Shown piece after piece: positions 1-64,000 of a stretch of 64,000 nucleotides of DNA. Each line of letters begins with the position of its first letter. The first letter of the stretch is position 1. The stretch comes from Candidatus Aenigmatarchaeota archaeon (lineage in GTDB: Archaea > Aenigmatarchaeota > Aenigmatarchaeia > JACPZZ01): contig JAZDLW010000019.1 in the NCBI GenBank assembly GCA_043801595.1, positions 1-64,000 of the forward strand, written 5' to 3'. The notes under the pieces were generated by a model. It saw nothing but the letters and a program-made list of their open reading frames with translations. It ran no database searches and was not told the origin of the DNA. A program made the translations under genes and the position numbers.

Positions 1-426
1 GTTTTTATCTTTGCCAGTGCCCTTTACGCCGACAACCCTTCCGCCTTCGAACAGCAGATCAGTCACCTCGAAGTTTTCGATCACATCCGCATTCTTTTTC
101 GCTTCCTCGAAGACTATGTTGTCGAACAGGTAGCGTTTGCATGCATAACCCGGATTTTCGGTTCCGTCGAATGCAATCTGAGTGTCCGCAGACGTGGCTG
201 TTAAAAAACCGTTAATCCTGCTGTGCTGGACCTCGTTCATTTTGTCGTGCACACCAAGTTCTTCCAGAATGGCTATCGATTTTCCGGTTATACCATCGCC
301 ACAGGTCTTGTCGCGGGGAAACGACGTTTTGTCGAGTAAAAGAGTTTTTATGCCTTTCCTGCCGAGAAATGTAGCACACGATGACCCTGACGGTCCAGCG
401 CCCACTACTATAGCATCATAATCCAT
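1..426 (-). CDS. Geranylgeranyl reductase-family FAD-dependent oxidoreductase (5' part; runs off window start)
   Basis: Manual translation from ATG 426: MDYDAIVVGAGPSGSSCATFLGRKGIKTLLLDKTSFPRDKTCGDG; GxGxxG and PRDKxCGDG motifs of the GGR family. Confidence 0.85.
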   Translation of the reverse strand, partial: MDYDAIVVGAGPSGSSCATFLGRKGIKTLLLDKTSFPRDKTCGDGITGKSIAILEELGVHDKMNEVQHSRINGFLTATSADTQIAFDGTENPGYACKRYLFDNIVFEEAKKNADVIENFEVTDLLFEGGRVVGVKGTGKDKN

Positions 427-543
427 TGATCCTTACCCTCTCTGATTTTGCCAGCAATTCAGATATACATTTGCCAGCTAACGCATGTAAAAATAACTGA
501 TGATCGCGGGTTTATAAATAGTCCAAAAAAACGGTTGCCTATT

Positions 544-595
544 CAACGAAAACCTAATGGTTTCCGTGCATAGGAAATTATGAATTTCCTATGCA
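544..595. repeat. Palindromic repeat-family copy (double hairpin) overlapping the gdhA stop codon
   Basis: TGCATAGGAAAT-N5-ATTTCCTATGCA hairpin; related units at ~38554, ~43747 and in the tRNA-Cys intron. Confidence 0.7.
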
Positions 596-1728
596 TTGTT
601 TGCGTCGGCTTTCTTTTCCATGGCTTTCTTAACGCGGTGAACCGCCAGCGCCATCGCGGCATTGCGAGGCATGACGCCCTTATTTTTCGCTTCGCAAAGA
701 ACGAGTCTGGTGTTTTTCTTTATCTTTTTCTCAACCATATTGAACATATGTTCGGGATTTTTCCCGATGTATTCGGCGTAAGATGATATAACTCCGCCCG
801 CGTTCGCTACAAAGTCCGGAACAACAAGTACTCCGTTCTCATACAGTTTCGCCTCAATTTCCGGCGTTGCAGGTATGTTTGCCGCCTCGACAATGATCTT
901 TGATTTTATTTTGTCCACATTATTGCCGTGTATAACGTTCGGCAGGGCCGATGGTATCAGTATGTCGATATCGAGTTCGAACAGTTTTTCATTTGGCAGC
1001 ACGTTTCCCTGCTTGTAGCCTGTGACAGAACCCGCACTCCTTTTTATCTCTGAAAGATTTCCGATGTCCAGACCGTTTTTATTGTAAATGCATCCTTTGC
1101 TGTCGCTTATTGCAACGATTTTCGCGCCGAGTTCCGAGAGGTGTTTTGCCGCAAAAGCTCCGACATTGCCGTAACCTTCGATTGCGATTGTTGCGCCCTT
1201 CAAGCCTATTTTTGCGTAATCCGCTGCGATTGCTGTTGCGTGTGCGACGCCGAAACCCGTTGATCCGTATTCATGGGGAATACCGCATTTGACGCCTGGC
1301 GAAACGCACAGGTTTGACGGTTTGCCTGTTGCTGATCGAAACGAACCGTTTGCACGCACAAATTCTTCCATGGCCTTTTCCGACGTGTTTATATCGGGAG
1401 CTGCTATGTACCTGCTCGGGCAAATCGGCTTTATCGCTATTGCAAATGAGCGGATTATCGCGGCAGTTTGCTCAGGAGAAAGTTTTTTCGGGTCGGCGAT
1501 AATTCCGGATTTTCCGCCGCCAAAAGGAAGGTCTGCTAATGCGCACTTCCAAGTCATGGTGCGGGCGAGCTTTGCGACCTCGGCTATGCTAACGGAAGGC
1601 GTCATTCGTATGCCGCCTTTTGCAGGACCCAGCGCGGTATTATCGATTACAGTGAAACCGTGCATGCCCGTTTTATTATCGAATACTTCGAGTATCTTTT
1701 CAGGACCGAATTCGTCAACATTCATCAT
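589..1728 (-). CDS. gdhA: Glu/Leu/Phe/Val dehydrogenase (glutamate dehydrogenase)
   Basis: GPAKGGIR, MTWKCA, LPFGGGKSGI, APDINT, GYGNVG, PDFVANAGGV motifs. Confidence 0.9.
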   Translation of the reverse strand: MMNVDEFGPEKILEVFDNKTGMHGFTVIDNTALGPAKGGIRMTPSVSIAEVAKLARTMTWKCALADLPFGGGKSGIIADPKKLSPEQTAAIIRSFAIAIKPICPSRYIAAPDINTSEKAMEEFVRANGSFRSATGKPSNLCVSPGVKCGIPHEYGSTGFGVAHATAIAADYAKIGLKGATIAIEGYGNVGAFAAKHLSELGAKIVAISDSKGCIYNKNGLDIGNLSEIKRSAGSVTGYKQGNVLPNEKLFELDIDILIPSALPNVIHGNNVDKIKSKIIVEAANIPATPEIEAKLYENGVLVVPDFVANAGGVISSYAEYIGKNPEHMFNMVEKKIKKNTRLVLCEAKNKGVMPRNAAMALAVHRVKKAMEKKADANNA

Positions 1729-1851
1729 ATATCACCTTATTCCAATTACTTTTAGTCCATTTCAGCTGCTGATTGTGCTGAAACAGTTGTGAAGCGGTCA
1801 AACGCGAATTTCGACCGATTTTTATTAGCCATTCTATTAAAAAAGCTAATA

Positions 1852-1926
1852 TGCTCCTGCTGGGATTTGAACCCAGGTCTTCGACGTGAAAGGCCGACGT
1901 CCTTGACCGGACTGGACGACAGGAGC
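1852..1926 (-). tRNA. tRNA-Glu(TTC)
   Basis: Cloverleaf GCTCCTG...CAGGAGCA; anticodon loop CT-TTC-AC; T-loop TTCAAAT. Confidence 0.95.
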
Positions 1927-2074
1927 AATTGAAGCTTAAGCAGGTGCTATTGGTATGCACCTGCTTTGGTTTACGCTTTCCTTAGCATCTAATCTTCCTA
2001 TTTTGGTTTCGCATCAGCGAAACCTATCATAGTTTTTGTAGATCCAAGTACTTTTTTCTAAAAAGGACTTGGTT

Positions 2075-2145
2075 TGGGCCCGAAGAGAATTGAACTCTTT
2101 TCTCTGCCGTGTCGAGGCAGCGTCCTGCCGTTAGACTACGAGCCC
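2075..2145 (-). tRNA. tRNA-Val(GAC) with C at position 33
   Basis: GGGCTCG...CGGGCCCA; anticodon arm CTGCC-TCGACAC-GGCAG; T-arm AAGAG-TTCAATT-CTCTT. Confidence 0.9.
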
Positions 2146-2369
2146 GATCCGCAAGGAAACCTTAGGTTCCAAGTTTACCCGAAGGTAAACTGGAGCAGTT
2201 TTGTTTCGACAAAACTAGCATCCTTACCGGTCTATCCTTCCTAAATACACCTTTCCTAATTTTTATTCGCTCCTTTAAATCGTTTCTACGCGGTTTTGAC
2301 AGGTATGTTGGACAATAAGCGAAGTTCGCGTACGTTAATTATATATTGCTTTGTGTTCAAAGACGGCTT

Positions 2370-3416
2370 ATGGTCGGCATAGTAGGGTACGGCGTCTATG
2401 TTCCCAAGTTCAGAATAAAGGTTGAGGACATAGCAAAGGTGTGGAACAAGGATGCGGATTCGATCAAAAGTTCGCTAGGGATAGCCGAGAAATCCGTTGC
2501 GGGCATAGACGAGGATACTGTTACGATTTCGGTGCAGGCGGCGAGAAACGCCGTTAACCATGCAGGAATCGATCCGGTTGATATAGGCGCGATTTTTGTG
2601 GGTTCAGAGTCGCATCCGTACGCAGTCAAACCAACAGCAACGATTGTCGCAGAGGCGATTGAAGCGACGCCCGAAATGACTGCGGCCGACACCGAATTCG
2701 CATGCAAAGCCGGAACAGTTGGCATACAAATGTGCATGGGGATGGTCGGTTCTGATATGATAAAATACGGAATGGCTATAGGTTCGGACACAGCGCAAGG
2801 CATGCCGGGTGATGTGCTGGAATACACAGCGGGCGCGGGAGGCGCTGCTTTCATTGTTGGTAAAGATTCTGTTATTGCGGAAATAGAGGACACTTATTCG
2901 TACACAACAGACACGCCGGATTTCTGGAGGAGGGATTTGCAGCAATTTCCAAGGCACGGATCAAAGTTCACTGGTGAGCCGGCGTATTTCAAACATGTGA
3001 TCGCAGCCGCGAACGGCATACTCGAAAAAACGGATTCAAAAATTAATGATTTCGATTTCGTCGTTTTCCACCAGCCGAACGGCAAGTTCCCGTTGCGCGC
3101 AGCAAAAATGCTCGGCGTGCCTGTTGAAAAATTAATGCCGTCGCTTTTCGTAAACAAGATCGGCAATACGTATTCAGGCGCTTCGTTGATCGGACTCGCC
3201 GGCGTCCTTGATATCGCAAAAGCGGGACAAAAAATTCTTGTAGTTTCATACGGCTCGGGTGCAGGGTCTGACGCGTTTATAATGAAGACCACAGACCTTT
3301 TGGAGAAGAAGAGAAAGAACTCTGTCAAGGTTAGTGAATATGTTGATAAAAAAGAGTACATCGATTACTCAATATACCTGAAAAACAGGAATGCGATTGT
3401 CGGGAGCGGTGCTTGA
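2370..3416 (+). CDS. hmgB: Hydroxymethylglutaryl-CoA synthase (archaeal)
   Basis: [19 protein letters not shown] (catalytic Cys), [24 protein letters not shown]; start moved to ATG 2370. Confidence 0.95.
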
Positions 3417-3418
3417 TA

Positions 3419-4585
3419 ATGAGGAAAGTCGCAGTCATAGGCGGCGGCCTTTCGAAATTCGGCGAACACTGGGACAAAGGGCTAAAGGAATTAATAGCCG
3501 AAGCCGGAATAAACGCGATTGTAGATGCGGGCATATCCGGAAAAGAGATAGACGCTGTTTACGGCGGCACAATGTCAGCGGGCGGTTTCTCAAAACAGGA
3601 GCACATTGCGGCATTGACAGCGGATCAGATGGGGCTCAATCCTCTTCCAGCTGTGCGCGTTGAAGCTGCTTGCGCATCAGGAGGCGTCGCATTGCGCCAA
3701 GCGTACATTTCCGTAGCTTCTGGTGTTCACGATGTTGTTATTGTGGGCGGCGCGGAAAAGATGACGGACGTGAGCATGGAGCAGGCTACTACGATCCTTG
3801 GCGGCGCGTCGGATTATGAATGGGAAGTATTCCATGGCGCGACGTTCCCGGGCATATACGCAATGATGGCAAGAAAGCACATGGCAGATTTCGGCACAAC
3901 AGAGGAACAGATGGCTGCGGTGGCTGTGAAGAATCATGACAACGGTTCGAAGAACCCTTACGCCCAATTCAGGAATAAAATAACAATAGACGATGTTTTG
4001 AAATCCCCGCCAGTTGCGACGCCATTAAAATTGCTTGACTGCTCGCCGATTTCGGACGGTGCGGCTGCGGTTGTTTTAGCGTCGGAAGAATTTGCGAAGA
4101 AAATGAAATCGGATCCTGTATGGATCGCAGCGTCAGCGCAGGCAAGCGACACGCTTTCCCTGCACGACAGGAAATCGCTCACAGAAATAAACTCGACCAA
4201 AGTTGCCGGAGCAAATGCGTTCAAGCAGGCGGGCATTACGCCAAAGGACGTGAATTTGGCAGAGGTCCATGACTGTTTCACGATCGCAGAAATACTGGCA
4301 ATAGAAGATCTTGGTTTTTTCCAAAAAGGAACAGGCGGTAAGGCGACGGAACACGGAGAAACTGCGTTAAACGCCGGAATATCCATAAACACATCCGGCG
4401 GCCTGAAAGCGTGCGGTCATCCTGTAGGAGCGACTGGTGTAAAACAAGCTGTTGAAGTGCTGTGGCAGCTGAGAAACCAGGCAAAGGAACGACAAGTCGC
4501 GAACGCAAACATCGGTCTGACGCATAATGTCGGAGGCTCGGGCGGAACGTGCGTCGTACACATATTTACGAGGGATAAGCAATGA
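3419..4585 (+). CDS. Acetoacetyl-CoA thiolase (archaeal)
   Basis: EAACASGG, EVHDCFT, GHPVGATG, HNVGGSGG; conserved HMGCS-thiolase-DUF35 context. Confidence 0.93.
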   Translation: MRKVAVIGGGLSKFGEHWDKGLKELIAEAGINAIVDAGISGKEIDAVYGGTMSAGGFSKQEHIAALTADQMGLNPLPAVRVEAACASGGVALRQAYISVASGVHDVVIVGGAEKMTDVSMEQATTILGGASDYEWEVFHGATFPGIYAMMARKHMADFGTTEEQMAAVAVKNHDNGSKNPYAQFRNKITIDDVLKSPPVATPLKLLDCSPISDGAAAVVLASEEFAKKMKSDPVWIAASAQASDTLSLHDRKSLTEINSTKVAGANAFKQAGITPKDVNLAEVHDCFTIAEILAIEDLGFFQKGTGGKATEHGETALNAGISINTSGGLKACGHPVGATGVKQAVEVLWQLRNQAKERQVANANIGLTHNVGGSGGTCVVHIFTRDKQ

Positions 4586-4989
4586 AAGGTGTTGCATCTT
4601 CGTGGAGAAGGATGAAGTATAGGTACAATCTTTACTCCACGAAATGCGAGAATTGCAGCGGAATATTCTTCCCGCCGAGGATAATATGTCCGAGATGTAG
4701 AAGGGCGGGAAAGATGATTGAACTGAAATTGAGCGGGCGAGGAAAGATTGTTTCGTTCACAACAATACACTCCCCGCCAGAAGGATACACTTTCCAGACC
4801 CCATACCTGCTTGCCATAATAAAGCTGGAGGAAGGGCCGATGTTAACCACACAGGTTGTTGAAACCGAAGAAAGCGCAATAAGGATAGGAACACAGGTTG
4901 AAATGGTTTTCAGAAAGCTTATCGACCATGGGGAAGAAAATCTTATATCATACGGCTACAAGTTCCGCGTTGCGGACAAGCAGGTTTAA
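4582..4989 (+). CDS. DUF35 Zn-ribbon/OB-fold scaffold of the thiolase-HMGCS complex
   Basis: CENC...CPRC Zn ribbon followed by OB fold; overlaps thiolase stop. Confidence 0.9.
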   Translation: MKGVASSWRRMKYRYNLYSTKCENCSGIFFPPRIICPRCRRAGKMIELKLSGRGKIVSFTTIHSPPEGYTFQTPYLLAIIKLEEGPMLTTQVVETEESAIRIGTQVEMVFRKLIDHGEENLISYGYKFRVADKQV

Positions 4990-4991
4990 CC

Positions 4992-6269
4992 ATGATTTCA
5001 GCCAAAGAAGTTTTCGAGAAATTAAAGGCCGGCGAAATACGCTTGCACGAAATTGAGAATTTCGTTTTCAACGCGCTCGGCAGCGGTGCGGACTGGAAGG
5101 AAGCCTGCGCGATTGCGGCCGAAGCGCGCATACTGTTTATAGAAAATTTAAAGGGGAAAAAATTCCCTGGCATAAGGTCGCATTACATAAGCACAGGCGA
5201 CAAGGCGAAGATCGTCGGGATAGAAAATCAGATCGGCGGGGCTACGATTCCTCTTGGCATAGGCGGACCGCTTGAAATACGCGGTGCTTACGCAAAAGGT
5301 TTGTTTTACTTGACGCTGGCGACAAACGAAGCTGCGTTGATAGCAGGACTGTCAAGAGGGGCGAAGGCGATAAACGAAAGCGGCGGCGTAAAAACCACAG
5401 TAACGAGGGACTGGATGACGCGCGCGCCCGTCCTTGATTTGGGATCCATTGAAGATGCGAAAAAATTAATTGATGCGATAAACGACGACAAGGAATTTTA
5501 CGGAAAAATAAAATCCGCGGCCGAAGCGGAAACGAAAGTTTCAAAACTCGGGTTCATAGAGACGTTCCAGATCGGAAAAAAAGTATGGCTGCGATTTGCG
5601 TTCGAAACGGGCGACAGCATGGGAATGAACTCTGTGACGAAATATTCGGCCAATGCGATCAAAGAAGTCAAGAAAAAGTTTGAAAGCGCGAAGTTAATCG
5701 CGCTTTCGGGAAACATGTGCTGCGACAAGAAATCCAACCACACGAACATAATTCTCGGGCGCGGAAAAGCTGTCGAGGCTGAAACGACCATTAAGAAAGA
5801 TGTTCTCAAAAAAATTTACAACACTGATGCGAGGACGATAGAGAAAATAAACTTCACAAAGAATTATCAGGGTTCCGCATTGGCAGGAACGCTTGGCGGG
5901 TTCAATGCAAATGCCGCGAATACGGTTGCTGCAATATTCCTTGCAACAGGCCAGGATGCTGCTCAAATCGTTGAATCGTCGTCCTGTTTTGTGACAGCAG
6001 AAGATAATAATGGTGACTTGTATTTTTCAATTTCCATGCCGAACCTTGAGGTTGCGACAATAGGTGGCGGAACGAATTTCGCAACAGCGAAAGAATGTCT
6101 TGAGATACTCGACTGCGCCGGGGCTGGAAAAAATCCGGGCGACAACTCCAAAAAACTTGCGGAAATAATCGCGGCGGCCGTGCTTGCACAAGAACTTAAT
6201 TTGCTGGGTGCGCTTTCAAACGATTACGAACTCGCAGAATCGCACATAAGATTGGCGAGAGGGAAATGA
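4992..6269 (+). CDS. hmgA: HMG-CoA reductase, class I (NADPH)
   Basis: ENQIG, LATNEAAL, GDSMGMN, LSGNMCCDKK, TGQDAAQ, C-terminal catalytic His (ESHIRL). Confidence 0.93.
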   Translation: MISAKEVFEKLKAGEIRLHEIENFVFNALGSGADWKEACAIAAEARILFIENLKGKKFPGIRSHYISTGDKAKIVGIENQIGGATIPLGIGGPLEIRGAYAKGLFYLTLATNEAALIAGLSRGAKAINESGGVKTTVTRDWMTRAPVLDLGSIEDAKKLIDAINDDKEFYGKIKSAAEAETKVSKLGFIETFQIGKKVWLRFAFETGDSMGMNSVTKYSANAIKEVKKKFESAKLIALSGNMCCDKKSNHTNIILGRGKAVEAETTIKKDVLKKIYNTDARTIEKINFTKNYQGSALAGTLGGFNANAANTVAAIFLATGQDAAQIVESSSCFVTAEDNNGDLYFSISMPNLEVATIGGGTNFATAKECLEILDCAGAGKNPGDNSKKLAEIIAAAVLAQELNLLGALSNDYELAESHIRLARGK

Positions 6270-6317
6270 TCTTATAACGATGCAATGCATTAATATCTTT
6301 TTGTCTAATATTGAAGC

Positions 6318-6959
6318 ATGAAATTTGATGACAACTTGTTATTTTATAACATGCCTGAAATAAGCGAGATGTCAAAGGGTTTGGCACATAAAATAAATTC
6401 CAGCTACAGACCCGACATCGTAATTGGTGTGTTAAGGGACGGCTTCGTACCTGCGTTTGAGATCGTTCAAGAATTGAAGGTCCCGTATGGTTTCATAAGA
6501 GTTCAAAGGTCAAACATCTCCTTTTTTCAAGATAGCGGTGAAAGGGTTATTGAGGGCGGTGTTGTAGTACCCGGACAACCCGATTATTCATTGAACGGCA
6601 AGCGGGTACTTCTGGTAGACGATACGTATCATAGCGGCCGCACGCTGGAGTACGGCAAGGCTCACCTCGAATCCAAAGGTGCCAAATGTATAATGACAGC
6701 AGTTCTTAATTTCTCGCAAAGCGGTAAAACTCAATGGGACAACAGACAAAAACCTGATTTCTGGGAGTTTGAAGGTTATTCAGGTGTTTTTCCTTGGGAC
6801 GCTAGCAGGTGGAACGCTAGCAGGTTAGGAGGCGGAGATGATTGTATAGATTACGTGATAGAGAAAGGAACGCTTTTTCCGGAATTAAAACCTATAATTC
6901 AAGTGCATTTTTCCAATAATAGACCGCCCCAAGTCGGAGAATCCGATCTTTATACCTAA
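6318..6959 (+). CDS. Type I phosphoribosyltransferase
   Basis: VLLVDDTYHSGRT PRPP-binding loop; GVLRDG; VFPW. Confidence 0.8.
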   Translation: MKFDDNLLFYNMPEISEMSKGLAHKINSSYRPDIVIGVLRDGFVPAFEIVQELKVPYGFIRVQRSNISFFQDSGERVIEGGVVVPGQPDYSLNGKRVLLVDDTYHSGRTLEYGKAHLESKGAKCIMTAVLNFSQSGKTQWDNRQKPDFWEFEGYSGVFPWDASRWNASRLGGGDDCIDYVIEKGTLFPELKPIIQVHFSNNRPPQVGESDLYT

Positions 6960-7951
6960 ACCAAAACGATCTTCCTGAACGCGCTTTCAGCTTCGTCTTT
7001 TTTCATGTTCTTTGTGATGACACGGCCATCTGTAAAAATTGTAAGCTCTTTTTTATTTTGACCGGCCTTAATCAGGAACTCATTTTCCGCGGTCACCAAA
7101 AATCCCGGCGGTAGCCTTTCTTTTGAAACACGCATATCCAACCGTATTTTATAAGGCGGCGATATATGGTACGAATTGCTGCCGCACAGCGATGTTATCC
7201 GCGATTCACAACTTCCGCCCAAAAAATCGAATTTTCGCAGCGAGCAAACCCTGCAGTTCGGGTCTTTCCTGACACTAAAACTTTTCATTATCATATGTTC
7301 CAGATCAGCGTACAAAAGCAAACGCATCAGCGTGTATTTTTGTCCTCCCAAATACTTCAGCGCTTCATTCGACTGTACGGCTGATATCAATGAAATTATC
7401 GAGTTGGTGATGCCGGAGGTTTCGCAAACTTCAGTTTTCATCGGCAACTTTTTTATAAAACAATTAAGACAGTTTGTGGTTACGTCTATGAAGCTAACAT
7501 AACCAACATTTCTTATAGCAGAACCGTATATCCAGGGAATTTGGAGCTTTACGCACGCCTCGTTCAAAACAAACCTGGACTGCATGTTATCCAGGCCGTC
7601 TATAACAAGGTCGTATCCATTAATCAGGCTTTCGGCATTTTTTGGATTGAAGTCTTCTACCTCGGCTATAATATTTATCGAAGAATTTATCCGTTTCAAT
7701 TTGTTCGCCAGACCCAACGCTTTTGGGAGGTTTATATCCTCTTCGGAAAACACACTCTGCCTTTGAATATTGGATAATTCAAGGAAGTCCCTGTCTACGA
7801 GCTTTATTGTGCCGACACCCGACCGCGCCAGAAGTTCCGCTGACGATGATCCCAATGCGCCACACCCAATAATGCAGACTTTGGACTTTCCTATTTTGTC
7901 CTGCGCCCATTTTCCGATGTAGGCAATCTGGCGTGAATATCTGTTTTCCAT
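6956..7951 (-). CDS. ThiF/MoeB (E1-like) adenylyltransferase
   Basis: RYSRQ, GCGALGS, DRDFLELSNIQRQ, two CxxC motifs. Confidence 0.9.
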   Translation of the reverse strand: MENRYSRQIAYIGKWAQDKIGKSKVCIIGCGALGSSSAELLARSGVGTIKLVDRDFLELSNIQRQSVFSEEDINLPKALGLANKLKRINSSINIIAEVEDFNPKNAESLINGYDLVIDGLDNMQSRFVLNEACVKLQIPWIYGSAIRNVGYVSFIDVTTNCLNCFIKKLPMKTEVCETSGITNSIISLISAVQSNEALKYLGGQKYTLMRLLLYADLEHMIMKSFSVRKDPNCRVCSLRKFDFLGGSCESRITSLCGSNSYHISPPYKIRLDMRVSKERLPPGFLVTAENEFLIKAGQNKKELTIFTDGRVITKNMKKDEAESAFRKIVLV

Positions 7952-7993
7952 GAGATAAAATTAGGTTTTATATATAAATCCCGATTTAATTTC

Positions 7994-8422
7994 ATGGATA
8001 CAAGCCAGATACTGAAAAAATACCAGATTATAGCAGTAATCGGATGCTCGACGGATGTTACAAAAGATTCGAATATTGTTCCAGCGTATATGCTTTCGAA
8101 AGGATTCCGTATAATACCGATAAACCCCAACGGAGGAACGATTCTCGGGCAAAAATCCTACAAATCCATGGAAGGGATCCCCTACGACCGTAAATCGCGA
8201 ATAGAGATCGTAAACATATTCCGTCCTTCTTCCGAGCTGTTGCCGATAGTCCACTCGATTGTCAAAGACAAAAAAGCCATGCCTTCGTTGAAAGTCATAT
8301 GGGCACAGCTTGGCATACAGGATGAGGCGGCGAAACAACTGGCAGAACAGAACGGGTTTACTTTTGTCCAAAACCGCTGCATGATGAAGGATTACAAGGT
8401 TAAATTTTCCGTTTCCATTTGA
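7994..8422 (+). CDS. CoA-binding protein (YccU-like)
   Basis: IAVIGCS, IPINP, IVNIFRPS, VIWAQLGI, VQNRC. Confidence 0.88.
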   Translation: MDTSQILKKYQIIAVIGCSTDVTKDSNIVPAYMLSKGFRIIPINPNGGTILGQKSYKSMEGIPYDRKSRIEIVNIFRPSSELLPIVHSIVKDKKAMPSLKVIWAQLGIQDEAAKQLAEQNGFTFVQNRCMMKDYKVKFSVSI

Positions 8423-9779
8423 CGCCTGCGGGTGTGTCTTCGAGAATTATTCCCATGCTTTCAAGCTTGTTCCTTATCTCGTCGGATTTTTTGTAGTCCT
8501 TGTCTTTTCTCGCCTTTTCGCGTTCATTGACAAGTTTTTTAATGTTTTCGGATACAACAATCTTCGAATAATTTTCAAGTACCCCCAAAAGGCCGGCAAG
8601 TTCGAAAATAGTCGTTCTTAAGAAGTTTTTCGAGTCTGCCCCGATTTTATCGTTTTCAGACGTGTATTTGTTCACCAGATCAACCAGTTCAAACAGCGAT
8701 GATATCGCCTCAGGCGTGTTGAAGTCGTCGTCCATACTCTCAACGAAGTCGTCTTTAATTTTTTGGACCGCTTCATCGATTTCGCTATCGCTCCCGCCTT
8801 TTTCTTCGATGTTATCTAGGGTCGCGACAGCATTGTACAATGTGCCGAGCGTGTTCTTTGTCCGCACAAGGCTTTCTTCGTGAAAATCCACCTGGCTCCT
8901 GTAGTGGGACATTGCAAAGAACAATCTCAATACCTCCGCGTTGTATTTTTTCAACGCATCCTTTATTGTTATGAAGTTTCCGAGCGATTTCGACATCTTT
9001 TCTCCGTTGACCAGAAGAAAACCGGAGTGAGTCCATATTTTTACCATCGGCTTCTTTCCGGACATGGATTCCATCTGCGCGATCTCAGCCTCATGATGTG
9101 GGAATATCAGGTCTATCGCGCCGCCGTGCAAGTCGTACTGCGAACCCAGGTATTTTTCGGCTATGGCGGTGTCTTCTATATGCCAGCCTGGCCTTCCGAA
9201 ACCGAAAGGCGAATCCCAGCCAAGCTCGGATTTATCGCGTTTTTTCCACAAAGAGAAGTCCTGCTGGTTCTTTTTTGTCGTGTCTGGTTCGATTCGATGC
9301 TTGCTCAATTCCTCCGTGTTCTGGTGCGATAATTTTCCGTAATCAGCGAATTTCGTTATGTCAAAGTAGACGCCTGTCTTAGTTTCGTATGCGACCTCTT
9401 TTTCGATCATTCTTCGTATCTGGCTTATGATTTCGTTTATGTGCTCTGATGCCCGTGCGAACTTATCGATACTGCTGATACGAAGCGATGTCATGTCGTC
9501 CATGAACGATTTTTCAAACTGCGTTGCGATGTCTTTCGGATTTTTTCCGGTCTCCTTTGCACGGTTTATTATCTTGTCGTCGACGTCGGTTATATTCATC
9601 AAAAAGAAAAGATCGTATCCGCGGTAGCGGAGATATTTTGCGATTATGTCGTACGCGGTGTAAGTCCGTGCGTGTCCTAAGTGCGAGTTATCGTAAACGG
9701 TCGGGCCGCACACAAACATCTTTACGTCCGTTTTCGTCAATTCTTCCTTTTTCTTTGTTAGCGTATTGAATATTCTCAT
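8400..9779 (-). CDS. cysS: Cysteine--tRNA ligase
   Basis: CGPTVYD, HLGH, GRPGWHIE, DLIFPHHE, KMSKS. Confidence 0.97.
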   Translation of the reverse strand: MRIFNTLTKKKEELTKTDVKMFVCGPTVYDNSHLGHARTYTAYDIIAKYLRYRGYDLFFLMNITDVDDKIINRAKETGKNPKDIATQFEKSFMDDMTSLRISSIDKFARASEHINEIISQIRRMIEKEVAYETKTGVYFDITKFADYGKLSHQNTEELSKHRIEPDTTKKNQQDFSLWKKRDKSELGWDSPFGFGRPGWHIEDTAIAEKYLGSQYDLHGGAIDLIFPHHEAEIAQMESMSGKKPMVKIWTHSGFLLVNGEKMSKSLGNFITIKDALKKYNAEVLRLFFAMSHYRSQVDFHEESLVRTKNTLGTLYNAVATLDNIEEKGGSDSEIDEAVQKIKDDFVESMDDDFNTPEAISSLFELVDLVNKYTSENDKIGADSKNFLRTTIFELAGLLGVLENYSKIVVSENIKKLVNEREKARKDKDYKKSDEIRNKLESMGIILEDTPAGVKWKRKI

Positions 9780-10177
9780 ATCAAACCCCTTTCAATAAGG
9801 AACGGAAGTATTTTTTGTTTCGTTATGGGCGTTACTATTTCAACGGGCGCAGCCTCAAGATTCTCGCGGCTAAACCATTTCAGCTCTTCTATGTCTTTTG
9901 TCGTGTGCGGTTCGTTTTTCAGTTCGCCCGTATAAGCGCGTATATGCAAAGACATTTCGCCGGTCTCGTATGAGAATTCGTTCATAAATTTCAACGTCTC
10001 TTCCTTGGCAATTGTTCCGACCTCTTCAATCAATTCGCGCTGCAGGCATTGGAGATCATTTTCGCCTTCTTCAAACTTACCGCCAATTGTCAGGAACCTA
10101 TTGTCATTCGGTTCACGCGAAAGCAGAAGTTTCTTGTTTCTTATCAGAAACAACGCACACTTGTTGATCGTTCTCAT
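9776..10177 (-). CDS. NUDIX hydrolase
   Basis: GGKFEEGENDLQCLQRELIEEVG Nudix box. Confidence 0.85.
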   Translation of the reverse strand: MRTINKCALFLIRNKKLLLSREPNDNRFLTIGGKFEEGENDLQCLQRELIEEVGTIAKEETLKFMNEFSYETGEMSLHIRAYTGELKNEPHTTKDIEELKWFSRENLEAAPVEIVTPITKQKILPFLIERGLI

Positions 10178-10355
10178 AAAAATACTATTAGAATTTTGTA
10201 GATTAAAGCATTAAATCCGTTATTGCGAAGTTCCGGTTAAACAAATAGCCCGAATGTCGAATAGATGATAACGTCGATAAAACGGCCGGACGGTTTTTTA
10301 TAGCTGCAAAGCTTCCAGTTTTTTCGAAAATGCAGGCGTGAAAAATTAGACGGGA

Positions 10356-11513
10356 TCATTTTTTGTGCTTGAATACCGATGTTAGCGGTTCATTTAATAT
10401 GAATTCGTGCATCCTGTTTCGGGCGTCAGCCAGTTTTTCCTGATGTTCCAATAAAAGCTTCTTGACTTTGGGCGTCACTTCTTTTTTGTGTTCGCCGCAC
10501 ATAAGCTGTCCTGATCTGCATGCCTTGTAAACGGAATCGTCATTCAAAAAATTGTTCGCGTCCAATCCGTAGATCGGGCAGATTTCAGGTATTCCGCCCC
10601 TTTCGCGCTGTAGATCTGCGATCGCACTTCCGCCGTTGTACGATGTTTTTATCAGTTTCTCCGCCCTTTCCGGTGTGTCTGTAAGAAATATCGCAGACTC
10701 GGGCCTTGATGTGGACATTTTTCCCTTGCCGTCAAGACCGAACAAAAATTTAGTGCAAACTTCCGCCGGAGGAACCATACCTTTTTTCTTGGCAATGTCC
10801 CGCGCAAGCTGTATGTACGGGTGTTGGTCAATGCCCACCGGGATTACGGTTGGCTGCGTGCCGCCGAATTCTTCCAATTGCGGCAGAAGGATCTGTGCAA
10901 GTTGTACGGCGCCCCTGTAAAAAACGACACCAATGTTTTGGCTTTCATCAACGCCGAAAACACCGTTTATTTTGCCTACTGTCAATTCGCGGGATATATC
11001 AATCGCAAGGTTATAGATATTCGTGTAATCGGAGTCCACGAAAATCCTGGTTTTTCCCGGTTTGAAACCCATTGCTATTATGCTTGGTATTACGTCTTCG
11101 TATGCGATTCGTCTTGATTCTCCAAGCGAGTCCTTTTTGCGCACCAGATACGTTTCATCGTTCGTAACAGGTATGTAAACTGTAGCTCCCTGCTCCTGAA
11201 ACCATAGCAATTCGTCGAAGATCGCCTTATGACCGAGGTGCAGCGGGCCGGACGGGTTAAGGCCTGATACGGCAGCCCACCTGTCGCCGTTTTCCATTGC
11301 TGGCGCAACCGATTCCAAATCCTTGTGCGCATATGTCACGCCCATTTTCATGAATCTGCTCGGAGACGGATGATAGGAAGCGAACCTTGAGACACTTTTC
11401 AGTCCGAGTTCTTCCATTTTTTGTTCGTAGAATCGGCGTTCTTTTTCCCCCAACGCAAGTTTTATGCTGTAATCCTTTTCCACCATTTCGAGCATTTCTT
11501 TAGAGTATGCCAC
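10356..11513 (-). CDS. trpS: Tryptophan--tRNA ligase (divergent TrpRS, paralogue B)
   Basis: SGLNPSGPLHLGH, PVGIDQHPY, KMSTS, CRSGQLMCGEHK; QLAQILLPQ replaces the usual QAADILxPQ. Confidence 0.8.
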   Translation of the reverse strand: MAYSKEMLEMVEKDYSIKLALGEKERRFYEQKMEELGLKSVSRFASYHPSPSRFMKMGVTYAHKDLESVAPAMENGDRWAAVSGLNPSGPLHLGHKAIFDELLWFQEQGATVYIPVTNDETYLVRKKDSLGESRRIAYEDVIPSIIAMGFKPGKTRIFVDSDYTNIYNLAIDISRELTVGKINGVFGVDESQNIGVVFYRGAVQLAQILLPQLEEFGGTQPTVIPVGIDQHPYIQLARDIAKKKGMVPPAEVCTKFLFGLDGKGKMSTSRPESAIFLTDTPERAEKLIKTSYNGGSAIADLQRERGGIPEICPIYGLDANNFLNDDSVYKACRSGQLMCGEHKKEVTPKVKKLLLEHQEKLADARNRMHEFILNEPLTSVFKHKK

Positions 11514-11517
11514 AATA

Positions 11518-12528
11518 TCACCTTAATACCAAAATAATATTTTTTCCCAAACTATCAGCAACAGTTCTTCGCAACTCCTCCGGAGTTATCTTACCTTCGT
11601 AATAAAGTTCAGGAATTTCCAGAGGAGAGGATTCGCCTTTCAATCTTTTTCCCGCCATTTCGGATATTATTCCGATATCAAGAACGGGATTCGGAAGTGA
11701 CGGATTTTTTGAGATGAATGAACGTTCAATAAGCGCACGCGCCTCTTCGGGAGTTGTCCTTCCGGCGATAATACGGTTCGCGTGCAGTCTTTTGCTGTCC
11801 GCCTTGTACGCGGTTATTCCGAACTCTTCCTCCTCGTGCGAAAAGAAATAACTCCAGCCAAGCCCAACCGGGAATGTCGGGGATAAAAATACGGATAAGA
11901 TGCGCGGATAGCCGAGTTTGTCAGCAACTCTTCTGCTTACCGAATCGTAAAGGTCTTCTCTCGGCGGACCGACTTTAATATCGAAATTCAGAATCGTGTT
12001 TATTTCGTCGAACGAGTACCCGAAGCCCCTCTGTTTTTCGATTTCCGTTTTGCTGGGCGGTACTGTTTTTTCCACCATTTCCATAAGAGACGGGTCGGCG
12101 TTGCAAATTTTACTTACCTGTGCCAATCTTTTCTGGAATTCCGGAGAGTCGATATATTCGCTCATCTTAATCACTTTAAGACCTGTCCCGTAAACTTCGT
12201 TCACAGTCTTTACAAAGTCTGCCCTCTCTTTCCCGAGTTGCATGTAACGATATTTTAAATTATCAGATACGTTCCTGCACGCCGCGCTATCCGCAACCAA
12301 TATTGTCGGCTCAGTTTTCCATCCGTTGTCGCGCAGACTCTTTCCGAGTTCTGAAACAAAGAAGTAATACTTCATGCTGTCGATTGTATTTCCGTAGTCA
12401 TCGTAGGTTTCCCCGTAAAATATTCTTGTCGCGTCCGGTTTTCTGGAATCAGCCCTCGCTCTAATTTCTTCGGTATCGGGGTGTTCGATTACCAGCCCTC
12501 TCTGAGAGAATAATTTGCTAATTTCCAT
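11518..12528 (-). CDS. TyrRS-fold protein lacking HIGH motif (class Ic aaRS-like / CDPS-like), paralogue 2
   Basis: By-eye alignment to archaeal TyrRS: ILVAD, MSEYIDSPEF, YSFDEINTI, DIKVGPPRE, YKADSK, TPEEARALI, ITPEELRRTVADSL; clearly paralogous to 12538-13485. Confidence 0.6.
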   Translation of the reverse strand: MEISKLFSQRGLVIEHPDTEEIRARADSRKPDATRIFYGETYDDYGNTIDSMKYYFFVSELGKSLRDNGWKTEPTILVADSAACRNVSDNLKYRYMQLGKERADFVKTVNEVYGTGLKVIKMSEYIDSPEFQKRLAQVSKICNADPSLMEMVEKTVPPSKTEIEKQRGFGYSFDEINTILNFDIKVGPPREDLYDSVSRRVADKLGYPRILSVFLSPTFPVGLGWSYFFSHEEEEFGITAYKADSKRLHANRIIAGRTTPEEARALIERSFISKNPSLPNPVLDIGIISEMAGKRLKGESSPLEIPELYYEGKITPEELRRTVADSLGKNIILVLR

Positions 12529-12537
12529 GATCTCAGC

Positions 12538-13485
12538 TTACGCGAAGAAATTGGCTACGTAAAGATTTAAGTAGCTGAGCGCCATATTTTTAAGTTTTTT
12601 GTCGGACATGCCATCTGTTGAGAACGGACGGATGTCGTTTTCCACTCTTTGCCTTGCCAAGTCGGCTGTTACCAGAACGTGTTCCACGGCTTTTCTGTTC
12701 TTAGAAGATCTAATCAGATACCTTGCCTTGTCGCCGTCAAACGGATCAAGACATATTCTTCTTTCCTGCATACCTTTGCTGCTTAGCTTGTACGGCAGAA
12801 GACCGAATGGAATTTCTTCTTCGGTGTCCCCCAGCGGCTGTATTTCCGTGAGATGAATGGCCGCGTATTTTTTCAAACCCGCCGCGGGTCCGAACCTTCT
12901 TGCTGGTTTGTCGTACATCGCCTCGTATGGGGGACCGACTTTGATGTCCGTATCCCACGCGGCAATTGATGCTAGCTCTTCCAACGGGTAATTGATAGAA
13001 TCTTTATTGTTTCTTCTATCTTCAGGCACGGCCATTGAAACAAGCGATGCGAATCGCGGATTGGTTTCCATTTCCTGTTTCAACTTATTTAATGTCTGCT
13101 GATATTCCGGTGTTTCACGCAATGCGGATGAGAATTCCATGTGAATCTTTCCTTTATATGCAAAGTTTATTCTGTCCAAAAAATTCCAGCGCCTGATTCC
13201 GTAAATACACGCTTCATCGTCGGTCATGTCCTTGTTTATATCGGTCAGAAAGTGGTCTGCGAGAAGCATGCCTGCGTTGGATTCTACGCCTCGCTCAGCC
13301 AGAATATCCTGAAAGTTCATCATAAACAGGCTATATTTCATCATATCGAACGGCTGGCCCGCGCGGTCGTATGTCTGCCCCATCATTATTTGGACAGGAT
13401 TTTTATTTCTTTGTATGGTTTTGAGTTCTTCCATACCTAGTACATCCGCAACAAGTTGCGGTTGTTTGAGATATTCCAATAGCAT
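12538..13485 (-). CDS. TyrRS-fold protein lacking HIGH motif (class Ic aaRS-like / CDPS-like), paralogue 1
   Basis: GQTYD, LLADHFLTDIN (cf. TyrRS LLADLHAYLN), YPLEELASI (cf. YPIMQVNDI), DIKVGPPYE (cf. DVAVGGMEQ), YKLSSKG (cf. KMSSSKG). Confidence 0.6.
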   Translation of the reverse strand: MLLEYLKQPQLVADVLGMEELKTIQRNKNPVQIMMGQTYDRAGQPFDMMKYSLFMMNFQDILAERGVESNAGMLLADHFLTDINKDMTDDEACIYGIRRWNFLDRINFAYKGKIHMEFSSALRETPEYQQTLNKLKQEMETNPRFASLVSMAVPEDRRNNKDSINYPLEELASIAAWDTDIKVGPPYEAMYDKPARRFGPAAGLKKYAAIHLTEIQPLGDTEEEIPFGLLPYKLSSKGMQERRICLDPFDGDKARYLIRSSKNRKAVEHVLVTADLARQRVENDIRPFSTDGMSDKKLKNMALSYLNLYVANFFA

Positions 13486-13488
13486 AGC

Positions 13489-14997
13489 TCACACCATCAA
13501 ATCGTTTTTCAATTCATTTACAATGTCGTACCATTTCGTCCTGTTCCTTTTTGATTCATCCACAATCGCCCGCGAAGGCAGCGGCGTCCAGAATGAAGGT
13601 TGAGATGTTTTTCTTCCCTGCGCACGCGCAAGCGCGTATTCGTAGACTTCTGTGCGCCTGTCGTAGTGTGAAAGCAGCTCATCCTTCAAATGTTGCTGGA
13701 CGATGTCACAGTTGTACTGACCGTTTTTTTCACATTCGCCAACAAGATAGTGACTCATTATTCTTGATCTTTCTTCCGGCGTTTTAGCAGCTTTCAGCGA
13801 ATCGTTCACAGAAGCTGGCGGGTTTTCACAAATTTCCCTGAAATTTATTTTGTTATAGCGGTTGAATTCACGCAGATACCTTACCATGTCCAACGCGCAA
13901 AATTCCGTGGCTTCTGTTGTGTTTGCGATTGAATACGATAGTTTTTCCGTTTCGGTTTTTAACCTGTCGGCGAGCGAAAGTTTTTGAGGGCCGGCGCCAA
14001 CGAACAACGTGCTATCGGGCTGGCTCGAACTGGCCTTGTTTCCGGTCAGACCTCTCATGTGCGGTATGTAAAATGCGGATGGCACGGTTTGCAATCCTGC
14101 AACAGGATTTACGCTTGACAGCGAATTTTTTATCATCTCAAGCGTCATAGTCATATGGCCGTCTTGGTCAGGGCCGCTGACCATGAATGAATGGTAGTTC
14201 GCGAAATCAGGGTGTTGCGGCAGAATTATGTCTGCGGCTTGCGATGCCCCGGCAAACAAGAACGGAAAGTTTTCCGCCAGCTTTTCAAATTTGTAAGTGT
14301 CTATTGCGAAATCAAAATTAATCGTAGCTATCAAACCTGCGGCCATTTCACTTGCCCTTTTTTCTTCTGATTGCAGATACACGTGTGCGGCGTCCAAGTT
14401 TATTCCATTCGCGCCCCAATCGAGCAGGTTATCGGCAGCCCAGTATTCGTATCTTTTTCTGCGCGATAACGAAGGATCGGATTCCATCAATTTTTTTTCT
14501 GTGCCCGCTTCCACATCGGCGACAGGGATGAATACCTGAGCGCCGTTTCTTTGAAAGTAAACTATCGTGGATGCGGTAAGCTTGTGCCCGAAGTGGACAG
14601 CGCCGCTCGGTTTGAAGCCGGATGCTATTCCCATGGTCTTTTCATTATTCAGCGCGTCTACCAATCCTGCGCCATTTCTCTGCCTGATTGCGCGCTGCGA
14701 CACTATGGGAAGTCCGCTGTCAAATTTTTCAAGCTCTTCGTACAATCCTGTCGCTGCCGGCTCCCCTTCTTCTGTGAGGTACCGTGATTCGTAACCAGAC
14801 GGTCCGCCGCTTTGGAGCTGCTTAAAGATTATGTCGTAGTTTTTTGTCCTAATTCTTCGTAGATCACCGTTTTCATCATCAGGAATTTTTGTCAGTTTAC
14901 CTTCAGGCGGTGTTACCCATTTTCCACCCTTTTTGTAATACAATCCTGTGGGTATGTTATCGAAAGAAACAGCATCGTCTTTTCCAGAGTTTTCCAT
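13489..14997 (-). CDS. TrpRS-like protein (paralogue A) with N-terminal extension and atypical C-terminus
   Basis: SGFKPSGAVHFGH, FIPVADVEA, QAADIILPQ, SGPDQDGH, GNKASSS (degenerate KMSKS). Confidence 0.75.
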   Translation of the reverse strand: MENSGKDDAVSFDNIPTGLYYKKGGKWVTPPEGKLTKIPDDENGDLRRIRTKNYDIIFKQLQSGGPSGYESRYLTEEGEPAATGLYEELEKFDSGLPIVSQRAIRQRNGAGLVDALNNEKTMGIASGFKPSGAVHFGHKLTASTIVYFQRNGAQVFIPVADVEAGTEKKLMESDPSLSRRKRYEYWAADNLLDWGANGINLDAAHVYLQSEEKRASEMAAGLIATINFDFAIDTYKFEKLAENFPFLFAGASQAADIILPQHPDFANYHSFMVSGPDQDGHMTMTLEMIKNSLSSVNPVAGLQTVPSAFYIPHMRGLTGNKASSSQPDSTLFVGAGPQKLSLADRLKTETEKLSYSIANTTEATEFCALDMVRYLREFNRYNKINFREICENPPASVNDSLKAAKTPEERSRIMSHYLVGECEKNGQYNCDIVQQHLKDELLSHYDRRTEVYEYALARAQGRKTSQPSFWTPLPSRAIVDESKRNRTKWYDIVNELKNDLMV

Positions 14998-15194
14998 GTA
15001 AACTCCAACTATAACTATTCGTGAATCGCAAGAGATTTAAGGTGCACGCATTCCGGCAATGTTTAAATAGGCGCGAAATTCTAATTAGTTAAGGTAATCG
15101 GTGATGCCGTACCAATGGACGCTCAGTTTGGGATAGACAACGGTTCTGTTATTTCTATCAAGATCAAAAAAATCGAATTTACGGGAAGAGAGTT

Positions 15195-16274
15195 ATGAAT
15201 ATCGAAAATATTGTCCGAAAATCTATCATCGACATGGGCGTAAAGGAATATGCACCGGATAAACAGGAAAAGACGCACAAATTTGATTTGTCGCTGAATA
15301 TAAACCCGTTCGGAGTTTCGGACAGGGTAATGGATAAGATACGCTCGATTTCACCGCCTGTAGTAAACAACTATTACGCTGAAAATCAGGATTTGAAAAT
15401 TGAAATATCGAATTACGTTGGCGTGAAACCGGAACAAGTTTTATTGGGCGACGGCTGTGACGGCTGCATAGAGATGATTGCACACACGTTCATTGAAAAT
15501 GGGGACGAGGTGTTAATACCTGTTCCTACGTTCCATCGATACGAGTTTCACACAGATCTTATGGGCGGGACGCCTGTGTTTTGCGAGATGAATGAAAATT
15601 TCGAGATAGATGCTGGAAAACTTCTGGAAAAGGCTACGGACAAAACGAAGATAATATTCCTCTGCGATCCCAATAACCCCACGGGTCTTGCGATAGACGA
15701 CACAATAAAGGAGAATATAATCAGAAGATTCCACGGAATCGTAGTAATAGACGAAGCCCTTGCCGACACCGCCGGGATAAACGGTTCGAAACTCGTGGAC
15801 AAGCATGACAATCTTATAGTCGTACGCTCATTTTCCAAGACTTTTGGCATAGCATCACTGAGAGTAGGATACATCATATCCAATGAAAAAATCGTTCGGG
15901 AGGTAAAGAAGACATCGTCGCCGTTCAAGGTCAACGGTTTGGCGCAGGAAGCTGCGCTTGAAGCGCTGCGTGACAAGGATTACATCAGGAAATCCAAGGA
16001 GTTTATAGACAAAGAAAAGAATTTTTTGTTCGACAGTCTTAAAACAATTGGTATGAAGTTTACCGATACTAAGACCACAAATTTCCTTCTCGACATCACG
16101 CCAACAGGACTCTCGACGTCTGAATTCGTTGATAGGCTGAAAGAAAAAAACGTAATAGTCACAAACGCAACCGTTTTCCGGGTTTCCGAAGATAAGTTTG
16201 TCAGGGTGTGCATTAGCGACCATGAGAGCAATGCCAAGTTCATAGATGTGATACGGGAGATCTGTGGCGATTGA
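15195..16274 (+). CDS. PLP-dependent aminotransferase, histidinol-phosphate/aromatic (HisC-like)
   Basis: LSLNINPFG, CDPNNPTG, IDEA, RSFSKTFGIASLRVGY (PLP lysine). Confidence 0.88.
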   Translation: MNIENIVRKSIIDMGVKEYAPDKQEKTHKFDLSLNINPFGVSDRVMDKIRSISPPVVNNYYAENQDLKIEISNYVGVKPEQVLLGDGCDGCIEMIAHTFIENGDEVLIPVPTFHRYEFHTDLMGGTPVFCEMNENFEIDAGKLLEKATDKTKIIFLCDPNNPTGLAIDDTIKENIIRRFHGIVVIDEALADTAGINGSKLVDKHDNLIVVRSFSKTFGIASLRVGYIISNEKIVREVKKTSSPFKVNGLAQEAALEALRDKDYIRKSKEFIDKEKNFLFDSLKTIGMKFTDTKTTNFLLDITPTGLSTSEFVDRLKEKNVIVTNATVFRVSEDKFVRVCISDHESNAKFIDVIREICGD

Positions 16275-16319
16275 GTGCAAACGCTTTAATAATCTTTGTT
16301 TCAATACCTTTCAGGTACA

Positions 16320-17012
16320 ATGCCACAACTTTCTGATCTTCGCGTGAAATTGGACCAGATGACCGGGAGAATAACCAGCAAACTCAAAGACAGGTCAAGG
16401 TTTCCGTTGAATACGCCTGTTTATGTGCCGGATGCGATCCCGATAGCAGGTAGAAGTGGCGTATCGCTTTTTGAGTTTGCTATTGAAGGACTGGAAAGGT
16501 ATCATGCTTCGTTGGGCAGGTACAATTATCCGGACCAGTTTCCATTGCTGAGGAATGAAGAGCGTTCAACAGTGTATAGACACGTGCCTCCGGCGGACGT
16601 GAGCGCAGTAAGCATAAGCATAGGAAGTGACATGGTAAATTTCTACCGCGATTTTCTAAAGAACCTTTGCACAGATCATAGCGAGGATCCTATATCGTTC
16701 GGAGAAACCGCTTACTGTGATGCAGACCTTCTTGAATTAACTCACGAAAGAATAAATCTTGGAAGATATGTCGCAGAATCAAAATTACAGAGAGAGCCGT
16801 CTGTAAGAGATTTTGTCGGCGATGAGAAATTGCTTACCCCGAAGTTGAGGGATCTTGGCAGGGAGGAACAGGTCGTATCAAAGGCGAAAAATATTGCCGG
16901 CCAGTATGAACTTTCACAGGATGTAGCGGAAAAATACATGCGATGGATTATTTCAGAAACGATCAAGGTCGAGGTCGAATATCTGCAAAAAAAATTCCAG
17001 CCTGTCGGCTGA
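16320..17012 (+). CDS. Chorismate mutase, eukaryote-like AroQ-beta (Aro7-type)
   Basis: LSDLRVKL, RSRFPLN, HASLGRYNYPDQFP, RINLGRYVAESK, WIISETIKVEVEYL parallel the yeast/plant chorismate mutase motifs. Confidence 0.8.
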   Translation: MPQLSDLRVKLDQMTGRITSKLKDRSRFPLNTPVYVPDAIPIAGRSGVSLFEFAIEGLERYHASLGRYNYPDQFPLLRNEERSTVYRHVPPADVSAVSISIGSDMVNFYRDFLKNLCTDHSEDPISFGETAYCDADLLELTHERINLGRYVAESKLQREPSVRDFVGDEKLLTPKLRDLGREEQVVSKAKNIAGQYELSQDVAEKYMRWIISETIKVEVEYLQKKFQPVG

Positions 17013-17169
17013 TGTTCTGGTTTTTAACTGACAAAAAGCTCCATTCAAAACTGCTTGACGTAGCGTCTGCGAAAAAATTTAACATCGAAACCAATGATAT
17101 GTTAAGCCGTTACACCTTTTGCACGAATCGATTCTGTTGTTTTTATTTCTGGTTGTGCAATAAAATCAT

Positions 17170-17787
17170 ATGGGCGGGCCCGAAACGACTAAGCAGAGTT
17201 ATGACAAGTCGGCATCCTTATGGGCAGACAACCATTGGACACACAACCAAGAAAAAGATTTGGGTCTAATTCCGATTCTGAAAAAATTTGTTGAAATAAT
17301 CGGTAATAGGGGATCGGTATTGGATGCGGGTTGCGGTCCTGGAAGGGACACCAAGTTTTTGCTCGAGTGTGGGATAAAAACAATAGGTATAGATTTTTCC
17401 GACGGTATGCTGGAAGAAGCAAAAAAAAGAGTTCCCAACGGTGATTTTAGGAAAATGGATATGAGAGTTCTCGACTTCGAAGATAACGCATTTGAAGGCG
17501 TATGGGCGTGTGCGTCGTTGCTGCATTTTCCGAAAAATGAAATTTCAAAATCCCTGAAGGAATTTGGCAGGGTATTAAAACCGAACGGAATTTTGTGCGC
17601 GCTTGTAAAAGAAGGAACAGGGGAAGGGATAGAAACAGAGAAATACGGTCCCAGATTTTTTGCTTATTATCAGAAGGAAGAATTCGAAAATAAAGTAAAG
17701 GAAAGCGGTTTTGAAGTGGTCGATTCAGGGATCAACAAAGGAGAAAAGTGGAACTGGATATGGGTATTCGCAAAGCCAGACAAGTAA
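17170..17787 (+). CDS. Class I SAM-dependent methyltransferase
   Basis: VLDAGCGPGRD, GIDFS, VWACASLLH, LKPNG. Confidence 0.9.
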   Translation: MGGPETTKQSYDKSASLWADNHWTHNQEKDLGLIPILKKFVEIIGNRGSVLDAGCGPGRDTKFLLECGIKTIGIDFSDGMLEEAKKRVPNGDFRKMDMRVLDFEDNAFEGVWACASLLHFPKNEISKSLKEFGRVLKPNGILCALVKEGTGEGIETEKYGPRFFAYYQKEEFENKVKESGFEVVDSGINKGEKWNWIWVFAKPDK

Positions 17788-17809
17788 TTTCCGGCGTAGT
17801 TAAAATTAA

Positions 17810-17968
17810 AGCTCGGAGGGAGAGTCGAACTCCCCTTTGACGCTTTCTGCCTCTTTTGATCAAACTTTTTCAAAACAACGAAAACAATCATGTTTTCGTG
17901 CACAGGAAATATTATGTTTCCTGTGAGTTTGACTGCAGGCGCCCACATAGCCGATCTGTCATCCGAGC
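17810..17968 (-). tRNA. tRNA-Cys(GCA) with 88-nt intron at 37/38 (17845-17932)
   Basis: GCTCGGA...TCCGAGCT; GGCGC-CTGCAG|intron|A-GCGTC; CTGC/GCAG central helix with AAA bulge; spliced length 71 nt. Confidence 0.9.
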
Positions 17969-18865
17969 TCAATAGTATGTGTTCATGTACCTGTCCGCAC
18001 TATCTGGCAGGACTGTCACAACAGTGCCGGATTTGATTTTCTTTGCAATCTTTAATGACGCAACAACATTGGCACCGGAGGAAATTCCTACGAACAACCC
18101 CTCTTCCTCGGAGAGTCTTGCGGCCATCGTTATCGCATCCTTATCTTTGACTTTGATGGTTTTATCTATTAAATTAATTCTATCCTCTACCAGCTTAGGT
18201 ATAAACCCCTCCCCGATACCTTCGATACGATGCATTCCGGGCTTTCCTCCTGTTAATACTGCGGAATTGAAAGGTTCGACAGCCACTATTTGCGTATCCG
18301 GCGCTTTCTTCCTGAGAATCTCTGCGATTCCCATCAGAGTGCCGCCGGTTCCGACTCCTGCGACGAACGCGTCGACGTGCCCCACTTCACGCAATATTTC
18401 GTTGGCAGTTTCGTGATGCGCATTGACATTGTCGACGTTCTCGAACTGGTTCAATAAAACCATACCATTGTTCGCTAATAGTTTTGCCTTTTCAATTGTT
18501 CCGTACACACCGAGTTTTTTCGGCGTTAGGACGACTTTTGCGCCGTAGTGCTTCATTATTCTTGCCCTTTCTTTGCTCGCGAACTCGGGCATGACAGCAA
18601 CGAATTTGTAACCCTTTATTGCGCATATCATAGCGAATGCTATGCCCGTGTTCCCTGTGGTCGGCTCAACGATTGTCATTCCCGGACGGAGGATCCCCTT
18701 TCTCTCAGCGGATTCTATCATGTATTTTACAATCCTGTCTTTAACAGAACCGCTTGGATTCAGGAATTCGGCTTTGGCGTACAGTTTCACACCTTTGAGT
18801 TTTGTTATCTTCTTTATTCTTACTATTGGCGTGTTTCCAATCCATTTCAAAATATTGACAGGCAT
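17969..18865 (-). CDS. cysK: Cysteine synthase (O-acetylserine sulfhydrylase)
   Basis: IGNTP, NPSGSVKDR, PTTGNTG, GVGTGGT, GISSGA; start moved to ATG 18865 after GGTGAT. Confidence 0.92.
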   Translation of the reverse strand: MPVNILKWIGNTPIVRIKKITKLKGVKLYAKAEFLNPSGSVKDRIVKYMIESAERKGILRPGMTIVEPTTGNTGIAFAMICAIKGYKFVAVMPEFASKERARIMKHYGAKVVLTPKKLGVYGTIEKAKLLANNGMVLLNQFENVDNVNAHHETANEILREVGHVDAFVAGVGTGGTLMGIAEILRKKAPDTQIVAVEPFNSAVLTGGKPGMHRIEGIGEGFIPKLVEDRINLIDKTIKVKDKDAITMAARLSEEEGLFVGISSGANVVASLKIAKKIKSGTVVTVLPDSADRYMNTYY

Positions 18866-18884
18866 AATATCACCACTATTCATA

Positions 18885-19079
18885 TTAGTCACTCCAGAAA
18901 AATATCTTTCTCCTTGTGTCTGACAGGACTCTGACATCCTTGATAAGGCCGTCACCTCTGAGAATTCCGAGATTGTACCTCAAAGTTCTTTCGGGCAATC
19001 CTGTTTCAATTGCGAGTTCTTGTATATTTCTTGGTCTAGAAAGAGCGTGCTTTATTTTCACCAAGGCAAAGGCGTTCAC
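18885..19079 (-). CDS. Small winged-helix HTH transcription regulator
   Basis: IQELAIETGLPERTLRYNLGIL HTH; GGTGA upstream; co-oriented with cysK. Confidence 0.75.
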   Translation of the reverse strand: MNAFALVKIKHALSRPRNIQELAIETGLPERTLRYNLGILRGDGLIKDVRVLSDTRRKIFFWSD

Positions 19080-19185
19080 CCATTTGATTCACCTTTGATG
19101 ATAACACAATTATGCTTTAATACGTTTTGGATAGCGGCAATGTTGTTTTTGTTCGGTCCTTTTGTATTTGAATTAATCTTTACTT

Positions 19186-19608
19186 TTATTCCGAAATTAT
19201 GAATTTACCCCTTAGATAGCATTCGACAAGATTTTTTGTTGCGGGGAACAGGTTTTTCGGAATTTTGTCCTCCGAAAACCATTCCCATTTTTTCCAATCT
19301 TCAGGAATTAGTAATTTTGGTTCGCCGTCGATCTTTGCAACTGCGCCTATTCCTATGTAGTGGTTTCCTAATGCGTAGTTGGCGTTTACGCAGATTATGT
19401 TGTAAACAGTTGCATTGCAACCGAACTCTTCCTTGATGTTTCTTCGTAGAGCATCTCCAATTTTTTCCCCAAAATTTATCTCTCTTCCAGGAACGCCCCA
19501 AACAGGTTTTCCCCCATAATTCCATTTATCTGTAAGAAGGCCGAGCAGGAATTTCCCATCTTTTACTACCAGAATATCCAAGCTGACTTTTGGTTCTTTG
19601 CTATCCAT
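19186..19608 (-). CDS. NUDIX hydrolase (degenerate Nudix box)
   Basis: From MDSKEPKV: WGVPGREINFGEKIGDALRRNIKEEFG; EPKLLIPEDWKKWEWF. Confidence 0.8.
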   Translation of the reverse strand: MDSKEPKVSLDILVVKDGKFLLGLLTDKWNYGGKPVWGVPGREINFGEKIGDALRRNIKEEFGCNATVYNIICVNANYALGNHYIGIGAVAKIDGEPKLLIPEDWKKWEWFSEDKIPKNLFPATKNLVECYLRGKFIISE

Positions 19609-19647
19609 CGTTGAACCATTCCTTTTACCGTTTCTGTGTGTCTTGTA

Positions 19648-19721
19648 TGCGGCGGCCGGGATTTGAACCCGGGTTTTGAACTTGGCAAGCTCATGTCTTA
19701 GCCAGGCTGGACCACCGCCGC
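19648..19721 (-). tRNA. tRNA-Gly(GCC)
   Basis: GCGGCGG...CCGCCGCA; TGAGC-TTGCCAA-GTTCA. Confidence 0.95.
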
Positions 19722-19854
19722 AAACGCAAACAGACGCACGGAAACTGAAACAGACATTGTCTGTTTCTAACTGCTTATGCGTCAGCAGACTTCGAGGAAA
19801 CCTGCGATTTCCTTTCTTAACTATTCTTCCTATTTGCGTTGTTGTTTTTATTAG

Positions 19855-20013
19855 CGTCGAGGGCGGGATTTGAACCCGCGCTGGCTTCGTTGACCGAACC
19901 AGATTTCGACTGAAGCATATCCTATGATATGCTTCGGTTTGCGTCTGGTTCAAGTTCCTTAACGCCAACAGGTTTAGCAAACCTGCGCCCTAACCTGGCT
20001 AGGCGACCTCGAC
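19855..20013 (-). tRNA. tRNA-Ser(GCT) with ~71-nt intron in the variable arm (approx. 19887-19957)
   Basis: GTCGAGG...CCTCGACG; intact CAGGT-TTGCTAA-ACCTG anticodon arm; insert between TGGC and GCCA of the variable stem; spliced length ~88 nt. Confidence 0.85.
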
Positions 20014-20131
20014 TTGTCGAATCAGAGCTGTTTTGATCAAAGAGCGCTTAATAGCGTCTTTGGCTATCGAAAAGCTTTATATTTATACGAATAAATATCC
20101 TTTTAGATAAAATAGATAAGGTGGAAAACAA

Positions 20132-20434
20132 GTGCCTATTAATGTAAAAGATATTTCTGAGGTATTCGGGAAGGATGTTTTTACTGACAAGGGTGCGTAC
20201 TGCGGTAAAATATCAGACCTTGAGTTTGATCTCACAAAATACAAGATCAGGGCGATCGTTATAGAATCTGTTAAGGGTTCTTATTTGTCGCAAATTGTAG
20301 GCGGCAAGAGGGGCGTGATTGTTCCGTTCCCGATGGTGCAGGCAGTGGGTGATGTTGTCGTAATCAAACATATAACAGCTCCTACAGGCGATATGACAGA
20401 AGACGTACCTGCCGAAACAACGACGCCAGAGTAA
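20132..20434 (+). CDS. PRC-barrel domain protein
   Basis: GKDVFTDKGAYCGKISDL...VPFPMVQAVGDVVVIK. Confidence 0.85.
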   Translation: MPINVKDISEVFGKDVFTDKGAYCGKISDLEFDLTKYKIRAIVIESVKGSYLSQIVGGKRGVIVPFPMVQAVGDVVVIKHITAPTGDMTEDVPAETTTPE

Positions 20435-20464
20435 ATTTTTCTGTATTGAAGTCCATTCTTATTC

Positions 20465-21418
20465 ATGGATAAGCTGTTGAAAGGTTCTTTATTCGTAACT
20501 TCCGCTGCGATCATCTGGGGAGGCACGCCGATAATCGAAAAGGCGGCACTTAACATTGTAAATCCGATGGTGCTTGGCGCGTGGCGTTATTTCCTTGCCG
20601 GACTTGTGCTGTTCGTTTATCTGCGCATTAAAAAGGTTAACATTGACATCGGCAGTATCGCAGGCAAACAACTTTTCATCGCATCGCTTTTCAACTCGAC
20701 CGCTGTCCCGATTTTCTTTTATTACGGTTTGTCCCTTACGGACCCTGTTACAACGGCTTCGATAGGCAATACAGGCGTTTTGTGGGTCGCGTTACTGGGA
20801 ACGGCTTTCCTAAAAGAAAAAATAAAAACGGACGAATTGGCAGGGACGCTTCTTATACTTTTTGGCGTGTACGCTATGCTGAACGGATTCAGTTTCGAGT
20901 CGTCTATCGGCGCGGTTATGGTTGCGGTGGCAGCGCTCTCGGGCGCAATTGCAATGATAATTGAAAGAAAATTGCTTCATCGATTGAACCCTTTGGTCGT
21001 TACGCTTTACGACAGGGCCGTAGGCGGTTCGATTTCCCTTATTGCCGCGCTGTTCTTGTTCGGATCAAAGGCGGTGTTAATCGGCATTATCGGATGGGCG
21101 TATCTGATATTCCTCGCAATCTTCGGCGCTTTGCTGCCTGCCGTGCTTTTTTTCAACGGGCTGAAATTGATAGAAGCTGAACGATCCGCGGCGATACTTT
21201 CCACTGCGCCATTGTTCACACTTGTTTTTACCCTATTATTTATGAACGTCCCAATAACCCAAAGCCAGGTTTCGGGTGCACTGCTTATTTTCGTTGGCGT
21301 AATCATGCTGTCGATGTCGAGAAAAATTCTTTTTGTGACGAGGAATTACGTGTCGTTGTTGGTGCGGTATGAGAAGGACGGGGTACGAAGGATTTTGGAT
21401 AAGATGCGTTCTTTGTAA
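20465..21418 (+). CDS. EamA/DMT family transporter
   Basis: About 10 hydrophobic helices in two repeats; IWG and FLKEK motifs. Confidence 0.88.
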   Translation: MDKLLKGSLFVTSAAIIWGGTPIIEKAALNIVNPMVLGAWRYFLAGLVLFVYLRIKKVNIDIGSIAGKQLFIASLFNSTAVPIFFYYGLSLTDPVTTASIGNTGVLWVALLGTAFLKEKIKTDELAGTLLILFGVYAMLNGFSFESSIGAVMVAVAALSGAIAMIIERKLLHRLNPLVVTLYDRAVGGSISLIAALFLFGSKAVLIGIIGWAYLIFLAIFGALLPAVLFFNGLKLIEAERSAAILSTAPLFTLVFTLLFMNVPITQSQVSGALLIFVGVIMLSMSRKILFVTRNYVSLLVRYEKDGVRRILDKMRSL

Positions 21419-21466
21419 GCTAACGTTTATATTCCAGCGCGCTACAATTGTATCCGGTTGCATTTT

Positions 21467-21631
21467 ATGACAAAAACATGCCCGAAGTGCGGGATCGAAG
21501 TCGTAATTTTTCCGAATGTATTGGGACATCCGGAGCCGATAGGCGACAAATGTCTGGGATGCGGTGCGAAACTGAAGAAGACGTCACTGTGGCATAAAAT
21601 CAAAACCTTTGTGAAGTGGGACAGTGCTTGA
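21467..21631 (+). CDS. Small Zn-ribbon protein (54 aa)
   Basis: Manual translation MTKTCPKCG...DKCLGCGAKLKK; two CxxC pairs. Confidence 0.6.
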   Translation: MTKTCPKCGIEVVIFPNVLGHPEPIGDKCLGCGAKLKKTSLWHKIKTFVKWDSA

Positions 21632-21671
21632 GCTTATAAGTTTATTATCGTACTGATATAGCGGAAAAAAT

Positions 21672-21782
21672 CTAGACGCTTCTTGCCATCCTCATGCTTG
21701 GCCTGTTGAGAAAGTCGGTTATTTCCAGTTCCTTGACCTTTGTTTCCAGGCTTTCCAAAAATTCGTCCACATCGCTTATCAT
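21672..21782 (-). CDS. Putative small protein (36 aa)
   Basis: MISDVDEFLESLETKVKELEITDFLNRPSMRMARSV preceded by GGTGAT. Confidence 0.4.
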   Translation of the reverse strand: MISDVDEFLESLETKVKELEITDFLNRPSMRMARSV

Positions 21783-22042
21783 TCATATCACCTAACAGCT
21801 ATTCACCGTAGTTTATGACGTGGTTTTCGAGTGGATGGAGTTCCGATAGAACTTTTAAAAAAGTTCTATCAAAAGACAGTGGATAGACGCCAAATCGTTT
21901 GACTATCGCTTATTAGAGCTTATCTCCTCAAAAATTTGAGAATGAAGTCGTTATTTGCGCCGGAGGGCGTGGAAGACGGAGGTATTCCGTAACCAACGGC
22001 GAGACACCGAAAAGCCTTCTTTTTTCGCCGATTCCCAAATGG

Positions 22043-22648
22043 TCATGATTTTTTTTCTTTCAGTACTTTGTGCGCGATCCGTATAGCTTCCGTTTTAGTG
22101 GCGTCCATGCTCATTTTTTCCGTGTTTATCACTGCGTCATAAAATTTCTTATTCATTCCATCGGTTCCGTAAATGCGGAAATATTTTGCGGAGTTTCCGG
22201 AATCGCGCTCCTCGAGTTTTTTCCTCGCTTCTCCAATGCTTAAGTTGTCCCTTTTCGCAACACGTTCCGCCTTTTCATCCATGTCGCATTCTATCAAAAT
22301 CCGGCAATCTGCATTCGAGCCGGCGGCCATTCCGGTAAGCCGGCCATCGAGGACGAAACCTCCTCTCATTGTGAGCTGGAGAGTTTTCCTTTCCATCTGG
22401 TTATCCAAATCGTCGGTGGATGATCGCGCCAATTCTTCGAGCGATACTCCGCGCTCCTTTGCAATTTTCCTGAACAAGTCGCCAGACGAGATTTTTTGCA
22501 GGCCGAACTCCTTGGCGAGCGCTTCGGCAACAGTTCCTTTACCAACACCCGATAATCCGGACACGGTTATTGTGAGACCTTTTTTATTTATTTTTGAGGC
22601 GATTTCCTTTTCGTAATTTTCGAGCGCTTTTAGAAACGTTTTTGACAT
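22043..22648 (-). CDS. cmk: Cytidylate kinase (archaeal)
   Basis: ITVSGLSGVGKGT P-loop, SSGDLFR, LDGRL, RVAKRD. Confidence 0.88.
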   Translation of the reverse strand: MSKTFLKALENYEKEIASKINKKGLTITVSGLSGVGKGTVAEALAKEFGLQKISSGDLFRKIAKERGVSLEELARSSTDDLDNQMERKTLQLTMRGGFVLDGRLTGMAAGSNADCRILIECDMDEKAERVAKRDNLSIGEARKKLEERDSGNSAKYFRIYGTDGMNKKFYDAVINTEKMSMDATKTEAIRIAHKVLKEKKS

Positions 22649-22676
22649 ATTCACATCATTCTCCCTTAAGAAAGGT

Positions 22677-23612
22677 TCATTTCATATTTTCATCGAGTAT
22701 CTTAAGACATTTCAGAGCATCGATCTCCTTTCCGGGCGTGTCGATTATTATCGTTCCCTGCATTCCGCGCGCTATTATTTCCTTGGCAATGTTCTCGAAT
22801 TTCAGGTTTGATTTTGACATTGTCGTTACGCCGGTTTCGCCGGACGGCCCGAACGACGGAGTAGAGAAGTACATCATCGGGCTTTTCAAGTAATCTGCAC
22901 CGAGTTTTGTTTCTATCTCATCGAACACTTTTGCAATGTCTTCCTGCGATGTTAACGAGCCTGCGCCGCGGGCATGGATTGCTCCGAAGTTGATGAGCGG
23001 TTCGGTCTGATGGGTCGCCTTTACGATTTCTATGACGTGGCTGAGGCTTCCTATTTCCGTGAGCTTTCCGGCGGTTTCGATCCCTATCGGAGTTTCGACT
23101 TTCAGCGAGTCAACGATTGCTGTTAGTTCTTGTGCAATGGAGCGGATCGCCTCCTTTTCGTACATGCCTTTTATTTCGCCGCACTTTATGCCTAGCATCC
23201 TTCCGTCAAGGATATACGATGAGTGGCAGAAGACGCGGATAGCCTCCCTGTACAATTCGCGTTTGTGGTTTTCGTCCGGATTGACAATGTACATGTTGTC
23301 AGCGTGAAATGACAATTGTATCCGGTATTTCTTTGCCGTGCGGTTTACCTGAAGCAAACCCGTATAAATCTCTTTATAGAGGCCAGACATGCTTACAATG
23401 CTTTTGGGGTTTGTAGTAGCAGCTAAAACGTTCTGCGGAACTACCAATGATTTGAATCCGTATTTGTAGCTGGTTTTCAGGGTTTCAACAACATTACCGA
23501 ACTGGTTGGGAATAACCAGTTCCGGCTCGCGGAAGCCGTCCTTGATACCTATGTTTATGCCGGACCTTTCCTGGATCTTAAGGTTTCTTTTGCGCTCCTG
23601 GTCGAGAATCAT
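22677..23612 (-). CDS. Endonuclease IV / AP-endonuclease family 2 TIM barrel (degenerate)
   Basis: LSFHA, GIETAGKLTEIGSL, IHARG; several expected metal ligands substituted. Confidence 0.7.
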   Translation of the reverse strand: MILDQERKRNLKIQERSGINIGIKDGFREPELVIPNQFGNVVETLKTSYKYGFKSLVVPQNVLAATTNPKSIVSMSGLYKEIYTGLLQVNRTAKKYRIQLSFHADNMYIVNPDENHKRELYREAIRVFCHSSYILDGRMLGIKCGEIKGMYEKEAIRSIAQELTAIVDSLKVETPIGIETAGKLTEIGSLSHVIEIVKATHQTEPLINFGAIHARGAGSLTSQEDIAKVFDEIETKLGADYLKSPMMYFSTPSFGPSGETGVTTMSKSNLKFENIAKEIIARGMQGTIIIDTPGKEIDALKCLKILDENMK

Positions 23613-23687
23613 AATAGTATACTAGCTTTTTTTGGATAAAAGCAGCTAATATATTAGCCTTAATTAGGCCTTTGGCAAGGTATATTT

Positions 23688-24284
23688 ATGACGTCCAGAA
23701 TAGGTGAACTTTTGCGAAAACTCGTCCACATTTCCGGCGTTATTGCAGTGCCGATCCTTTACGTTTTCGGAAGCACGAATACGGCAATAATCTTCTTCGT
23801 GCTTGCAGCGGGACTTTACCTTTATGCGAACATGCGGGCGAAAACGCCTGTCGGGAGATTCCTGGCTGGTTTTAGAAAATTGCTCGATTTCCTTGAAAGG
23901 GACAGCCAGCCCAGGTACAGGGGCGCGATATACTTTTTCGAGAGCATAGGGTTTATTGCGCTGCTTTTCCCTGAAAAGATAGCCGCGATCTCGATAATAG
24001 TGCTTTCTGTTGGCGACGGCATATCCACGCTCGCGGGAAGGGCGCTTGGGCACGTGCGAATCTTCTACAACAAATCAAAATCAGTGGAGGGCAGTGTTTC
24101 CGGTTTTATCGCGTCCTCGGTTGTCTGCGCATTAATAACAAACATACCGGTTGCGATTTTCGCGTCTTTCGTGGGCATGGTAGTCGAATCGCTGGATATC
24201 GATGTCAACGACAATGCAACCATACCATTTGCAGTGGCGATCATAATCTACGTCTTGTCCTTTGCCGGGCTGGTGCGAATTTAA
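23688..24284 (+). CDS. Dolichol/phytol kinase-like membrane protein (SEC59/DGK1/VTE5 family)
   Basis: RKLVH, GDGISTLAG, KSVEGS, NDNATIP. Confidence 0.85.
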   Translation: MTSRIGELLRKLVHISGVIAVPILYVFGSTNTAIIFFVLAAGLYLYANMRAKTPVGRFLAGFRKLLDFLERDSQPRYRGAIYFFESIGFIALLFPEKIAAISIIVLSVGDGISTLAGRALGHVRIFYNKSKSVEGSVSGFIASSVVCALITNIPVAIFASFVGMVVESLDIDVNDNATIPFAVAIIIYVLSFAGLVRI

Positions 24285-24470
24285 ACAGGTATTTTTTAGG
24301 TCGATTTTTCCCTTCTTTATCAATATTCCGTCTTTTTTCAGCATCGCGACCTTTTTGCGCGTTCCTTTGCTGTAACCGTTGACAGAGCCGTCAGACATTA
24401 CCACTTTGTAGCACGGATATTTTTCAGGACATCCCCGTGCGGTATTTTTCGGAGAAGTTTGAATAACACG
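24285..24470 (-). pseudogene. ogt: Methylated-DNA--protein-cysteine methyltransferase (Ogt/MGMT) remnant
   Basis: KLLRKIPHG in one frame joined to PEKYPCYKVVMSDGSVNGYSKG in another; the intervening HTH segment is missing. Confidence 0.6.
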
Positions 24471-24540
24471 CAAAGATATTCAAGATGAGGGTCATGGCGG
24501 CGAAGAAAACAAGGGGCAAAACCGCAGTCAGGATTGAAGT

Positions 24541-25320
24541 TCACAACCTTTTTGCATACAACCTGCACCGGCTTTCCAGCATATTTACCTCGAAACCTTT
24601 TTTTTCCAGAAATGATTTCAGTCTTCGTCCATCATACCGCTTGTTATCAATCTTATGGTACTCCATACTGATTTTTTTTATTTTTTTCAGCGTATCACCA
24701 GAACAATTGAACAAGATGTCATATTCGCTGCCTTCGCAATCCATCTTCAAGAATTCTATCGATGATATCTTTTTTCGTTTGACAAAATCATCCAAGGAGA
24801 TAGTTTCAACCACGACCTTCTTCTCGCCATTCTTGCCATAAAAGGAGTGGCATGCCGTGTTGGACGATACGGAAAGTTTTCCCCGCCCCGTTTTTCCTGA
24901 GACCGCCATTTGGCAAGGGACTATGTTGCCTGCCTTGTTGAGGGTGGCATTCTCCTGTAGCATCCTGAAATTTTCTTCAAAAGGTTCAAACGCATAGACA
25001 ATTCCGCCCGTGGTACGCTTGGAAGCCATGACCGAGAAAATGCCGATATTTGCTCCTATGTCCAGAACAGTGTCTTTTTGTTGTATTTCAAAGCCTTCGG
25101 GATTATATGCACCAAGGACAATTATTTCCCCGATAAGTTCCCTGTCAGTGATGTTTGGTCCCACTCTGACTTTGTAATCAATCCCGTTTCTTAACCTGTA
25201 TGTCAGGAACGGTTTTTTAATCAGGCTGAAATGATCCAGAAGGTAAGTGGGCCAATTCTTGACAAGGATGACAACGCCGAACAACGCCGAAACCCTTTCT
25301 CTTAACAACCCAAAATTCAC
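24541..25320 (-). CDS. FkbM-family methyltransferase
   Basis: VLDIGANIG, YAFEP, LKMDCEGSEYDIL, MEYH. Confidence 0.9.
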   Translation of the reverse strand: MNFGLLRERVSALFGVVILVKNWPTYLLDHFSLIKKPFLTYRLRNGIDYKVRVGPNITDRELIGEIIVLGAYNPEGFEIQQKDTVLDIGANIGIFSVMASKRTTGGIVYAFEPFEENFRMLQENATLNKAGNIVPCQMAVSGKTGRGKLSVSSNTACHSFYGKNGEKKVVVETISLDDFVKRKKISSIEFLKMDCEGSEYDILFNCSGDTLKKIKKISMEYHKIDNKRYDGRRLKSFLEKKGFEVNMLESRCRLYAKRL

Positions 25321-25475
25321 AAAATCACAGTATTGAATATATTTTTCGGTTGTTAAATAACTTCCGTGTCTGGTGACTGGAATAGAATGCGCATTGTCAA
25401 GAATCTCGTTCCATTATTGCATCTCGCTCATCAGAACATGGTCAGTTATGAGCAATCCGAATTTTTCGGAGAAGT

Positions 25476-26315
25476 TTAATCGCCCTGTGCAAACGTTTCC
25501 ACCATTTCGGATATGGTTGCTATCTCCGCGCCCGTTAATGTGAAAACGCGGCGCGATTCCAGGTTTTGCGGCAATTTCAGCTCTTTTACAGCGTTTTTTG
25601 GCAGGCCGAGCCGCTTGGAAGAATGCGCAAGCGCATTCCGTACGGTCTGCTTTTTATGCTGGAACAACAGCGTGACGGTTTCAAAAAATTTTTTTTCGTT
25701 CCTTACGCTGTACGGCTTTTTCCTTTTCGGCGCCATGCGTACGATTGACGAGGAGATGTCAGGCGGCGGAAAAAAACTTTTGCGTCCCACGCCAGCCAGA
25801 AGTTCGGCGTCGGCCAGATAATCGGTCATTACGGAAAGGCGCGAATACGACTTTGTGCCGGGCTTTGCGACCATGCGCTCCGCGAATTCTTTCTGGTAGC
25901 AGATCACAGCCAGTTGCATGCATTTTTTCGAAAGGAGGGCAAAGGTGAGCGGCGACGATATTTTGTACGGGATGTTCGCGACAACCTTGTCGAATTCCAG
26001 GTTTTCAAGCAGGTCAAGGACATCGCCGTTCAAAACCTTTACTTTTTCATTTCCGGCAAAGCGTTTTTCAAGGTACGCCGCAAGGTGCTTGTCGAGTTCT
26101 ATTGCAATTACGCTGCGCGCCTTTTTGGAAAGTTCCTCTGTTAAAATTCCCAAACCCGCGCCTATGTCCAGAACCACATCGCCGCTGCCTATGTTTGCGA
26201 ATTCTATCTCCCTGGCAATTATATCTTTGTCCAGAAGGAAGTTTTGCGATAATTTTTTCGACGGCTTCACTCCAAGCTCAAAAAGCATATTTTTGATATC
26301 GTGCATGAAAGTCAT
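25476..26315 (-). CDS. rsmA: 16S rRNA m6,2A dimethyltransferase (KsgA/Dim1)
   Basis: LSQNFL, DIGAGLG, VANIPY, QKEFAERM, FFPPP. Confidence 0.95.
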   Translation of the reverse strand: MTFMHDIKNMLFELGVKPSKKLSQNFLLDKDIIAREIEFANIGSGDVVLDIGAGLGILTEELSKKARSVIAIELDKHLAAYLEKRFAGNEKVKVLNGDVLDLLENLEFDKVVANIPYKISSPLTFALLSKKCMQLAVICYQKEFAERMVAKPGTKSYSRLSVMTDYLADAELLAGVGRKSFFPPPDISSSIVRMAPKRKKPYSVRNEKKFFETVTLLFQHKKQTVRNALAHSSKRLGLPKNAVKELKLPQNLESRRVFTLTGAEIATISEMVETFAQGD

Positions 26316-26870
26316 TCAGTATTGTTTCTGCAGTCCGCTTGACACGAACAACTTGTACTTGTCCTTGTCTTCGAGTTCATCCAGAATCCTTCGGATTATC
26401 ATCTTTTTCGGGTCTGGCAAGAGTTTTACGCGCTGCGAAATCTCCTCAAAAGACTCGAAGAGTTTCTCTTTCCTCGCATCGATTATGTCCCACAGATGCT
26501 TTTTGCCGACGCCCGGGATAAGCTCAAGCTGATGGAGGCGATTAGTAACAGGACCGGCGTTGTTGTAAAAGTCCACAAATCTCTTCGGGTCGCTGTCAAC
26601 GATCTTTTCAACCACGTTGTTCAACTCCTGTTTCGAAGATACTGTCAGGTCCTGATAGCTTATTCTGCCTCTGATATACCTGACCTTGTCGCGCTTGCCC
26701 TCGCCGATGTACACCCTTTCGCCAACCGGAAGTTCGAGGTCTTCGCGAGGGATAACCTCAAGCAGCGAGAAGTATTTTTCGCCTAATGTCTGCGCGATAG
26801 GTTCGGAGCGCTGCATTCCGATCCTGCCCTTTGGCAGGAAATCTATGACAATTACCCATTCGTCTCTCAT
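26316..26870 (-). CDS. DUF655 putative RNA-binding protein
   Basis: FSLLEV, RVYIGEGKRDK, RLHQLELIPGVGKK HhH; conserved neighbour of rsmA. Confidence 0.9.
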   Translation of the reverse strand: MRDEWVIVIDFLPKGRIGMQRSEPIAQTLGEKYFSLLEVIPREDLELPVGERVYIGEGKRDKVRYIRGRISYQDLTVSSKQELNNVVEKIVDSDPKRFVDFYNNAGPVTNRLHQLELIPGVGKKHLWDIIDARKEKLFESFEEISQRVKLLPDPKKMIIRRILDELEDKDKYKLFVSSGLQKQY

Positions 26871-26989
26871 CTGTCAACACCAGCAAAACCGCAGCTTATA
26901 ACTACAACTGCGTTACTCTCTGCTATCATACTTCCATTACAAAGCCGAGATTTATAAAGTTAAGACATAAATTAAAACTGTTGGTTTTG

Positions 26990-27319
26990 ATGGAATTCCA
27001 GAAGAGGCTTCCCGCGCAAGAGAAAAATATTTCCGAGATAGAATCGGATAAGGACATAAGGGTCAGGATATTCGGGAAGATTGTCGATATAGGGGAGGAT
27101 TCTTTTGTAATCGACGACGGCGAAGGACATGTCCAAATTGCGGCAGAGGTTGGCACGAGTTTAAGCGGTATACATATCAATGACAGCGTGAAAGTGATCG
27201 GGCGGGTCTTTGCGTCGGAAAACGGATTCGAGCTGAGGGCAGAAGCTTTGCAAAACGTTAACGGAATTGATTTTTCGCTCTATAAAAAGGTGAAGGAATT
27301 AGAGAAGAGTAGCGGTTGA
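26990..27319 (+). CDS. Single OB-fold protein (RPA small subunit-like)
   Basis: VRIFGKIVD...VIDDGEG...VKVIGRV; upstream of PCNA. Confidence 0.7.
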   Translation: MEFQKRLPAQEKNISEIESDKDIRVRIFGKIVDIGEDSFVIDDGEGHVQIAAEVGTSLSGIHINDSVKVIGRVFASENGFELRAEALQNVNGIDFSLYKKVKELEKSSG

Positions 27320-27321
27320 CT

Positions 27322-28074
27322 ATGTTTGAACTCACGATTTCCGATGTCGATATGCTGAAGAATTCGATTGCGGTCGCGTCCGAGATCATAGACGAGGGCA
27401 CATTCAAAATCGCAAAAAACGGCATGAGATTTGTTGCTGCGGACCGCGCGTTAGTGGCTGTGGTAGACTTAATGATCGGCGCGTCTTCATTCGAAAAATA
27501 CGAATTGACAGAAGACGCTTCGGTCGGCGTGAACATGGCAAGTTTCGTATCGATATTACGCCGCGCTTCCACGAGCGACAAGATAACCCTGAAAAAAGAC
27601 GACGGCAAAAACAAATTAAAAATAATAATATCCGGCTCTTCCTCGAGAAGATTCGAGATCCCGATCATGGATATACAGGAATCCGAGACTCCTCCCATAG
27701 ACAAGCTTGATTTCACTTCGGTTGTCGAGGTTAAATCCGACGTGCTCGCACAAGGCATCGCCGATGCAGAGGTTGTTTCCGACCTTGTCATATTCGAGGC
27801 GGACCCGCAGTTTTTCAGGATAAAATCGGAAGGCGACTCAACCAATACGGAATTAGAACTTGAAAAAGGGAATCCGGTATTGCTTAAACTTGAAGCGAAC
27901 GCAAGCACGAAATCCGGATACCCGCTGGACTACCTGAAGAAGATAATCAAGGCATCGAAACTCACCGAGACCGCGACCTTAAGGTTTTCGTCAGATTTTC
28001 CAATCAGAATGGAGTTTGACAACGGCGACAAAATCAAGATTTCGTTTGTTCTTGCGCCGCACGTAATAGAGTAG
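27322..28074 (+). CDS. pcn: DNA sliding clamp PCNA
   Basis: ADRALVAVVDL, YPLDYL, FPIRMEF, FVLAP. Confidence 0.95.
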   Translation: MFELTISDVDMLKNSIAVASEIIDEGTFKIAKNGMRFVAADRALVAVVDLMIGASSFEKYELTEDASVGVNMASFVSILRRASTSDKITLKKDDGKNKLKIIISGSSSRRFEIPIMDIQESETPPIDKLDFTSVVEVKSDVLAQGIADAEVVSDLVIFEADPQFFRIKSEGDSTNTELELEKGNPVLLKLEANASTKSGYPLDYLKKIIKASKLTETATLRFSSDFPIRMEFDNGDKIKISFVLAPHVIE

Positions 28075-28124
28075 CCTGATGGAAAGCCTTTTAATTACTT
28101 CAGCTCTACTAATGGCAGGTAGAC

Positions 28125-29531
28125 ATGAATAACCGCGACATTCTAGAATATTATTCCCGCGACGACGTACAGAAATCGCTATTAACAGCGTCGAAAGACC
28201 GCGAGATAGCGGGCGTTTTCAGCAGCGGCGCGTTCGGGCAAAGGCCGAATATTCTCGTTTATCCTACCGATGTTGTTAACATGGTCAAATCCGGCAGCGT
28301 TGCGTTCCACGGTTCGGTGGAGCGGTGGGATAACCCGATGGTGCTGCGGCCGGGAATGGACAAGGATGAAATGGACGAAATGCGCAAGGGATTCGAATTA
28401 ATGATCGACCTTGACATAAAAGTTTTCGAATACGCCAAGATATATGCAAAGATATTTTACGAAGAACTGCGCTCGTTCGGAATAAAGAATATCGGCGTGA
28501 AATACACTGGCGGCAAGTCGTTCCACATGGTCGTACCGTTTGAGTCGTTTCCCGAAAATGTCGATTATAAACCCACGCGCACACAGTATCCGCTCATACC
28601 CCAGGTCATTGTCGCGTACATGAAAGAAAAAACGCGTCTCAAACTTCGCGACGCGATACTGCGGGCCGAGCCCGATATCAATGAGATTGCGAAAAAATTG
28701 CAGACGTCTACCGAGACGCTGATTGCGGCTGATGGACTTGATATTGACAGGATAATATCCAACGACGTTTCTAGGGCTGAATCCGAAAATAAAACTATAA
28801 CAGGTTTCGTAGGAAAGACAATCACGGAATTCGGGTTGTTCACGAGCAGGCACATGTTTCGCCTTCCGTACTCGCTGCACGAGTCGAGCTTTCGCGTCAG
28901 CCTTCCCATTAAAATTTCTGACATAGACAAATTTGAAAAGGACGACGCGTTGCCCGACAAGGTTAAGATAAAGGAGACGTTCCTCGATTACAACAAATCC
29001 GATGCAGGCGAGGTTACGGAATTGATAACGGAAGCGCTTGACTGGCATAATGCAAGAAAAAAAGAAGAAGAGGTGAAGAAAAAATTCATAATTTCCAATT
29101 CCGGCAAGATAACCGAGGAATTTTTCCCGCCATCAATACAGCAGATAGCCCGCGGCGTTCCTGACGGCCGCAAGCGGTCTGTGCTAATACTTTTTAATTT
29201 CCTGAGAAATATGAACTGGGGCAACGACGAGATTGAAAATTACCTTGTCGGATGGAACGAGAAGAATACGCCACCACTGCCATCAAACTACATGCGTTCG
29301 CAAGTAAGATGGTTACGCAATTCGAAAACGATGCTTCCGCCGAATTTCGGCAACGAGAATTTCTACAAGTCAATGGGCATAAACTGCGAAACTGAGACAA
29401 AAATGGGCGTAAAAAATCCAGTAACATACGCGATCAAGGGCTTCAATGCCTCGGTTCGCAGAAGGGTGATCAAGAAAACCTCCAGAAAGCCCAAAAAACA
29501 GAAGGAAGAGGACGAATACGTGGCTGACTAG
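28125..29531 (+). CDS. priS: Fused DNA primase PriS-PriL
   Basis: N-terminal IDLD, YTGGKSFH, RHMFRLPYSLHE (PriS); C-terminal FFPPSI...GVPDGRKR...NPVTY (PriL-like). Confidence 0.85.
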   Translation: MNNRDILEYYSRDDVQKSLLTASKDREIAGVFSSGAFGQRPNILVYPTDVVNMVKSGSVAFHGSVERWDNPMVLRPGMDKDEMDEMRKGFELMIDLDIKVFEYAKIYAKIFYEELRSFGIKNIGVKYTGGKSFHMVVPFESFPENVDYKPTRTQYPLIPQVIVAYMKEKTRLKLRDAILRAEPDINEIAKKLQTSTETLIAADGLDIDRIISNDVSRAESENKTITGFVGKTITEFGLFTSRHMFRLPYSLHESSFRVSLPIKISDIDKFEKDDALPDKVKIKETFLDYNKSDAGEVTELITEALDWHNARKKEEEVKKKFIISNSGKITEEFFPPSIQQIARGVPDGRKRSVLILFNFLRNMNWGNDEIENYLVGWNEKNTPPLPSNYMRSQVRWLRNSKTMLPPNFGNENFYKSMGINCETETKMGVKNPVTYAIKGFNASVRRRVIKKTSRKPKKQKEEDEYVAD

Positions 29532-29570
29532 CGGTTATATTTTTACCTGTTAACTAAATAATAGGTCAAA

Positions 29571-30098
29571 ATGTCCGACATACTCACGTACGATACAATA
29601 CGCAAGATCCACAAGGATGAGGAGTCATCCATCAAATTATCGAAAATACCGGACGATTTTTTTGACAAGGTGAAGGAATACATAAAATCAAAGGAGGAGA
29701 CTTTGAAGTCGGATCCTTCCACAGCCCAAGAGTTCCAAAACGTGAAACACAGGCTGATGTTCATTGTCGAGACGCGGGAAAGGAAAATACTGGGCATGGC
29801 CCTGTATTCGGTGAGAACAGGACTACCACCGGAAAACCTCATACCAGCAGAAAAGCCGTTTTTCCAGAGCATACTCGAGGCGCTAAAGGGCTACAAACAA
29901 ATAAGAGAGGATGTTCTGGAGCCGAAAGAAATCACTGCGTTAAAGGTTGTGGCGTTCATCGACGATGTCACGATGTTCGTTGGCGAAGACATGGCGTCTT
30001 ACGGCCCTTTCAAAAAAGGCGATGTTGCTTCTGTTCCGGAGAAAAACGCGGAAATTCTCATCAAAGACGGCAAAGCAGAGGAAATGAAAATAAAGTAA
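29571..30098 (+). CDS. GINS complex protein
   Basis: RERKIL helical domain followed by FVGEDMASYGPFKKGDVASVP B-domain; follows primase. Confidence 0.85.
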   Translation: MSDILTYDTIRKIHKDEESSIKLSKIPDDFFDKVKEYIKSKEETLKSDPSTAQEFQNVKHRLMFIVETRERKILGMALYSVRTGLPPENLIPAEKPFFQSILEALKGYKQIREDVLEPKEITALKVVAFIDDVTMFVGEDMASYGPFKKGDVASVPEKNAEILIKDGKAEEMKIK

Positions 30099-30141
30099 TA
30101 TATTTAACGCTTGCCGGCGAAACCGAGAAAAGGCGATAATT

Positions 30142-31206
30142 ATTAGCAACCCGATAAAGATAGCAGGTGCCGGGCCTTCGGGCCTTTCGGCTGCGATAAA
30201 CCTTGTGAAAGCGGGCTTTGAAGTCGAGGTTTTTGAGGCTGGAAAAGACTGCGGTTCCCGGTTTGGCGGAGATTTGCAGGGCCTTGAAAACTGGTCCAAA
30301 AAGGAAAATGTCCTTGACGATCTCAAACAGATGAACATCGAAATAAATTTTGACTGCGCCCCTTTCAAAAAAATGTACGGCATGACCGGAAAAAACAAAA
30401 CAGCGCTTGAATTCAGCAAACCCGCATTTTACCTTGTCAAACGCGGGACTGTTGGCGGAAGCCTTGACCAAGGATTGAAAAGACAGGCCATGGAAAACGG
30501 CGTGAAAATAATATTCAATTCAAGGATCGGGAACGAGGCTGACATTATTGCAACAGGGCCCTTTTCCAAGGAGTCGTTTGCCGTTGACAGAGGCATAATA
30601 TTCGATACTGATATGGACGACATTGCCGTAGGCTTGGCGGACGACAAATTCGCGTACAAGGGATACGCTTATTTCCTTGTTACAAACGGATACGGCTGCA
30701 TATGCACGGTTTTATTCGATAAACTGGAACGCGTTAACGACAGTTTGGACAGGACAATCAAATTTTTTGAGAAAAATTTCAACGTCGATATTAAAAACCC
30801 CAGACGCGTGGGCGGCGTGGGAACGTTTTCACTGGGAAACAAATTCGAGGTTGATGGAAAAAAATATGTCGGCGAGGCGGCTGGTATACAGGACCTTTTA
30901 TGGGGATTCGGGATGCGCAGCGCGATTACGTCAGGTTATCTTGCGGCCAAAAGCATAATAGATAAGACCAGCTATCAGGATGTTGCCCGGAAATATTTTG
31001 AAAAAAGATTGAAAGCATCGCTCGTAAACAGGTTTGTTGCCGAAACTTTTTTGCAGAAGTTGGCGCCATTAAATGCAGTGTTTTCGCCGAAAGACCACGA
31101 CAAAATGCTGGAAGCGTTCGGCAGGAGTTATACGAATTATCCGAAAATCCTGTATCCCCTTGCACTATGGTCGTTGAGCAGGCGGTACAAGTCACTTAGA
31201 AATTAA
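30142..31206 (+). CDS. FAD-dependent oxidoreductase (GGR-like); probable non-canonical ATT start
   Basis: IKIAGAGPSGLSAA lies upstream of the first GTG (30205); GYAYF, VGEAAG, GFGMRSAITSG. Confidence 0.75.
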   Translation: MSNPIKIAGAGPSGLSAAINLVKAGFEVEVFEAGKDCGSRFGGDLQGLENWSKKENVLDDLKQMNIEINFDCAPFKKMYGMTGKNKTALEFSKPAFYLVKRGTVGGSLDQGLKRQAMENGVKIIFNSRIGNEADIIATGPFSKESFAVDRGIIFDTDMDDIAVGLADDKFAYKGYAYFLVTNGYGCICTVLFDKLERVNDSLDRTIKFFEKNFNVDIKNPRRVGGVGTFSLGNKFEVDGKKYVGEAAGIQDLLWGFGMRSAITSGYLAAKSIIDKTSYQDVARKYFEKRLKASLVNRFVAETFLQKLAPLNAVFSPKDHDKMLEAFGRSYTNYPKILYPLALWSLSRRYKSLRN

Positions 31207-31877
31207 ACAAAGTCCCTGCTGCAAAGCCCGCTTGCAATGTCTTCTATCACGTCCTGAGGTCTTCGCGATTTTACGATTGCGGATGCTGCCGCAACGCCAG
31301 CTGCGCCCAGTTGTTTTGCTATGAGCGAATCCGACCGGCTTGAAACGCCCGCACCGCAGATAACGCCAACGGATTCGTTTATTGCTTTAACCAGTCTGAC
31401 CGTTTCCGTTATTACGTCCGGCCTTGTTTTCGAAATTGAGTTGTTGCCGCCTATCAGTTCGGGCGGTTCTATCAATATATAATCCGGCTTAAATTTCGCG
31501 AACGTCTCCGATTCTTGCGGGGAAGACGAACAACAAATAACCATCAAACCGTTTTGCTTTGCCCGCATGATACAGGTTTCCATTTCCTTTAGACCGATCC
31601 TTTTTTCGGAATGGTTTATCATCGTGCCTATTGCTCCGGCTTCCTTAACGGATTCCGCTGTTATGGAACCTGTGTGCGCGCCCGGTTCCACTGGGTCGAT
31701 GTGCTGGGCAATAACAGGCACGATATTCGAAAACAACCTGATATCGGAGAACGCCGGCGCTATTGCAATGTTCACGCCGAACCTGTCAGCGGCCAGCTTC
31801 GCAGCTTTTGCTATGGCTTCGCCCCTTAATCCCAACGCTTCGTTGTAGGATTTAAAATTCACGATAAACAATGCCAT
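31203..31877 (-). CDS. tpiA: Triosephosphate isomerase (archaeal type)
   Basis: VNFKSY, AQHID, INHSEKR, IEPPELIG, CGAGV. Confidence 0.95.
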   Translation of the reverse strand: MALFIVNFKSYNEALGLRGEAIAKAAKLAADRFGVNIAIAPAFSDIRLFSNIVPVIAQHIDPVEPGAHTGSITAESVKEAGAIGTMINHSEKRIGLKEMETCIMRAKQNGLMVICCSSSPQESETFAKFKPDYILIEPPELIGGNNSISKTRPDVITETVRLVKAINESVGVICGAGVSSRSDSLIAKQLGAAGVAAASAIVKSRRPQDVIEDIASGLCSRDFV

Positions 31878-31882
31878 AAGCA

Positions 31883-32977
31883 TTACCGTTGCTTGAATAG
31901 CTTTTCCACGCGTCCCATTATATCCTTGTAACCTTCGTTGTATTCGAGCTCTTCCGGTATAAGCGTGGCAGGATGGATAAACCCTTGCGTTCGCAAACCT
32001 TCCGACTTCTCCGCAGCCTTTCTGCGGACCAAATCCCAGTTCGGGCCTTCGAACCCGTCTATAGGACCTGTCAATTTTCCGTTGTGCATGCTGAACAGCA
32101 ATGCCGATACAAGCGGGTTGCAGTAGTACGATGTTGCGGATGTGTTTATTGTCACAGGCATAAGGGTCATGTGGTGCGAACCTCTTGTGTTTCCCGCAAC
32201 GAAATGCGCGTCCTTGAATGCGTAGCACGCTTCTTCCGTTGCCGGGAACGTCTTTTGCAAGCGAATGATCATTGCAGGATCGTCCTTTCCGACATACGTT
32301 CCTTTGATGTTGTGCAATCGGTCTGTGCTGGCTGAGACAACCGGTTCGCCGTCTTTGTTCTTAACAGATTCGACAACATAACGACCAGGGTACATCAATA
32401 TCGCCGCTATTTCCGGTACCTGGCTCCATGTTTCCAGTTCAACAACACGGTTTTTCATAACGTCCATCACAGTAAACTTGACGCCCTTGGCGAGCGACGG
32501 GTTGATCAATAAACCCGTGTTTGATTTTATGTCGCAGAACATTGTGAACAACGGGTAGTTGAATGCGCCCGGTTCAGTTTTATCAGCGGCGAACACAGCA
32601 AACGCCTCGTTTGGCCGTTCGTCGAATTCCATTTCCGCAACTCCCGGTCCCATGCCTTTTACGTTCCCGGAGAACGAGTCTGCGAGAAGATCTTGTCCTG
32701 CGCCATAGAGGCCTTGTTCCTTTGCAACGGCAACGCTCTTGCTGAATGCGTCCCACGCGAGCTTGTGTATTTCGTTGCTGTTTACGCCTTTCGTATGTGT
32801 TGCGACAATATGGATGTCGTCGCCCGCATAGCCGACATAGCTGTCTATGATCATTCCCGATGCCTTCGCGTCGCTGACAAAACTTTTTACGCTGTTTAAC
32901 AATTCATCGGACGGTCTTGTATGGCCTCCGATAGATCCGATGTCAGCCTTAATCACTGTTACTGTAATTTTTCCCAT
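31883..32977 (-). CDS. fbp: Fructose-1,6-bisphosphate aldolase/phosphatase (class V FBPase)
   Basis: KADIGSIGGH, GLYGAGQDLL, DKTEPGAFN, YVGKDDP, EELEY. Confidence 0.95.
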   Translation of the reverse strand: MGKITVTVIKADIGSIGGHTRPSDELLNSVKSFVSDAKASGMIIDSYVGYAGDDIHIVATHTKGVNSNEIHKLAWDAFSKSVAVAKEQGLYGAGQDLLADSFSGNVKGMGPGVAEMEFDERPNEAFAVFAADKTEPGAFNYPLFTMFCDIKSNTGLLINPSLAKGVKFTVMDVMKNRVVELETWSQVPEIAAILMYPGRYVVESVKNKDGEPVVSASTDRLHNIKGTYVGKDDPAMIIRLQKTFPATEEACYAFKDAHFVAGNTRGSHHMTLMPVTINTSATSYYCNPLVSALLFSMHNGKLTGPIDGFEGPNWDLVRRKAAEKSEGLRTQGFIHPATLIPEELEYNEGYKDIMGRVEKLFKQR

Positions 32978-32994
32978 TTGCATTCCCTCCATTT

Positions 32995-33050
32995 CTTTTT
33001 TGATCAAACTTTTACCATTCTCTTTTGCTTAAGCTTTTCTGAAAAGCTTA
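32995..33050. repeat. Palindromic repeat-family copy between gap and fbp
   Basis: Minus strand reads TAAGCTTTTCAGAAAAGCTTAAGCAAAAGAGAATGGTAAAAGTTTGATCAAAA. Confidence 0.7.
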
Positions 33051-34079
33051 GGCGAACGCCATTTCCATCTTGTTTTTTATTGCGGTCATGCCAAGCAAGC
33101 TGTCTGTCATTGCCATTGATGCCTTCTGGTCCATCAAACCAGTCATTGCCATCAGCGCATCGACGTCCTCCGGAACAACAATCGATTCCTGCGGCACTGT
33201 TATTGCCATTGACAATTCGTTGTTGTCGGAAATAATAGTATTCGCGTGCAGGTTTACAGTGTAGGTGTCGCTCCTGAGAAAACCCAAGTCACGCGCCTTT
33301 TCGACGACGTCCGCGGTCGAGTTTGCGTTTTTCAGAACCGCGACCCTCGATTCCTTTTCGTAAAGGCTGATTATTTCCTCCTTGGAAGGCGCACTTCCAT
33401 CGAATAATACGGAAATGCTGTGCACATGCATGAGTGTTTGCGGGGCTTTGAAGGCCGTTGTTTTTATCGGTATATTCCCCAGCACGGTCTGCACATCGTG
33501 GGCGTGATGCGAGTTTGCCTGCCATTCGACAGAGTTCAGCGCCGAACCTTTCGAATCGTTCGGATCAGCTCCACGCCTGATCAGCGAAACGGAAATCTTT
33601 TTCACGTCAGTTCTCGCTTCCATCAGGGGTTTTATGATTCTGCACAGTCCGGTTGTGTTACAACTAACGACGCGGACAAAGTTTTTGTTTTTTGCAGCGG
33701 CAAAATTGCTGCGCGAGTTAAAGCTTATTTCGGCAATGTCCTCTTTTTCACCGCCCTGAAATATTGCGCGTTTGTTTTTCGGGATATACAGTTCCTCCTT
33801 GTTTTTGACGCCCCTTTTGTCTGGCGACGCGTCGATGATTACGTCAGAGACATTGAGCATCTCTTCGACCGTTCCCGCTATCTGTATCCCCGCCTTTGCG
33901 AACGATTCCATATTTTCCTTAGGCGAGAAAATCCTGATATTTTTTGATGCGGCAACTCTTGCATCGGCATCTGGCGTGAACTTTGATACGCCGACCAGTT
34001 TTATTCCCGGATGCTTTGCAAGAACGTCGGCAACACGCTTTCCGATTGTTCCGTAACCGTTAACACACACAGATAGCAT
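33048..34079 (-). CDS. gap: Glyceraldehyde-3-phosphate dehydrogenase, archaeal type II
   Basis: NGYGTIGKRVA, FQGGEK, VVSCNTTGL, RRGADP, QESIVVPE. Confidence 0.95.
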   Translation of the reverse strand: MLSVCVNGYGTIGKRVADVLAKHPGIKLVGVSKFTPDADARVAASKNIRIFSPKENMESFAKAGIQIAGTVEEMLNVSDVIIDASPDKRGVKNKEELYIPKNKRAIFQGGEKEDIAEISFNSRSNFAAAKNKNFVRVVSCNTTGLCRIIKPLMEARTDVKKISVSLIRRGADPNDSKGSALNSVEWQANSHHAHDVQTVLGNIPIKTTAFKAPQTLMHVHSISVLFDGSAPSKEEIISLYEKESRVAVLKNANSTADVVEKARDLGFLRSDTYTVNLHANTIISDNNELSMAITVPQESIVVPEDVDALMAMTGLMDQKASMAMTDSLLGMTAIKNKMEMAFA

Positions 34080-34093
34080 ATTCATTTCCTCCT

Positions 34094-35281
34094 TCATTCC
34101 TTGAACCATTCCAATCCGTAATACGGACCGTAGATAACCCTTTTGAAAAACGCCTTGCCGGACGAGCTGTTTATGTGCGGTTTGAATCCGAGCTTGTTGA
34201 ACAGCGCCATCGAGTCCCCGCCGAAACCCATTACAAGGTGGCCGTGCTTTTCGTCGAATGCCTCCGAATAAACGTGTGCGGCGCCTCTCATACCAGGTTC
34301 TGTTATTGACGCCGCGATTTCGTAAAAACCGGTTGCGCCGTTGATGAGTATGCCCGCGTTCTTTGAAAATTTCAAAGTTTCCATGTACTTTAGGATCGTA
34401 TCAGGACCTATATCTACAACTTTTCCGGTGTGAAGTTCCGTAGCAGGCGCGCACACAAATCCGGAGCCATTTTGGATACAGTAATCAGTCGGGAGCATTA
34501 TCCTTCCGTTAAATTCCGATATGATATTCTTCGCAGCTTCCAATAATTTTCCCTCGTCTTTCCACAATTGTTCGTTGTCGCCGACATTCCTTCCCTGTGC
34601 CTTCTCCATATACACAGAGAACAAACCGCCGAGCATCGCTTTCATTTTCGGAAATTTCTTTAACATTGCAGGCAGTATTTCCAGCTGGTCCGGCAGCTTT
34701 TTGCCGCCGAGTATTGCGAACGAGTCCATAGCCTCGAGTATGTTCGTCACTTTTGCTGCCAGTTCGATGTCTTCCTGCAATGCTGGACCGAGCATGATTT
34801 TGTAGCCTTCTTCCTGCAGCGTTTTCGGTATGTGGTAAGTTGTCAGTTCTTTCCTGTGCGAGGCCGGATCGTCCTTTACAATTGCGAGGTTCGGAACCTG
34901 TTTGAGCATTTTGTACATTTTCGTCTCTTTCACATCGGTGAAGTTCCATTCCTCCTCGTCGCTTCTCGTGTTTTCCAGAATTATGACAGATCCGTTGGAT
35001 ATCATGCCAGCCAAATCGCCGGTCCTGAAGCCGGCGAATTTTATCTCGGAATGCGGAAGATGCAGCTGTATAGCGTCAGCGTGATTTTTCAGGGTTTCGT
35101 TTTTGCCCTGATCGCCCTGGTGCGATGCGACTATAACGCAACTCGCTCCTTGGTCGAACGCGAATTTTATTGTGCGGACAGCCTGCAGGATCTTCTCAAT
35201 ATCCCTGAAAAAGCCTGTCTTCTCATCAAAAGGCGAGTTCATGTCGACCTTTGCGAACACGTTTTTTCCTTCGAGGTCCAT
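34094..35281 (-). CDS. pgk: Phosphoglycerate kinase (divergent)
   Basis: VDMNSP, SHQG, LENTR, LGGKK, DIGP, GGDS; operon with gap-fbp-tpi. Confidence 0.82.
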   Translation of the reverse strand: MDLEGKNVFAKVDMNSPFDEKTGFFRDIEKILQAVRTIKFAFDQGASCVIVASHQGDQGKNETLKNHADAIQLHLPHSEIKFAGFRTGDLAGMISNGSVIILENTRSDEEEWNFTDVKETKMYKMLKQVPNLAIVKDDPASHRKELTTYHIPKTLQEEGYKIMLGPALQEDIELAAKVTNILEAMDSFAILGGKKLPDQLEILPAMLKKFPKMKAMLGGLFSVYMEKAQGRNVGDNEQLWKDEGKLLEAAKNIISEFNGRIMLPTDYCIQNGSGFVCAPATELHTGKVVDIGPDTILKYMETLKFSKNAGILINGATGFYEIAASITEPGMRGAAHVYSEAFDEKHGHLVMGFGGDSMALFNKLGFKPHINSSSGKAFFKRVIYGPYYGLEWFKE

Positions 35282-35417
35282 GTTATCAACACTTCTCTAT
35301 TATGCGAGCCTAAAAAGGTTTTCGCCGGACAGACCGCCAATTTTGGTAGTATATTATCCTACATTATCCTATGTTCACATATATTTATAGTTTACCTTGA
35401 TATTCCGGTGTTTTGCG

Positions 35418-36404
35418 TTAGTTTGCAGGGAATGCAAGGCTTTTCTTAATTTCCCTTACAACGAACGGGCCTTCGTACACCAATGCTGTCAAAAGCTGGA
35501 AGGTTCTCGCCTTGTCGCCGAATCTGAGAATATTCTCTGCGCTGGAAATTCCGCCGCAGGCTGTGAGCGGAATCTTCGTTTTCCCGGACAGATAATCCAC
35601 CATTTCTACGGTGCTTTCAAAAATAGCTTTGCCGCTTTTGCCGCCTTTGCCAGCGCCGACTTGCGGCTCGATGACAGGCAGTGTGTTTGCGAACACAAGG
35701 CCGTCGACGCCCTCCCTTTCCGATATGTCTACGAGCTTCATCATTTTTTCCAGTTCCTGTTGGTTTTTCAGATCGTATCTCGGCATCTTTGTCATTAGCG
35801 GTTTTTTCCTGACGCGGTTAAGGTTAACGAGCAATTCTTCGTAACCTTCCAGTTCTTGGTAAATCCTTTTTTCTTCGAGATTAGGACAACTTATGTTCAA
35901 TTCTATTCCGTCGACAAGCGGTTCGATTATTCGGAGACATTCGACCCATTCATTTATATTCTGTCCTGCTATACTTGCGATGATGGGTTTGTCGCGCGTC
36001 TGGTATCTCCGCAAATTTTTCGCAGCTTTTTCCGCGCCGCTGCCAGGCAAACCCATGGAATTTACAATGGATTTTTCTTTTGTGTAGCGTACGATCCATG
36101 GCTTCGGATTCCCCTTTCGCTGGTATCTTGTTATTGTCCCGCCGACAACGTAACCGAATCCAAGCGCCATCATTGAATCAAGAAATGCGCAGCTCTTGTC
36201 GTAGCCTGCAGCCAATCCGATCGGGTTGTCGATTTTAATGCCGGCGATTTCTGTCTCAAGTTGCGGATATTTTTTATCCGTCAATCCGAGCAGATTCCAG
36301 AAAGGTCGCCCGAGTGTGTAATTGATTTCTCCCAATTTTTGCGCGTTGTCACCGCTTAACCGAAATAGAATAGGCCTTAATGCATTTTCGTAGACTGCGC
36401 CCAT
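35418..36404 (-). CDS. pyrD: Dihydroorotate dehydrogenase
   Basis: NPIGLAAGYDK, GNPKP, NSMGLP, NISCPN, GGKSG, GGI. Confidence 0.9.
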   Translation of the reverse strand: MGAVYENALRPILFRLSGDNAQKLGEINYTLGRPFWNLLGLTDKKYPQLETEIAGIKIDNPIGLAAGYDKSCAFLDSMMALGFGYVVGGTITRYQRKGNPKPWIVRYTKEKSIVNSMGLPGSGAEKAAKNLRRYQTRDKPIIASIAGQNINEWVECLRIIEPLVDGIELNISCPNLEEKRIYQELEGYEELLVNLNRVRKKPLMTKMPRYDLKNQQELEKMMKLVDISEREGVDGLVFANTLPVIEPQVGAGKGGKSGKAIFESTVEMVDYLSGKTKIPLTACGGISSAENILRFGDKARTFQLLTALVYEGPFVVREIKKSLAFPAN

Positions 36405-36479
36405 GAACACTATAACAGGGATTAAAGTTAAATCGGCATTTGCGGCGATTTAAAACCAATACCAGTAATAGTTTACAAG

Positions 36480-37517
36480 ATGAGAATTGATCCACACGTT
36501 CATTGCAGGGACTGGAAACAATCTTACAAGGCGACCATAGGCGACGTTTTTTCGTTGGCAAAATCGCAGGGCGTCAATATCATCTTCGACATGCCGAATA
36601 CGGATCCGCCCATAATTTACAGCGTTGACGTTGACCGAAGATTAAGAACAGCCGAAGAACAGGGCGTATCCGAAGGATATTTTTTGTACATAGGAGTGAC
36701 AAGCGACCGCAGCCAAATACGCGAGGCGGTTGATGTTGTTAAAAAAAACCCGAAAGTTGTCGGGTTGAAAATGTTCGCAGGCCGTTCTGTGGGCGATTTG
36801 TCCGTAATCAAAGAAAGCGACCAAAAAACCGTTTACGAAACGCTTTCGAAGCTTGACTATCGTGGCGTCATTTCAGTACATTGCGAGAAGGAATCGTTAT
36901 TCAGAAATGACCTTTGGGATCCAACAAGACCGGAAACATGGAACGATGCGCGGCCCGAAATATCCGAGGTTGAATCGATAAGAGACCAGATAAAATTTGC
37001 AGCGCAATACAGTTTCAAGGGAACGCTACATATATGCCACGTATCCACACCTATGTCGGTTGACGTGATCAGAAAAGCGAAAAAACGGGGAAAAATAAGC
37101 ATTGTGTGCGGTGCCACGCCCCATCACCTTTTCTATTCGACGGATGACATGGCTGAAAACGGATTGATGCTCAAAGTAAACCCGCCGATAAGAAGCGCTG
37201 AGACGCGTAAAAATTTGATGTACGAATTGCTCGACGGCAGGATCGATTGGATAGAGACCGATCATGCGCCGCACACGATTGATGAAAAATTAAACGAACC
37301 TTACGCGTCCGGAATAAGGAGTCTGGAGCTCTACTCCGAACTGATAAAAAAACTCAACACAATGGGCGTGCCAAAGGAGCGTATCGACGACCTTACATAC
37401 AATAACATTGTCAAGGTGTTTAGAAAGGCAGGCCCGATCACTTTTGAAAGAAAGGACGATTCCGCAGTTTATAATCATCCTGGAACTGACGGGTTCAGAA
37501 ACTATCGTAAAAGATAA
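36480..37517 (+). CDS. pyrC: Dihydroorotase
   Basis: DPHVHCR, DMPNT, HCE, CHVST, KVNPPIR, TDHAPH. Confidence 0.93.
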   Translation: MRIDPHVHCRDWKQSYKATIGDVFSLAKSQGVNIIFDMPNTDPPIIYSVDVDRRLRTAEEQGVSEGYFLYIGVTSDRSQIREAVDVVKKNPKVVGLKMFAGRSVGDLSVIKESDQKTVYETLSKLDYRGVISVHCEKESLFRNDLWDPTRPETWNDARPEISEVESIRDQIKFAAQYSFKGTLHICHVSTPMSVDVIRKAKKRGKISIVCGATPHHLFYSTDDMAENGLMLKVNPPIRSAETRKNLMYELLDGRIDWIETDHAPHTIDEKLNEPYASGIRSLELYSELIKKLNTMGVPKERIDDLTYNNIVKVFRKAGPITFERKDDSAVYNHPGTDGFRNYRKR

Positions 37518-37519
37518 AA

Positions 37520-38458
37520 TTAAAGTTTTTTTAGCGCGTCTTCGTGCCCCAAAAACAATGCGAGCACGGCCATCCTTACCTGCAGCGAATGGCGTATTTG
37601 CTGGAAAAATACGACGCGTTTGTCAGAATCGATCTCCTTGTTTATCTCGGTCGTGCGCGGCATTGCGTGCAGGACTATACAATGTTTCGGCAGTATGGCC
37701 ATAGTTGAACTGTCAACGGAATAAAAATATTTTTCCGGATCTTCATTGTGCGGCATGTACTCCTTTTTCAGGCGCGTTACGTAAACTATGTCCGGTTTTA
37801 TTTCTTCCAGTGTTTTGTTGAGGTAAGACATGTTTATCGGAATTTCGTGGTATGAATCGTTTGCGTATTGTTTTGACAGCCCAAGCCCGATGGGACATAT
37901 CCCGAATATCGTATTTCCCGAGAACTTGTTCATTCCCAGAATCAACGAATTTGAAGGCCTGTAATATTTCAAACCGCCTATGACTGCGATCTTCAGATTT
38001 GTCAGCCTTCCGAGAAGTTTCCATATTGTGTACATGTCGTACAGCGCCTGCGTCGGATGTTCGTTGATTCCGTCACCTGCGTTTATAACAGGCACGTTCA
38101 CAATGGACGCGTATTGTGCTACTGAACCGGGTTCGCTGTCCCTGATGACAAGAGCGTCGCAATACTGCTCCAATGTGCGTACCGTGTCTTCCCGGGTCTC
38201 GCCTTTTTCCATCGACGAATTCATTTCTGTGAAAGTTTGCACGTCCCCGCCAAGCGTGTGCATCGCAGTCGAAAAGCTCGTAACGGTCCGCGTGCTCGGC
38301 TCGAAGAATGCGGTTATAACTATTTCGCCGTTGCACATGCCCAGCTTAGACCCTTTTCCGGAAAGCGGCTCAAGTTTGCGCGAATATTCCATTATCGTTT
38401 CTATGTCTTTCCTTGAAAGATCGTTCATGCTCAGCAGGTCTTTTTTATTGCCCCACAT
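37520..38458 (-). CDS. pyrB: Aspartate carbamoyltransferase catalytic subunit
   Basis: FFEPSTRT, KGET, NAGDG, HPTQ, HAMPR. Confidence 0.93.
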   Translation of the reverse strand: MWGNKKDLLSMNDLSRKDIETIMEYSRKLEPLSGKGSKLGMCNGEIVITAFFEPSTRTVTSFSTAMHTLGGDVQTFTEMNSSMEKGETREDTVRTLEQYCDALVIRDSEPGSVAQYASIVNVPVINAGDGINEHPTQALYDMYTIWKLLGRLTNLKIAVIGGLKYYRPSNSLILGMNKFSGNTIFGICPIGLGLSKQYANDSYHEIPINMSYLNKTLEEIKPDIVYVTRLKKEYMPHNEDPEKYFYSVDSSTMAILPKHCIVLHAMPRTTEINKEIDSDKRVVFFQQIRHSLQVRMAVLALFLGHEDALKKL

Positions 38459-38550
38459 TGTTTATTGTTTTACGCCTTTTGAAATTTAAGCGGCTGGAAA
38501 CAAAGGTTATTAAAAACAAATAACGATAATATATTTGTATTCGATTCAAA

Positions 38551-38716
38551 CTTCATAGGAAATTATCGGATTTCCTATGCGGGAAATCATCGGATTTCCC
38601 GCACACGAAAACCTGCGGGTTTTCTTTGTGCACGGAAACATCGGTTTCCGTTGTTTGGAAAAGTTTGATCAAATAAGCCTTTTCATAAAAGGCTTAAGCG
38701 AAAAGAGAATGAAAAA
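38551..38716. repeat. Largest composite copy of the palindromic repeat family (about 5 tandem hairpins)
   Basis: CATAGGAAAT/ATTTCCTATG, GCGGGAAAT/ATTTCCCGC, GAAAAC/GTTTTC, ACGGAAAC/GTTTCCGT, AAAAGTTTGATCAAA, TAAGCCTTTT/AAAAGGCTTA. Confidence 0.8.
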
Positions 38717-38725
38717 GGCGGTTTT

Positions 38726-39376
38726 ATGGGCGAGATGACGTTAGGCGATGTGAAGATCGAGCATTTCGGACACGCGTCTTTCCGCATTACGCACAAGGAC
38801 AGTTTTTTCTACATAGATCCTTACATAAAGCCCGACGACGGGAAAAAGTCCGAATTAATCCTTGCGACGCACGAGCATTTTGACCATTGTTCGCAGGAAA
38901 ATATACGCGAATTGTTGGAGGAAACCGGTACGGTTATCGCCCCTACTGGTTGTCTCTCGCAACTTGAAGGTTTGAATGTGCAAATCATTGAGGCGGGTGA
39001 CGAGATAGATGCGGACGGCATAATTATCAAAGCCGTTGCGGCATACAATACGAACAAATTCCGTTCGCCCGGAAACGTATTCCATCCGCGCGGGTTGGGT
39101 GTCGGATACGTTATCACGATCGGAAAAATCACGGTATACCATGCGGGTGATACGGATTTTGTAAGAGAGATGAAAAATCTCGGAAAAATCGATGTGGCAT
39201 TGCTGCCGATTGGAGGAACGTATACCATGGACGCAAACGAGGCGGCACAAGCTGCGAATGCGATAAGGCCGAGAATCGCTATACCGATGCATTACAGCGC
39301 AAAAGAAAACCTCAAGGTGAATCCGCAAGACTTTGCGAAACTCGTTGACAAATCAGTAGAAGTAAGGATAATCTAA
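38726..39376 (+). CDS. Metallo-beta-lactamase-fold hydrolase
   Basis: GHASF, IDPY, THEHFDH, YHAGDT, PIGG, PMHY. Confidence 0.9.
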   Translation: MGEMTLGDVKIEHFGHASFRITHKDSFFYIDPYIKPDDGKKSELILATHEHFDHCSQENIRELLEETGTVIAPTGCLSQLEGLNVQIIEAGDEIDADGIIIKAVAAYNTNKFRSPGNVFHPRGLGVGYVITIGKITVYHAGDTDFVREMKNLGKIDVALLPIGGTYTMDANEAAQAANAIRPRIAIPMHYSAKENLKVNPQDFAKLVDKSVEVRII

Positions 39377-39390
39377 AACCGCATTCCGAT

Positions 39391-40542
39391 TTAATACAAT
39401 CCCAATTCGACTATTCTCTTTGCGATGTACGCTGGGCCGTCGAGCGTTCCGAATTCTTTTTTCAGCTCGGCGTTTGTTGCATTGATATATGGAATGCAAA
39501 ACTGCGCTATTTCAACAGCCTCGTCGACCTGTTCCGGTTTTTTAATTTCCACACCGAGTCCGTGTTTTTTTACGGTCTTCGCGTTGTGGATAAATTCCTC
39601 GTCGTCGCCTTTGACCCATGCAGGGTAGACAACAGGCTTTCCGGCGTTCCATGCCGACCACAACATGCCGTATCCTAACTGCCCAACGATTGCGCGTATA
39701 CGCGGGTCGGCGTAAACGTGAACGAACTCCGCACGGGGCGGGGTTATTTTTACGTATTTTTCGCCATCGACTGGCGAGAATAAACCTGTTACGATTTTGT
39801 GACCGGTTCTTGCAACGATTTGTTTCAATTCCTCGATTTTTTTGCCGGTACCGCTGAATACCATTCCTATTGAATCGTTTGGTATTGCGATGTCAGCGCG
39901 AACTGGCGATTCTTTCATGTGAGGAGTGAATTCCTCGTTTTCCAGAGGCTCGTAGCTTTTGTCGTACTCTAAACTGTGGATACGCGGGATAAAGTTCACG
40001 CTTCTTTTTTTCTCTTTATTCCGCATAAAATTGCCGAATTCCGCAAAGCTTGTCATCTTGCTTCTTTTTAACATTTCACTGTGGCGCAGAGGAAACGCGT
40101 AAGCTATCGGAACATCCATTCCGAAATCGTCATAGAGGTCGCCTGTGCTAAGGACAATTCTTGCGTTATTGCTTTTGAACGCTTTCTCTTCGTTTTCAAG
40201 ATTTTTCACACTGAAAGCGGTATAATGTTTTTTTAGCGCTTCGTTCACTGTTGGCATATACTTCACATTGTTTGCAAGCCAATCTTTGTGATCAATCGCA
40301 TTTCCCCAGTAAACGCCATAAGCGAGGGCTATGTCTGCGGCGAATGTGTCCGGGTAAACACGCCTTCTGTCGATTTCCCTGTTATCAGCGATCTCCTTTA
40401 ACAGTCCTATTTTTGATCCGGGGACAGGAAGGACTATGTCCAAATTCGGATTCAACACCATCAGGTGATATGCTATGTTCAGCGCCATGAATATCGGTTC
40501 ATTGCCGTGCGAGAACCTTGCCAAAATATATTCGTTGCTCAT
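39391..40542 (-). CDS. GT-B fold glycosyltransferase-like protein
   Basis: C-terminal VGQLGYGMLWSAWNAGKPVV...EFIHNAKTVKKHGLG resembles the GT28 C-domain. Confidence 0.55.
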   Translation of the reverse strand: MSNEYILARFSHGNEPIFMALNIAYHLMVLNPNLDIVLPVPGSKIGLLKEIADNREIDRRRVYPDTFAADIALAYGVYWGNAIDHKDWLANNVKYMPTVNEALKKHYTAFSVKNLENEEKAFKSNNARIVLSTGDLYDDFGMDVPIAYAFPLRHSEMLKRSKMTSFAEFGNFMRNKEKKRSVNFIPRIHSLEYDKSYEPLENEEFTPHMKESPVRADIAIPNDSIGMVFSGTGKKIEELKQIVARTGHKIVTGLFSPVDGEKYVKITPPRAEFVHVYADPRIRAIVGQLGYGMLWSAWNAGKPVVYPAWVKGDDEEFIHNAKTVKKHGLGVEIKKPEQVDEAVEIAQFCIPYINATNAELKKEFGTLDGPAYIAKRIVELGLY

Positions 40543-41276
40543 TTTTCATAAACCTCTTTCTGCATTGAATTAGAAAATTCTTCTGGCGTGTTATGCTGTA
40601 CATGTTCGTATAGAATGTTGTTGAAACCGTTGGATTGTTTTTTCAAATCTTCTAGGTCTTTGCCTGTCATCATGAGCGCGGCGTTTATTGTGTACGGTTT
40701 GTTTTCAAGTATCGGGTTATTGGCTCTCTGGATATCATTGTACCGATAGTTCGCTTTTACTGTGCATGATAAAATACCGTCATTTTTCAGCACACGCTTA
40801 ATTTCCCGCAGGCATTTCGCCTGATCTTCTTGTCCGATGAAATGCATGAAATTCATAGCGCAAACGATATCCATCGACGATGCGTCGAAAGGCAGGTGCT
40901 GCGCATCAGTGACAATGATTTCGTCCAGATCATTTGACTTTGCGATTTTTGCGGCATCTTCGGACACGTCTACGCCTATCGAACGCGTTTTGTAACCCAG
41001 GTTCGCAAGATAATTTTGCATGTTTTTCATAGCTTCGCCCGTCGAACAACCTATGTCCAGAATTGTTAGCGCGCCTGCATTTTGCGGATTGCCGCGCTTC
41101 GTTTCTAGGTAACTTGCAACCGGCGCTAAGAATTCTGTGTACCTGTCGCTGAATGTAAGGTTGCTTCTCCATATCCTGCTGCCGTTATTGATGTCGTATG
41201 CGAAATCAGCAGCCACGGATTGGTCGACGCCGTTTATAACACCTTTGTCGGATGTGCGGTTTGCAGCATAAAACAT
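40539..41276 (-). CDS. Class I SAM-dependent methyltransferase
   Basis: ILDIGCSTG, GVDVS, LPFDASSMD, RVLKNDG; start after GGTGAT. Confidence 0.85.
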   Translation of the reverse strand: MFYAANRTSDKGVINGVDQSVAADFAYDINNGSRIWRSNLTFSDRYTEFLAPVASYLETKRGNPQNAGALTILDIGCSTGEAMKNMQNYLANLGYKTRSIGVDVSEDAAKIAKSNDLDEIIVTDAQHLPFDASSMDIVCAMNFMHFIGQEDQAKCLREIKRVLKNDGILSCTVKANYRYNDIQRANNPILENKPYTINAALMMTGKDLEDLKKQSNGFNNILYEHVQHNTPEEFSNSMQKEVYEK

Positions 41277-41418
41277 AGTTATCACCACTAGTAAGTGACA
41301 GTGATATATAAATCTTATGTTCGTCAAATGTCGATTTGCGGAAGCGATAATCATTATGGCTGGTAAATCAACTATTTAAGCTGAAATTCATTAATGTAAA
41401 AGAATCAGGCGAAAACTT

Positions 41419-41712
41419 ATGAAATATCCGAGAAAAGTGCGAAAATACTGCCAGACATGCAAAAAGCACACTGAACAAACTGTTGAAAGGGCAAAGAAAC
41501 GCGGACGCGCGATGGGTCATCCTATGTCCCAATCACAAAGAAGGTTCAAAAGAAAATTAGCAGGTTACGGTGCGTTCCCAAGGCCAAATCCGAAAGGACG
41601 GGCCAAGCCGACCACCAAAGTCGACTTGAGATTCAAGTGCACCGTTTGCGGGAAAAAACACGTTTCCGGAAAAGGTTTCAGGGTAAAGAAACTTGAATTC
41701 GAGAAAGAATAA
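41419..41712 (+). CDS. rpl44e: 50S ribosomal protein L44e
   Basis: [26 protein letters not shown]. Confidence 0.95.
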
Positions 41713-41725
41713 CAATGGTGATAAT

Positions 41726-41902
41726 ATGACAAAACAAAAATCGATGTTCCTGCGCGTGAAATGCGGAAAGTGCAATAACGAGCAGGCGGTATTTTCGCGC
41801 GCATCTATGAAAGTTAAATGTCTCGTATGCGGCGAGATTCTTGCCGAACCGAGCGGCGGCGAGGCGAAATTAAAAACGCAGATTCTGGAAGTATTGAAGT
41901 AA
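41726..41902 (+). CDS. rps27e: 30S ribosomal protein S27e
   Basis: FLRVKCGKCNNEQ...CLVCG...PSGG. Confidence 0.95.
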   Translation: MTKQKSMFLRVKCGKCNNEQAVFSRASMKVKCLVCGEILAEPSGGEAKLKTQILEVLK

Positions 41903-41949
41903 ACTTTATTTTTTCGCATTAATTAATTCGCGACATCAAGTGAATAGTT

Positions 41950-42717
41950 ATGAAAAGGAGAGACGCTTTTCCGGTTTTTGGCGAACTCGTAGTCGGCACT
42001 ATAGTCGCAGTCAATCCTTATTCGGCCTCTGCACGGTTAGACGAGTATAACAGCAACGGCATGATACACATTTCCGAAGTTTCTTCAAAATGGGTAAGGG
42101 ATATCCGCGAATTTGTAAAGGAGAACCAGCGCTGCGTTTGCAAGGTAATGAAGGTTGATGCGGAACAAGGCCACATAAACCTGTCGCTGAAGCGCGTTAG
42201 CAAAGAAGAGTATGACAGAAAAATGTCCGATTTCAAGAGCGAGGAAAAGGCGGAAAAGATGCTCGAGGACATAGGCAAACAGATGGAAAAAACCCTTGAT
42301 CAGATGTACGACGAGGTCGGTTATCAGTTACAGGACACGTTCGGTTCGTTGTTCAAGGCGTTTAAAATCGCGCTGAAAGACAAAAAACTGCTTGTCAAAA
42401 AAGGCGTCAATGAGAAATACGTTGATGCAATAGTCGATTCTGCGTCGAAAATATTTCAGGAAAGCAAGACCGAGCTGAAATGCAGACTCACGCTGACCTC
42501 GAAAAAACCAGACGGCATAAACGCAATAAAGAAAGCGTTGCTTGATGCGGAGAAGGAAGGCGTTGAGATAAGGTACATTTCCGCGCCGGTTTATATGTTA
42601 AAACTCATTGGCACTGACCCGAAGAAAACGGAAAAGAAAGTAATATCCATAGCCGAATCAATTTCAAACGCGATCGAGAAGAGCGGCGGAGAAGCCAGCT
42701 ACGAGCTTGTTTATTGA
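41950..42717 (+). CDS. eif2a: Translation initiation factor 2 subunit alpha
   Basis: S1 domain GMIHISEVS, INLSLKRV, SAPVY; conserved operon. Confidence 0.93.
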   Translation: MKRRDAFPVFGELVVGTIVAVNPYSASARLDEYNSNGMIHISEVSSKWVRDIREFVKENQRCVCKVMKVDAEQGHINLSLKRVSKEEYDRKMSDFKSEEKAEKMLEDIGKQMEKTLDQMYDEVGYQLQDTFGSLFKAFKIALKDKKLLVKKGVNEKYVDAIVDSASKIFQESKTELKCRLTLTSKKPDGINAIKKALLDAEKEGVEIRYISAPVYMLKLIGTDPKKTEKKVISIAESISNAIEKSGGEASYELVY

Positions 42718-42730
42718 ATCGGGATGAATT

Positions 42731-42892
42731 ATGAATAAAATAAAAAAATGCGAGCGCTCCCATTACACGCTGAAAGACGTGTGCGTCGAATGCGGTTTGC
42801 GCACACGTTCGGCGCATCCGATGAAATTCTCCCCCGAAGACAGGTACGGAAAATACAGGCGGATGGCTGAAAAACAGGATATATACCCGTGA
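42731..42892 (+). CDS. nop10: H/ACA RNP protein Nop10
   Basis: Manual translation YTLKDVCVECG...HPMKFSPEDRYGKYRR. Confidence 0.92.
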   Translation: MNKIKKCERSHYTLKDVCVECGLRTRSAHPMKFSPEDRYGKYRRMAEKQDIYP

Positions 42893-42914
42893 AAATAATC
42901 TTATTTTGATAGAA

Positions 42915-43712
42915 ATGGAAACACATATCGTAGTTTCGGAGACGCCAAAATTAAACAACCCCATACTCATTGAAGGCTTGCCCGGCGTGGGAAATGTCGG
43001 GCGCGTTGCTGCGGGTTATTTCATAGACCAGGCTAAGGCGGTAAAATTTGCGGAATTGTATTCGAGACATTTTCTGCCTTTCGTACTTGTCCACGACAAT
43101 GCGGAAGTTTCGCTGCTTAAGAATGAATTCTACTATGTCAAGGCAAAGAAAAAGGGTGACCGCGACATAATCGTTTTGATCGGCGACGCACAATCATTGG
43201 ACCAGGTCGGGCATTACGAAATTGCCACAAAGATCCTCGATTTCGTGGCGGGATTCGGTTGCAAAGAGTTGTACACACTCGGCGGGTTCGGAACAGGCCA
43301 GATTGAAACGCAATCGCCAAAAGTTTTCGGCGCAATGTCGTCGCAGAAACTGAGAAAAAAACTTGAAAGTTTTGGAATAGATTTTGACGTTTCACCAAAG
43401 ATCGGCACAATTGTCGGAGCTTCGGGCCTTCTGCTCGGGCTTGGAAAGCTAAGGGGAATGGAAGGCGTCTGCCTGATGGGCGAGACTGCGGGCTTTCCGA
43501 TTGTAACAGATCCGAAATCGGCGGAGGCTGTGTTAAGAGTGCTTGTAAAAATACTGGGTATCAAGCTTGACATGAAAGGGCTTGACCAGAGGGTAAAGGA
43601 AATGGAGAGCTTCATAAACAAGGTTGAATCGCTGCAGAGAAAGGCGGTTGAAGAGATGCAAAGGGGCTCGCAAAAGGATGCGAAGGACGACCAGCTCAGG
43701 TACATAGGCTAA
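42915..43712 (+). CDS. Proteasome assembly chaperone (PAC2 family)
   Basis: EGLPGVGNVG, YTLGG, CLMGET, DPKSA, LRYIG C-terminus. Confidence 0.9.
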   Translation: METHIVVSETPKLNNPILIEGLPGVGNVGRVAAGYFIDQAKAVKFAELYSRHFLPFVLVHDNAEVSLLKNEFYYVKAKKKGDRDIIVLIGDAQSLDQVGHYEIATKILDFVAGFGCKELYTLGGFGTGQIETQSPKVFGAMSSQKLRKKLESFGIDFDVSPKIGTIVGASGLLLGLGKLRGMEGVCLMGETAGFPIVTDPKSAEAVLRVLVKILGIKLDMKGLDQRVKEMESFINKVESLQRKAVEEMQRGSQKDAKDDQLRYIG

Positions 43713-43790
43713 ACTTTTGGGACAACGGAAAGCAAAGCTTTCCGTGCATAGGAAATTCGATAATTTCCTATGAAAGTTTAATCAAAAACG
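43711..43790. repeat. Palindromic repeat-family copy
   Basis: ACGGAAAGC/GCTTTCCGT and CATAGGAAAT/ATTTCCTATG hairpins followed by AAAGTTTAATCAAAA. Confidence 0.75.
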
Positions 43791-43851
43791 TCAATATTAA
43801 GCTTAAGAACATTGTTGTGCAGATTAATTGATTGCCTGAAGAGGATTTCTT

Positions 43852-44025
43852 ATGGAATACACCAGATTCGAGAGGGTAAGGATAATCGGTGCAAGAGCGC
43901 TGCAAATATCGCTCGGTGCGCCTGTCCTTATCAAAGACATTGATGAAATTGACCCTGTCAAGATCGCCATCAAGGAAATGGAACAGAACCTGATACCGAT
44001 AACGGTCATAAGGCCGAAAGCTTAA
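43852..44025 (+). CDS. rpoK: RNA polymerase subunit K (Rpo6)
   Basis: Manual translation [24 protein letters not shown]. Confidence 0.95.
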
Positions 44026-44080
44026 TCAAATAAGCTTTTAAGAAAAGCTTAAGCAAAAACGGAAAAGTTTGATCAAAAAA
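44017..44080. repeat. Palindromic repeat-family copy overlapping the rpoK stop
   Basis: TCAAATAAGCTTTTAAGAAAAGCTTAAGCAAAAACGGAAAAGTTTGATCAAAA. Confidence 0.75.
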
Positions 44081-44111
44081 TATTTATACGACCTGAAAAC
44101 TAAACAGGTTT

Positions 44112-45284
44112 ATGATAAACGATTTGCGTTTTCTAAAGGTGCCCAATTCAAAGGCTGGCGAGTCTGTGGCGATACGCGCAAAGACGGACAAATATTACAT
44201 GGCTTCGGTGCCGTCGGGGACGTCGAAAAGCGATTCCGAGGCTGTTGATCTTCCGCTTGACATTGTTGAAAAACGATTCTACGACATAAAGGACAAGATC
44301 ATCGGAATAGATGAAAACAATTTTGAAGCTGTTGACGATTTCTTAAAACAGGCGGACGGAACGAACAATTTCCGCAAGCTGGGCGGCAATTTATCGCTGG
44401 CAATATCAATGGCAGTATTCCGCGCCGCTGCGAAGGGTGATATCTGGAAGCTGGTAAATCAGTTCGCATCAACATTCCCGTTTCCGATGGGAAACGTAAT
44501 CGGCGGGGGCAGCCACGGCGGCAATACGACAATACAGGAATTCCTGATAATTCCGGCAAAGGCGAGAACAATGGAAGAGGCGGTAGCGACGAACAGGGAA
44601 ATAAGAAAAACAGTCGGCGACCAGCTTGAGGCGAGAAACTGGTTAATTGCGACAAATACGGAGAACGCCTTTACGACAAAGCTCGACGACATGAAGACTC
44701 TTGAAATGCTTACCGCAATTGCGAAAAATTACGGTGCGTTGGTTGGTATCGACGTTGCGGCGTCGCAGTTCCATTTCAACGCGCGGTATTCCTACGACGC
44801 GCTCGGCAAAAGCTTAAACCCAGTGCAGCAGCTTGAATTTATCCAAGAATTGATAAAGAACTACAAACTTTTCTATGTCGAAGATCCTTTGTACGAAAAG
44901 GACTTCGACCACTTCGCGGAACTTACGAAAAGCGTGAAAGGCTGTATAATAGCGGGCGATGATTTGTACTCCACCAACAAAGCGCTGATTGCGAAAGGCA
45001 TAGAAAAAAATTCAACCAACGGCGTGATAATCAAGCCAAACCAGTGCGGTACTGTATCGTCGGCGTTAGGCGCAGCGATGCTGGCAAAGAAAGCTGGATT
45101 TTGTTTAATCGCGTCGCACCGCTCAGTCGAAACAACGGATAACTGGATATCGGATTTTGCGGTCGGGTTAGGCGCGTCGCTGATAAAGACGGGGATAATC
45201 GGGAAAGAGCGCGAATCCAAACTTAACAGGCTCGCGGAAATATGGAACAAAATTGAAAAACCGAGAATGGCAAAGCTGTTTTAA
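44112..45284 (+). CDS. eno: Enolase
   Basis: PSGTS, LGGN, GGGSH, IQEF, DVAAS, EDP, GDDL, KPNQ, SHRS, IKTG. Confidence 0.9.
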   Translation: MINDLRFLKVPNSKAGESVAIRAKTDKYYMASVPSGTSKSDSEAVDLPLDIVEKRFYDIKDKIIGIDENNFEAVDDFLKQADGTNNFRKLGGNLSLAISMAVFRAAAKGDIWKLVNQFASTFPFPMGNVIGGGSHGGNTTIQEFLIIPAKARTMEEAVATNREIRKTVGDQLEARNWLIATNTENAFTTKLDDMKTLEMLTAIAKNYGALVGIDVAASQFHFNARYSYDALGKSLNPVQQLEFIQELIKNYKLFYVEDPLYEKDFDHFAELTKSVKGCIIAGDDLYSTNKALIAKGIEKNSTNGVIIKPNQCGTVSSALGAAMLAKKAGFCLIASHRSVETTDNWISDFAVGLGASLIKTGIIGKERESKLNRLAEIWNKIEKPRMAKLF

Positions 45285-45367
45285 TTTTTTTAAAGGCAGT
45301 AGTTGGTCAACGGACATTCTGCATAACGCTTAAACCCTTAACTATCAACTAACTATCAGTGTTCCAG

Positions 45368-46099
45368 ATGGCATCAAGACCTGAAATTATGGAAAGGCTC
45401 GTAATGCAGCCGGCAAGTTCCGTTTATCCGTTACTAGGAACGGCTTACAAAAGCGCGGGCAATAACATTGAGTATTCAATGCATCTTGTCATGACGGGCA
45501 AGAGCTATTACGATTCCAAGCCGAAAGATGGAAGGATGTCAACGGCAGCCGAAGAGTTAGCGATCCAGCTTTCGCTGGAACGTGCTGGCCAAGATCCGAA
45601 GAAAGTGGGCGTATTCAATGATTTGTTCGTAATAAATGATTCTTATTGGCGCGTGTGGCAATGGACAGCGACTGGTTTACGAATCCCGAAAGGACGAGAT
45701 CCGACTAAATACGAAACCGACGCAAAAGGAAGAAAATACTGGGCAAGGGAAGTACTGATAGGAAAAGACGTAATCGGTGAAATTCTCGTTCCCGAAGGCA
45801 ATGGAAGAGTCGCTGTTGAATGGGACGAAGTTTTCGGATTGCCAAAAACAACGGACAACATCGATTTCCCGCACAAACCTTACACGACTCATTTTTGGTT
45901 TAACCAAACTCCCAGCAAAGACGGCAAATCCGGCCATTATGATGTCGCTGTCGGGCGTAGGGGCTTTTGGCTCCGCGATGTGGACAGGGGATGCCTCGCC
46001 GTCAACGCGCTCTACGCGCGTTCGGATGCGGGTTCGGATGACGGCTTCCGTCCGGTTCGGGGTTCGTTGCCGGAAATTAAAAATACTTCTGCAAAATAA
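45368..46099 (+). CDS. Hypothetical protein, probable DGR target (C-type lectin-like C-terminus)
   Basis: C-terminal ...YARSDAGSDDGFRPVRG encoded by an A-depleted, GC-rich segment. Confidence 0.6.
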   Translation: MASRPEIMERLVMQPASSVYPLLGTAYKSAGNNIEYSMHLVMTGKSYYDSKPKDGRMSTAAEELAIQLSLERAGQDPKKVGVFNDLFVINDSYWRVWQWTATGLRIPKGRDPTKYETDAKGRKYWAREVLIGKDVIGEILVPEGNGRVAVEWDEVFGLPKTTDNIDFPHKPYTTHFWFNQTPSKDGKSGHYDVAVGRRGFWLRDVDRGCLAVNALYARSDAGSDDGFRPVRGSLPEIKNTSAK

Positions 46100-46284
46100 A
46101 TATTGTTTATTTTTCTAAACTCCGCAGCTTTCGCCGCCGCTCGTTTGCGGAATGAGGTTCTGCGCCTTCAATGGCTGATAAACATTTCTACGGAAACCAT
46201 TTGTTTCCGTGCAGAGGAAATGACAGCTTTTCCTCTGTCGCGCATCGAAGAACCTATTTAAATACCACCCTATTATCTGTATTG

Positions 46285-47013
46285 ATGCAAGAGGATCTTT
46301 TGATTCCAAGGGCGGAATACCTGTCAGCCGGCGTACATATCGGGATGAGGCAGCGCACGGAAGATATGAAGGAGTTCATTTTCAAGATACGATCCGATGG
46401 TTTAGCTGTTCTTGACATCAAAAAACTGGATGACAGAATCCGAGTTGCTGCGAAATTCCTCGCAAGCAGAAAGAGTATGCTCATAGTTTCGCGAAGAGGC
46501 GTCGGAATGAAGGCGGCTGAGAAATTTGCAGAGCTCACGGGCGGAAAAGCGATAACAGGACGGTTTTTTCCGGGCACGCTGACAAACCCGGCGTATGAAA
46601 AATTCTTCCAGCCGGATGTTGTGATCGCTATGGATCCTTTGGTTGATGCGCAGGCCGTTGTCGAGGCTGTCGACGAAAGAATACCTGTCGTTGCTTTGTG
46701 TGACACGTTCAATGAAACCAAGAATCTGGATCTTATACTGCCGACGAATAACAAGGGAAAGCGCGCACTAGCGCTGATATTCTGGCTTCTCACACGGGAA
46801 ACTATGAAATTGAAAGGGCTGGTAAAGTCTGACGAAGAATACGCCTCGATGATAGCGGAAAAGGTCAAAGCGGAAACGCCCGGACTCAAACCCGATGCTG
46901 CGGTAGACGGCGTAACTTATTTCGAAGGCGTCGAAACGTATGAGGACAGGGCAAAAGAAGAGAATAAGTACGAAAGAAAAGGCAAGCCTGGAAGAAGGAA
47001 TCAGAGGCGTTAA
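46285..47013 (+). CDS. rps2: 30S ribosomal protein S2
   Basis: YLSAGVHIG, GRFFPGTLTNP, IPVVALCDT, PTNNKG. Confidence 0.95.
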   Translation: MQEDLLIPRAEYLSAGVHIGMRQRTEDMKEFIFKIRSDGLAVLDIKKLDDRIRVAAKFLASRKSMLIVSRRGVGMKAAEKFAELTGGKAITGRFFPGTLTNPAYEKFFQPDVVIAMDPLVDAQAVVEAVDERIPVVALCDTFNETKNLDLILPTNNKGKRALALIFWLLTRETMKLKGLVKSDEEYASMIAEKVKAETPGLKPDAAVDGVTYFEGVETYEDRAKEENKYERKGKPGRRNQRR

Positions 47014-47055
47014 AACAATATTATTCTAGTTGCATCAACTGATGTAGTGGTAATT

Positions 47056-48768
47056 ATGGACGATATACGAAAAGCGGCGAAAAAGTACGCTTTGCAGAAT
47101 GCCGTATTCTTTGGCGGCAAAGCCAACATGGGCGCTGTGATAGGAAAGATAATGGCTGACAAACCAACGCCGAAGGACAGGATCAAAGATATACAGGCTG
47201 TTGCAAGAGAGGAAGTTGAAACCGTTAATCGTATGTCCGCTGACGACCAGCGAAGGGAGCTTGCGTTGATCGATCCTTCACTGCTCGAGAAAAAGGAAAA
47301 GGAGCAGCGCAAGGGTCTTCCGGAACTTTTGAACGCGATAAAAGGAAAAGTCGTAACGCGTTTCCCGCCGGAGCCGAACGGATATCCTCATCTGGGCCAT
47401 GCAAAGGCCGCGATAATAGGCGAAACCTATGCAAGGATGTACGACGGCAAATTCATTCTGCGTTTCGACGACACCAACCCGCTAAAAGAAAAGAGGGAAT
47501 ATTACGACGCTATAAAGCTTGGAACAGATTGGCTCGGCATAAAATTTGACAGGATAAAAAACACTTCCGATGACATGGAAAAAATTTACAAATATGCGGA
47601 AAAACTGGTCAACGACGGAAACGCTTATGTCTGCTTTTGCAAAATGGAGGATATGCGGAAAAACAGGGCGGAGATGCGGGAATGCGAATGCAGAAACGCC
47701 GACACAAAAAAAACGAAAGAAAACTGGAAAATGATGTTTTCAAAACTGATGCCGAACGAGGCGATACTGCGATTAAAAACCGATATCGCGAACGTAAACA
47801 CGGCTGTTCGGGATCCGACGTTATTCAGGATAATCGACCACGATCATCCGTTGCAACGAAAAAAATACAGGGTGTGGCCGACATACGATTTTTCGGTCGC
47901 GATAGAAGACCATATCGACGGCATAACGCATGCGATGCGCACGAAGGAATACGAATTAAGAGACGAATTATATTTCACGCTGATAAAACTGCTCAACCTC
48001 AATAAACCCGAATTAATAGAATTTTCCAGGCTTGAGATGGAGAACGCGCCGTTGTCGAAAAGAAAAATAAACCCACTGATTGATAAAAAGCTTGTTGAAG
48101 GCTGGGACGATCCACGATTACCTACGTTAGCAGGATTGTGCAGGCGCGGTTTTCTTCCAGAAGCGATAAGGGAGTTTGTAATCTCGCTCGGTATTGCGAA
48201 GACGGAGGCTGTGATAAAATGGGAAGCGCTTGAAAGCATTAACCGAAAAGTTCTGGACCCAATGGTCAACAGGTATTATTTTGTTCCGGATCCTATTCGC
48301 GTCGAGATAAAAGGCGCTCCATTGGTTGTTAAATCGGACGCACCACTACACCCTTTGAAAAAGGACAATAAGAGTTACGAGTTCAAGGGACCGGATTTTT
48401 ATGTTTACATTTCCGGCGATGACGCCAAAGTTATGCGGAAAGACGACAATGTCAGGTTGATGCATTTGTTCAATATTGTAATTACAAAAATAGGCGAAAA
48501 ATACATGGAGGCGAAATATGCCGGCGACGACAAGGCTGCGAAAAAAATACACTGGGCGCCGCAAAATTCCATCCGTGTGTCCCTTCGCACATTCGAGCCG
48601 CTGTTTATCAACGAAGAATTTAACAAAAACAGCCTTGCAATAAGGGAAGGTTTGCTGGAACCGCACGGCCAAATCATCAACGAAGGAGAGCGTGTGCAGT
48701 TCGAACGCATGTGTTTTGCAATACTGGACGATAAAAAATCGATGACGTTCAATATGATACACAGGTGA
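47056..48768 (+). CDS. gltX: Glutamate--tRNA ligase
   Basis: RFPPEPNGYPHLGH, RFDDTNP, VWPTYDF, LSKRK, GWDDPRLPT. Confidence 0.96.
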   Translation: MDDIRKAAKKYALQNAVFFGGKANMGAVIGKIMADKPTPKDRIKDIQAVAREEVETVNRMSADDQRRELALIDPSLLEKKEKEQRKGLPELLNAIKGKVVTRFPPEPNGYPHLGHAKAAIIGETYARMYDGKFILRFDDTNPLKEKREYYDAIKLGTDWLGIKFDRIKNTSDDMEKIYKYAEKLVNDGNAYVCFCKMEDMRKNRAEMRECECRNADTKKTKENWKMMFSKLMPNEAILRLKTDIANVNTAVRDPTLFRIIDHDHPLQRKKYRVWPTYDFSVAIEDHIDGITHAMRTKEYELRDELYFTLIKLLNLNKPELIEFSRLEMENAPLSKRKINPLIDKKLVEGWDDPRLPTLAGLCRRGFLPEAIREFVISLGIAKTEAVIKWEALESINRKVLDPMVNRYYFVPDPIRVEIKGAPLVVKSDAPLHPLKKDNKSYEFKGPDFYVYISGDDAKVMRKDDNVRLMHLFNIVITKIGEKYMEAKYAGDDKAAKKIHWAPQNSIRVSLRTFEPLFINEEFNKNSLAIREGLLEPHGQIINEGERVQFERMCFAILDDKKSMTFNMIHR

Positions 48769-49024
48769 CGCTAGTTTTATTTAGGAATACCATAACCGAA
48801 CAGCTTAAAAGCTTAGCAGGTTGCACAAGTTGAATATACGGGACTAAGAGTGCAACTATCCATGTGTTTCAATTCAAAGATAACGCTGAAACAGCCTAGC
48901 AACCTTTTTATATCTATCCGCGTCAATTAACTGATGTCTTAAACGTGCTAAGGGCGCGTTTCTGATTAACCAATGAATGTATGTGGGCATTTGTAATGCA
49001 AATGCCTGAATGGAGGTTGTGAAT

Positions 49025-49390
49025 ATGACAGTTGAAAAGAAATTCGTTGTTCCGAAGGAACTTGTTAACAAGGTATACGAAGCTATAGAACTTGCAAAAA
49101 CTTCTGGCAAAATACGCAAGGGAACGAACGAGACGACAAAATCCATTGAGCGAGGCGAGTCGAAGCTTGTTGTAATTGCCGAAGACGTGGATCCCGCGGA
49201 AATAGTGATGCACCTTCCGGTTATCTGTTCAGAGAAGCGGGTGCCGTTTATCTATGTTCCGAACAAAGTCGAACTGGGCAAGGCTTCTGGTGTTGATGTA
49301 GGGACAGCCGCGGTTTCGATAGCCGAAGCAGGCGATGCAGCTTCGGTTTTAAAAGAAATACTCGAAGGATTGTCCAAGGTAAAAAAGTAA
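49025..49390 (+). CDS. rpl7ae: 50S ribosomal protein L7Ae
   Basis: KGTNETTK, IAEDVDP, ELGKASG; GGAGGT RBS. Confidence 0.96.
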   Translation: MTVEKKFVVPKELVNKVYEAIELAKTSGKIRKGTNETTKSIERGESKLVVIAEDVDPAEIVMHLPVICSEKRVPFIYVPNKVELGKASGVDVGTAAVSIAEAGDAASVLKEILEGLSKVKK

Positions 49391-49404
49391 TGACGTGATT
49401 ACGT

Positions 49405-49617
49405 ATGGCAAACGAACCAACACCGGCTGAAATTGTTCAACTACTCGGGCGAACAGGCGTCAGAGGCGTAACGCAAGTGAGATGCAAACTCATTGATGGT
49501 AAAGACGCAGGGAAAGTGCTCGTAAGAAACGTGACAGGTCCTGTGAGACTTGGCGATATAATCATGCTTAGAGAGACGGAAATGGAATTCGCCGGCGAAA
49601 TGAGAGGGCGACGCTGA
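49405..49617 (+). CDS. rps28e: 30S ribosomal protein S28e
   Basis: [19 protein letters not shown]. Confidence 0.95.
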
Positions 49618-49793
49618 TGAAATGCTCTTTTTGCGGGAATGATATCATTGCCGGCACGGGCAAAACGATTGTTAGGAAAGACGGTTCGCTGTCCAACTTC
49701 TGCAACACAAAGTGCGAAAGAAATTTCAACATGCGCGACCCAGTGAACGTAAAATGGACAAACGCTGCGAAAAAAGCCTCGAACAAAGAGTAA
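49617..49793 (+). CDS. rpl24e: 50S ribosomal protein L24e
   Basis: Manual translation MKCSFCG...GTG...RKDG...FCNTKC...VKWT. Confidence 0.93.
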   Translation: MKCSFCGNDIIAGTGKTIVRKDGSLSNFCNTKCERNFNMRDPVNVKWTNAAKKASNKE

Positions 49794-49799
49794 TCCCGT

Positions 49800-50453
49800 A
49801 TGTTTGTTAAAATCGGGGCCGAGGCGACTGTCAAAACCGTTGATTTTGACAATATGGACGCTGTTCTTAAAGAGCGAATAAGGAAAAACTACAGGATAAA
49901 CGAACTCGACGAAAAGCTGCGTTCACAGCGCACACGGACAGAAGCGAAAATAACCGGAGAAGCGCGGCGTGCGGGCGTTAATACGCCGATGGTTTTCCAG
50001 ACCGAAGAAAAAAACTATAAAATCTTTTTCGAAAGAATAAACGGAAAAACGCTGAAAGCCTGCGTCAATAGCGGAAACCGTGAAAAAGTTTCCATTATCG
50101 CGGAAAAATGGGGAGAAGCGGTCGGAAAGCTCCATGTCGCGAATATCATACACGGCGATTTAACAACGTCGAATTCGATAGTGCATGACAACAAAATTTA
50201 TATGATAGATTTCGGGCTTTCGTTTTTCTCTTCCCGCGAGGAAGATAAAGCGGAGGATATAAACCTGCTACGACAATCGTTAGACGCCACGCACAACCGC
50301 GTTTTCGAAGCGGTGTGGGGCGCCTTTGTCGCCGGTTATCTCAGGTATGGAAACGAAAAAACGCTGGAGCGGGCTTCGGAAATCGCGGCAAGGGGAAGGT
50401 ATGTTACAGACAGAAAAAAAGGCCGAAAGCCTTTAAAAATAACGGATGCGTGA
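49800..50453 (+). CDS. bud32: KEOPS kinase Bud32
   Basis: GAEA, KERIRKNYR, IHGDLTTSN, IDFGL, RGRY. Confidence 0.92.
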   Translation: MFVKIGAEATVKTVDFDNMDAVLKERIRKNYRINELDEKLRSQRTRTEAKITGEARRAGVNTPMVFQTEEKNYKIFFERINGKTLKACVNSGNREKVSIIAEKWGEAVGKLHVANIIHGDLTTSNSIVHDNKIYMIDFGLSFFSSREEDKAEDINLLRQSLDATHNRVFEAVWGAFVAGYLRYGNEKTLERASEIAARGRYVTDRKKGRKPLKITDA

Positions 50454-50697
50454 TAATTTCGTGAAAAACATAAAAAAGCTCATAAAAGGCGAAAAGCCCG
50501 AATTGGGAGCGGTTGCAGAAGAGGCGTTAATCGCGACATTGATAACCGGCGCTGTGCTTGTTGTTATCGGTGTCGTACTTTCATCGTTTATGCCAATCGG
50601 TATTGCGCCTTTAATGGCGATGTCTGGAGCTTTATTAAGCTTCCTATCATTAATCTTTATGATCACTTTTTGGTTCAGCCAAGAAGGGTTCAAATAA
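50446..50697 (+). CDS. Small hypothetical membrane protein
   Basis: Two hydrophobic helices; overlaps the bud32 end. Confidence 0.6.
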   Translation: MRDNFVKNIKKLIKGEKPELGAVAEEALIATLITGAVLVVIGVVLSSFMPIGIAPLMAMSGALLSFLSLIFMITFWFSQEGFK

Positions 50698-50805
50698 GCC
50701 TTTTCTTTTAAAAAAGAAAAGCCTTAATGGAAAAGAAAAACAACCACAAGGGTCGGCGAACATATATAATTGTTGAGCCACTAAGATTTGATTTACGTGT
50801 CTAAA

Positions 50806-51753
50806 ATGGAAGAGAAAAATAAGGAAACGGTCGAAAAGGAAAAACCGGCAGAAGCCGAAAAGGCGGTAGAAAACGTTGTCGAAACCGCCCCGGTCGAAGC
50901 GCCGATCGCAGAGGCGATTACGCCGGCCGCTCCTACAGTCGAGATAACGCCGGAAGACGTTAAAGCGTTCATGCCGTCACTTGAAAACTGGAAACCAAAA
51001 ACAAAGCTCGGAAAAGAGGTCATGGAAGGCAAGCAGGATAACATTTATAAAATTCTTGAAAACGGCGTCAAGATCAAGGAATTTCAGATTGTCGACAAGC
51101 TTGTACCAGATCTGGGAAATGAAATAATCTATATCGGCGGTTCTCCGGGAAAAGGCGGTGGCAGTCAGAGAACCATCACGAAAAAAACCGCCAGAATGCA
51201 TAAATCAGGGCGCAGATTCAGACTTTCGTCGCTCGTTGTTGTCGGTAACGGCAACGGAATAGTCGGCATCGGACAAGGCACGGGAAAGGAACACAGGAAT
51301 GCCATTGAGAAGGCAGTTGAACATGCGAAACTTAATCTTGTTACCATTCGCAGGGGTTGCGGTTCATGGCAGTGTGCGTGCGGACAGGCCCATTCGTTTG
51401 CAACAAAGGCAGTCGGACGTTCAGGATCAGTAACAGTTGAATTCCGGCCTGCACCAAGAGGAACAGGGCTTGTAACAAGCGATGATTTGAAGAAAGTCCT
51501 GAAGTCGGTTGGGATAAAAGATGCATGGTGCCGGACAAGCGGAAACACCGCGTCAAGGACGAATCTAATAAAAGCAGGGTTCAATGCGCTGAAAAGCATG
51601 AACAATATGAAAACCGTTTCAAATGACCTTTTTTTAAAAGGTCAATCAAAAGAGAATGAAAAAGTTCAATCAAATAAACTTTCTTCGGAAGAAAGTTTAA
51701 TCAAAGAAGCTTTGGAAAAAGGTAAATCAAATAAGCCTTTGGAAAAGGCTTAA
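50806..51753 (+). CDS. rps5: 30S ribosomal protein S5 with N- and C-terminal extensions
   Basis: WKPKTKLG, SGRRFR, RRGCGSWQC, PAPRGTGL; the C-terminal ~40 codons are repeat-family DNA. Confidence 0.93.
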   Translation: MEEKNKETVEKEKPAEAEKAVENVVETAPVEAPIAEAITPAAPTVEITPEDVKAFMPSLENWKPKTKLGKEVMEGKQDNIYKILENGVKIKEFQIVDKLVPDLGNEIIYIGGSPGKGGGSQRTITKKTARMHKSGRRFRLSSLVVVGNGNGIVGIGQGTGKEHRNAIEKAVEHAKLNLVTIRRGCGSWQCACGQAHSFATKAVGRSGSVTVEFRPAPRGTGLVTSDDLKKVLKSVGIKDAWCRTSGNTASRTNLIKAGFNALKSMNNMKTVSNDLFLKGQSKENEKVQSNKLSSEESLIKEALEKGKSNKPLEKA

Positions 51754-51769
51754 GCGAAAAGTGATAAAA

Positions 51770-52114
51770 ATGTACATTGCAATAAGATTGCGCGGACATG
51801 CGGGGACAAACCAAGACATTGACGAGACTATGGATTTTCTCGGGCTAAAGGCGCCTAATAATTGTGTTGTGGTCGAAGAAAACGCGGTCATGAAAGGAAT
51901 GCTGCACAAGGCAAAGGATTACATTGCGTGGGGAGAGGCCGACGAAAAGACAGTGGAGCAGTTGCGTGCGATTGCCAAGGACAAAGACGGAAAAATAATT
52001 ATCAGGTTCAGCCCGCCTTCAAAGGGGTTCAAGAACCTCAAGGAGCATTACCCGAAAGGCGCGCTGGGATATTACGGGAAAAAAATAAACGATTTTGTGC
52101 AGATCTTCATCTAA
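51770..52114 (+). CDS. rpl30: 50S ribosomal protein L30
   Basis: IRLRG, GMLHKAKDYIAWGE, PPSKG, GALGYYG. Confidence 0.9.
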   Translation: MYIAIRLRGHAGTNQDIDETMDFLGLKAPNNCVVVEENAVMKGMLHKAKDYIAWGEADEKTVEQLRAIAKDKDGKIIIRFSPPSKGFKNLKEHYPKGALGYYGKKINDFVQIFI

Positions 52115-52137
52115 CGCAAAAGAGAATGGTGTGGAAA

Positions 52138-52530
52138 ATGGCAAGAAAAGAAAAAAAGAACAAAAAGTTCAGAGGGCTCCATACACACGGTCACGGGAAC
52201 AAGAAAAAGTGGAGAGGCGGCGGGTCGCGCGGCGGGCGCGGTTTTGCCGGAAAATACCATCATAAAAAAACGTGGGCGATCAGATGGGGAGAGGTCAATG
52301 TCAAAAAGGGATTCACATCAATAGGGCGTGAAACAAAGAAAACCATAAACGTCGGCGATATAGAGGATGTTGCAAACGGCAAAAATTCCGTCAATTTATC
52401 AGAGCTGGGTTACGGCAAGGTGCTCGGATCCGGAAAGATAACAAAGGCGGTTAAAGTCGAGGCGCCGCAATTTTCGAAGTCCGCAAAAGAAAAGATAGAA
52501 AAGGCTGGCGGCCAGGCAATAGAAGCCTAG
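52138..52530 (+). CDS. rpl15: 50S ribosomal protein L15
   Basis: RGGGSRGGRGFAG, KVLGSG, FSKSAKEKIEKAGG. Confidence 0.93.
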   Translation: MARKEKKNKKFRGLHTHGHGNKKKWRGGGSRGGRGFAGKYHHKKTWAIRWGEVNVKKGFTSIGRETKKTINVGDIEDVANGKNSVNLSELGYGKVLGSGKITKAVKVEAPQFSKSAKEKIEKAGGQAIEA

Positions 52531-52588
52531 TTAATGGAAAAAGCTTAATCAAACAAACTTTTAAGAAAAGTTTGATCAAAAAAGCGAA
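52531..52588. repeat. Palindromic repeat-family copy between rpl15 and secY
   Basis: AAAAGCTTAATCAAACAAACTTTTAAGAAAAGTTTGATCAAAA. Confidence 0.7.
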
Positions 52589-52615
52589 GGCTGGTAACAA
52601 TGACGAGGTATTACG

Positions 52616-54172
52616 ATGATTTTGGAGCCGCTATTTAATTTTCTGCCTTCGATAAAAAAGCCTGTTGAAAAGCAGACGCTTAAAAAAAGATTGAAGTGGA
52701 CAGGCATAATGCTTCTTCTTTATTTTGCAATGTCCCAGGTCACGGTTTACGGCGTTTCAGAAACGGCGTTGCAAAGGTTTGCGTTTCTTGAACTGATTTT
52801 AGGATCCAGGTTCGGATCTTTGATGACGCTGGGAATAGGGCCTATCGTAACCGCGTCTATAATATTGCAGCTGATGGTCGGTTCAAAGATAATAAACTGG
52901 GACCTCTCAAAACGCGAGCAGAAATTGAAGTTCGAAGGCACGCAGAAGATCCTTGCAATTGTAATTACAGTGGTCGAGGCTGCGGCATACGTATCGTTTG
53001 GCGCGGTTCCGCCCATACCCGGTGCTTCTGCGTTGCTGGTTGCATTTCTCATATTACAGTTGTCTCTGGGCGGCTGGCTGGTCATACTCATGGACGAAAT
53101 AGTAACGAAATGGGGTTTTGGATCAGGCATAAGCCTGTTTATCGCAGCGGGAGTTTCGAGCCAGATAATAATACGAATGGTAAATCCACTCGCCGCATGC
53201 GTCGATAACCCGTTAAAAGTCTGCATTCCCGATGCCACGAACGCGCCCGCAGGATTGATACCGAATGCGCTGCTGGGTTTATTTTCCGGCAACTTCGCAG
53301 ATGCAATCGTCAATCTTATACCGATAATATCAACCGTGATAGTTTTCATGATCGTAATCTACGCGCAGGCGATACGCGTTGAGATACCGCTGGCTTTCGG
53401 ATATTTCCGCGGGTTCGGAAGAAGCTGGCCGCTGAAATTCATTTACACGAGCAATATACCTGTAATCTTAACAGCAGCGCTGATCGCAAACGTGCAAGTT
53501 ATGGGCGCGCTGCTCGCAGCGAAGGGATTTCCGATACTCGGCACGTTCGACGCGTCCAATACACCACAAAGCGGCATTTCGTTGATGTTTTCCGTGCCGC
53601 GTGAACTGCCGGTACAGACAATGATGCTTACAATCGGGATAGCGGTCGTTATCGGGTCTTTGATTTCGGTTTACTATATCAAAAAATACCTTGGCGAGAT
53701 AATGGTCTTGTCAGGGTTGCTAGGGATAATCATATGGTTCTTCGGATTCCAGGCCTTGGGATTTTCCGCAGCCACAGCTTTGACAGCGCAGAGCGTTGCG
53801 AGGCTGATCGCGTACACGCTGTTCCTGTCATTGGGGTCAATTATGTTTTCGATATTCTGGGTGAACACTGCCGGAATGGACGCCGGAAGCGTTTCAAAGC
53901 AGATACAGTCAATAGGAATGCAGATACCCGGATTCAGGCGCGATCCGCGAATAATAGAATCCGTGCTTGAGAAATACATACCAAACCTTGCAGTGCTCGG
54001 CGGTGCGTTCGTAGGTATTCTAGCCGCGTTCGCAGACTCTGTAAACGCGCTTGGAACAGGGACGGGAATACTTTTAACAGTAATGATAATATACAACATG
54101 TACGAACAGCTGGGCATGCAGCAAATGGAAGAGCTGCATCCGGCTGTGCGAAAATTGTTCGGAAAGGAGTGA
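52616..54172 (+). CDS. secY: Preprotein translocase subunit SecY
   Basis: LGIGPIVTAS, KWGFGSGISLFI, YTSNIP, QIPGFR, GTGILL. Confidence 0.96.
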   Translation: MILEPLFNFLPSIKKPVEKQTLKKRLKWTGIMLLLYFAMSQVTVYGVSETALQRFAFLELILGSRFGSLMTLGIGPIVTASIILQLMVGSKIINWDLSKREQKLKFEGTQKILAIVITVVEAAAYVSFGAVPPIPGASALLVAFLILQLSLGGWLVILMDEIVTKWGFGSGISLFIAAGVSSQIIIRMVNPLAACVDNPLKVCIPDATNAPAGLIPNALLGLFSGNFADAIVNLIPIISTVIVFMIVIYAQAIRVEIPLAFGYFRGFGRSWPLKFIYTSNIPVILTAALIANVQVMGALLAAKGFPILGTFDASNTPQSGISLMFSVPRELPVQTMMLTIGIAVVIGSLISVYYIKKYLGEIMVLSGLLGIIIWFFGFQALGFSAATALTAQSVARLIAYTLFLSLGSIMFSIFWVNTAGMDAGSVSKQIQSIGMQIPGFRRDPRIIESVLEKYIPNLAVLGGAFVGILAAFADSVNALGTGTGILLTVMIIYNMYEQLGMQQMEELHPAVRKLFGKE

Positions 54173-54176
54173 TCGA

Positions 54177-54761
54177 ATGTCTTTGGTAATTGTTGCAGGG
54201 GCGCCGGGCGTGGGAAAAACAACCGTCCAGAATGTCGCATTGGAACAATTGCAGCAAACGAAACCGATCAAGGTCGCGATGTTCGGCGATTATATGTTTT
54301 CGATAGCAGAGAAGGAAAAACTTGTAAAAAACAGGGACGAGATGCGAACGAAAATACCGCGCGAAAAGTACAAGGACCTGCAGGCGAAAGCCGCGGAACA
54401 GATAGCGGCGGATGCGAAAAGCCGGAATGTGATCGTAAACACGCATCTTTCAATGATAACGGCTTTCGGGATAATTCCCGGGCTGCCGTTGAACATATTG
54501 AAGATGCTTGATCCGAAACTGATAGTGATTGTCGAAGCGGATCCGGAGGAGATAGCGATTCGCCAGAAGACGGACAAGGAACGGGAACGCTCCGACTTCG
54601 GAGACGCGGGAAAGCTGCGCGAGTTCCAGAATTATTCGAGATCGTGCGCTGCGGCATATTCGGTCATACAAAACGTGCCTGTAAAGATAATAATGAACAG
54701 ACATGGAAAGATCCGCGAGGCGGCAGGCGAACTGACAGAAGTGTTGCGCAATGTTTTCTGA
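54177..54761 (+). CDS. adkA: Adenylate kinase (archaeal)
   Basis: GAPGVGKTT, FGDYM, RDEMR, NTH, PGLP; follows secY. Confidence 0.92.
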   Translation: MSLVIVAGAPGVGKTTVQNVALEQLQQTKPIKVAMFGDYMFSIAEKEKLVKNRDEMRTKIPREKYKDLQAKAAEQIAADAKSRNVIVNTHLSMITAFGIIPGLPLNILKMLDPKLIVIVEADPEEIAIRQKTDKERERSDFGDAGKLREFQNYSRSCAAAYSVIQNVPVKIIMNRHGKIREAAGELTEVLRNVF

Positions 54762-55215
54762 TCTGCTAAACGCGATATTCGCGCCATTGTTATCGCAAGG
54801 CCTTTTCATAGGAGTGACAATCATATCCGTGCTCGCATCATCGATTACTACGTTGTTCTACAGATTTTTTGTTGACCAGACGACGATGAAGGACGTAAGA
54901 AAGAACATGGAGCTGTACCGCGAGCTTGCAAATGCCGCGCAAAAGGAAAATAATGTCGGGAAAATGAACGAGAATGTGGATAAAATGATGAAGCTGAACA
55001 AACAATATTTTTCGTTGTCAACGAAGCCGATGATATTGTCTTTGCTTGTGTTTGCGGTGATATTTCCGTGGATGGGACAGACTTTTTTGAATGTTGTGGT
55101 TAATTTACCGTTCACGCTGCCGTTTATCGGCAATACGACCGGCTGGTTCGGCTGGTATTTTTTGCTGGCGATCCCGTCGAGCATAGTGATGCGTAAACTC
55201 TTGGACCTCGAATAA
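54751..55215 (+). CDS. DUF106 EMC3/TMCO1-family membrane insertase
   Basis: TM - coiled coil - KPM - TM - WFGWYF pattern; conserved position after adk. Confidence 0.85.
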   Translation: MFSDLLNAIFAPLLSQGLFIGVTIISVLASSITTLFYRFFVDQTTMKDVRKNMELYRELANAAQKENNVGKMNENVDKMMKLNKQYFSLSTKPMILSLLVFAVIFPWMGQTFLNVVVNLPFTLPFIGNTTGWFGWYFLLAIPSSIVMRKLLDLE

Positions 55216-55269
55216 ACCGGCAATTTCTTGCTTAAAAACTTCTTAGTCCAATCAGTTTCAGGAACGACC

Positions 55270-56220
55270 ATGATAACGAAAGAAGACGCGAAAACGAACG
55301 ACAGGTACGGGACGTATCCAGAAAAAAGAACCATAGCCCAGCTTATGGATTACGGCGTGATAAACCTGGATAAACCGCAGGGACCGACCAGCCACCAAGC
55401 GGTTGCATGGTTGCGCGACATTCTTGGAACAAGGAAAATCTCGCACACAGGTACGATCGATCCGATGGTAAGCGGGGTTCTTGTTGTTTTGTTAAACGAG
55501 TCGCCGAAAGCGACAGAAGTTATCGGGCACGAAGAGAAGGAGTATATCGCGCTTATGCACGTGCACCAGCAGTTTCCGAAAAACATTATTGAAAATTCGG
55601 TCAAAAAATTCGTTGGAAAGATAACACAGCTTCCTCCGCTGCGATCAGCGGTTGCGCGTCGCGAGAGGGTGCGCGAAATAAAGGAAATAGAACTGCTTGA
55701 AATAAACGGTAAAGATGTTTTATTCCGCGTCCGCTGCGAGGCAGGCACGTACATACGACGATTGATCGACGACATAGGAAAAGATTTGAAGTCGAAAGCG
55801 CACATGGCAGAGCTGCGAAGAATACGGGCGGGCGTGTTCGAAGAGAAAGATTCTTTCACAATGCACAATGCCAAGGACGCATGGGACGCTTACAAGGAGA
55901 ACGGCGATGAAAGCAGGCTGCGAAAAATAATAATGCCGCTTGAAAAAGTTTTGGATGTTGTTGGCGTGAAAAAAATAATTGTAAAGGATTCGGCTGTCAA
56001 TAAGATATGCAACGGAGCGGCTGTCGGCGTTAACGGCATAGCGAAACTCAGCGATAACATCGGAAAAGGCGAAACTGTTGTCATACTAACGCTAAAGGGC
56101 GAGATAGTCGCTGTTGCAGCAGCGTTGATGGACTCGAAGGCGATAACAAAAGCAAACCGCGGGATTGCGGCGAATACGGACCGCGTGTTAATGAAACTAA
56201 ATACGTATCCCTATTTGTAA
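55270..56220 (+). CDS. cbf5: Pseudouridine synthase Cbf5 (TruB family)
   Basis: DKPQGPTSH, HTGTIDP, QLPP, CEAGTYIR, PUA domain. Confidence 0.93.
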   Translation: MITKEDAKTNDRYGTYPEKRTIAQLMDYGVINLDKPQGPTSHQAVAWLRDILGTRKISHTGTIDPMVSGVLVVLLNESPKATEVIGHEEKEYIALMHVHQQFPKNIIENSVKKFVGKITQLPPLRSAVARRERVREIKEIELLEINGKDVLFRVRCEAGTYIRRLIDDIGKDLKSKAHMAELRRIRAGVFEEKDSFTMHNAKDAWDAYKENGDESRLRKIIMPLEKVLDVVGVKKIIVKDSAVNKICNGAAVGVNGIAKLSDNIGKGETVVILTLKGEIVAVAAALMDSKAITKANRGIAANTDRVLMKLNTYPYL

Positions 56221-56234
56221 CCGGAAAAAATCGC

Positions 56235-57203
56235 TCAGCGTCCGGGTATCGGCTTCACAAACATATGTTCTTCCCAGTGAACTGTTTCGGTGTAGCCTGC
56301 TGACGGAAGCACCTTTTTACGGATATATTCGTCAAGCTCTACCGTTGTCTTTTCTTTCAATGTTCTGTAACTCCTTTCTATTTCCGCAAAAGCGCTTCCG
56401 GTCTCCCTTCTCAGAATTGCGAGATGGGTGTTGAGGCGGGCTGCGCAATATCCGACTTTGTCTGAACCGGTTTCTTCGTGCATCCCGCGCATGCAATCGG
56501 TTATGACCGAAGCCGTTATTTCCGCGCGCTTGTCGCGGTGATGCTCTCTTCTGTAACTTCTTGTGCCCTCCTCGAATTTTCTTAGCGCTTCGTAATAGTC
56601 TTTCATGCCATTGATAATCTTTCCTGTCAGGAAGCTAAGATAATCCGGTTGCAGTTCAAAAGTGATCGGTGTCAGGTCGATTGTCACGTTTTTGTTAGAC
56701 TCTGACTCGCTTGGTCCCAGTGGCGTGACTTTCTTTTGCTTGTATAGGACGCCTCCCATGACCTCCGCTACTTCTGAATTTGTTTTTTGCAGGCCTTTTC
56801 CTTCAAATACATTGTTTGGCAGCAAAACGAAAACATGCTGCATAAGGCGGGTGTTGTAACCTTCAGTGTCGTCCAGAGGAGAAAGTATCGACCGCCAGTA
56901 TTCCGAGGGCGGTTGCGACAAAATCAGGCTAGATATTCTGTCCCTGATTTCATCAGGCGCACACGCGTTCTTTGTCAATATTTGTTTCTGTTTCTGGCTG
57001 TGGAAAGTCCTTACCCTTTCTTCTACAGCGGTTTTTTCAATACTTTCGATTATCTGCGAACCGTAGGATGTTGCTATGTCCATTGCCAGCTGTTTCGTTT
57101 TTCCAGGGTCCTGTTCCGATTCGCGGAGCGTCAGGCGGAGGTCTTCTACCGAGAACATGGCATCGTTGTTGATTTGTTGCATTTCTTCCCAGCTGTTCAT
57201 CAT
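56235..57203 (-). CDS. Hypothetical protein
   Basis: 322-aa ORF filling the gap; no motif recognised. Confidence 0.6.
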   Translation of the reverse strand: MMNSWEEMQQINNDAMFSVEDLRLTLRESEQDPGKTKQLAMDIATSYGSQIIESIEKTAVEERVRTFHSQKQKQILTKNACAPDEIRDRISSLILSQPPSEYWRSILSPLDDTEGYNTRLMQHVFVLLPNNVFEGKGLQKTNSEVAEVMGGVLYKQKKVTPLGPSESESNKNVTIDLTPITFELQPDYLSFLTGKIINGMKDYYEALRKFEEGTRSYRREHHRDKRAEITASVITDCMRGMHEETGSDKVGYCAARLNTHLAILRRETGSAFAEIERSYRTLKEKTTVELDEYIRKKVLPSAGYTETVHWEEHMFVKPIPGR

Positions 57204-57280
57204 GACAAATCATTATCAGGTAAGTTTTAAATTACCATGAGAATGAAAGGTTTTAATCCCTTGCACGTCAGAAAAATCTT

Positions 57281-58078
57281 ATGAAAAACGGATGGAAAAT
57301 CTACGTGTTTGAGCACGATCCTTATTCTTCCGAACTGGCAGAATCGCTGCAACTGGTATTCGGGCTGGAGAGGAGAAGCGTAAATGTAACGTACGGGGAC
57401 AACAGGAAACAAATTATAAATAAAGTGAAAAAAGCCATCAACGGGGATCATGAAAGGATTCTCACTGTCCTTGGTCACGGATACGCACACAAAATGACCT
57501 ACGGCCTCTGCAAGCACGTCGCCGACAGTCGAAGCGACGGTTATGTCTACTACCATTTCGACCAGCACGGCGACATCGGTCACATATGGACGCGCATCAC
57601 CCACGGCGGCTTCGTAGCCAGATTGTTCAATGATACGAAAGCGCAGGATGTTGTATTTTCCGATGAACCCGATTTCAACAGCCGCGCGCTTGCCAGGGGT
57701 TTGGACGTGGACGATACCGGGGCGTCGTTGATGACAAATAAGAACGTTCCTGACGCATATTGTTCGTTCGATCTGGATTGCATGCGTTACGAGGAAATAA
57801 AAACCGGCTGGCCGGGAGGAACGATGCATTCGATCGCATTGCTCAACGAAGTGGAAAATATCAAAACGAAGAAGGACATAATCTCAGCCGATGTCCTTGG
57901 CTATTCCGGCGAAAGGGATGCCAAAAGTCACGTGATGTATGCGGTGCTCATGGAGACGCTCATCGGAGGCGGACGCGTCGATGAATTCAAGTCGCTACAC
58001 GAAATCGCAAAGAATGGGCGGATCGACTATCAAGACATGCTCAAAGAATTCAAGTCAATCGGAAGTTGCGGACGCTGA
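57281..58078 (+). CDS. Arginase/ureohydrolase-fold protein (divergent)
   Basis: LGHGYAH, HFDQHGD, SFDLDC metal-binding motifs. Confidence 0.6.
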   Translation: MKNGWKIYVFEHDPYSSELAESLQLVFGLERRSVNVTYGDNRKQIINKVKKAINGDHERILTVLGHGYAHKMTYGLCKHVADSRSDGYVYYHFDQHGDIGHIWTRITHGGFVARLFNDTKAQDVVFSDEPDFNSRALARGLDVDDTGASLMTNKNVPDAYCSFDLDCMRYEEIKTGWPGGTMHSIALLNEVENIKTKKDIISADVLGYSGERDAKSHVMYAVLMETLIGGGRVDEFKSLHEIAKNGRIDYQDMLKEFKSIGSCGR

Positions 58079-58087
58079 TAACGCATA

Positions 58088-58111
58088 CTAAAAAGAATAG
58101 CGCCGAGGAAG
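58088..58111. repeat. Copy of tRNA-Ser(TGA) 3' end plus trailer (att-like site 1)
   Basis: CTAAAAAGAATAGCGCCGAGGAAG matches 60222-60245 at 23 of 24 nt. Confidence 0.8.
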
Positions 58112-58172
58112 CGATATACCTCGAAGTGTTCACATCCTGCCCTTGTTTTATCTTATTAGGACTTTCTATAGT

Positions 58173-58616
58173 TTACGTTGCATGCACAGCATAATTCGAT
58201 GGCGCATACGAATCGTATAATTTCCAAATGTCGCCAATCTTTTGCATTCTAAAGGTGTTTGCGGGATCAAGATATGTTTTATTATTTTCTGTTTTTATCA
58301 CATCCGCGGTAATAGTAGCATCGGTCTGATTGTTATACTCTACTTTGGTGATGTTTAGATCCATCCCCATTTTGGAGCATGCATCCGGTTGCGGTTTAGT
58401 TTCTACACAGAATTTTCTAACAACATCCCAATATTGGATACCCAGATAATCTCCGGATTTTTCAAAATCACCAGATTTCCAAAGGGAAAGAAGTGCTCTA
58501 AGGTCGTTTTCCGGCGTATGTGAGAAATATGTGTTAAAAATAAGCCAAGCCATAGCAACGAACAGAACAATACTTACAATTCGCTTTTTATTAGGAGTTA
58601 TTTTCAGTGTTTTCAT
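58173..58616 (-). CDS. Membrane-anchored secreted protein (possibly NTF2-like)
   Basis: Basic N-terminus plus one TM helix; ATITADV...FRMQKIGDIWKL; AT-rich. Confidence 0.6.
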   Translation of the reverse strand: MKTLKITPNKKRIVSIVLFVAMAWLIFNTYFSHTPENDLRALLSLWKSGDFEKSGDYLGIQYWDVVRKFCVETKPQPDACSKMGMDLNITKVEYNNQTDATITADVIKTENNKTYLDPANTFRMQKIGDIWKLYDSYAPSNYAVHAT

Positions 58617-58697
58617 TCTCTCACTTGATGTATGTCCATGCCCATCCTTCCGGCCTCCAAACCTTAAACCCAAAGGATGGGATATGGACAATTTGAC

Positions 58698-58712
58698 TTA
58701 GCGCCGAGGAAG
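58698..58712. repeat. Copy of tRNA-Ser(TGA) 3' end (att-like site 2)
   Basis: TTAGCGCCGAGGAAG is identical to 60231-60245. Confidence 0.75.
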
Positions 58713-58900
58713 AACGACCCGGTTTATCAGGGTCATACAGCCTTCCGCACGAAACTATGATGAGCTTTCATGTTATTGGGGTCGCTGGAAAATAAAGGCG
58801 ACGGTAAAGCTCCCTTTTTGGCTGCATCTTGCCTAGTTTGCGGGTAAAGGCACCGAAATCTATAAAAACTATAACTGCTATAACACCTATAGGTGATATA

Positions 58901-59080
58901 GTGACCAACACTACAATAGCAGTGAGGAAAGAGACGAAAGAGCTGTTGAAGCACTTCGGCGGCAAAGGCGACACGTACGATGACGTTATCCAGAAGATGT
59001 CAGCGACATACGAAGAGTTTGTAAACACTCAATACAACCGTTTGACGGAAAAACATAAGTTCAAGAAGATGGACCTATGA
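58901..59080 (+). CDS. Putative antitoxin (ribbon-helix-helix-like)
   Basis: GTG after AGGTGAT; TTIAVRKETKELLK...TYDDVI; overlaps the toxin by 4 nt. Confidence 0.75.
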   Translation: MTNTTIAVRKETKELLKHFGGKGDTYDDVIQKMSATYEEFVNTQYNRLTEKHKFKKMDL

Positions 59081-59340
59081 TGGCTGTCCTGATACACGAC
59101 GCAGCCGATAAATCGCTAAGAAGTTTTGAGAAGAAAGTGCGGGAAAGGATAAAACAGCAAATAAAACTTCTGGCTGAGAACCCGTATTCCACACAGTTGG
59201 ACATCGTGAAACTCAAGGGAATAAACGACGGCCCGGACTTATTCAGGATGCGCGTCGGTAATTACAGGGTCATTTATTTCATCCAAGATGGGAAAATCCT
59301 TATAACGGATATAGGAAGACGGGAACGAATCTATGGTTGA
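59077..59340 (+). CDS. relE: RelE/ParE-family toxin
   Basis: LAENP, KLKG, FRMRVGNYRVIY, IGRRERIY. Confidence 0.9.
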   Translation: MMAVLIHDAADKSLRSFEKKVRERIKQQIKLLAENPYSTQLDIVKLKGINDGPDLFRMRVGNYRVIYFIQDGKILITDIGRRERIYG

Positions 59341-59414
59341 TCCGCATGGTTGGCAAATAAAACCGACGGTGGGGATCCCTCGCTAGTTTTAAGTTTAGAT
59401 ATTGAATTCTAATT

Positions 59415-60128
59415 ATGGCAGTCGATGACAAGCTATCTAAATATTGTAAAGGAATAATAGAATACCCATTTTATAGCCATCCTTATTTTTCTGACGCTAT
59501 TAACGCAAACGGAACTGTAGATGTTAAAAAATTTCAACAACGATATCAGACATTCTTATCAGATAAACGATTAAGACGATCCCTCTCTGATACTGAAAAA
59601 AAAGTGTTGCTGGGAAGAGCGGGCATAGAAGGTTACCAGAAAACCCAAAAGGAGATAGGAGCGGAAATGCGGCGATCCGGTAACAGAGTTTTTCAAATAG
59701 AAACAAAGGCGTTGAGAAAATTACTGCCAAGAAGCAACGGAGGTGTATTAGACGCACTCTACCTTGAAGAGTTTGAAGCCACAAGTGCGAAGTACGCTAA
59801 ATCGAAAGATTTTGATTTGGATTATATAAACCGAATTAAATCGCAGGCGGCGGCAAAGATCATGGAGGAAGAAGAAAAGACACGCAAACAAATACAGCTA
59901 ACTGAAGAAAATGCTCGTCATAAGGCTCATTTAACTGAGTACGGTATCCAACATTTAGGACTTTCATCACGCACAAATAACAGCTTATTGAGAGGAGGCG
60001 TCGATGTCATAGATCAGCTAGAAGAAAAAAGTGATGAAGAATTACTTAAAATACGAAATGTAGGAGTAAAGTCAATAAGAGAAGTTCGTGAAAGACTGGA
60101 AGCTTATCACAAACAAAGGAAGCCCTGA
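59415..60128 (+). CDS. Fusion of sigma-70 region-4 HTH and RNA polymerase alpha C-terminal domain
   Basis: LSDTEKKVL..R.G....TQKEIG......RVFQIETKALRKL; IQHLGLSSRTNNSLLRGG...EELLKIRNVGVKSIREV. Confidence 0.85.
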   Translation: MAVDDKLSKYCKGIIEYPFYSHPYFSDAINANGTVDVKKFQQRYQTFLSDKRLRRSLSDTEKKVLLGRAGIEGYQKTQKEIGAEMRRSGNRVFQIETKALRKLLPRSNGGVLDALYLEEFEATSAKYAKSKDFDLDYINRIKSQAAAKIMEEEEKTRKQIQLTEENARHKAHLTEYGIQHLGLSSRTNNSLLRGGVDVIDQLEEKSDEELLKIRNVGVKSIREVRERLEAYHKQRKP

Positions 60129-60234
60129 TCACAAGACTGTTATTTTGGTGAGGTCTCCAACCAGTGGGTCTCCTGGGCCGGGAGTTTACCCTATAATTGA
60201 ACTCCCTCGTATGGGCGTCCTCTAAAAAGATTAG

Positions 60235-60468
60235 CGCCGAGGAAGGGATTTGAACCCTTACGGGACTTGCGCCCCACCGGATTTCTAAGGCTCCAAACTT
60301 AAAGGATTCCTCATCTCGCCGCCGTGATCAGAATCAAGCCTTGTTGTCATAGCCTCTCAAGTATCGCCTATGCACCAATCATCTCTGGTATCAGCATATC
60401 CGGCGCATTTAACCTGGTTCTGCCTTCGATTGTACAGCTGGAATACTTCCAGCAGCAAAAACCTCGGC
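60235..60468 (-). tRNA. tRNA-Ser(TGA) with three predicted introns (8/9: 60425-60460; 30/31: 60363-60399; 37/38: 60283-60355)
   Basis: Removing three BHB-like inserts gives an 88-nt cloverleaf: GCCGAGG-TG-GCAGAACCAGGTTAAATGC-G-CCGGA-CTTGAGA-TCCGG-TGGGGCGCAAGTCCCGT-AAGGG-TTCAAAT-CCCTT-CCTCGGC-G. Confidence 0.8.
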
Positions 60469-60650
60469 TCTCCTCGGCATATTTTAATTGCGCGGAAAGG
60501 TTAATAAACGTCCGTTTGGCACGCCGCGTTTAGATACCAAGCTACGTCAAAAAATCACGCATAAATATGGCATATGACGTAGTTGAATGACAGGTATTAT
60601 AAAAAAAACATTCGCTAAATCTAAAAGAAACGAAAAACGGAATAATTGTT

Positions 60651-62366
60651 ATGACTAAACTTGTTTGGCTGATCGGAGGGGAAGCGGGCTTCGGAGTCCG
60701 TGAGGCCGGCCTGATATTCGCAAAAACGTGCACACATGCCGGTTTTAACATATTCGGGCACGTCGAATACCCGTCGCTGATACGCGGAGGGCATAACACA
60801 TACCAAGTCAGCGTTGATGACGAGGTTTTCTGCCAGTCGAAGAATGTCGATATCATTGTGGCGCTTAACAAGGAGACCATAGACAAGCACACAAACGAGC
60901 TTTCCAAAGGCGGCGCAATAATTTACGATTCCGGTTCGATGACAAAGGATGTTGAGAAAACTAACGCGTTGTTTTATCCGGTGCCGCTTAAGCAATTAGT
61001 AACGGAAACGGGCGGAAAGGACATAGTCCGCAACACGGTTGCAATAGGAGCGTCGTGCGCTGTTGTCGGCCTTGATTTTTCGTTTGTGAAAGATTCGCTC
61101 AGCGAAGAGTTTAAATCAAAGGGCGCGGAGATAGTCGAGATGAACGTTAAGGCTGCGAAAGCGGGCTATGATTACATAAAAAAGAATTTCAAGAATGAAT
61201 TCGCTTTCACGCTCAAACCGAAGAATAGAGAGGAAAAAATAGTACTGACAGGCAACGATGCGATCGGGATAGGTGCGGTAAAAGCGGGATGCAATTTCTA
61301 CGCAGGCTATCCGATGACGCCTGTAACATCGCTGATGCAGTTTTTTGCAGCCCACGCAAAGGATTATGAAATCGTTTTCCGAAATTCCGCCGACGAAATA
61401 GAAGCGATCAATATGGCAATCGGAGCTTCGTATGCCGGTGCAAAATCAATGACCGCGTCTTCAGGCGGCGGTTACGCGCTCATGGTCGAAGCAATCGGAA
61501 TGGCTGCGATGACAGAGATACCGGTTGTAATAGTTGAAGGGACGAGAACCGGACCTTCGACAGGCTTGCCGACGTGGACAGAGCAGGGCGATTTGCGATT
61601 CGTATTGCATTCGTCTCACGGCGAGTTTCCGCGAATAGTCGTTGCGCCCGGAGATGTCGAAGAATGCTATTACAAAACCATCGAGACATTCAATCTGGCC
61701 TACAAGTATCAGGTGCCTGCTGTCATATTGACAGACCGCCAGCTTGGCGAGAGCCATATGAGTACGGACAAGTTTGAGACGGATGCGAAGAATGACAAAT
61801 TCGTAATGGACGACAACGATGCGAAGAATGATTACAAAAGATTCGCTTTTACCGAGAGCGGATTATCGCCGCGCTCCGTGCCAGGGCAGAAAAACGGTCT
61901 TTATGTTGCAAACAGCTATGAGCATGACGAGACGGGCGTCTATGCTGAAGACGCCGATAATACGAAAAAGATGAAGGACAAAAGAATGAAAAAACTCGAA
62001 TTGATACTCAAGGAGATACCGGAACCCGTATTGCACGGGGAGAAGAATTCTGACATAACATTGATCGCGTGGGGATCAACAAAACTTCCGGCGCTGCAGG
62101 CAATAAAGATCCTTAATGAACAGAAAATAAGTGCGAACGTCTTGCAAATCGTTTACATGGAGCCTTTCAAATCCGAGGCTGTTGCGAAAATTCTAAACAA
62201 TGCTAAAAAACTGCTGATTGTTGAGAATAACCAGACAGCGCAGCTTGCCGGACTGATACGCGAGAAGACCGGTATCGAAATAAAGGAAAAATTGTTGAAA
62301 TACAACGGGCGGCAGTTTTTCGCAGAGGAGATCGCTGACAAAGCAAAGGAAATGCTAAAGAGATGA
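60651..62366 (+). CDS. korA: 2-oxoacid:ferredoxin oxidoreductase alpha subunit (gamma-alpha fusion)
   Basis: GGEAGFG, IRGGHN, GYPMTP, SSGGG, GPSTGLPT. Confidence 0.92.
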   Translation: MTKLVWLIGGEAGFGVREAGLIFAKTCTHAGFNIFGHVEYPSLIRGGHNTYQVSVDDEVFCQSKNVDIIVALNKETIDKHTNELSKGGAIIYDSGSMTKDVEKTNALFYPVPLKQLVTETGGKDIVRNTVAIGASCAVVGLDFSFVKDSLSEEFKSKGAEIVEMNVKAAKAGYDYIKKNFKNEFAFTLKPKNREEKIVLTGNDAIGIGAVKAGCNFYAGYPMTPVTSLMQFFAAHAKDYEIVFRNSADEIEAINMAIGASYAGAKSMTASSGGGYALMVEAIGMAAMTEIPVVIVEGTRTGPSTGLPTWTEQGDLRFVLHSSHGEFPRIVVAPGDVEECYYKTIETFNLAYKYQVPAVILTDRQLGESHMSTDKFETDAKNDKFVMDDNDAKNDYKRFAFTESGLSPRSVPGQKNGLYVANSYEHDETGVYAEDADNTKKMKDKRMKKLELILKEIPEPVLHGEKNSDITLIAWGSTKLPALQAIKILNEQKISANVLQIVYMEPFKSEAVAKILNNAKKLLIVENNQTAQLAGLIREKTGIEIKEKLLKYNGRQFFAEEIADKAKEMLKR

Positions 62367-62370
62367 AGAA

Positions 62371-63222
62371 ATGAAGATAGAAGATTTTGATTTTGGAACA
62401 AGGCCGAAATGGTGCCCCGGATGCGGGAACTTCTCAATATGGGTCGGGCTGCGCCAAGCACTGGTTGAGACGAACGTCGAACCGCACAATTTGTCTGTTG
62501 TCTACGGAATAGGATGTCACGGGCATTTGTCGAACATGCTGAGATGCTACGGTTTCGAGTCGTTACACGGACGGGAGATTCCGGTTGCCATCGGCGCGAA
62601 GCTTGCTAACAATAATCTCAAGGTTATCGCTGTTGCCGGTGACGGCGACTGCTACGGAGAAGGATTGAATCATTTCATCAATGCAGCGAGAATGAACGTA
62701 GGAATAACGCTGATGGTCTGCAATAACATGGTTTACGGTTTGACAGCAGGGCAGACGTCGCCGACATCGGAGAAAGGATTCAAAACAAAAACAACGCCTT
62801 CCGGTTCGATAGACACACCGATCAATCCGCTGGCTTTGGCAATATCAGCAGGCGCAACGTTTGTAGCGCGGGTTTTTGCAGGCGATCTTCAAAGCATGAA
62901 AAAAATAATCGCGGAGGCGATAAACCACAAAGGATTCGCACTTGTCGATGTTTTGCAGCCTTGCGTCACGTTCAACAAGATAAACACGCATGAATTTTAC
63001 CAGAAACACATTTACAGACTGCAGGACGAGAACCACGATATGGGCGACAAAGCCAAGGCGCTTGCGAAATCCTTTGAATGGGGCGAACGCATTCCCACGG
63101 GCATATTCTACAAGGAACAAAGACCAGCGTACGAGAGCTTGCTTCCGCGTGTTAAAATGCCGCTGTACAAACAGGACCGCACAAACGTGAACGTCGATAA
63201 GCTCATAGCTGAGTTTGCCTGA
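62371..63222 (+). CDS. korB: 2-oxoacid:ferredoxin oxidoreductase beta subunit
   Basis: WCPGCG, GIGCHG, GDGD, YGLTAGQTSPT, QPCVTFN. Confidence 0.92.
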   Translation: MKIEDFDFGTRPKWCPGCGNFSIWVGLRQALVETNVEPHNLSVVYGIGCHGHLSNMLRCYGFESLHGREIPVAIGAKLANNNLKVIAVAGDGDCYGEGLNHFINAARMNVGITLMVCNNMVYGLTAGQTSPTSEKGFKTKTTPSGSIDTPINPLALAISAGATFVARVFAGDLQSMKKIIAEAINHKGFALVDVLQPCVTFNKINTHEFYQKHIYRLQDENHDMGDKAKALAKSFEWGERIPTGIFYKEQRPAYESLLPRVKMPLYKQDRTNVNVDKLIAEFA

Positions 63223-63281
63223 TCGCTTATAGCGCGAAAACGCAAGGCGAGTTTTTTATACCAGAAGAGGCAACATTATTC

Positions 63282-63401
63282 ATGAAATGGGACTATGAAG
63301 GCCTTCATGTCGACGGATACATAATAAACAAGAAATTATTTCCGCTGATACTCATTTTCATCGGAATCGTTCTGCTGGCACTGATCGAAATCGCAAAATG
63401 A
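63282..63401 (+). CDS. Putative small single-TM protein (39 aa)
   Basis: MKWDYEGLHVDGYIINKKLFPLILIFIGIVLLALIEIAK. Confidence 0.45.
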   Translation: MKWDYEGLHVDGYIINKKLFPLILIFIGIVLLALIEIAK

Positions 63402-63443
63402 CCTGAAAACCGCGTTTTTAAGCGTTGCATAACTATTTTTATT

Positions 63444-63716
63444 ATGGTGAACGAACGCAGCGAGGCGCTGTTCAGGATTGTAGTTGCAATAGTTTCCGGT
63501 ATTGTTCTCGGCATTTGGAGAGTAGCGACAAAAATTGTCGCTGTCGTTCACTGGTTTATTGTTCTGATAACTAAAAAACGCGATGCTGAGCTTGCGTTGT
63601 TTTGCAACAGGTGGAACGTTGAGTATTACAGGTTTATCCGTTATCTGACTTTTGTAACGAACAAGCGGCCTTTTCCGTTTGAGCCGTTATCGAAAAAAGT
63701 CCCGCGAATGGAATAG
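63444..63716 (+). CDS. DUF4389-like small membrane protein
   Basis: WFIVLITKKR...YLTFVTNKRPFPF. Confidence 0.75.
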   Translation: MVNERSEALFRIVVAIVSGIVLGIWRVATKIVAVVHWFIVLITKKRDAELALFCNRWNVEYYRFIRYLTFVTNKRPFPFEPLSKKVPRME

Positions 63717-63730
63717 CTATTCAGGTGCGT

Positions 63731-64000
63731 TTAACAGCCGTATTTTTTGGCCCACGGCTCGCGTCCGAATTCCGAAGAGTCGCAGTATTCGGTGAATATG
63801 TATCCGAAACCGTTTTCGAGCAGCGCGCTATTTAGGTTTTTATTGTTGCAATAAACCACAGCAACAGTCCGGCCGTAGCTTCCCTTTGTCTGTTTATCAT
63901 CTTCGTCCACGATTGCGGTTGATCCTATCGGGCATAACGACGATGTGAAGTTCGTGGCTTCGTCGCCGCCCTCCTCGCCTTTTTCCGGCGCGTTGACAAG
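63731..64000 (-). CDS. Thermonuclease (SNase-like) family protein, 3' part
   Basis: Manual translation LVNAPE...EATNF...SYGRTVAVVYC...LNSALLENG. Confidence 0.8.
   Translation of the reverse strand, partial: LVNAPEKGEEGGDEATNFTSSLCPIGSTAIVDEDDKQTKGSYGRTVAVVYCNNKNLNSALLENGFGYIFTEYCDSSEFGREPWAKKYGC

Follow-up and report, generated by a model that had tools for sequence, protein, structure and literature searches.

A tRNA-linked accessory gene of an Aenigmarchaeota genome encodes a fusion of sigma-70 region 4 with an RNA polymerase alpha-CTD

Two promoter-recognition modules of bacterial type, region 4 of sigma-70 (sigma4) and the RNA polymerase alpha subunit's C-terminal domain (alpha-CTD), are joined in one protein encoded at 59415..60128 (+) in a 64,000-nucleotide stretch of Candidatus Aenigmatarchaeota DNA (hereafter the window). 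Sequence comparison indicates that this 237-aa protein, P0001, is the product of a real accessory gene of a class that has been seen many times, with a function that is predicted. What is new here, on the same footing, is a subfamily with an N-terminal domain of its own and a drifting recognition helix.

Both domains score above their Pfam cut-offs, as expected from the initial annotation, which had read them from the letters of the open reading frame. Sigma70_r4 (PF04545) matches aa 56-103 (59580..59723, +) at 34.6 bits against a cut-off of 24.1, and RNA_pol_A_CTD (PF03118) matches aa 167-229 (59913..60101, +), an HhH domain, at 56.1 bits against 23.8. A sequence search of the PDB with P0001 places alpha-CTDs at the top (E 2e-9) and also returns sigma region 4 (E 6e-4). 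The first 55 residues (59415..59579, +), absent from the initial description, form a domain with no Pfam family that is conserved in the close subfamily (YC..HPYF..NGTVDV..FQ.RY). A likeness between its N-terminal helix and the helix preceding sigma4 in bacterial fusions was considered, and is unsupported because the hhalign alignment starts only at residue 29. Pfam gives no match in P0001 to sigma-70 region 2 (PF04542) or to the alpha-NTD (PF01000/PF01193), and the rpoA equivalog model scores 51 bits against a cut-off of 228, on which grounds P0001 was rejected as a sigma factor or an RpoA.

The AlphaFold2 model of P0001 (mean pLDDT 87, pTM 0.63, from a 6-row alignment) begins with a small domain at the N-terminus, continues through the HTH, a pair of helices and a helix of 42 residues, and ends in the HhH domain. 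The charged helical linker that had been proposed is predicted as one continuous helix (aa 135-176; 59817..59942, +), and in relatives it is shortened or swapped for a second alpha-CTD. Foldseek searches with the model return alpha-CTD and sigma4 chains as top rows at ~1-2 A rmsd, none at E <=0.001, and the homodimer prediction scores 0.25 against a mark of 0.42. P0001 is a basic protein (computed pI 9.4), as are three of the four relatives for which a pI was computed (9.5-9.7), the acidic one being P0155 (5.5). The gene was also correctly described as AT-rich: its GC (0.387) and GC3 (0.312) fall in the lowest 2.1% and 1.3%, respectively, of the 519 ORFs of at least 200 aa in the genome.

The sigma4 of P0001 is 42% identical to residues 551-607 of E. 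coli RpoD, and the 'clear sigma4 HTH' of the initial annotation holds as a fold; it does not hold for the base-reading positions of the recognition helix, which are not RpoD-like. RpoD T583-R-E-R-I-R-Q589 is S-G-N-R-V-F-Q in P0001 (SGNRVFQ versus TRERIRQ), and R584, E585 and R588, on which -35 specificity depends (PMC2613000, in part), are replaced by G89, N90 and F93 (R584G, E585N, R588F). Among 97 sigma4 domains of more distant fusions R584 is kept in 75%, E585 in 85% and R588 in 86%, in a set biased by having been found with P0001 as query and aligned through profiles seeded with E. coli. Subfamily members differ in the state of this helix: P0007 and P0096 have it intact, P0001 and P0155 have an altered form, in P0005 it is interrupted, and P0010 and the G003 copy have lost it; the HTH as a whole is largely lost in the copies of G004 and G003, which suits relaxed selection as much as changing specificity. 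Pairwise identity averages 0.25 across the recognition helix (residues 87-97) in an alignment of six subfamily sequences, compared with 0.50 for sigma4 helix 1, 0.40 for the N-terminal domain and 0.42 for the alpha-CTD; this low value is not peculiar to the helix, because the linker helix (0.20) and the part following the HTH (0.30) are equally variable. As far as these sequences tell, few parts of the subfamily are less conserved than the recognition helix, the fold being kept while the reading head drifts.

The alpha-CTD is better preserved at its DNA-facing side. Residues R186, N189, N215, G217, K219 and S220 of P0001 are identical to their equivalents in E. coli RpoA, R265, N268, N294, G296, K298 and S299, and 268 and 294-299 also belong to the alpha-CTD DNA-contact determinant. 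DNA is bound by residue 265 and its neighbours, and sigma4 is contacted by residue 261 and its neighbours, the 261 determinant (PMC1874639, PMC9638938, each in part). The latter is replaced in P0001, with Q179, H180 and G182 at the positions of D258, D259 and E261, and the 275 alpha-CTDs of more distant fusions keep D259 and E261 in 6-7%. The relatives do not keep the DNA-contact residues throughout: R265 has become K, Q or S in some copies, and in others N268 is replaced by H, R, Y, S or L. Close relatives space sigma4 and the following alpha-CTD 52-95 aa apart, and there is therefore no fixed -35/UP geometry.

These features set P0001 apart from each of the known systems that it resembles. 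With region 4.2 of RpoD/SigA (PF04545; PDB 1ku7, 3n97) it shares the HTH fold and structure, but it is without regions 1.2-3, its -35 readers are replaced, an alpha-CTD is fused to it, and its host has an archaeal polymerase. With the alpha-CTD of bacterial RpoA (PF03118; PDB 3gfk, 1z3e) it shares the HhH fold, the 265 determinant and the GxKS motif, whereas it differs in the 261 determinant and has no alpha-NTD, and therefore no tether to a polymerase. Phage and bacterial sigma4 + alpha-CTD fusions have the same pair of domains and, like P0001, have as a rule lost the 261 determinant; they mostly keep RERIRQ, in contrast to the drifting helix, separate N-terminal domain and archaeal host of the P0001 subfamily. 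Sigma-70-family genes (fam00359) have been reported in DPANN genomes, with mis-binning ruled out and the mechanism left open (Castelle et al. 2021, PMC8204110). Like P0001, these are bacterial sigma-type sequences in archaeal genomes; alpha-CTD fusions and loss of region 2 are not mentioned in the parts of that study considered here.

The host is a tiny archaeon of symbiotic type, in line with the archaeal assignment made at the outset; its genome measures 814 kb at 86% completeness and 1.67% contamination. TBP is present, and within this 86%-complete assembly there is no match to sigma region 2 (PF04542) and no tblastn match at E 0.01 to E. coli RpoA or RpoD. PF03118 is matched once only, by the P0001 gene itself, and the sole PF01000 match is a 208-aa frame without an alpha-CTD that we read as archaeal Rpo3. 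The homologue in G004, a genome of the same genus, is labelled Ca. Aenigmarchaeota. An assembly chimera or bacterial contamination, which the AT-rich gene, its bacterial domains and the finding of the gene cluster on one contig only might suggest, is scarcely credible given the archaeal genes on both sides of it on a 107-kb contig, a neighbouring tRNA syntenic with relatives, the contamination figure, and homologues amid archaeal genes at other loci in three of the six other genomes of the genus. Of the two outcomes that the initial annotation set as refuting it, absence of HMM matches and a chimeric contig, neither was obtained.

As initially suspected, the gene lies in a tRNA-linked islet. 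The integration target is an intron-split, class II tRNA-like gene at 60235..60478 (-), which is conserved in relatives; ARAGORN does not call it at this position, Rfam gives a weak class II match over its 3' half, and copies from three relatives can be aligned to it. Its intervening segments differ in length between members of the genus, and the variable arm of three relatives contains a long inserted hairpin that is missing from the host genome. The tRNA 3' end is repeated twice, as an outer, att-like boundary at 58088..58115 (28 nt, 93% identical to 60222-60249) and as an inner, second att-like scar at 58698..58712 (15 nt, identical to 60231-60245). The whole variable region from Cbf5 to the tRNA (56230..60230) is absent at the site in four of the six other genomes of the genus (G001, G002, G005 and G006), where the Cbf5 gene ends directly before the tRNA end and the site is empty. 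The tRNA 3' end present as a direct repeat, together with relatives whose site is empty, marks the insertion as a tRNA-integrated element; the integrase of an autonomous one is lacking, so far as tyrosine integrases (PF00589) in the 86%-complete genome show. A related organism's contig diverges from the window sequence at 60230, and in one DNA sequencing run relatives of the flanks are present while 57,340-60,011 has no cover. In G004 another insert occupies this Cbf5-tRNA site (L055:2484-3962, L061): a RelE-like/AbrB-like pair of toxin-antitoxin type and an ORF resembling an ATPase, all named by eye, with no fusion gene. G003 has no match to Cbf5. The Cbf5-tRNA site is a recurrent integration hotspot.

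The insertions in the window come to ~4 kb, of which the inner 2.1 kb holds four genes. An AT-rich orphan ORF of 172 aa with a hydrophobic stretch near its N-terminus (58173..58691, -) is followed by a probable antitoxin (58901..59080, +), whose role is judged from its position and whose DUF7557 match is weak and under the cut-off, by a toxin gene (59077..59340, +; RelE/ParE family, type II toxin-antitoxin pair), the start of which the antitoxin overlaps, and by the P0001 gene directly downstream of the toxin. A near-perfect palindrome at 58878-58901, just 5' of the probable antitoxin start, is a candidate operator of the toxin-antitoxin pair. Beyond this inner cassette the variable region holds two more genes, an orphan of 322 aa and one that is arginase-like. 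The orphan (56235-57203, -) lies outside the att-like repeats, yet is absent at the site in four relatives, and adjoins Cbf5 in a related organism; the arginase-family-like gene (57281-58078, +; Pfam 22.7 bits, barely above the cut-off) also lies outside the repeats and is absent at the site in four relatives. Sigma-70-type promoters are no more frequent in the cassette than expected (5 found, 5.7 expected). A TATA-like octamer 20 nt 5' of the ATG of the P0001 gene (59387..59394, +) is a weak predicted archaeal promoter; it falls in a genome-wide motif peak 19-25 nt before starts, which is seen in 9% of 465 upstream regions compared with 1.3% and 2.6% in two control windows.

Genes of the P0001 type, full or partial, occur in four of the seven genomes of the genus and at another locus each time. 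A subfamily profile finds homologues bearing the N-terminal domain in G002, G003 and G004, and among 371 genomes of the phylum only same-genus proteins match this profile from the N-terminus. In G002 the gene lies 3' of rpoK and an orphan and before enolase, in G004 between a ParE/RelE gene and tRNA-Val, and in G003 after DUF192, where it runs off the contig end. The window and G004 copies thus both sit between a RelE/ParE-type toxin gene and a tRNA, and the other two are among housekeeping genes with no toxin-antitoxin pair adjacent. All four genes (GC 0.39-0.42) are AT-richer than their flanks, and since they sit at different archaeal loci the P0001 gene is taken to be real, mobile and patchy in its distribution. 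The intact homologues are 35-42% identical, and four subfamily proteins at 34-42% identity share 43 invariant columns. Two of five full-length relatives have a second alpha-CTD. Two more stand-alone sigma4 proteins are encoded in G003 (L049:643-1131, L050:147-728). Elsewhere in the host genome (G000, contig C23, L004:1348-2523, -), a 391-aa ORF between two ribosomal-protein-like genes appears by eye to be a LAGLIDADG-type endonuclease fused to an HTH.

The initial annotation had implied that the architecture is rare, and here the databases disagree. An exhaustive protein search with P0001 finds 1883 proteins at E <=0.001; among the best 149 of these, leaving the query aside, alpha-CTD is present in 147, sigma4 in 99 and both in 97, with the domain order of P0001 in 27 of the 97. 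Several alpha-CTDs are found in 140 of the same best 149 of 1883, a share that is inflated because multi-domain proteins score higher in that search. Neighbours in the ESM Atlas form sigma4 + alpha-CTD clusters of 54-218 members, mostly Uroviricota or Bacteria as far as the few labelled members tell, and the search hits are seldom named: ten that were looked up include three Chloroflexota clusters, one of them with a Thermoplasmata-labelled member. P0001 belongs to this class by having both domains in one chain with no alpha-NTD or sigma region 2, and lacks the RpoD-like helix typical of it, keeping 0/3 of R584, E585 and R588. Compared profile against profile, the subfamily matches nine further fusions across 209 columns at 99.8% probability. 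In other organisms the sigma4/alpha-CTD module occurs joined to SF2 helicase, helicase-associated (HA) and HARE-HTH domains as well (P0048, P0052, P0006).

Full-length relatives are fewer. Of 80 loci returned by a search of genome contigs, two hold a full-length relative and 78 are Chloroflexota loci matched over the alpha-CTD only; word-indexed protein searches returned only P0007. No close relative was confirmed among viral and metagenome contigs, and in isolate phage and plasmid collections none of 15 matching phage records covers 80% of P0001; when those collections were queried with a fusion of bacterial type, the top matches that carry names are rpoA or rpoD. In PHROGs only the sigma-factor family phrog_351 was matched. 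Within the phylum, 20 of 371 genomes have PF03118 above the cut-off, compared with none of four archaeal controls, and both domains are above cut-off in 5 of 18 PF03118 proteins (17 genomes, two short fragments excluded). PF04545 at E 1e-6 is found in 76 of 371 genomes, a count that includes ordinary HTHs because two archaeal controls match too. The origin of the archaeal fusions was addressed with a tree of 57 concatenated domain rows and 100 columns, comprising 9 subfamily or Aenigmarchaeota proteins and every second (48) of 95 others, in which a single origin is not rejected (p-AU 0.62); in an earlier tree the archaeal fusions were scattered with weak support.

Further alpha-CTD proteins of Aenigmarchaeota are varied in form. 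A 412-aa protein in G227 (L020:1228-2466, -) runs from a sigma-70-like body through an alpha-CTD to a probable C-terminal HTH, and matches the sigma70-ECF model above its cut-off, regions before 4 included; its gene adjoins a CCA-adding enzyme and has a GC of 0.34 against 0.51 in the flanks. Two adjacent alpha-CTD genes, one with a weak sigma4 match, lie in G253 (L012:1201-3053, -). A second fusion subfamily of ~410 aa, with a shared N-terminal region and intact RERIRQ, occurs in two families of the phylum (L011:1096-2328, L014:1321-2580). Seven proteins of 136-189 aa (L016, L017, L018, L021, L022, L024, L025) have a C-terminal alpha-CTD and unrelated N-termini with no Pfam family.

The function that we tentatively favour, at somewhat less than an even chance, is that of a stand-alone, loosely specific DNA-binding repressor of A/T-rich archaeal promoters, either of its own cassette or of acquired genes. 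P0001 would descend by horizontal transfer from sigma4/alpha-CTD fusions of bacteria and phages, and its gene would be transcribed by the archaeal machinery from the TATA-like box. The alpha-CTD may hold A/T-rich DNA by its backbone and narrow minor groove, the HTH with its helix drifting from copy to copy may add a variable major-groove contact, and the long linker would permit flexible spacing between the two. Bound in this way, the protein would block TBP/TFB at A/T-rich promoters, be they those of the cassette or of further genes acquired not long ago; lacking an alpha-NTD and sigma region 2, and having no bacterial polymerase to recruit, it would act only by occupying DNA. This reading is favoured because the alpha-CTD binds the A/T-rich minor groove, also non-specifically (PMC2613000, in part), the protein is basic, and the HTH keeps its fold as its reading head changes. 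The 'repurposed DNA-binding regulator' of the initial annotation fits the retained DNA-contact residues, the pI and the intact homologues of P0001, so far as sequence can speak for it. Against repression stand the uneven retention of the alpha-CTD DNA-contact residues in relatives and the acidic P0155, the HTH largely lost in two copies, and the two homologues that sit among housekeeping genes. A strict TATA pattern precedes just one of the four family genes (A/T-rich near-matches were seen by eye in two others), and a shared operator was sought by inspection of the four upstream regions only.

A sequence-tolerant protein that coats A/T-rich DNA, of the xenogeneic silencer or nucleoid type, would bind through its alpha-CTD, retain the HTH as a scaffold and have no operator. 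We consider this unlikely, though it accounts for the doubling of the alpha-CTD in two of five full-length relatives while the recognition helix decays, for the (inflated) frequency of several alpha-CTDs in the wider class and for the basic pI, and the same-genus genes are themselves AT-rich. However, presence in four of seven genomes is unusually patchy for a chromatin protein, and no oligomerisation domain was identified.

It is improbable that P0001 rides on mobile cassettes as an almost neutral passenger, in slow decay since its transfer from a bacterial or phage element. A patchy gene at a different locus in each genome, with atypical GC and codon use, with the HTH lost in some copies and with no tyrosine integrase (PF00589) matched in the 86%-complete genome, is what such a passenger might look like. 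Yet the frames are open and the 43 invariant columns persist at 34-42% identity; the N-terminal domain, complete only in this genus among the 371 genomes, is among the conserved parts, and P0001 itself keeps the alpha-CTD DNA-contact residues.

The initial annotation had offered a decoy or effector able to occlude bacterial-type promoters on foreign DNA. That P0001 sits on their -35/UP elements, be it on DNA entering the cell or inside a partner bacterium, we regard as quite improbable. The wider fusion class does keep the -35-reading residues (75-95%), the RERIR helix is intact in two of five relatives (P0007 and P0096, alignment A1), and several other Aenigmarchaeota fusions have an intact helix, L020 adding a sigma-70-like body. 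P0001, however, has G, N and F at 584, 585 and 588, and bacterial-promoter occlusion is poorly supported because these readers are lost, the sigma-contact patch is replaced and the helix is poorly conserved; the sigma4/alpha-CTD spacing is variable as well. Archaeal polymerase does not read bacterial promoters, so occluding them inside an archaeal cell gains nothing, and no hydrophobic N-terminal signal is visible by eye in the P0001 sequence.

A protein bait, in which the two domains are surfaces for activators or viral inhibitors that P0001 senses or soaks up, possibly as a defence with the toxin-antitoxin pair, is very improbable. BREX PglW contains an alpha-CTD-like domain (PMC12839542, in part) and MZA MzaA a sigma4-like one, P0001 matches both weakly at domain level (E 2e-4 and E 3e-3), and a toxin gene is adjacent in two of four genomes. 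Those are, in contrast to P0001 without partner genes, large multi-domain proteins in defence operons; the matches are of single shared domains, the full PglW and MzaA models giving 15-17 bits against cut-offs of 800-990. PADLOC finds no defence genes in the five ORFs neighbouring P0001, archaeal viruses have no reason to target bacterial polymerase surfaces, and tRNA sites here commonly carry toxin-antitoxin pairs as cargo, the G004 pair lying at the same tRNA without a fusion.

A literature search found no study of a sigma4/alpha-CTD fusion, and an earlier description of the bacterial class may exist. Aravind and Iyer are said to have treated bacterial sigma4/alpha-CTD proteins in 2012 (the HARE-HTH paper, and a J Struct Biol review) as possible promoter-occluding regulators. 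The accessible parts of PMC5512222, PMC7824862 and bioRxiv 2023.06.07.544091 contain nothing on such a fusion.

It is a long shot that Aenigmarchaeota repeatedly keep bacterial promoter-recognition mimics, from sigma4, alpha-CTD and their fusions to an almost complete sigma joined to an alpha-CTD, as effectors that act on the DNA of a partner cell, possibly a bacterial one, with the drifting helix a sign of arms-race retargeting; if true, it would hint at cross-domain host manipulation by DPANN archaea. The relatives of P0001, with the helix intact, altered or lost and with one or two alpha-CTDs, are a ready series for testing bacterial modules in archaea, and the same series could inform the function of the phage and bacterial fusions. 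Should P0001 repress promoters of the TATA type, one domain of life would have made a transcription factor out of the basal machinery of another.
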